DNA from: Eledone cirrhosa
Taxonomy: Eukaryota
DNA: 64,000 nucleotides
Assembly: GCA_964016885.1 (NCBI GenBank)
Contig: OZ024760.1
Location: 13,888,001 to 13,952,000 of the forward strand
Reading direction: 5' to 3'
The notes under the pieces are model-generated. The model was not told where the DNA came from. It did not search any database and was given only the letters and a program-made list of their open reading frames with translations. Each line of letters starts with the position of its first letter. Within the stretch, counting starts at the first letter, position 1. Position numbers and translations under genes: made by a program. Positions 1 to 64,000 of the stretch are shown in pieces.

Positions 1-14393: not shown

Positions 14394-14604
14394 TTCTACC
14401 TGGAGTTGCGACCGATATATAGTACTAGCAATTGGAAAGAGCAATGGAAACATTGTTTCCTCGGTCCGATTTGACGAAAGTCGATCGAATAGATAGTTTC
14501 TGCAAATGTGTGGTCTTATCCACAGTTGAAATATCTTTAGCAGTAAGAGCACTGAAGGACTGAGTTACTACAAAGTCAGACAGAATATCTTGCAATATAT
14601 ATTT

Positions 14605-14786
14605 TGGATTGGCAGTATCGGTAGAGGGTCGGACGCCATGCTTTCCAGCATAGTTACGTCCCTTTACGATCTGAGTTCAAATCCCGCCGAGGTTGACTTT
14701 GCCTTTCATCCTTACGGGGTCGATAAAATAAAGTACCAGTAATGAACTGATTTATTGCTGGCCTTGTGCCTAAAGTAGAAACAATT
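14605..14786 (+). mobile_element. Meta-domain SINE, near full length
   Basis: Head tggcagtatcgg, B-box gagttcaaatccc, Meta core, tail; nearly identical to 35190-35374 and 59140-59305. Confidence 0.9.
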
Positions 14787-14789
14787 ATA

Positions 14790-15000
14790 TATTTAATTCT
14801 ATGTAAATGACAACGCAAGAATACACTAGAATATTAGGCAGACCAATAGACAGAACGTTTCATACAACTGACATAGATCTCCATCTTGAAAATGACAACA
14901 TATTAATTATCGTCTTGGTATTAAAAGACGGCTATAACTCTATACAGACGTTAGCTGAAAAACTGAGTAACTGCTACGACCTACCGTTGAACCAAAAAAC
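14790..15000 (-). pseudogene. Putative GPCR TM3-TM4 relic (antisense to the listed 14807-15028 ORF)
   Basis: Minus strand S*QLLSFS, then a frameshift, LYRVIAVF (tat for gat gives DRVIAV), then SVV*NVLSIGLPNIL (W...P of TM4). Confidence 0.4.
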
Positions 15001-15153
15001 CAATATTATCATTAAGGAATATAATTAGCACCACTGCAGAAATTTATGGCGCGTGTGTATATATATGTTGTCTATATGACTGTGCTGTGTTACTGTGTGT
15101 AACTGTGTGTTACTGTGTGTAACTGTGTGTACCAGACTTGAAGAATTGCAGAC

Positions 15154-15200
<47 letters not shown>

Positions 15201-15204
<4 letters not shown>

Positions 15205-15266
15205 GAAGTAGTAACACAACGGCTAGTTCATCATACTGAGAACAATTGTTTCACCTTGCGGATCTT
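15201..15266 (-). ncRNA. 5'-truncated hammerhead-like motif
   Basis: Minus strand aaga-tcc gcaa ggt-gaaa-caattg-tt-ctcag: end of CUGAAGA, GCAA-capped stem II, palindromic stem/loop III, GUU site. Confidence 0.55.
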
Positions 15267-15271
15267 ATATA

Positions 15272-15302
<31 letters not shown>

Positions 15303-15572
15303 GTAGGAGGTGAGTTTTATTGTAGTACAATAAAGCAATGCAGATATCGGGTAAGAAGCACTCTACAGTTTGTAGGACTGGAGTATACATAATATATAAG
15401 ATATATATATATATGTTGATTTAAAACTGAACTATCCACAAGTGTTTTTTAGCCTTCATATCATGTCCTCCTGTTTTATCTGATGAAAACACAAATATTA
15501 TTGCATGATGATATTTGTTTTTGAAATGCGCATAATAAAATACATGGAACTCCTTTAACCATCTTTTGTTCT

Positions 15573-15604
<32 letters not shown>

Positions 15605-15606
<2 letters not shown>

Positions 15607-15710
15607 CCTGTTGATTTCTCCCGAATGAAACAGTTCTAGTCCTGTAGAAGCCATTTATATATCGAATATTTATACACTGCTATGTATTGAGTACCTTACT
15701 GTGGTTACCC
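15605..15710 (+). mobile_element. Family A hammerhead-bearing repeat (core mutated to CUGUUGA)
   Basis: ctgttga-tttctcccgaat-gaaa-cagttctagtcctg-ta-gaag...gtattgagtaccttactgtggttacc. Confidence 0.75.
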
Positions 15711-16067
15711 TAGATACACTTATCTTACATATATACAAATATACGGAGCGAGGAAAGGCAAAGTTAATCTCATAATACAGATATGTTCAATGGTTATCTC
15801 CCTTTATTATCTCCATTTCTTTAATATTTGAGCTACCAACCCACTCTACCCCCGCTTCTTCGCATTTCTTCCTCACGTGTCATGGCGACCTTATCTCCAT
15901 ATCTAACTTATTAGTTCTTCATCAATAAATTAACTTCTCTCATTTAATTAACCTTTACAAAGGGTAATGCACAAACACACACACACACGTGCAAACATAC
16001 ATACACACATACATGCACACACAAAATACATATACATGCACACATATATGCGCAATCATAAATACAT

Positions 16068-16933
<866 letters not shown>

Positions 16934-17250
16934 AGTGGGTGTGTGTGTGCATACATATATGTGTATGCATGTATGCATGTGTGTACGAAGGCGAGCAACA
17001 GTGTAAGCATACGTGTGAATGTGTGTGTTGTGACGTTAGTAATTTCTTAGAATATTCCAGCCACCATCGAGGTGTTAATAGACATATATCTACATTGGAA
17101 TGCAACTACTGATCAAGTTATGACGTATATCACACATACACACATATTTATATATATATATATATATATACACACACATACTCACATATTTATATATATA
17201 TATTTATATATACATACACGTACACACATATATACGCATATATCTATCCA

Positions 17251-17293
<43 letters not shown>

Positions 17294-17613
17294 ATAAACA
17301 CTCTCGGAACTGTAATATCCTAAAACAGTGTTAACAAAGCAACCAGGATATCGTATCTTACACTGACATCGTCTAATGTGAGATGATTTAAAATTCAATC
17401 TTGACGATACCTTATTACAGTTACTTAGAAATTAGACAAAAAGATGACTATGTATGTATGTATGTATGTATGTATGTATGTATGTATGTATGTATGTATG
17501 TATGTATGTATATATGATTATATGTATATATGTATATATACATATATATATAGTTGAGTAGCTTTCATCTTTCAACAGTCTATATATATATTATATATAT
17601 ATATATATGTATA

Positions 17614-17683
<70 letters not shown>

Positions 17684-17714
17684 TGTAATTGTTGAAGTTT
17701 GAATGTTATTCAAC

Positions 17715-17835
17715 GATATATATATATACAGTATATATATATATACAGTATATATATATATATATATATACAGTATATATATATATATATACAGTATATA
17801 TATGTATATATATATATACAGTAGATATATATATG

Positions 17836-17869
<34 letters not shown>

Positions 17870-17977
17870 CAGTAGATATATATATATATGTATATATATA
17901 TATACAGTAGATATATATATATATATCTATATATATATATATATACATATATATATGTATATATATATATACAGTAG

Positions 17978-18062
<85 letters not shown>

Positions 18063-18394
18063 CAGTAGATATATATATATATGTATATATATATATGTAT
18101 ATATATATATGTATATATATATATGTATATATGTATATATGTATATATATATATGTATATATATATATGTATATATATATATGTATATATATATATGTAT
18201 ATATATATACAGTAGATATATATATATATATGTATATATATATATGTATATATATATGTATATATATATGTATATATATATGTATATATATATGTATATA
18301 TATATGTATATATATATGTATATATATATGTATATATATATGTATATATGTATATATATATATGTATATATATATATATGTATATATATATATG

Positions 18395-18425
<31 letters not shown>

Positions 18426-18468
18426 GTATATATATATATGTATATATATATATGTATATATATATATG

Positions 18469-18523
<55 letters not shown>

Positions 18524-18896
18524 GTATATATATATATGTATATATATATATGTATATATATATATGTATATATATATATGTATATATGTATATATATATA
18601 TGTATATATATATGTATATATGTATATGTATATATATGTATATATATATGTATATATATATGTATATATATATGTATATATATATATGTATATATATATG
18701 TATATATATATGTATATATGTATATGTATATATATGTATATATATATGTATATATATATGTATATATATATGTATATATATGTATATATATGTATGTATA
18801 TATATATATGTATATATATATATGTATATATGTATATGTATATATGTATATGTATATATATATATGTATATATATATATGTGTATATATATATATG

Positions 18897-18927
<31 letters not shown>

Positions 18928-19200
18928 GTATATATATATGTATATATATATATGTATATATATATATGTATATATGTATATATATATATGTATATATATA
19001 TATGTATATATATATATGTATATATATATATGTATATATATATATGTATATATATATATGTATATATATATGTATATATATATATGTATATATATATGTA
19101 TATATATATGTATATATATATATGTATATGTATATATATGTATATATATATATATATATATGTGTATATATATATACTGTATATACATGTAGTGTATATA
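17715..19200. repeat. Long (TA)nTG microsatellite with cagtaga anchors
   Basis: Directly visible. Confidence 0.95.
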
Positions 19201-19507
19201 TCATAATGAAACTGTTTGTAAATCATTTACGAAAGACAATATGGCAGGAGAAATGATAATATATATCTGTAGAATTTGATAGTAATTGCTTTCGACATTT
19301 CAGATGTAGAATACGAGTTAGAGGTGGTGGCTAACATTGTGTAGTACATACACACACACAGAGCCAAACACCTACATACACACACATACCGACACACAGA
19401 CAGACACCCACACACGCGCACAGATATATATATATATATATTTACATTCACACAATTACTTTATGTGGATTTATACACTTATGTATTTGCATACATACAT
19501 CTTAACA

Positions 19508-19656
<149 letters not shown>

Positions 19657-19665
19657 ATATATATG

Positions 19666-19716
<51 letters not shown>

Positions 19717-19799
19717 GTATATATGTATATATATATATATATGTATATATGTATATATATATATATGTATATATGTATATATATATATATGTATATATG

Positions 19800-19830
<31 letters not shown>

Positions 19831-19945
19831 GTATATATATGTATATATATATATATGTATATATATGTATATATATATATATGTATATATATGTATATAT
19901 ATATATATGTATATATATGTATATATATATATATGTATATATATG

Positions 19946-19997
<52 letters not shown>

Positions 19998-20001
<4 letters not shown>

Positions 20002-20058
20002 TTCGGATCTAGCTATTGAAACGGCAGGAGCTCAACCGTCGGGATTCTGACTCTTTTC

Positions 20059-20060
<2 letters not shown>
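19998..20060 (+). mobile_element. Diverged family B hammerhead-half fragment
   Basis: tga-gttcggatctagctatt-gaaac-ggcaggagctcaacc-gtc-ggga. Confidence 0.6.
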
Positions 20061-20103
<43 letters not shown>

Positions 20104-20260
20104 TAACATATTAAAGTCACCCTTAACAGGATCTTCTGAGACTATGTTTCCTCTACAGTTTTATATATTTTATATATACGCGTATATTATCTTTATCGAG
20201 CCCTCTTCGGATTTTATTCTTCACGTCCTTTATTATTAGTATATATATATATATATCTAT

Positions 20261-20604
20261 CTAAGGCGGGTAAAATTCCCGAGATCCATGGACGAGTTCT
20301 CTCCAGCGGTCTCTGTCCCTCATCATCGCTGCCATATCCTGCATCTCCAACAGACCAGTGTCTGTCCTTAGGGCATCAACATATGTTAACCTTGGTCTTC
20401 CTCTTCTAGTGTGTCCATGTAGGGGCTCCCAAAGGAGCACTGAGTGCAATGTCAACTCTGGATGTCGGTGAGCATGTCCAGCCAACCTCAGTCTCCTCTG
20501 TGTCACTTTTGAGCTGACTTTTGGGATGCTCCCATACAGCTCTGAGTTTTTCATCCTCAGTGTATACTGATTAATGTTCAGAGCCATCCTCAGCATTCTC
20601 GTGT
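20261..20604 (-). mobile_element. 5'-truncated RTE-clade LINE, ORF C-terminus uninterrupted
   Basis: MLRMALNI...RRLRLAGHAHRH...LLWEP...RRGRPRLTYVD...DRDRWR is the typical RTE post-RT domain. Confidence 0.9.
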
Positions 20605-20657
20605 ATATATATATATAGTATATATATATATATACTAATAATACTAAAAAGTAGTCA

Positions 20658-20703
<46 letters not shown>

Positions 20704-20758
20704 TAATAATACTGAAAAGTAGTCAATATATATATGTATATATATATATGTATATATG

Positions 20759-20792
<34 letters not shown>

Positions 20793-21236
20793 TATTTATA
20801 AATGACCATTTGGTAGATATGTGTGCGAGCTGTATTTTAGATATTCGTGAGAAAATGTGAGAGACTTGAGAAAGCTGGAGTAATATTGCACGTAAATGTC
20901 TCTTTCTGTATAAGTCTGTACCGAGAGGGGAAAAGTTTATGATACACTGTAATAAAAACAGCATTGTAATCACAATTGTAACCTTACCAAAAACACTAAA
21001 ACACAACCGCCATTGAGGGCAACACATTCGCACCACCAAGACCTTCTACTGACTCAATGACGGCCACTATGATCACTCATAACTACCTGAATCATCAGCA
21101 TCGCTGACACTACGATACTACATGTAGAAGGAGGAGAGGAAGGGGAGGAAGGAGACGAAGAAGTAGAAGGAAACGAAGAAGAGGTGAAGGTGACGAAAGA
21201 GATGACACAAGAGACAAGAGGAGGAGGAAGAAGACA

Positions 21237-21940
21237 TCAACATCAACACCACCACCAGCAGCACCACCACCACCATCAATGCCAATACCACCACCATCAA
21301 AAACACCAACACCAACATCATCAACACCACTAACACCACCAACAACACCACCACCACCACCACCACCACCAGCACCACCAACACCAGCACCAACACCACT
21401 AACACCACTACTACCACCAACACCAACATCATCAACACCAACACCACTAACACCAGCACCAACACCAGCACCAACACCAACATCATCAACACCACCACCA
21501 CTAACACCACCACTAACACCACCACCAACACCACCACCAACACCACCACCAACACCACCACCAACACCACCACCAACACCACCACCAACACCACCACCAA
21601 CACCACCACCAACACCACCACCAACACCACCACCAACACCACCACCAACACCACCACCAACACCACCACCAACACCAGCACCAACACCAGCACCAACACC
21701 AGCACCAACACCAGCACTAACACCACTAACACCACTACTACCACCAACACCAACATCATCAACACCACCACCAACACCACTAACACCAACACCAACACCA
21801 ACATCATCAACACCACCACCACTAACACCACCACTAACACCACCACTAACATCACCACTAACACCACCACTAACATCACCACTAACACCACCACTAACAC
21901 CACCAACACCACTACCACCTCCAACAACAACAACATCAAA
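21237..21940. repeat. (CCA/ACA)n tract
   Basis: Directly visible; source of the spurious Pro/Thr and Gly/Val ORFs. Confidence 0.95.
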
Positions 21941-22734
21941 CATAAATATAATAATATTCTCCTACGAACGAAGTCCAACATCAATTACAACCCGAATTCT
22001 ATCTACAATTCTCCAAAGAAAACAATAAAAACAACATCCGTAACTCTAATAGAAAGTAACACAACAGCAATAACTGTGATAAAGTTAACTTTGCACAAAA
22101 ACGAGATTTCAATATTTTTCCAAGAGTTGCTGATATGTTTTTTGTTATTGTTGGTTTTTGGTGTTTTTGTTGTTGTTCTTGTTGTATTTTTCTTTTGTTT
22201 TGTTGTTGCTTTTGTTACTTTTTTCTTCTGAGGGCAAGATTGGTTGGTATTCACTACAATACAAGCGAAACTTGGTCATAAACGTCAGTATTTTAGTGGA
22301 GATCTACAGAAACAAACTGACATTTTACGATGGTTTGTGTCTTAATCACTTTTGCAGTAGAATAGACTTTGAATAAATGTAGCTATGTAATGGCTTTGAT
22401 TTTTCGCCAAGACATTGATTTGTGATCAGCAAACACGCAGGGAAATAGATATTGAAATTTATACGTAAATGATTGAATCTTGTAGCGATGTTGTTTCCTT
22501 CAATATTCTGTCCGTGTGTGAGAGGCGGAGTGTGGCGAGGAGAATACCTGTGTGGCAGTCAATATTTGATTAAGATTTTCGAGAGTCAAGAACATTTTAG
22601 AACTTCAATTATCGAACAGAGAGGAAAAGTAACATAACATTACTTAACCTTAAAAAGGTACAATTGTATTGTAATGTTTCAAACAAAGATCTTTAAAATT
22701 CATCGGTGGGAATGACGGAGAGGAGTTGATATAA

Positions 22735-23522
22735 CCTCTAATAAATAGTTTGGTTGTTCTAAGTTCATGTCTTGTTACAGGCATACATTATGTAGTGGTG
22801 GTAATACATTCTCAGGAGAGCTGGACAGCAGGTCTTCAGAGAAGAAACCCCTCTCTAGTAAGTGTATTTGCCCTTGTGGTCGTAAGTTCATATCATGTTA
22901 TAAACATACATTATGTAGTGGTGGTAAGAAGTTCCAAGAAGATTTGGACAGAAACCTTCCCCAAGCTAGTGTTTCGGTCTTTAATCTCTAATAAATAGTT
23001 TAGTGGTTGTAAGTTCATATCATGTTACAGACATGCATTATATGATGGTGGTAAGAAGCTCTCAAGAGAGCTGGACAGCAGGTCTTCGAAGAAGAAACCC
23101 ACCCAAAGAAAGTGTTTCGGCTTTTAACCTCTAATAAATATTTTGGTGGTTGTAAGTTCATATGTTACAGGAATGCATTATGTTGTGGTGGTAAGAAGCT
23201 CTCAGAAGAGATGGTTCTCAGAAGAAGGGCTTCAGAGAAGAAACACCCTCATCAAGCAAGTGTTTCGATCCCGAATTTCTGTAACTCTATAATTATAAAC
23301 TGTAATAAATAGTTTGGTGGTTGTAAGTTCATATCTTGTTACAGGAATACATTATACTGTGGGGGTAAGATATTCTCAGGAGAGCTGGACAGCAGAAGAA
23401 GGTCTTCAGAGAAGAACCCCCCCCCCCCCCCCACTCAATGAAGTTTTTCAGCCATTAACTTCTATAACTGTAGCCTCTAAGAAATAGTTTGGTGGCTGAA
23501 CGTTCATAACTTGTTACAGGCA
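22735..23522. repeat. Diverged ~120-175-bp tandem repeat, about 6 units
   Basis: Recurring ctctaataaatagtttggtggttgtaagttcatat...ttacagg...ctggacagcaggtcttcagagaagaaaccc. Confidence 0.85.
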
Positions 23523-23685
23523 TGGATAGACAGTAATCGGGAGAACGTCGGACAACAAGCTTTACAGCATATAGTCACATCCCTTTACGTTCTGAGTTCA
23601 AATCCCGCCGATATTAGCTTTGCTTTTCATCCTTACAAGGTCGATATGATAAACTGGGCTCGATTTAATCGACTAACCCCTCCCA
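23522..23685 (+). mobile_element. Meta-domain SINE, diverged
   Basis: ttctgagttcaaatcccgccga...tttcatccttacaaggtcgat. Confidence 0.8.
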
Positions 23686-23804
23686 ACAGATAATTTGACT
23701 ATGGAGATATAAAAGATACAGAAACGAAAACCAATCCAAAATAAACAGTGAGTGTGTTCTGTTATTTCTGGCAATATTATAACAATATGACCCTCCCCAA
23801 ATAT

Positions 23805-23838
<34 letters not shown>

Positions 23839-23843
<5 letters not shown>

Positions 23844-23911
23844 AACGAGTAGGACCCCGACTGTTTTGGTGCGTTATGGTCCACCTGGTCCTTACCACAT
23901 TTCCTTCGTTA
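23839..23911 (+). mobile_element. Family B repeat with 5' inversion
   Basis: The first ~23 bp are the reverse complement of the segment starting at the predicted cleavage site, joined to the forward 3' end. Confidence 0.75.
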
Positions 23912-24084
23912 TATATATATATATGTATATATGTATATATATATATATGTATTTATATATATGTATATGTATTTATATATATATATATATATACACAGTG
24001 GTATATGTATATTCATGATAGCAGTGTCCATTTAGAGAGGACAGAATTAATTTTAAAGAGCAGCAACACGAAAACCTATGATAT

Positions 24085-24285
24085 ATATATATATTAAATG
24101 TATACATAGATATACATCTATATATTATATATGTTTATATATATATATATATTAAATGCATACATAGATGTATATCTATATATTATATATGTTTATATAT
24201 ATATGTTATATGGATACATAGATGTATATAGATGTATATCTAATATATATATATTATATATATTATATATTAATATATAATATAT

Positions 24286-24316
<31 letters not shown>

Positions 24317-24440
24317 ATATATATATTATATATATATATTATATATATATATATATATATTATATGTATACATAGATGTATATCTACATATTATATATAT
24401 ATATATATATATATATTATAAGTATACATAGATGTAGATC

Positions 24441-24481
<41 letters not shown>

Positions 24482-24955
24482 GTATACATAGATGTATATC
24501 TATATATTATATATGTTTATATATATATTAAATGTATACATAGATGTATATCTATATATTATATGTTTATATATATATATTATATGTATACATAGATGTA
24601 TATCTATATATTATATATATATATATTTATAATATATGTATACATAGATGTATATCTATATATCTATATATTATATATGTTTATATATATATATATATAT
24701 TATATGTATACATAGATGTATATATATATATTATATGTATACATAGATGTATATCTATATATATTATATGTATACATAGATGTATATCTATATATTATAT
24801 ATGTTTATATTTATATATATATATATATATGTATACATAGATGTATATCTATATATTATATATATAAATATATATATAAATATATATATAAATATATATT
24901 ATATATATATATAATATATATATATATATACAGAGAGAGAGAGAGAAAGAGAGAT
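24085..24955. repeat. AT-rich minisatellite (tgtatacatagatgtatatcta anchor)
   Basis: Directly visible. Confidence 0.9.
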
Positions 24956-25200
24956 ACAACGACTGCCAGGTAAGGATGGTAGTTTGTGTCATATTTAGAT
25001 GAAGTTCGATCAATGTATGCAGTTGACAATAAAGGGAAGTAAGCTGCAATGCAGAAGGTAGGCTTTGTTCAATATCGACCATTATAATTATTAACAACCA
25101 TATTGTAACAGTTTCTCTTTTATCGTTAATGCCCTGGCGGCTTAACAACACGAACATATCAACTTATTCCATAAATCTCTCCACTATAAATCCGCATCAT
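24955..25200 (-). pseudogene. Putative GPCR TM1-TM3 relic
   Basis: FVLLSRQGINDKRETVTIWLLIIIMVD...SLYCQLHTLIELHLNMTQTTILTWQSL (ICL1, TM2 Asp, ECL1 Cys-x-L-H). Confidence 0.45.
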
Positions 25201-25719
25201 TGTATCCATATGAAATAATTATGGCTATCGAAGACATAGTTAGAAATATTTCACATATGTTTCTAATGCATTTGGAGGAGACGTGAATTTCATGAGATAC
25301 TGTTTATAATATTTCCAATAAATTATAGACAAAATGGATGGAATGAAGCTGGGCAAAATGCATGAAGTAATATTGAACTATAAAATAATAGACCTTTATA
25401 TCATATATCTGTGTAGTCGTTTGTTGTTGTCACCGTTGTTGTTGTCACCATCGTTGTTGTCGTTGTTGTTGCTGTTGTTTTAATATTATATTTGTGGTAA
25501 AACTTGTCAAGTATCTCTGCACGACTCATTTAATCTTCCAATCAAGTATATATGTTACGCAATTTATAAGGCGTCAGTCACCGACTCCTCTCATAATAAA
25601 TACATATTGAGGAACATTTATTATCTGTTATTGCTATACTGACACACAAATATCACAGAATAAATAGTATAACGGGTGAGATAATGTATAAAATTGTGTT
25701 TTAAAATTTAAATCCTGGG

Positions 25720-26003
25720 ATCACTATCTTTAGTTCAGTATTTGTGCCAACTCTTACCCATGGTCATGAATCTCCGGTACTATGAGCATGTGTTTAGAAT
25801 GGGGTTCCTTCGAAGGGTCTTTGAGGTAGCGTTATTCAATAGAGTGCTTAGCTCGGAGATCAGCGAATCACTCCACGTAGAGCCGCTACTTTTCTGAATT
25901 GAGAGATCACAGCTCTGAAACTATGAGCATGTGATTAGAATGTCTCAGGAAAGAATCGCCGGACAGATTTTACGGGCAAAACCAACCGACAGGAGACTCG
26001 GGC
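25720..26003 (+). mobile_element. RTE (Expander/Rex3-type) LINE fragment
   Basis: FVPTLTHGHES / MGFLRRV...SSEISESLHVEPLLF*IERSQL*NYEHVIRM matches the Rex3/Expander C-terminal region. Confidence 0.85.
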
Positions 26004-26659
26004 ATATTTCTTGTACGGGGTTGAAAATTAGAAACTGTGTATGGGATTAAAAAGAATATAATAATAAATAAAAACGAAAAATTGCCACAAAACAGGCAGA
26101 AATTTCGCGGTAGACAATTCACCAGACAGTGAAAGCATTTCAGTAAAAACCGATTCGAGAGAACAGTTATTCCGGATACTAACCTCTCTGTCAATTCCTC
26201 GCACTTAAAGTGAAAGTATTTCAGTAAAAACCAATTCGATTAACGTGGAAACTAACTTCTCTTTATTATATTCGAACTCTTTCAGTGCTAATTTACAAAA
26301 TTATGCAGAAATTAACACAAGCACTTGGTTCAGGATTCAAATATTCATTTTCGTGGTAGTCCATTTTCATTCTATTCATAATCAATAAATCTTTCAATAA
26401 TTTAAAACGCTGAAAAATTATTTTTTATTTTTGTGTATATGTGATAACGATGGCGGCTAATTCTTTGTAAAGGATTTTCTTTTCTTTTTTATTTTGTTCA
26501 AAAGATTATATCTTCAGTGCATTACTGGTGCAATTTAATCAATTCCATGCAATTTAAAAAACTCTATCTTGATTACCATGTGAATGTAAAACACAGAAAA
26601 CGATGATGAAAAATTTCCCATTTTATGACATTAAATAATGGTTTTTGAAATAGACGTAA

Positions 26660-26782
26660 CCACGACAATTTTTGCGGGGAGGGAAAAGTCGACTAAATCA
26701 ACCCTAGTGCATAACTGGTACTTTATTTTATCGATCCTGTAAGAATGAAAGGCAAAACTAACCTCGACAGAATTTGAAATCA
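26660..26782 (-). mobile_element. Meta-domain SINE fragment
   Basis: ctggtactttattttatcgatcctgtaagaatgaaaggcaaa. Confidence 0.8.
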
Positions 26783-26799
26783 GGTAAGTAAACGCCCAT

Positions 26800-27072
26800 A
26801 ACAGCTGAGCTGTGGTTAAACAGTAACAACGGACTATCTTTGATCAATATAAACCTAACCAGAGCTGAGCTTGGGTTAAACAAAAACAAAGGACGATCTT
26901 TCATCAAGATATACCTAATCAGAGTTGAGCTGGGGTTAAACAAGAAAGATCAAACTATCTTTGATCAATATATACCCAATCAAAGCTGAGCTGGGGTTAA
27001 ACAAGAAAGATCAAACTATCTTTGATCAATATATACCCAATCAGAGCTGAGCTGGGATTAAAGAAAGATCAA
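26800..27072. repeat. ~60-bp tandem repeat, 4-5 units
   Basis: agagctgagctggggttaaacaagaaagatcaaactatctttgatcaatatatacccaatc. Confidence 0.9.
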
Positions 27073-28134
27073 CTGATGCCATTGCTAAAGGTTTGTCATA
27101 AATCGATATTTTTGGTCTCTCATAACTTTAAAGCCAACGGATTGAGTTATATATATAAGGATTTAGAAAGGTTTGCCTGTGATTCTGATTAGATCTTATT
27201 TCTGCTCTTAAATATTTCCTGTTATATCTGCTTCTTAAAGATAAATTTTACACCAAACCGATCGATCGGTCGCTCCTTTTTCCTGTATGGTATAATAATG
27301 GGCTAAATAGGATATTAACATGTTTAATATGAAACTACTTTGATAAATGGTACAGTAACGAGTTATATATAGCAATAGTTTAACTAGAATAATGATGATG
27401 ATGATGATGATAATAATAATAATAATATTGATGAATATATGGAGGGAAATGATTTGAAGAAATCTTAAAGAACGGAAATTGATAATTTCAACCCATAAGA
27501 AAATCATTGCGTTTCTCTATCTTCTCTATTTTCTTTTCTTTTTCCGATCATAAAATATTTTGTTCAATAGAAATTCACTGTCAGTTAAGATAATTTGATT
27601 TTATAATACTAACAAAAAAAGAAGAATACCGAAACGAAATACTAAAAGCATGAACTAATGGGAACATGTGGTAATTATTTAACAGTATTTGAAATCTTAT
27701 AAGTGAAGCTATATAAGCGTAGTAGTAAAATCTGGTAATATATATATCCACTCAGAGATTATTGTACTTTCTTTTTCATTTATATTTCAATTATAAATTT
27801 AATAGATTTTAAAATAAACTTCGAAACTAGTTATGGTTTCTTTAGAATTAGTCACCACCATCATTTTTCTGTAGAATTTATCTTCTTCCCCGACATGATA
27901 AAAAGAATATACAGCCTAACCACTTCTATCTAGATTTTCGTTGTTGATCTTTTTGTCTGTCTGTTCGTCTAAAAGTTAGTCAGTTTTCAATTTTTATGTG
28001 AAAAAGTCTTAACAATCATGTTCTATTCATTTGCTATATCTGTTACCATCAATTCACTGAGCAACACCAAACTGCATTATGACTGTTGTCAGCTCAACCA
28101 AATATCTAGTCGTTATCTCTTTAATTCGTTCTTT

Positions 28135-28228
<94 letters not shown>

Positions 28229-28231
28229 TGT

Positions 28232-28284
28232 ATGTAGAAGGTAAACAGAAATAACAACACAATCGGTACAGTATATGGAAGGGA
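28232..28284 (-). mobile_element. Family C 3' fragment
   Basis: Reverse complement of 3700-3752. Confidence 0.75.
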
Positions 28285-28455
28285 TATATTATATATATAT
28301 ATAATGTATAGTGGTAAAACAGGGGGAGGTCATCTCTATAGACAGTAGAGCTCACAGTCCAAAGGATGAGTTCGGTATAAATTTAGTTCCATAGCATAAT
28401 AGCAAACCATACTCGAGGTCGCACGTTTCACCAAACGGATTCTCAACTCGAGTGA

Positions 28456-28507
<52 letters not shown>

Positions 28508-28579
28508 TGTATATATCATAATGAATATATATATAATGGCTGCAAACTCTGCTAAGAGTATTACAATTGCTTGTCATAT

Positions 28580-28835
28580 TCAGATGTGTGACACTCGGAT
28601 ATGGCTTTTGAAGCCTGCTAGAGCCTTGCGTACCTTCGCACATTGACAACAACTATGGATCTCCCTGGCCTGAGGTCTTACATCAGGTTGCCTGTGGACA
28701 TTCACAATATTGTGGAGATCATAGCTCACTGGTTCTCTTTCAGCATGGCTGCGACTTTGGCTCCTGAGACCAGATTTCCTCAAGCCAATTTTTCGACACT
28801 CAGGGCACTTCAATTCAATGGAGACACCGATATAT
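28580..28835 (-). mobile_element. C2H2 zinc-finger tail, most likely of an RTE/BovB-type LINE ORF
   Basis: CPECRKIGLRKSGLRSQSRSH and CCQCAKVRKALAGFKSHIRVSH directly before the stop codon. Confidence 0.6.
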
Positions 28836-29334
28836 AGTGCCTGAAAGTAGTTTTATGCAGATTAAATATTCCGTATTAATCTATTAACACACATTTACAG
28901 CATGATTGGGGGACCAGAAGCTAGAAAAGAGACGTTAGTATGATATATCTGGTGTTTATTTGAAAACGAAACGAAAACCAAAACAGAATTCCATTTTTTC
29001 CAAGGTACACAATACCCTTGTTGATCACTGTATCTTTAACTAAACCACAATTCTCTATATTTGATGCTGCAATCATATTTTCTATATCCATGATGTCTTT
29101 TATAAAGCTAGCTGTCTTTAAGTAGATTTTCCCTCCATTTTCTCTTCTTATCGTTCTATATTTACCCTCAACGCTTTACAATATATAATCCGATTTATTC
29201 ATACTAACTGAATCCAAATGACACCTTCTTTTACTTTCTATAGATTTTCAACAATTGATTGTAAATAGAAAGGCTTTACATTCTGTCATCGTATTCCTAT
29301 CTTCATAACGAATTACTTCTAATACGCTAGACAA

Positions 29335-29368
<34 letters not shown>

Positions 29369-29441
29369 GTTGTTATTGTTGTTGTTATTGTTATTGTTAT
29401 TGTTATTGTTGTTGTTATTATTATCATTATGGTCATCATTA

Positions 29442-29946
29442 GGGCGGGGGATTCGCCGTATCGGTAGAGTGTTGGATAATATGATTTGCAGCATAGAGTT
29501 ACTGCTCTTTATGTTCTGAGTTCAAATCCCGCAGAGGTTAACTTTGCCTTTCAGCAATTTAAGGTCGATAAAAAAAAGTACCAGTCAAGTACTGGGGCCG
29601 ATTCTTCCTTTGTGTCTCTTTCTCCCTTCCATTCTCTTACTCTCTCTATCCTTCTCTGGAAAAATATGCTGTATTCAGACGTGGAGTTGAGATGAGCTTT
29701 GCCCTTCATCCATTTAAGTTTCATACAAAAAGTACCAGTCACGTACTGGGATCGATTCTTTCTCTATATCTCTTTATCACTTCCATTCTCTCACTCACTC
29801 TCTCACTTACTCTCTCTCTCCTTCTCTGGAAGAAATCTGCTGTATTCAGACCTGGAGAGGAGATGAACTTTACCAGGCTTAAAATAACACTAGAAGCACG
29901 GTATGTCAACGCGGCGTCCCCAACGACACTCTCGTAAGTTACGAGA
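29442..29946 (+). mobile_element. Meta-domain SINE with extended 3' module, partially duplicated
   Basis: SINE 29442-29602, second Meta core 29690-29755, each followed by cttctctgga...gctgtattcagac; the same module occurs at 62885-63063. Confidence 0.7.
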
Positions 29947-30227
29947 AGATACATACATATTTTAGTCATATAAGAATTTCTATTTCCAGTGTACAACACT
30001 AGAAATATGAGACTCTAAACATCAATACACAATGAAACAGACTTTATGACATTAACTGCAGAATTTATTCAATTCTTTATAAACCAAAGGAACAGAGTTG
30101 GAAGTAAGTCCATTCCAATCTCTTTCCTTTCCATTTATTTTCAACTTTAAGGTTCTGTTTGACAATAAAGCTAGCGTTTTCCTTCTGTGCAGTTGTCAGT
30201 TTTAAGTTTTATTGTAGAAATCGGGCT

Positions 30228-30460
30228 TCTTTTCTTTCTTTTTCTTCCTTTTCTTCTTTTTCTTCTTTTTCTTCTTTTTCTTCTTTTTCTTCTTTTTCTT
30301 CTTTTTCTTCCCTTTTCTTTTCTTCTTTTTTCTTCTTATACTTCTTAAACTTCTTTTTTCTTTTCTTCTTTCTTCTTTTATTTTCTTTCTTTCTTCTTTT
30401 TTCTTCTTTCTTTCTTTTTTTCTTCTTTTTTTCTCCTTTCTTTCTTTTTCTTCTTCTCCT
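30228..30460. repeat. (TTC/TTTTTC) pyrimidine tract
   Basis: Directly visible. Confidence 0.9.
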
Positions 30461-30499
30461 CCCCATGGTTTTCGTTGTGTGAAGCGATTGAGGGTAGAG

Positions 30500-30570
30500 C
30501 ACTCACTCACACACTCACTCACACATATGCACATACACTCAGTCATTCACACTCACTAACAGACATACAT

Positions 30571-30615
<45 letters not shown>

Positions 30616-30670
30616 CACTGACACATATGCACTTACACTCAGTCATTCACACTCACTAACAGACATACAT

Positions 30671-30723
<53 letters not shown>

Positions 30724-30951
30724 CACTGACACATATGCACTTACACTCAGTCATTCACACTCACTAACAGACATACATTCTCTCTCTCACACACACACAC
30801 TCACACTCACACTCACACTCTCTCTCTCTCTCTTACACACACAGGACCATCAGTATTACATGTGTAAAGTTTGAAAACAATCGGTTGGGTGGTTCTCAAG
30901 TTTTAGGGAGTCAGTCAGACAGACATACATTCTCTGTTTTAGATATACAGA
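30500..30951 (+). mobile_element. Non-autonomous Helitron/HINE-like element 3' part with internal tandem repeats
   Basis: Three ~100-bp CA-rich units, then aaagtttgaaaacaatcggttg...gttctcaagtt...cagacagacatacattct...tatacagat, resembling Lep1/HINE-type 3' ends. Confidence 0.55.
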
Positions 30952-31418
30952 TTATGGAAAAGAAGGTCCAGCGGAACAGCGGGGAAGATCTTCAGTAAAT
31001 TAGAAAAATAAGGACGAAATGAGGGCAGAATGCATAGGAAATGAATAAAAGACTGGAAAAGCCAATATTTCTAAATTAGTAATAAAGTAAATTTTGATTT
31101 ATTCTATATTGTTTGTAAGATATGGAGAAAGAAATACCAGTTGAAACTAGTTTTGTTTGGTTTACAATTGAAAGATATTATACTTGAAATCCCCTGCAGT
31201 TGTTGCTTAGCAACGTGTAATCTCGCACTGAGTCACCGTCTTTGTGTGGGTGTATGGATATGTGTGTATGTACATGTATGTATATATGTGTGTGTGTAGG
31301 GTGTATATATATGTTGTGTGTATGTGTATATATATATATGTGTGTATATATATATGTGTATATATATATATATGTGTGTGTATGTGTATATATATATATG
31401 TGTGTATATATATATGTG

Positions 31419-31464
<46 letters not shown>

Positions 31465-31515
31465 TATTTATGTGTGGTGTGTGTGTTTGTATATATAAAT
31501 ATATATATGTATAAG

Positions 31516-31592
31516 CAGGATGTCCAAAAAAATGTATACACACTTCAACAGCATTCTAATAAATATGTGTATACATGTTTTGGGACACCCTG
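31516..31592. mobile_element. Tiny Tc1/mariner-type MITE
   Basis: TIRs caggatgtccaaaaaaatgtatacaca / tgtgtatacatgttttgggacaccctg, with TA on the right flank. Confidence 0.8.
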
Positions 31593-31758
31593 TATATATA
31601 TGTGTGTATGTGTGTATATATACATATGTGTGTATATATATGTATGTATGTATGTATGTGTGTATGTCTGTGCAAAAAGTAAACAGAAACAACAAAGCAA
31701 ACAACACAGTACAATGAAGAAATATATTAGTTTAACGCTTGATATAGTAGGAAGAGAG

Positions 31759-31794
31759 TCTTAACGTTTCGGTCACTAATCCTTCATCAGAAGA
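31759..31794 (-). ncRNA. Minimal type-I hammerhead ribozyme motif (family C)
   Basis: Minus strand tctt-CTGATGA-agg attagtga cc-GAAAC-GTT-aaga; palindromic aacgtt replaces stem III; element spans ~31670-31800. Confidence 0.7.
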
Positions 31795-31910
31795 TAGAAT
31801 GGGATGAAATAGAAAGATAAAGAAGGGGAAAGAATGGAGGGAATGTTTTTGAGAAAAAAAAAACTACATATATTCAGTCAGCCATTGAAGAAATATATAT
31901 ATACATGTAT

Positions 31911-31966
<56 letters not shown>

Positions 31967-32224
31967 CTGGATATATATATGTATATATATATGTATGGAT
32001 ATATGTATATATATATATATATGTGTGTGTGTGGAAGTGTATATATGTGTGTTTGTGTGGAAGTGTATCTATATATATATATATGTGTGTCTGGATATAT
32101 ATATGTATATATATATGTATGGATATATGTATATATATATATATATGTGTGTGTGTGGAAGTGTATATATGTGTATGTTTGTGTGGAAGTGTATCTATAT
32201 ATTTATATATGTGTGCTTGTGTGG

Positions 32225-32274
<50 letters not shown>

Positions 32275-32385
32275 TTATATTTATATATATTTATATATAC
32301 ATACATACATACACACTCACACACACACACGTATATACATCCACACTCATCCACACGTGTGTGTGTGTGAGTGTATGTATGTATG

Positions 32386-32420
<35 letters not shown>

Positions 32421-32469
32421 GTATGTATATATATATATATATGTATGTATATATATATATATATGTATG

Positions 32470-32502
<33 letters not shown>

Positions 32503-32507
32503 GTATG

Positions 32508-32543
<36 letters not shown>

Positions 32544-32721
32544 AATGTATATATATACATGTATGTATATATATATATATACATGTATGTATATATATAT
32601 ATATACATGTATGTATATATATATATATACATATATACGTTATTCCGGGTTGAATCGGAGGTAACCACAGTAAGTAAGGTACTCAATACATAGCAGAGTA
32701 TAACAGTTTTAATATAGATGA

Positions 32722-32770
32722 GATTCTACAGGACTAGAACTGTTTCATTCATTAGAAATCATCAGGAATC
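32722..32770 (-). ncRNA. Type-I hammerhead ribozyme motif (family A, minus copy)
   Basis: gattc-CTGATGA-tttctaatgaat-GAAA-cag ttctagtc ctg-TA-gaatc. Confidence 0.75.
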
Positions 32771-32771
32771 A

Positions 32772-32824
32772 GAGATTCCTGATGATTTCTAATGAATGAA
32801 ACAGTTCTAGTCCTGTAGAATCTC
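32772..32824 (+). ncRNA. Type-I hammerhead ribozyme motif (family A), intact core
   Basis: Stem I gagattc/gaatctc (7 bp), CTGATGA 32779-85, stem II ttc/gaa, GAAA 32798-801, stem III cag/ctg, GUA site with predicted cleavage after 32817. Confidence 0.8.
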
Positions 32825-33015
32825 ATCTATATTAAAACTATATATACATATATATATATATCGCCAGTGACTCACATCAAACATACACACACAACCCATA
32901 AAAGCACACAATTCCCCACGCTGCTTCAATCAATAAATAAAACAAATCAGGTTTCCGGACCAGTGATATATCAATGCTTCTACACACACACACACACATA
33001 CATACACACACACAT

Positions 33016-33046
<31 letters not shown>

Positions 33047-33057
33047 TACATACACAT

Positions 33058-33090
<33 letters not shown>

Positions 33091-33387
33091 TACATGCACA
33101 CACACACATACATGCACACACACACATACATGCACACACACATGCACACACACATACCCACACACATACACACATACACACACATGTGTGTATGTGTGTG
33201 TATAAGATGAGTGCATATCAAAGGCTCTATATTTGTATATGTGTAATCCATCACACCTACATCAACAATCTGGCGCGCACACACACTCGTATGTATGTGT
33301 ATGTGTATATATATATGTGTGTATATATATATGGATATATATGTATATGTATGTATGTATATATGTATATATATATATATATATATA

Positions 33388-33584
33388 TAACAACGGAATT
33401 GTGGTAAGGAACCAGTTGGACCAACACGCACCAGAGTACTCAATACTTAGTGTAGTAGAGTGGGAAATAGGAAAAAGTATGACCCCGACGGCAGAGCTCA
33501 AGCCGTTTCGACGGCTATTTCTGGACCAGAATAGCCGTCGAAAGGGCTTCAGCTCTGCCGTCGGGGTCATACTTTTTCCTATTT
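33388..33584 (-). mobile_element. Family B element with head-to-head inverted duplication
   Basis: Hairpin 33465-33584 centred near 33525; contains GAAAC-ggc-ttgagctct-gcc-GTC. Confidence 0.85.
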
Positions 33585-33640
33585 ATATATATATATCTGA
33601 TATGTTTTTATCAATGCCTCTTGTATCTATCTATAGATAG

Positions 33641-33716
<76 letters not shown>

Positions 33717-33858
33717 GTGTGTATATACATACATATACACACACATATATGTACATAGATGTGTTTGTGTATGCGTCTGTGTTGGTATGTGTGGGAGAAC
33801 ATAAACAAATAAAGAGCTATTGATATACACTATCCTATATATATACATTTATATATAT

Positions 33859-33893
<35 letters not shown>

Positions 33894-33907
33894 CATACAC
33901 ACACACC

Positions 33908-33938
<31 letters not shown>

Positions 33939-33969
33939 TCACACCAATATATATATATACATACACACA

Positions 33970-34027
<58 letters not shown>

Positions 34028-34180
34028 TATATATGTATATAACACTCCATGTACTTCTCTTTTCTTTTGTGTTCAACTTCAGCTTCAGCTCAGTTCCCTT
34101 AAAAATTGATTATTTAATCAAGTCATATCTGATTTATGGTAGAGAATATCTTCAAAGTCTCTCGCTCTCTCGTTTCTCGC

Positions 34181-34223
<43 letters not shown>

Positions 34224-34494
34224 TTCTCTTCTTCTCTCTCTTCATATCTTTCTCTATCTATCTCTATCTCTCTCACTCGCTTCCTCTCTCTCTCTCTATA
34301 TATATATATATCCACATCTTTCTCTATCTCTATCTCTCTCCATCTCTATCTCTCCATATCTATCTCTGTCTATGTCCCCCTGCTTCTTTCTCTGTATATA
34401 TATCTATGAATATATGTGGGTATATATATATGTGTATATATGTTGTGTGTATGCTTTTGCGTGATGTATGAGCGTGTGCATACATATATGAGGC

Positions 34495-34538
<44 letters not shown>

Positions 34539-34869
34539 CACACAAACACATACAGTTCTTTATTCTTACTTATATATTAAAATATATTTTATATATTCAA
34601 TATAATATATAATATATATTATACTCCATTATATTCCCATATTGATTGTTTCACCAGCTCCATGACGTTACAATTGTTGGTAAAGCAAAAATATTCTATT
34701 TACATTTTACTTGCTTTGATAAATGTTATTATTTGGGCTTTTCTTACCCCACCCCACGTTTCAATACTTTTTTCATTATTGTTTCATTATTGCTATTATC
34801 ATCGTTATTATTATTGTTATTATTATTGTTATTATTGTTATTATTATTATCCTCATCTTTATTATCAAG

Positions 34870-35374
34870 GGCAGTGGATTGGTAGTATCGGTTGGGCGTC
34901 GGACACGGACACCATGCTTTATGACTTAGAGTTACGACCCTTTACATTATCATTATTATTATTATTAGGGTGGTGGATTGGAAGAATCTGTAGCAGGTCG
35001 GATAATATGCTTTGCAGCATAGAGTTACGTCCTTTTACGTTCTGAGTTCAAATCCCGCGGAGGTTAGCTTTGCTTTTCATCCTTACCCGGTCGATAAAAT
35101 AAAGTACCAGTAATGCACTGGGGTTGATTTAATCGACTTTCCCCTCCCATTCAAATTGCTGGCCTTGTACCTATATAAGAAACAATTGCGGTGGATTGGC
35201 AGTATCGGTTGAGGGTCGGACGCCATGCTTTCCAGCATAGTTACGTCCCTTTACGATCTGAGTTCAAATCCCGCCGAGGTTGACTTTGCCTTTCATCCTT
35301 ACGGGGTCGATAAAATAAAGTACCAGTAATACACTGGGATAATTGCTGGCCTTGTGCCAAAAGTAGAAACAATT
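34870..35374 (+). mobile_element. Cluster of tandem Meta-domain SINEs
   Basis: Head fragment ~34870, copies ~34968-35187 and ~35188-35374. Confidence 0.9.
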
Positions 35375-35973
35375 ATTATTATTACTATTATTACTAGATG
35401 AGGGCGACGTCTTACCACTGGGGTAACGTGAAATGAAGTGTTTTGCTCAAGAACAAAACACACAAACCAGTCCAGGTATCGAATCCGCGACATTTGATTG
35501 TACGTCAAATAACTTTAAAACTAGTTAACGACTCTACCAATTCACAGCTTTTAATTACCTTCAATGATAATAACTTTCTAAAAGATTTTGTCTTGATTGA
35601 TTTATGATACCTATCTCGCAGTTAATTTTAATAAACTTTTTTTTTATTTTCTCGCTGTTTAATTATTTCTCTCATATTTCACTGCCATAGTTACCATTCG
35701 CAGACATTGCTTCTCCTCTCCTCTTCAAATAGTTTTACTCTTCTTTGCAGTTTCTATTTTCGTTCCAGTTTGTCTTTTACTTCTAAATGTTGCAGATTTT
35801 ATTTATTCTTGTCTGTCCCTCTAAAGATTCCACCAATACCAATACAATAATTCTTGCTTCTAATGTCAATAATGGTAATAGTGGTACTTATTAAGTAACT
35901 ATCACTACTATCGCTATATTTTACTTACCAATGCCAAACAAAAATTGCTACGTTTTCTACTAGCGCCATGTTA

Positions 35974-36060
<87 letters not shown>

Positions 36061-36145
36061 CTTATATACCTATATATTATTTCTCCCTCTTATATATATA
36101 TATATATATATTTTTATATATATAATATTATATATATAAATGAAA

Positions 36146-36191
<46 letters not shown>

Positions 36192-36215
36192 TTTTTTAAT
36201 AATTTCTTAATATAT

Positions 36216-36362
36216 CGGGTGGTGAATTAACAGAATTGTTAGAGCATCGGACAATATAATTTGTGGCATATAGTGAAGCCTCTTTATGGTCTGAGTTCAA
36301 ATCTCACCGTGCTTATAGGTTTGCCGTTCATCCTTACGAGGTCGATAAAATAAAGCACTAGT
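36216..36362 (+). mobile_element. Meta-domain SINE, diverged
   Basis: ctgagttcaaatctcacc...ttcatccttacgaggtcgataaaataaag. Confidence 0.75.
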
Positions 36363-36538
36363 AATTCACTTTCACCTCACGCCACTAAGAATTTATTATT
36401 ACATTTCATAGTCAGTTGTCCAATATAGCAGACATTGTCATACACCTCGGTATACAACGATTGTAAAAACGAGCGAAACTTCATAAATTAAGCGTTCCAC
36501 CATGCTACGTCCGCAAACATTCAAATGTATGTGTTCAG

Positions 36539-36584
<46 letters not shown>

Positions 36585-36657
36585 TTTATCCCGGGTTCAA
36601 TCGAGGCTAACCACAGTAAGTAAGGTACTCAATAGATAGCAGAGTATAAATATTTAA
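36585..36657 (-). mobile_element. Family A 3' fragment
   Basis: ccgggttcaatcgaggctaaccacagtaagtaaggtactcaata. Confidence 0.8.
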
Positions 36658-36672
36658 TTATATATATAAATA

Positions 36673-36722
<50 letters not shown>

Positions 36723-36752
36723 TACACTTGTGTATGTTATCTTACAACGTAT

Positions 36753-36818
<66 letters not shown>

Positions 36819-37620
36819 TTGTGTGTGTTATCTTACGATTTATTGATAAACTGTCATTAGACAGATGTACTGATAGATTCCATTCTGATTTGTTTTCTGT
36901 CTGTTTCTTAAATGTTTGATGTCTGATGTATATATATTTTTCTTTCAATTTCTCCTTTGTTATCGTACGTTCATTGTTAATTGCTATTTTGTCTATAAAA
37001 ACCATAACAACAACAACAACAATAATAATAATAAAGAAAAGCTCCCCCCACCTCCCCAAAAAACCCCGAAAAGAAAGACAAAATATTAAACCAAATTAAA
37101 AAAAACAAACAAACAAACCAAAACAAAACATAACATACATAACGATTTTTTAATTGTTTTTCTATTACGTAATTAATTTCATTTGGTCATTAATGTTAGT
37201 GCACATGATAATTTCTGAGGAAATCTTTTCTTCTCTGCTCTCTTCATTTCAATTTCTTTATGCTTATTTGATTTGATTCGCCTCAATATAGTTTTCTGTA
37301 AACTGTCAATGTATGTAAAAACCGATGTCTTTTTCTCTGCTGTTTAGTTCTACTTTTACTGCAACTCTTTCATGAATCTCTTGTTTTATTTTCGTTCTAA
37401 AACAAAAATGTTCTCTCGTTTTATTTTGGTTTGTTTGTTTTTGTTAGTTCTTGTAGTTGTTTTGTTTTGTTTTCTTTTGAGGGGCGGGGGTGGGGATGGG
37501 AGGGGTTAGGGTGGAGGGTTATGTGTTTATGCTTGAAAATATTGGTTTATTTTTCCATTGATATTTTAAAAGAATTTTCTTTTATCTCTTGCATACATTG
37601 TGCTATAATTGTGTGTGTGC

Positions 37621-37682
<62 letters not shown>

Positions 37683-38145
37683 ACACACACACAGACAGAC
37701 ACACACACATATATATATATAATATACATATATATATATATGTATATATATTTCATATACAGACATATGAATATATATGTTTATATTAGTTCTAACATAG
37801 CGTGTTTCGTAATAGGGATGAACATGAAATCATATATAATATGTTTACATATAAAGTAGATACAGTGCGTCACTATGATTACATGTTCGTTTGAATCTCC
37901 CTGAGAATTACGTAAAGGGTACTTAGATACGTGGAATGATTAGCTACTTAAACTTCAATTACAACAGCAAGCTGGACGGTTAATCAGACAACTGGAGCAC
38001 TCGTCGTCGAGACCGACGGAAATCCAGTCCTTAAGACATTATGATCGTACGTCCAACACCATTACCACTAGGCCACGTGACTTCTCTTATTTTACAGTGG
38101 CGCCAAAAGAGCTACGGCCCTCTAAGCACTGTGTGTTTTATAATG

Positions 38146-38188
<43 letters not shown>

Positions 38189-38194
<6 letters not shown>

Positions 38195-39243
38195 TAATGA
38201 AATGACAGGAGGCTGGACTTGTGTAAATCCTTGAAAGGTTTATTATACTATGATCATTTCAATGACCGGGTTCCGTATGAATCCGGTGATATCATCAGGT
38301 ATTCGAAATATAATAAGTGAATGTAATAGATAAAATCCATGGGGCTGTAAATCGAAGACCCGAGGACGACCGCCATCCAGCATCTTACACTTTTGCCAGT
38401 CGCCCTCGAGTGACGTGGCCAAAGCTTACAGTGTGCTACTACCGGTCAAATAAAAGAAAACAGAAAGAGATATACATACACCTTTGACGAGTTGTAGTGC
38501 ACCTGAGCACTTTACACAATAATTTCATTATTATTATTTTATAAGTCAGCGTTAATATCGTGCCACAAGAAAAAAGAAAGAAAGAAAGGAAGAAAGAAAG
38601 GAAGAGAGAAGGGAAAAGGAAGAAGAGAAGTCAGGGTTAAGGTGAGCTATAAGAAGAAAGACAGAAAGAGGAGGAAGGGTCGGTATTGGTCAGGCCAGGA
38701 ATGTCGCGAAACAAATGTTATTCTAAGGGACTCGTATCTTAACAACTACTACCGGTCAAATATAGGCAAACAAAAAGGGAGAGGAAAGTCAGCGTAAATA
38801 TCATGCCACAAGGAGAAAGACAGAAAGAAGGGGGAAGAGAAGAAGAAAAGGAAGAAGAGAAGTCAGGGTTGATGGCTACAAGAAGAAAGATAGAAAGAAA
38901 GAGGAAGAAAGGTCGATATTAATGTCAGACTACAGTCAGGCCAGGAATGGCGCGAAAAAAATATTTTCAAATGGACCCGTATCTTAGCAGAGGTAAATAT
39001 AGTGTGGGTCTGTATGTTATAATGTGTAAACCTTTGAAGGATTTACACAAGTCCAACCTCCTGTCATTTCATTATAATATTTAACTCCGTACTAGTACCA
39101 CCAACTACACAAACGAAGACGGTTGAACTGCTTTACGTTGAGTACTCTCCATAGTATTACATTAAGATTGACCATACGGAATTGACCAGCTCTATCCAGT
39201 GGTGAACCTCAAACCTGAATAAATATATGGCATGACACCCATA
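38189..39243 (-). mobile_element. Penelope-like remnant (family D) with inverted terminal repeat
   Basis: Inverted repeat 38189-38242 / 39027-39080, hammerhead just inside the left arm, internal duplication ~38545-38745 / 38787-38990. Confidence 0.65.
38245..38302 (-). ncRNA. Minimal type-I hammerhead ribozyme motif (family D)
   Basis: Minus strand atac-CTGATGA-tatcaccgg...ccggtcatt-GAAA-tgatca-TA-gtat; palindromic tgatca, AUA site. Confidence 0.75.
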
Positions 39244-39283
39244 ATTTTGATTTAGAATAAATTCATTTGATTTATCTTAATTT

Positions 39284-39321
<38 letters not shown>

Positions 39322-39658
39322 GCGCACTCTTTTTTCATAGAGCACTCTTTTTTACTGGACTTTTCCGGCAGAAATACTTCATTTACACATACATATATAT
39401 ACTCCGCACTTTCGTACATTTTGATAAGAATCACCGTTGCCCATCTTTGGAGGTTCACAGACAAGGTTCCTGATTTTCGAAATTCATTGGATATGAATGA
39501 GAAATCAGGTGAAAATATCTGCCAAAATCATAGAAATATCTTCACAGAAGACAACAGACGAAAGTGAAAGTTGCAGAGGTTTTTATATCATTGTTAAACA
39601 TATGAAATAACTCCATTACGAAATAATCATTATATAGTTAATATATATATATATACAC

Positions 39659-39720
39659 AAGGGCGGTGCCCCAGCATGGCCTCAGCCGGATGGCTGAAAC
39701 AGGTAAAAGAGTAAAAGAGT
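39659..39720 (+). mobile_element. SINE 3' tail fragment
   Basis: ggcggtgccccagcatggcctcagcc...ctgaaacaggtaaaagagtaaaagag; diverged relative at ~43261-43335. Confidence 0.55.
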
Positions 39721-39858
39721 ATATACATACATACATACATATATTTGTATATATATACCTATATTAAAACTATGTACGTATATACATGTATATAAACTTA
39801 TATCTATACGCATATATATAAATACACACACAATATATATATAGAATATATATATATA

Positions 39859-39951
39859 TGTAGAATCTCATCTATATTAAAACTGTTATACTCTGCAATG
39901 TATTGAGTACCTTACTTACTGTGGTTACCTCCGATTCAACCCGGAATAACG
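39859..39951 (+). mobile_element. Family A copy beginning at the predicted cleavage site
   Basis: tgta|gaatctcatctatattaaaactg...ccggaataacg, near-identical to the reverse complement of 32639-32730. Confidence 0.85.
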
Positions 39952-39960
39952 TATATATAT

Positions 39961-40097
39961 AGTCCAGAATTACCCGTCGAAACGGCTTGAGCTCAGCCGT
40001 CGGGGTCCTACTCGTTCCTATTACCCACTCTACTATCCTAAGTATTGAGTACTTTAGTGCGTTACGGTCCACCTGGTTCCTTACCACATTTCTTTCG

Positions 40098-40100
<3 letters not shown>
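39961..40100 (+). mobile_element. Family B element (hammerhead 3' half)
   Basis: agtccagaattacccgtc-GAAAC-ggc-ttgagctca-gcc-GTC-ggggtc...ttcgtta(TA)n. Confidence 0.85.
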
Positions 40101-40134
<34 letters not shown>

Positions 40135-41388
40135 CCTATGTATGTGCAGTACTTTTATATAATAATTTGAGTTCATAAACATTAGAGTAATTGCGTTTTA
40201 AGGGGTGGATTTTCAGCTTTTATTTGAATAAAATGTTGAATGCTATTTCTGGTTGGAACAATCATTGTTCCTGGAAATAGTAAAAATACTTCTGCTCTCA
40301 CCTCGTAACAAATGTGAACAAATGTGAATATACACACACACATACATATATACACGCACATACACGCACAGACATACATATACACACATACAGATACGTA
40401 TATATACACACACTTCCACTCTCACCCAGAACAAATGTGAACACAAAACACACATACACACCCCAGAACGCAAGCACAGAAACATACAAACACACTAACA
40501 CATACACACACATATAAACACACATACATATACACTTCCACTTTTATTCCGTAACAAATGTGAATATATACATACATAAAAACACTCGCAAACATATAAC
40601 CAGATACATACATACAAACACATTTAAAAGCATACACGCTCACATACAAATACGCACACATATATTAACCCACGTGCACATACCCTCACATAGATACACA
40701 CCCATGCATACACACAGATACACACACATACACACACATACATACACACACATACACAAATGTAATTTCACAATGGGTTTGAATTTTCCATTCGTTAGAA
40801 TAAAACTTGAGAAAATTAAAGTTATTAAAAGATATTAAATCTAAGGTCAACCTTAATACTGTCACTTCTATACGGAGTTTAACTACATACACACATACAC
40901 ACATACATACACACATACATACACACATACATACACACATACATACACACTACTGTTACTTCTACACGGAGTATACTACATACATACATACACACATACA
41001 TACATACACACATACACACATACATACATATATACATATTACTGTTACTTCCATACGGAGTATAACTACATACATACACACATACATACACACATACATA
41101 CACACATACATACATACACACATACATACACACACAGAGGAAGAGAAGTTTGCTCGCACAGACTCATATATAGAAAAGTACACACACAGATACACTCACA
41201 TATATACTGAACCGCACACACACAGAAACATACCAACACATAGACATATACACACACACATAAATGGTCTCACACACATAGAAACACGCTTACCCACACA
41301 TAAACGCTATAACACACCCTGAAACGCTATTGCATACGCATAAACATACCAATACACACACACACTTATACACACAGAAATGCACTCA

Positions 41389-41461
<73 letters not shown>

Positions 41462-42053
41462 AACACACACCCTCTTCTATCAATCGAACCCACGACTTTC
41501 TGGTTCTAAGTCTAACATCTTAACCAAATCCTTCATACAATCTCTTACAAAGAATAAATTATCTTCGACATTCCATTTTCTCCTTTTCGTAGCAAAATAT
41601 TCTAAACACCTTTTTTTTTCTTTTCTCCAGACCCCCCCCCCCCCAATCTCACCTTCTCCTCCTCGTCTCCTCCTCTCCTCCTCTTCAGTAACTGTTTCCT
41701 CTTCAAATGTTTCCTTCACACCTATTATATCATAATTACTAACATTATACAATTGCAAACTATTTTTCTTTTCTCTTTTATATATTCTTTCCTGATATGT
41801 GAGAAAACTACGCTATAGTTACTACGAAGTATGTATTTTTTTTTGTCTTCTAAATTACGTAAGTTTACTAGATGTCAAAATTATGTGCACAACATGTTTA
41901 AAATACCATGCCATTAATGCTATTTATTGAAAATAAGATGTGGTTATTTGTAGCAAATTGAAAGCAAGGATAATAATCGTTGTATTATTGTTAAAGTGAT
42001 GAATATATTTAAATTTTAGACGAGGGCAAGGAAAGTCTACGGAAGGTTTTTTT

Positions 42054-42468
42054 CGGTGGATTTGCAGTAACAGTAGAGGGTCGGACGCCATGTTTTGCAG
42101 CATAGAGTTACGGCCCTTTGCGGTCTGAGTTCAAATCTGGCTGAGTTTTACTTTGCCTTTAATCCTTCCGAGGTCGATAAAATAAAGTACCAGTAATGCA
42201 CTGAGATAATTGCTGGTTTTGTACCAAAAGTAGAAACAATTATTAAGAGGTTGAATTAAGGCGGTGAATTGGCAGAGGGTCGGACGCCATGCTTTACAGC
42301 ATAGAGCTACGGCCATTTACGTTCTGAGTTCTAATCCGGCTGAGGTTTATTTTGCCTTCCATCCTTCCGAGGTCGATAAAATAAAGTACCAGAAATGCAC
42401 TGGGGTCGATTTAATCGACTTTCTCCTCTCCCAAAATTGCTGTCTTGTGCCTAAAATAGAAACAATTA
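42054..42468 (+). mobile_element. Two tandem Meta-domain SINEs
   Basis: Copies ~42054-42241 and ~42259-42468. Confidence 0.9.
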
Positions 42469-42640
42469 TTACTACTACTACTACTACTACCACCATCACT
42501 ATCACCACTACTACTATTACTACAACCAGTGGCGGACTGGCCAGGTTGCCAGGTTACCTAATGCCAAGTGGGCCCCAGAGAAACAAAAGGAGGGTGTAGT
42601 TCATGGAACACCCAAATGATTTAGAAGTCGACCTTAAGTA

Positions 42641-42965
42641 GGAGCAATAACATTAAGAAAGACATGAACGACACCACAACACTTTGTTTTGAAAATTTTG
42701 AAAGTAGGTTTATAAGTATGAATTTTCAGTAGAGTTTCATAGTTGTCTCTGTGGGCCTAGTGGAAGGTACCAGAGACGGTGGAGATCCTGGTCTTGGGCT
42801 CAATCCTGGTCGAGAGTTACATGTAACCTTTTTCAGTTTTTATTTTACAACCCATAGAAAAAAAACTGGAAAGGTTTACCGGAAACCCTACTCCCGGCGG
42901 GGATCGAACTTCAGACCAGGATCACCACCGTCTATGATTCCTCCAACTCGAAAATTGATAATGAA
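42641..42965. mobile_element. Second copy of the palindromic twin-tRNA element, right arm partly deleted
   Basis: ggagcaataacattaagaaagacatgaacgacacca is identical to 4125-4160. Confidence 0.8.
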
Positions 42966-43068
42966 CATTGAATATCCTTACGGGGTCGATAAAATAAAGT
43001 GCCAGTCACGCATTTTGGATCGATTTAATCGACTTTCGCCTGCCCATATATGTATATATATATATATA

Positions 43069-43156
<88 letters not shown>

Positions 43157-43399
43157 AGTGTATATATATATATATACATACACACACACAGCGATTCTAT
43201 GTCAGTGTTTGACAGAAACAAAAATCAGTAAGTTAAGCACCATAGTTGAAGAAAATATCAACTGGAGTCGATATGATTGACTAAATCCATTTCAAGCTTT
43301 TCCACAGCATATCCGCAGTCTAATGACTAACAACACTCAGAGAATATAACTCTAAAACAGTGTGGTTTAGTACGTGTTCCTCTGTGTATGTGGTCCTGC

Positions 43400-43469
<70 letters not shown>

Positions 43470-43629
43470 ATGTGTGAAGTCTGTGTGTGCCTGTGTACGC
43501 GTCTGTCTGTGTGTGTATATATATGTGTGTGTGTGTGTGTGTTTGTCACTGTGTATATTTGTGTGTGTGTTTGTCTGTTTGTGGTGTATCTGTGTGAAGT
43601 CTGTGTGTGTGTGTCTGTCTGTGTGTGTG

Positions 43630-43660
<31 letters not shown>

Positions 43661-44279
43661 TTGTCACTGTGTATATTTGTGTGTGTGTTTGTCTGTTTGT
43701 GGTGTATCTGTGTGAAGTCTGTGTGTGTGTGTCTGCTTGTGTATGTATACCAATGAGTCTGTGTATGTGTGATAGACCAATGTGAAACCAGACAGTATAT
43801 TGGTAGTTCATCTAAAAGACTGTACAACTAATTATATGGTAGTGAGAATAAAAGAAGAATCGACTTCAGACATGCCACATTAACACACACACACGCACAC
43901 ACACATTGTAACATAAAAGACTAATATATATATATATATACATATTAATCATAAATGACTAATATATATATATATATATGTGTGTGTATGTAGATGTATA
44001 TATTTGTGTATATATATATATATATCTGTGTGTATATGTATATATCTCTGTATATATACATATGTATATATACATATATATACATATATATACATTAAAG
44101 GAAAAACAGACAGACAGACACACAGCCACATACCCATATACCCCCCCCCCCCCACACACATATATATATATACAACTAAGTAAATAGATTTGATAGATTG
44201 ATAGATAGACAGTAGTATTGATTAAAATATAGAGAAGCATTGATCTAGAGTGTAGAAAGAGTTGTGCTGAAAAGAGAGA

Positions 44280-44455
44280 AATCTTAGATTTCTTGGCAAA
44301 GAGACATAAAAACAATTTCTTAGCAACAGATACCATATACAAATAATAGTAACTCCACTATTATTTTAGCGGAAATCATAAAAAAAAAACAGGCTTCAAA
44401 TATAAAATGTTGTTTACCTACTTTATACAGTACAGGTATTATGGTGCAACATTTC

Positions 44456-44500
<45 letters not shown>

Positions 44501-44870
44501 GTATATAAAATTAAAAGATAACGAGCGAAAACAACACAAACGACGAATAATTGTTTTGAAGAGGAAACCTTAAAAAGATTTTCTTTGAAAATTAAAAGAC
44601 AAACGAAAGACAGAAATTCAAGGTCTTCAGCTGTCGAGATGGATTTCTGGCAGTTTCGCCCCCCTACTGACAGTATCGTTGCTCCATCCGTAGTCACAGC
44701 ATCTGTCATAAGCCAAAGTATTCTCCATGGAATAAAAGAGAAGATTAAACAATGACATACCAATTGAGCCATAACAGATACACATACAGTCTCCTGACAA
44801 GAAAGACGTAAGGAAAAGCAAGAAAGTAAGACATTGTGTTAAAAATGTGTCCCATTTTAGTATAGAGTAC
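44280..44870 (-). pseudogene. Putative GPCR TM4-TM7 relic
   Basis: SYFLAFPYVF (TM4, frameshifted), ETVC, HCLIFSFIPWRILWLM (TM5), KQLFVVCVVF (TM6), KIIVELLLFV (TM7), in order. Confidence 0.5.
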
Positions 44871-44929
44871 TCTGTTGAGGAATGCTCTAACAAGTCTTAA
44901 ACTGGTTCTAATCTTGTTTCTTTCTAAGG

Positions 44930-45270
44930 ACTATATTGAAAAATAAACCTCATTTTGTCATTCCATGAGAGTATCTTGGTCATAGGCTGACTATGAAGGA
45001 TGATACTAGAGCTGTGAAATATTGCACACATATATTTCAATCTGTGTTATTAATAAACTGCCTTGTGACTTACCAGGAATTATTTTGAAAAATACATTTC
45101 ATTTGGTCATTCCATGAGTGTGTCTTGGTCATAGGCTGATTGTGAAGGAGTGATACGAGATGCTGAAGTCTTGCATACACTAATTTCAACTTTTCTTATT
45201 AATAAACTTATTTTAAAAAATATACCTCATTTAGTTATTCCATGAGAGTATCTTAGTCAGCCTATGAAAT
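44930..45270. repeat. Diverged ~150-bp triplicated repeat
   Basis: ttccatgagagtatcttggtcataggctga three times; reverse copy at ~61700-61738. Confidence 0.75.
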
Positions 45271-45962
45271 ATTTAGTTGTCGATCCTCGTATATATGCAA
45301 AATACAGCTTACATCAATATACAATATTGTAATTGCGAAAAATAACATAAACATCGCGAAATGAAATATAATTTTTTTGGTGATAGATTTAGCAAAACGT
45401 TTCGGAAAACAAAGTATTGCAAATATTTCAAATCTGGTTCGTCTTTGGGGAGTTTACACAATGTAAGATGTACGTTAAATTCAGATCAGCGTATATTTTT
45501 GAGAATATATATATATAATTGGTAATATATATGTATACATTATATATATATATATATATATTTGCTACCATATATATATACATTATATATATAATTGGTA
45601 ATATATATGTATACATTATATATATATGTATATAATGTAATGAAAGTGTGCAGGGTGACATGTAATGTAGGTATATATGACTGTAGTATACACATGTATG
45701 TTTAATAGTAGAGAAACCAAAATAAAAATAATAAAACTTGGTATATGGTCCGTGCTTGTTTTTCATGTAAATTAGATTGGGCAAAAAAAACTTTCGATAT
45801 AATTCCAAGTACTAATAACATTTTCCCCCACTTCTGGGACCAATTCGACTATGAATTATGCAGTACTTTTAACTAAAACGTGTTTTGTATTTCTAAGTAT
45901 TCTATCTGATTTATACTTACTCTAAAGTTATTCTTTAGTTTTCAATATTTCATACGTGTGAA

Positions 45963-47465
<1,503 letters not shown>

Positions 47466-47708
47466 GTTTAGAAATGTAGGTATTTTTGTTCTTCTGTATT
47501 TATTTGTATATATATATATATATATGGAACCATTAGTTCTGATGGAGACCGGAGACGTCAGGGAACGGCTGGGGACGTCGTGACATATGGTATGTCTTGT
47601 GCATATGTTGGTGGGTAGAATGACACCAAGGTGTATATTCCACTTTGGTTTAACCTTAGATAATTCAAATTGTACCGTATATGTAGTGTGTATATTGTTT
47701 TCGAGTTC

Positions 47709-48050
47709 TAATTGTTTCTACGTTTGGCACAAGGCCAGCAATTATCCCAGTGTATTACTGGTACTTTATTTTATCGACCCCGTAAGGAACAAAGGCAAAG
47801 TTAACAACTTCGGTGGGAATTGGCCACTGGTACCAAGCTGCAAATGTCTTGGCCTTTTCCTTGGACAAAATCATGTTGTGCAGTATATTGTTACTTCTCT
47901 TTACGTTATGGGTTCAAATTCTGCCGTTGTTAGCTTTGTCTTTCATCCTTAGAAGATCGATAAAATAAAGTACCAGTAACACACTGGGATCGATTTAATC
48001 GACTTTCCCCTCCCCGCCGTTCCAAAATTGTGTCTAAATCAGGAATCATT
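47709..48050. mobile_element. Two Meta-domain SINEs in opposite orientation
   Basis: Minus copy 47709-47806, plus copy ~47860-48050. Confidence 0.8.
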
Positions 48051-49517
48051 ATTTACATCGTTGGGATTGAATATCTGTCATAAAATAGCCAGAAATATGT
48101 TTAGATGTCCTAGTTGTCGTGGTCATCGTCATCGTCGTCGTTGTTGTTATCGTCCTCTTCATTGTAGTCCTCGTCGTTGACGACGGAGGATTCATTGATG
48201 AGTATTCCAGTCAATATTTCAATATTTACATCGTTGGGACTGAATATCTTTCACAAAATAACCAGAAATATCCAGAAATATACTTAACCACCATTTTCCT
48301 CCACGCTGTGGCCGTCATCGTCGTTGACGACGGAGGATTAGTTGATGAGTATTCCAGTTGTTCAATCAAACAACAGAACAGTCTTCCACTACTTTCTATA
48401 CACAATTTTCCTATTTATTTCTATCACAGACTAATTACTTGCTGCTGGTATATGTTGGCTAAAACTTCTCCAATTCTCCCAAGTATTCCATTTTCAGCTT
48501 CATCTATTTCCGATGTTGTTATATCAATTTGGCTACTTTTGCCTCTATATATGGATTTAAATTGATCTATTTCATTATTTTCCTGTTGTTTGTGAGTATA
48601 TCATCATCATCAACTACTGCTGTTACTATTGTTCTTGTTGTTGTTGTTGCTGTCCGGAACTGTTTTGTTATTCCGAATTGTTTCAGTGAGAATATAAGTT
48701 GCCTGTTCTCTGTTGTCTGTTGTTTTTGTTTTTTGTTTTAATTTATTTCTATAGTTGTTTCCTTAACGAATCATCGAGAGTGTGTGTAGTAGTACTAGTG
48801 GTGGTAGTGGTGGTAGTAGTAGCGGTAGTAGTTGTAGTGGTAACCCCTGGGTTTAATGGGCTCTACCATCAAATGTGCAATAGTAGTAGTAGTAGTAGTA
48901 GTAGCGGTAGTAGTAGTAGTAATCCCAAGAAATGTATTGTCCTCAAACCTACAAAGAGATAGAGTCTACCAGGTTTAAAACACACAAGACACGGTGTGTA
49001 TCACATCACGACGGGGCCCCTTACAATACCAGCAGGAGCTCGCTCAAGGACTATAAAAAGAACCCAGCTCCACATCTTCACAGGTAGCTGACAATAAACA
49101 CACTAGAGAATCGATTTTAAAATTTACACAAAGCCTTAGAAGGAAGGAAGAGCAGATAATTAAGTGATTAATTTAAATAAAGTAAACGAAAAAAAAAATA
49201 TGTAGAGAGATATAACAAAATTCAAAATGTCGGAAATACATAGGTTGCTTTAGGGGTGAGAAATGGTGTAACCGAAGGATAAATTACATGCTTTGAATTG
49301 GATTCAATCTTCTCTTGTATAGAATGGCATGAAAACTAAATAGAAGAAGAAGGGAGAGAAAAAACAGAAGGAAGTTTGCACCTAGAATTGGATGAGGTTT
49401 GATGTTGGATGTTTTCTCTCTCTGTGGAAGTTCTTCACATTTTTTCCTTCAAATATTTTTCTGACGATGACAGGAAATATTTCAATCAAATTTCTTAGTA
49501 ATAATATTGATGTTCAT

Positions 49518-49878
49518 GATGATGATGATGGTGAAGATGAAAAAGATGATGATGATGATGATGATGTTAATGATGATGATGATGGTATTGGTGATGGTAA
49601 TAATGATAGTAATAATAATGAGGGTAATGATAGGGATGTTGATGATGATGATGATGATGATGAAAATACTGATGGTGATGATGGTTATGGTAGTAATAGT
49701 GGTGGTGATGATGGTGGTGATGATGGTAATAATGATATGATAATGGTGATAATGATAATGGTGATGAAGCTAATGCGGATGATGCTGATGATGATGGTAG
49801 TAAAACAGATAATAACAATAATAATAGTAGTAGTAGTAGTAGTAGTAGTAACAATAGTAGTAGTAGTAGTAGTAACAA

Positions 49879-49910
<32 letters not shown>

Positions 49911-49920
49911 ACAGTAGTGT
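49518..49920. repeat. (GAT)/(TAG) trinucleotide tracts
   Basis: Directly visible. Confidence 0.9.
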
Positions 49921-50043
49921 TAGTTGTGGTGGAAATGATAAATTCCTTTCAAGGTAGATTGTGACGTTTGTAGGGAAAAGGGAAATACATTTTAAAATGG
50001 TGTCAGAGAAGAGAGAATAATTTGTGATTCTCATGATACCTTC

Positions 50044-50097
<54 letters not shown>

Positions 50098-50200
50098 CAT
50101 ATATATACATATATATACATATATATACATATATATACATATATATACATATATATATATTATTATTATTATATATATATTTTGTGCCAAAAGTAGAAAC

Positions 50201-50238
<38 letters not shown>

Positions 50239-50285
50239 TGGTATACGTATATCTGTAAAAATGCGTGCGTATATATATATATATA

Positions 50286-50426
50286 TAACGAAGGAAATGT
50301 GGTAAGGAACCAGGTGGACCATAACGCACCAAAGTACTCAATACTTAGGGTAGTAGAGTGAGTAATAGGAACGAGTAGGACCCCGACGGCTGAGCTCAAG
50401 CCGTTTCGACGACTAATTCTGGACTA
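50286..50426 (-). mobile_element. Family B element
   Basis: Reverse complement of 39961-40100, ending at the same ctggact boundary. Confidence 0.85.
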
Positions 50427-50448
50427 AATGAAAATTTTGATAAAAATG

Positions 50449-50488
<40 letters not shown>

Positions 50489-50994
50489 CCTATATATATA
50501 TCATAAATCATGTCTTTAGAATCATCAGATAAAATATATACTATTTCTTCTTCTAATTAGCATAATTAACCATATAAAAAATCAATTAGATCAAGCTATA
50601 AAAAGAAAGGCTCTTATGGAGAAATCTTCGACAAATAACCGAACGTAGCCTCTTTGCGGTGGCCCCAATCGAGTATATATCCAACATTTCGACAGCATGT
50701 CTAAATATATCATCAACCATACTCAATTAGGTGTAAAATTAAACTTAGAAGAAATGCGTACATACCGTAATTATATCTCTACCATGGTTTCATCCCTATT
50801 TTTAGACATCCAAATAATAGGAATGTCCTGAGTTAGGATTCATCAGGAGACAAACTCAAAATCAGACATCTAGTTTTTCAATCCGATCCCGCCAAAAATA
50901 GATTCAAAAATGGCTAAGAATCGCTATGTGGCTGTGGTCAAGCCAGAAAGAATGTGATTGGTTGCTTACGGCGGGTAGGCTTGCTGCTAGAACG

Positions 50995-51066
50995 TATGTC
51001 TGTATAAATATATATATATATATATATACGTATGTCTGTATAAATATATATATATATATACTTATG

Positions 51067-51107
<41 letters not shown>

Positions 51108-51148
51108 TTATGTCTGTATATATATATATATATATATATATACTTATG

Positions 51149-51221
<73 letters not shown>

Positions 51222-51318
51222 TTATGTCTGTATATATATATATATATATATACTTATGTCTGTATATATATATATATATATATACTTATGTCTATATATA
51301 TATATATATATACTTATG

Positions 51319-51350
<32 letters not shown>

Positions 51351-51356
51351 CTTATG

Positions 51357-51393
<37 letters not shown>

Positions 51394-51444
51394 GCATGTC
51401 TGTATATATATATATATTTATATATATATATATACGCATGTCTG

Positions 51445-51475
<31 letters not shown>

Positions 51476-51522
51476 ATATATATATATACGTATGTCTGTA
51501 TATATATATATACGCATGTCTG

Positions 51523-51553
<31 letters not shown>

Positions 51554-51650
51554 ATATACGTATGTCTGTATATATATATATACGCATGTCTGTATATATA
51601 TTTATATTTATATATATTTATATATATATATATATACTTATGTCTGTACA
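50995..51650. repeat. Minisatellite cttatgtctg/cgcatgtctg-(TA)n
   Basis: Directly visible. Confidence 0.9.
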
Positions 51651-51691
51651 TATAAATGTGTTTGCTTGTGTATATATATCCCCTTGTACGT

Positions 51692-51755
<64 letters not shown>

Positions 51756-51962
51756 GTGTGTGGTGTGTAGTGACTTCATTCGATTAGGTATAACGCCACG
51801 GGGGGAATGCCCATTAGCAGAATAAATGATGTGAAAAGGGTTTAAAGAGAGAATTGTCAATTTCATTTTACTCCGTTCCTGTACCCACCTTATACGGATA
51901 TACTCACGTATACTCTTATCAATACAACAACACATATATCATCATATACACATACTTATACC

Positions 51963-51997
<35 letters not shown>

Positions 51998-52314
51998 CAA
52001 TCACATAATATTATATATGCAGCTTAATACTTTTACGATCATACACACATGCTATAGTTATAGACATATACACCGACATATAAGCAGCTATATATATATA
52101 TATATGGTCCCACATATACAAATATTTTCAGTTACTATACATATATTCATATCATTTGTCAGCTAAGCGCCTCTGAACATGTATAAGTATGAACAGAATA
52201 TTGAAACAAACACGTTTCCGTTATATATGAATATATGTATGATATAGAATGTCTATTCTTCACATAGAAAGTAACACACACACACACACTATATATATAT
52301 ATATATATATCTAT

Positions 52315-52354
<40 letters not shown>

Positions 52355-52384
52355 ATATTTATATGTGTATACATTTATATGCAT

Positions 52385-58236
<5,852 letters not shown>

Positions 58237-58642
58237 GTCTAAATACAGAGTGGTTCATATATCATATGTAATGATACAAGCAGTGAGAGTCACGCATCTT
58301 TTGAAAGTTTAGGAGAAACAATATTAAACATAGCGCGGTAAATATTCGTTAAGTCAGTGAGAAAGATGAGAATATATCTATAACTGGTCTTAATGTGTGA
58401 AAATCTCCATTTGTAGGATATGTCAGTTGGCAGGAGAAAATATATACATCTCTTACACAAATAAACAGGTTAATCTATATTTATTGTGAGACGAGAGAGA
58501 AGTTCTATTAACAGAGGTAGAGGAAGAAGGAGATGTCGGCGAATGAGATGAGAGAGGAGGTGTATGAAGAGGAAGTAGAAGAAGAAGACCTTGGTCACAT
58601 AGATAATAAATTCTACTAAATCATAATTTTTGATCTGATGAT

Positions 58643-58815
58643 ATGGTGGTCTGTTGATTTTGGTGGTTTGGTGATCTGGTTGTTTGGTGATCTGGGGGTC
58701 TGTTGGTTTGGTGATCTTGTGGTCTGTTGATCTGGTGATTAGGTGATCTGGTGGTTTCTTGATCTGTTGGTTTGGTGATCTGGTGGTCTGTTGATCTGGT
58801 GGTTTGGTGATGTGG
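58643..58815. repeat. Degenerate tggtgatc/tgttggtt minisatellite
   Basis: Directly visible. Confidence 0.8.
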
Positions 58816-58975
58816 TGATGCGGTTTCAATCTTTGTCCTCTCCCTCCATAAATCCGCATACCTCATCTCACTCCACGCTGCACCAACACAAGTTCACAAT
58901 CTCCCAGTCGTATTACTACTACTACTACTATAACCACCACCAATACTACTACTACAACTATAACCACCACCACAA

Positions 58976-59007
<32 letters not shown>

Positions 59008-59027
59008 TAACCACCACCAATACTACA

Positions 59028-59083
<56 letters not shown>

Positions 59084-59139
59084 GTCTAATATGCCGGCAC
59101 TTACGATAATTACTGAAATTAATAACATTTCTTTTCATT

Positions 59140-59305
59140 TAGAGGGTCGGACGCCATGCTTTCCAGCATAGTTACGTCCCTTTACGATCTGAGTTCAAAT
59201 CCCGCCGAGGTTGACTTTGCCTTTCATCCTTACGGGGTCGATAAAATAAAGTACCAGTAATGCACTGGGTAATTGCTGGCCTTGTGCCTAAAGTAGAAAC
59301 AATTA
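59140..59305 (+). mobile_element. Meta-domain SINE, young copy
   Basis: Near-identical to 14622-14786. Confidence 0.9.
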
Positions 59306-59712
59306 TAGATTAAACTTTAATTGGTTTCATATATTTTTGTTCACTACAATAAATTCGTTACACACTTCTTAACTGTTATTCTTGCAGAAGGCCTCCCTAG
59401 GATATTTTCTCATGCCATTAATTTTATATACATTGCCGTTATCATAAAAGCAACAGCGAGTCGATAAGTTATTTGTCATCGCTTCACTTATATATAAAGC
59501 AATTATTTCTAGCCATAAGAAAATATATTCAACTGGAATGACAAAAGCTGCAAAGAAATATTCAAGTTTCCGGTAAAACCAAGTCATAAAACAGTTTAAA
59601 TACTTCGTAAAATCAATTCCAGTTTACATACGTCATATAGCTCATTAGCCGAATCTTGGTGGTCAGTATATATGCTAGAAATAGCAACCGTATCGCCCTA
59701 AATATGCCTTAA

Positions 59713-60010
59713 CCGTTTAGCATTTACATTACTCTATGTATACTATTGTATTTTCACAATAAAGGCTTGACCTCACATAATATCTCACATAACATTTAAA
59801 TTACTCTATATATAGTAATATATTTTCACAGTAAAGACTTTATCTCATATAATTATCTCACATAATATCGAATCTATGAGATTCGATTCTGATATTATTT
59901 ATTCTGAGAACAATACCTTAACATCAGTATAAATAGCCTGTTACAGCCAGTTTGAACAGAAAGAGGTAAGAGAATTCTGGCTGGATATGGTCGGTTTAAA
60001 TGCTAAAGGG
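59713..60010. mobile_element. piggyBac-type MITE
   Basis: TIR ccgtttagcattta / taaatgctaaaggg (13/14 match), with TTAA on both sides (59709-12, 60011-14). Confidence 0.75.
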
Positions 60011-60809
60011 TTAAATAACGGATATAAAAAAATGGGATGGTCATAGTTGGAATGCATTTGATCGATGGTTAACCCAATTCCATTTTACATACGTCATATA
60101 TCTCAGTGTGAGCCAACAGGAAAGACTCTTGGTGGTCAATATATAGGCTAGAAATAGCAACCGTATCGCCCTAAAGACGTCTCAAATATCGGATATCCTT
60201 TTATTCTCAACTAAATACGTTGATCTCCTTTGTCCATCATGAACCTCGAACAATATTTTGAGCCGCGGTTCCTATTCTTTTTTTTTTTTTTTATTCTGAA
60301 CTGTACCACTTTGTTTCTTTTTGTTTAAATACAAAGAATTTGGACTTTTAATAGAAATGTTAGCTACATGATTGTTACACACACACACACAGATTACAAA
60401 ATATAACCATTCCTCGTAATATGGTGTCTGGATAGTTAGTTGTTGGTGCATGTGTCAAGTCAGTGGACGATAAAGAAAATAAGAGGCTAAAAGGAGAGAA
60501 AAAGAACAAAATAAATATGTCCACCACACACACACACACACACACAAAACAAACGAAAAAACAAATAAAGGTTTTTCCAAAAAACTGGTTTGAGAAAATG
60601 GCATAATTGATTTGACTGAAAGAAACTGCAGTAGATCAAGAAGAATCGATCTATGGTAATAATGGTTGAATTGATGCTAAGTGCTGCAGAAAATAGCAGT
60701 TGATATCGAGAAGTGACAACACAATGTATATTATTAGATATATTTGAATTTATTCTATATTATCACAGAATAATAGTTTAAGAGTCACAGAAAAAAATGA
60801 AGATGGATA

Positions 60810-60960
60810 GAATATAGAATAATATGAAGTAAATTTCAAAGAGAACATCACCACTGATCAACGTTCTATAGCAGTAGTTAGCAGCCGTTGTTGTTAGATC
60901 GTTTGACTATAGACTGAAAAGCTAACATTTTGAATTTCCTTCAGACGACAAATAAATATC
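60810..60960 (-). pseudogene. Second GPCR TM3 relic
   Basis: FICRLKEIQNVSFSVYSQ...RLLTTAIER*SVVMFSLKF (ERW-like motif, tga for tgg). Confidence 0.45.
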
Positions 60961-61326
60961 AGTATTCATGTTATTAATTTGAAAATATCTTTGTGTCAGA
61001 TCGTAACTACGAAACAAAAAATATTAATAATAAAAATAATAACAATAATAATACTATATCGGTTTAGTATACGTTTTGCAGCATAATCACCCAAAACCTA
61101 GCATGCTTGGAAACTGCCGTTAAATTGTCAAATTATACTCCTATGGCTTGGAACAGGATTGATTTTCTCGTTCATACATATTTTAGTAACCTTTAGTCCA
61201 TCAGAATATTTCATAAAATATTACTATATTTGAAGTAGAAAAATATATTTCCTCGAATACAAACCAGTCTTTCGTAACATAAAAGTAGAAAAGTCAGCAA
61301 CTATTCAGAAAATAGACATTTGTGTA

Positions 61327-61380
<54 letters not shown>

Positions 61381-61961
61381 GTATGTAGTACTAATGTGCT
61401 GTCAATACAGCAGGATTAGTTACCAGAACAGTAACTTTCTCTATCTCTCTAAGCTGCATTATATACTTACAGATACTTATATAATTATATACACGTGTAT
61501 CATTGAAATATGGCGGCGATTTGGGTGAGTTGTTAAAACGCCGGATAGACAGCTTTGCGGTATACCTTCCGCTTCTATGTGATACAAATATATATCCCAC
61601 CGGGATATATTTGGACTTTCATCCTTCCGAAGTCGATAAAAATGAGTCTCAGTCTTGTTCTGAAGTTGATTCTTCCTCTACGAGAGTCGGTTGAAAAATT
61701 CATAGGCTGACCAAGATACTCTCATGGAATGACCAAATTAACTTTCTGATAGAACACAATTTTTACATCAGTAATCATACAACAGTCAGGTACACAACAC
61801 ACACACTCATATACAGACGTACATACACACATACATACACATATACATACAACACATCTCATCACACACAACATATTACACACATCACACCATATCACTC
61901 ACACATACACCACACACACACCTTACACCAAACACACTCGCATACACTGTGTATATGTATG

Positions 61962-61999
<38 letters not shown>

Positions 62000-62014
62000 C
62001 ACTGTGTATGTATG

Positions 62015-62057
<43 letters not shown>

Positions 62058-62393
62058 ATGTATACCCAGCTTCTGTAGTTTCCGCTCACGAAATGCCTCT
62101 CACAAGTTAGTAGAAAACACACCTGAACTACTTGGTACCTAAGTGTATACACCCCAGTATTTTACCTGGGTGTGTATATTTAGGTGCAATGTAATTAAAA
62201 ACTGGAATCTTTAATTTCGTTAAATTTATGCAAACAGTCTCTGACGAATTCTGCAGAAATTTGTATGTTTTGAAATAGATACTTCACAAACATCCACTGC
62301 TACTTTCATTTTTCATACTATCAATCCTGATAGGAGGAAGTGTAAAAGTTTGTATTAAATATATAGTATTGTAAGTTATTTAGTTTGGTGAAT

Positions 62394-62790
62394 TGGTAGA
62401 GTGGTTAGAACGTCAGATAGAATGGTAGAGTGGTTAGAACGTCAGATAGAATGGTAGAGTGGTTAGAACGTCAGATAGAATGGTAGTCGTTAGAACGTCA
62501 GATAGAATGGTAGAGTGGTTAGAACGTCAGATAGAATGGTAGTCGTTAGAACGTCAGATAGAATGGTAGTCGTTAGAACGTCAGATAGAATGGTAGAGTG
62601 GTTAGAACGTCAGATAGAATGGTAGTCGTTAGAACGTCAGATAGAGTGGTAGAGTGGTTAGAACGTCTGATAGGATGGTAGAGTGGTTAGAACGTCAGAT
62701 AGAATGGTAGAGTGGTTAGAACGTCTGATAGAATGGTAGAGTGGTTAGAACGTCAGATAGAATGGTAGAGTAGTTAGAACGTCAGACATA
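62394..62790 (+). repeat. 27/29-bp tandem array of a SINE head segment, 14 units
   Basis: tggtagagtggttagaacgtcagatagaa and a 27-bp variant, followed by the Meta core at 62820-62885. Confidence 0.9.
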
Positions 62791-63159
62791 ATTCATTGCT
62801 GAGATCAAATGTAGCCGTGGTCAACTTTGCCTTTCATCCTTTCGAGGTCGATAAAAAAAGTACCAGTTTAGTACTGGGGATCGATTTTCCTCTAATATAG
62901 CTTTCTAACTTTCATTCTTTCCCTATCTCTGTCCTTCTCTGTAAGAAAATTTGCTGTATTTAGACTTCTTGGAGAGGGATGAGCTCCGCCTGGTTATACA
63001 ATGGCCTAGAAACGCTGTATTGATATACGGGACCCCTGATACACTACCGGGAGTTACGAGACCTCTTTCGCTTGAGGTCCAAGCGGAGCATGGAGACATT
63101 TTTTTCCATTGGTCTTTCATTTGCTGATATTATCAACTGGTTGCAACACCTGACTGATA

Positions 63160-63272
63160 GAACAGCGCGAAATAAAGTTTCTCTTTGAAGGCCATAATGC
63201 ATTGCTCGGTCAGGGAACCGAACTCGTAACCTCACGATTGCAAATTTAATTTTCTAACCAGTAAGCCTCACG
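63160..63272 (-). mobile_element. CORE-type tRNA-derived SINE, diverged
   Basis: Reverse complement has tggttagaaa...gaggttacgagttcggttccctgacc, like 14290-14393. Confidence 0.65.
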
Positions 63273-64000
63273 TTTTCAATTTATATCTAAAAGAAAAAAA
63301 AGAATTATAGATTCTCTTTTCTCTGCCGTGTAATTGAATTGGATAACAACTCAATTTGTTACAATACTGAGTGGGTCTTTCTACTATGGAAACTAGCTTT
63401 CACATTTTAAAGTGTTCACTTTAAAATAATTACAAATCACAATTGATTGTTGCAGTAATTGGATGCGGCAGTGAATGGATTGGTGAACATAGTATTTCTA
63501 AGTTTGTGATGAATCCAGCCCTGGAGCTAGGTCGAAGCTATCATGTTTATACCGTTTAATACTAAGGATTGTTCAACCTTTTACCCGTCTCTATGTTTCC
63601 GTGTAATGATTAATATGTTTAAAACGACACGGACATTCTGCACTTCCTAACTCATTAAGAAATGATTGACAACTTAATTATAATTACAAGAATTACATCA
63701 GGAATAATTTATAGAAATTTAATGCAAAAGATTTTAAGGAAGAAAGCCATGAATTCTTGTCGTTTTCTGTAGTATCATGTTAAGTAGATTGTAGGGAGTC
63801 TGGGTGGAATTTGAGATTTTCCGTTTGGATTATATTTAGTCTTTCAACTTATGAGAGGATTCGTTCTTGAAATAGATCGCGTTGATTGTACAGACTAAAA
63901 TTTCATGAAATGGATTAAGATTATTAGATTGTTTAGCCGAAGATACATTACTTATGCAACGATAAAGTATTTAAGGAAAGGATACAAAAAAAAAAAAAAA

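Follow-up and report, generated by a model that had tools for sequence, protein, structure and literature searches.

The perfect hairpin at 32705-32839 of the window (the whole stretch analyzed, 64,000 nt of Eledone cirrhosa contig OZ024760.1, positions 13,888,001 to 13,952,000) is almost certainly a stub of a Penelope-like element (PLE), in which two copies of the hammerhead region stand head to head. Joins in related stubs across the genome point to the first base of hammerhead stem I as the probable 5' end of the parent RNA, and a double copying of that RNA from both ends of the cut target is moderately favored as the origin of the two arms.

Structure of the insertion

Arms 32705-32770 and 32774-32839 match as reverse complements without a mismatch over 66 bp around an AGA loop, as the preliminary description had stated. 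They belong to an uneven palindrome of approximately 200 bp, not recognized in that description, whose left arm extends to 32636 (Table 1). In a blastn comparison with an intact parent copy (L066), the long arm showed 99.3% identity across 138 nt, and its last TA is common to element and target. The short-arm end coincides with the 3' pLTR ends of full-length copies. The match to the parent and the intact 16-bp duplication bear out the earlier suggestion of a recent event. The stub is without the parent's TATA box. At the junction, the G at 32772 is absent from the parent and the base at 32771 appears untemplated. A tandem non-LTR retrozyme was rejected as an identity for the locus, which holds a single head-to-head unit and not a tandem head-to-tail array.

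Table 1. Features of the insertion and its hammerhead motifs (window coordinates)
Feature	Coordinates	Strand	Description
Whole insertion	32638..32838	.	Head-to-head stub pair of Hydra-clade PLE in (TA)n
Long arm	32636..32770	-	Parent +2 to +136, hammerhead and tail
One-sided tail	32636..32704	-	Parent +68 to +136
Short arm	32773..32839	+	Parent +1 to +67
Junction AGA	32771..32773	+	32773 is the parent's inferred +1 A
Target-site duplication, left copy	32622..32637	+	16 bp, interrupted TA repeat
Target-site duplication, right copy	32839..32854	+	16 bp
Type I hammerhead motif	32772-32824	+	7-bp stem I, U10.1-U11.1, predicted cut 32817/32818
Type I hammerhead motif	32722-32770	-	5-bp stem I, predicted cut after 32727

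The hairpin RNA was predicted to fold at -108 kcal/mol (z = -22; 0/200 shuffles as good), with both hammerhead motifs buried in the 66-bp duplex, so that the prediction supports the proposal that a read-through transcript would form long dsRNA. A miRNA precursor was rejected, the Rfam miRNA matches being microsatellite noise below threshold.

The plus-strand motif comprises the core CUGAUGA, a U-U followed by a 3-bp stem II, GAAA, a 4-bp stem III and a GUA site; the elements required of a type I hammerhead (core CUGANGA, GAAA, UH and three helices) are present, with U-U in place of the canonical G10.1-C11.1 pair. Its seventh stem I pair is indeed contributed by a loop base, as previously noted. 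The minus-strand motif retains the plus-strand core, but its stem I pair probability is ~0.16 versus 0.87-0.99 on the plus strand. The claim of an intact hammerhead on both strands thus stands as to the presence of both motifs but not as to their equality, the minus strand being weaker, with a shorter and poorly paired stem I. U-U closure was confirmed for the hairpin and for the motif at 38245, but not in full at 15201, where the minus strand has U-U beside GAAA with no preceding CUGA. The U10.1-U11.1 mispair is a known natural variant, with which cleavage is said to be higher than with other mispairs (PMC3088659), and U-U closure occurs in 14 of 26 Hydra rows, counted by eye, of a published hammerhead table (PMC8557442).

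The predicted fold of the hammerhead is weak, and the isolated motif folded no better than shuffled sequence (z -0.27 and 0.33). No hammerhead was matched in Rfam, either among the 9 matches of one scan or among the 150 listed of 443 in another. Among 21 distinct copies, two pairs of stem I change on both sides and 96.7% of 273 cells are paired, a pattern that suggests that the fold is under selection in the parent, although the independent events are few; no compensatory change was found in stems II and III of the same copies.

Several other features of the window are of related kind. Two uneven head-to-head hairpins of another family lie in (TA)n at 33400-33600 and 54916-55110; they are joined inside the hammerhead, the CUGA half of which is missing, and their tails have an 11-nt motif in common with the tail of the 32705-32839 family. 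By eye, a published Acropora Hydra element has a similar motif, making it a candidate protein-binding site. Four more stubs of the hairpin's own family, non-inverted and of differing ages, occur at 3810-3947 (-), 15606-15709 (+), 36586-36665 (-) and 39859-39956 (+). Hammerhead motifs were further noted at 31700-31830 (-), a type I motif whose stem II is closed by G-C and whose stem III is short and palindromic, as is typical of dimer-type PLE motifs, and at 38200-38300 (-), with U-U closure, a long stem II and a palindromic stem III. Approximately 4 kb at 54001-58000 are nearly pure AT (GC 3-5%).

Parent element and clade assignment

Unfolded (non-inverted) copies have a conserved upstream region in common, and at 70 places in the genome the long arm continues into an ORF, which starts ~130 nt after the hammerhead. 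An intact 758-codon frame was present at 6 of the 20 places fetched, with mutual identities of 98.1-99.4%. Each of the six intact copies is closed 4.8-6.0 kb downstream by a second, directly repeated hammerhead region (direct pLTRs), which stops at the short end in five and at the long end in one. The single parent ORF, of 713 aa, contains reverse transcriptase (RT) motifs and a C-terminal VY..YIG motif (GIY-YIG), as in EN+ PLEs. Searches of the parent ORF against Pfam returned nothing significant, GIY-YIG falling below the cut-off (E=0.13), as did a PDB sequence search.

Marks of the Hydra clade include RWR at position 38, DKT at 116 and a CxCx5C linker at 566, while a motif scan for G.K[FY] gave no GxKF/Y match. 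Translation and motif scan, with no profile, revealed no CCHH in the endonuclease, and CxxC and CxH near its end. The (TA)n target of the family is likewise a trait of the clade. The parent, at 4.8-6.0 kb owing to a microsatellite-rich 3' region, departs from the <3 kb length that is general, not strict, in the clade. Compared by eye, its protein resembles published Hydra proteins. By its motifs, set against published sequences by eye alone, the parent is a new family of Hydra-clade PLE.

Formation of the two arms

In the 40 hairpins fetched (the first 40 listed of 4,948 head-to-head pairs, all on one contig), 38 combined a long with a short arm, 2 had two short arms and none had two long arms. 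Alleles were compared between arms at 60 of the 64 loci with the exact AGA join. At +21 (counting from the first base of stem I as +1), 55 hairpins comprised 33 T/T, 21 A/A and 1 G/A; no mixed T/A pair was observed, against ~26 of 55 expected arithmetically from independent templates. Over the 60 loci, 30 arm differences were shared and 31 private. Of the 64 places, 30 had the +1 A on the long arm and 34 on the short arm.

These observations are read, with moderate confidence, as the products of two cDNAs, one primed from each end of the cut target and both copied from uncut RNA, that were joined at the RNA 5' end. The RNA would start at the first base of stem I, the hammerhead forming its first ~50 nt. 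The endonuclease would cut both (TA)n strands with a stagger, and the RT would start internally, at ~+57 to +67 for one target end and at +136 for the second, via TA microhomology. Both cDNAs would come from one RNA or source, one per target end, and would run off the capped RNA end, often adding C; their 3' ends would then be joined by microhomology or blunt joining. The two hammerheads and the dsRNA potential would be by-products of this double copying. A purified PLE protein has been reported to cut and extend both target strands, to use two internal RT starts that bound the tail, and to accept uncut RNA as template (PMC11167929). Against the two-cDNA route, the exact AGA join requires one untemplated base besides the G.

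Matching alleles could also be explained by fold-back, by conversion between arms, or by a single active master copy at a time. Fold-back of a single cDNA is a possible but doubtful origin: the cDNA would run off at the 5' end, prime itself and be copied back to a TA-rich site, and the loops would be flipped later. It directly explains both the matching alleles and the pairing of one long with one short arm, and self-priming has been proposed for palindromes at inverted PLE joins (PMC3846280). It is opposed by the short arms, which share end sites with ordinary non-inverted 3' ends. A further objection is the unpaired centre of 0-2 nt in 8 of the 40 hairpins, too tight for a priming loop. The 30:34 split, moreover, would need fast flipping in young copies with only 31 private differences over 60 loci. 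One flipped-loop pair does exist (L097/L125, G000:C5:43897038-43898457): two hairpins 1.3 kb apart form a large mirror image around a microsatellite, with identical flanks and opposite loops, the loop not being mirrored. Loops may therefore flip in DNA, which weakens the argument from the 30:34 split. As a further point against the two-cDNA reading, informative target duplications were present at only 10 of 47 loci (control 128 of 2,162), and this mirrored pair accounts for two of the 10.

Position of the joins and the RNA 5' end

The first 100 cores listed contained 27 head-to-head pairs within 12 kb, of which 15 had cores spaced by <=17 nt, 5 by 37-365 nt and 7 by 3.8-8.2 kb. The first base of stem I is where joins accumulate, and parent sequence beyond -1, one base before stem I, was found in 0 of 32 young-subfamily arms from the 40 fetched hairpins. 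A TATA box starts 30 nt upstream of this base in 44 of 56 parent-type copies, a tally that is partly circular as the script required TATA 20-30 nt upstream; the spacing is constant in young and old subfamilies despite their differing spacers. The base follows a pyrimidine pair and fits an initiator.

Among non-inverted copies, 207 matches had (TA)n followed by G or C at -1. By-eye counts at 90 places, drawn from the first 100 listed of these matches, gave 59 G and 31 C; the C is native and the G is absent from the parent. At a control site (+41), G occurred in 0 of 20 matches. In L1 insertions of full length, copying of the cap leaves an additional G at the 5' end (PMC11702581), and by analogy the extra G here may be a cap-like signature, although an untemplated C need not mean a cap. 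On this evidence the first base of stem I is probably the RNA 5' end (+1). With the RNA starting there, the G at 32772 would be a copying product, from the cap or from terminal transferase, and so, probably, is the seventh stem I pair which it makes and which the parent lacks. A TATA box ~30-33 nt before stem I was read by eye in only 2 of 5 published Hydra elements, which speaks against the start-site reading.

Neither a splice acceptor nor stopping of the RT at the base of the folded hammerhead is a likely source of the hot spot. The young parent carries a T-rich tract and CAG across the join point, and the intron of Drosophila virilis Penelope ends where helix I begins at its 5' side (PMC4209133). 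The stubs retain AG, however, often with the non-native G before it, and a G-start subfamily has no AG at the join point. The maintained TATA spacing across subfamilies and the predicted hammerhead fold of only -5.3 kcal/mol also argue against a splice or RT-stop origin. A literature search returned no account of a hammerhead at a PLE transcript start or of twin priming in PLEs, a result that does not establish absence from print.

Family scale in the genome

The young subfamily has 14,971 exact cores in the genome, and, with older subfamilies included, 4,948 head-to-head pairs have <=30 nt between cores. Joins varied among the first 50 pairs listed, and therefore form anew. A DNA search of the same genome gave 970 candidates; of 40 scored, 21 were exact over 76 nt, the window's own copy included. 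The idea of a special single-locus device was accordingly not upheld, the hairpin being routine debris of a PLE family, and a unique engineered switch was rejected.

The hairpin is very unlikely to be a non-autonomous element that propagates itself, or a dsRNA or ribozyme switch under selection. The identical AGA join recurs at 64 places, and read-through RNA would be a very stable duplex, as such a reading would have it. The AGA join is nevertheless found on several parent haplotypes with varied short-arm ends and makes up a small share of the 4,948 varied joins; furthermore, the TATA box is lost and the arms of older copies decay separately. An assembly or library fold-back artefact was rejected as barely credible: although a perfect palindrome sits between microsatellites and raw reads gave no depth on the unique flank 32832-32975, leaving the hairpin at the locus itself unconfirmed by them, the arms are unequal, the (TA)n flanks differ, a 16-bp duplication is present, similar loci number in the thousands with aged copies bearing private changes in each arm, and two other samples supplied 13 raw reads across position 32771 (11 with a different base, representing a related join).

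The cores are split unevenly by strand (8,804 versus 6,167), for which large tandem arrays are the probable cause. A tandem array of ~12 units of ~1.08 kb was noted (L062-L063, G000:C1:83679797-83691718), each unit containing the promoter region, hammerhead and tail of the hairpin's PLE family in a retrozyme-like arrangement. Stubs of different hammerhead families often lie in each other's TA flanks (L038, L049, L054, L176, L181, L183), so that every new stub seems to provide a fresh target for another.

Ribozyme cleavage and possible function

A footprint of ribozyme cutting was not found in the joins; 139 matches near the cut site were spread over microhomologies. The join at the cut site itself was the commonest (~10 places, by eye, among the first 100 matches listed), with 3-7 for each of the other microhomology types, and blunt-type starts occurred at 2 places, joins ending in TA being excluded by design. 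The few joins near the cut site follow microhomology, and the copied RNAs were therefore mostly uncut. This does not show a silent ribozyme, as a short cleaved RNA might simply escape copying.

With transcription starting where proposed, cleavage would release a capped piece of 45 nt and would not trim tandem precursors. It is suggested, tentatively and on the strength of DNA sequence, that the hammerhead may form the first 50 nt of a TATA-driven capped RNA and act as a self-decapping switch, with the stubs arising from one such RNA copied twice. Were this so, the hammerhead could not cut tandem precursors into unit RNAs; uncut RNA would serve as RT template while cut RNA would enter cap-independent translation or decay, and double copying from both target ends would explain why PLEs have an inverted pLTR and a tail on one side. 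A ribozyme that cuts within a 5' UTR can drive translation without a cap (PMC13725137), a possible function for the PLE hammerhead.

The earlier idea of a cleavable transcript starting at the loop holds in part: the parent likely makes one, but the hairpin stub has lost its TATA box. ADAR or Dicer action would be a putative by-product common to thousands of loci, and ~5,000 near-perfect hairpins could feed dsRNA pathways if read through.

Taken alone, the locus is ordinary retroelement debris in a published arrangement. What appears to be new is the inferred RNA start at stem I, the cap-like G and the rules for the arms, all derived from DNA alone. The family bears on the function of PLE hammerheads and on the origin of the inverted pLTR and tail, both regarded in the field as open questions (PMC8557442). 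Testable predictions follow from the joins: one precise start for the RNA, two sites at which the RT begins, and templates that are uncut.

Comparison with known systems

The head-to-head layout, the hammerheads on both strands and the U-U closure are already published for the Hydra clade; for Penelope-13_HM, for example, a 5'-truncated copy in inverted orientation is listed in which both strands carry a hammerhead (Craig et al. 2021, PMC8557442). Common to the hairpin's family and the Hydra-clade C-terminal EN+ PLEs of that study are RWR in place of RWK, DKT, the CxCx5C linker and the lack of GxKF/Y, along with the (TA)n target, a type I hammerhead often with U-U, and a one-sided tail. The family differs by eye from Hydra-1_Obim in its hammerhead, and from the clade in its unit length (4.8-6.0 kb versus <3 kb) and tail (~69 nt versus 30-40 nt). 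In excerpts of the same article, no hammerhead is placed at a transcript start and no thousands of ~200-bp stubs are described.

PLE hammerheads as catalogued by Cervera and de la Pena (2014, PMC4209133) are also type I motifs in the pLTR, and pairs on opposite strands 100-700 bp apart were reported there. Unlike those motifs, the present ones have a full 4-bp stem III and an 8-nt loop, and the two lie ~13 nt apart. The non-LTR retrozymes (bioRxiv 10.64898/2026.07.22.740005) are, like the hairpin, non-coding, hammerhead-bearing derivatives of PLEs; they form tandem head-to-tail repeats, whereas the hairpin is a dispersed head-to-head stub.

The inverted pLTRs of Adineta vaga Penelope elements (Arkhipova et al. 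2013, PMC3846280) share the head-to-head orientation, the palindrome at the join, the one-sided tail, the target duplication, and a pLTR with TATA and Inr. Those authors prefer self-priming with an antisense strand as template; the present data favor copying of sense, uncut RNA as far as its 5' end. The proposed route agrees with the in vitro behavior of PAc Poseidon (Frangieh et al. 2024, PMC11167929) in the cutting and extension of both strands, in two internal RT starts that bound the tail and in uncut RNA as the main template. That element belongs to another clade, inverted products are not modelled in the excerpted text, and its ORF starts inside the hammerhead, not ~130 nt after it. With L1 twin priming (PMC11702581) the proposed route shares a second RT event primed from the other target end and an extra G at full-length 5' joins; the L1 cDNAs cover adjacent parts of the RNA, whereas here the same part would be copied twice.
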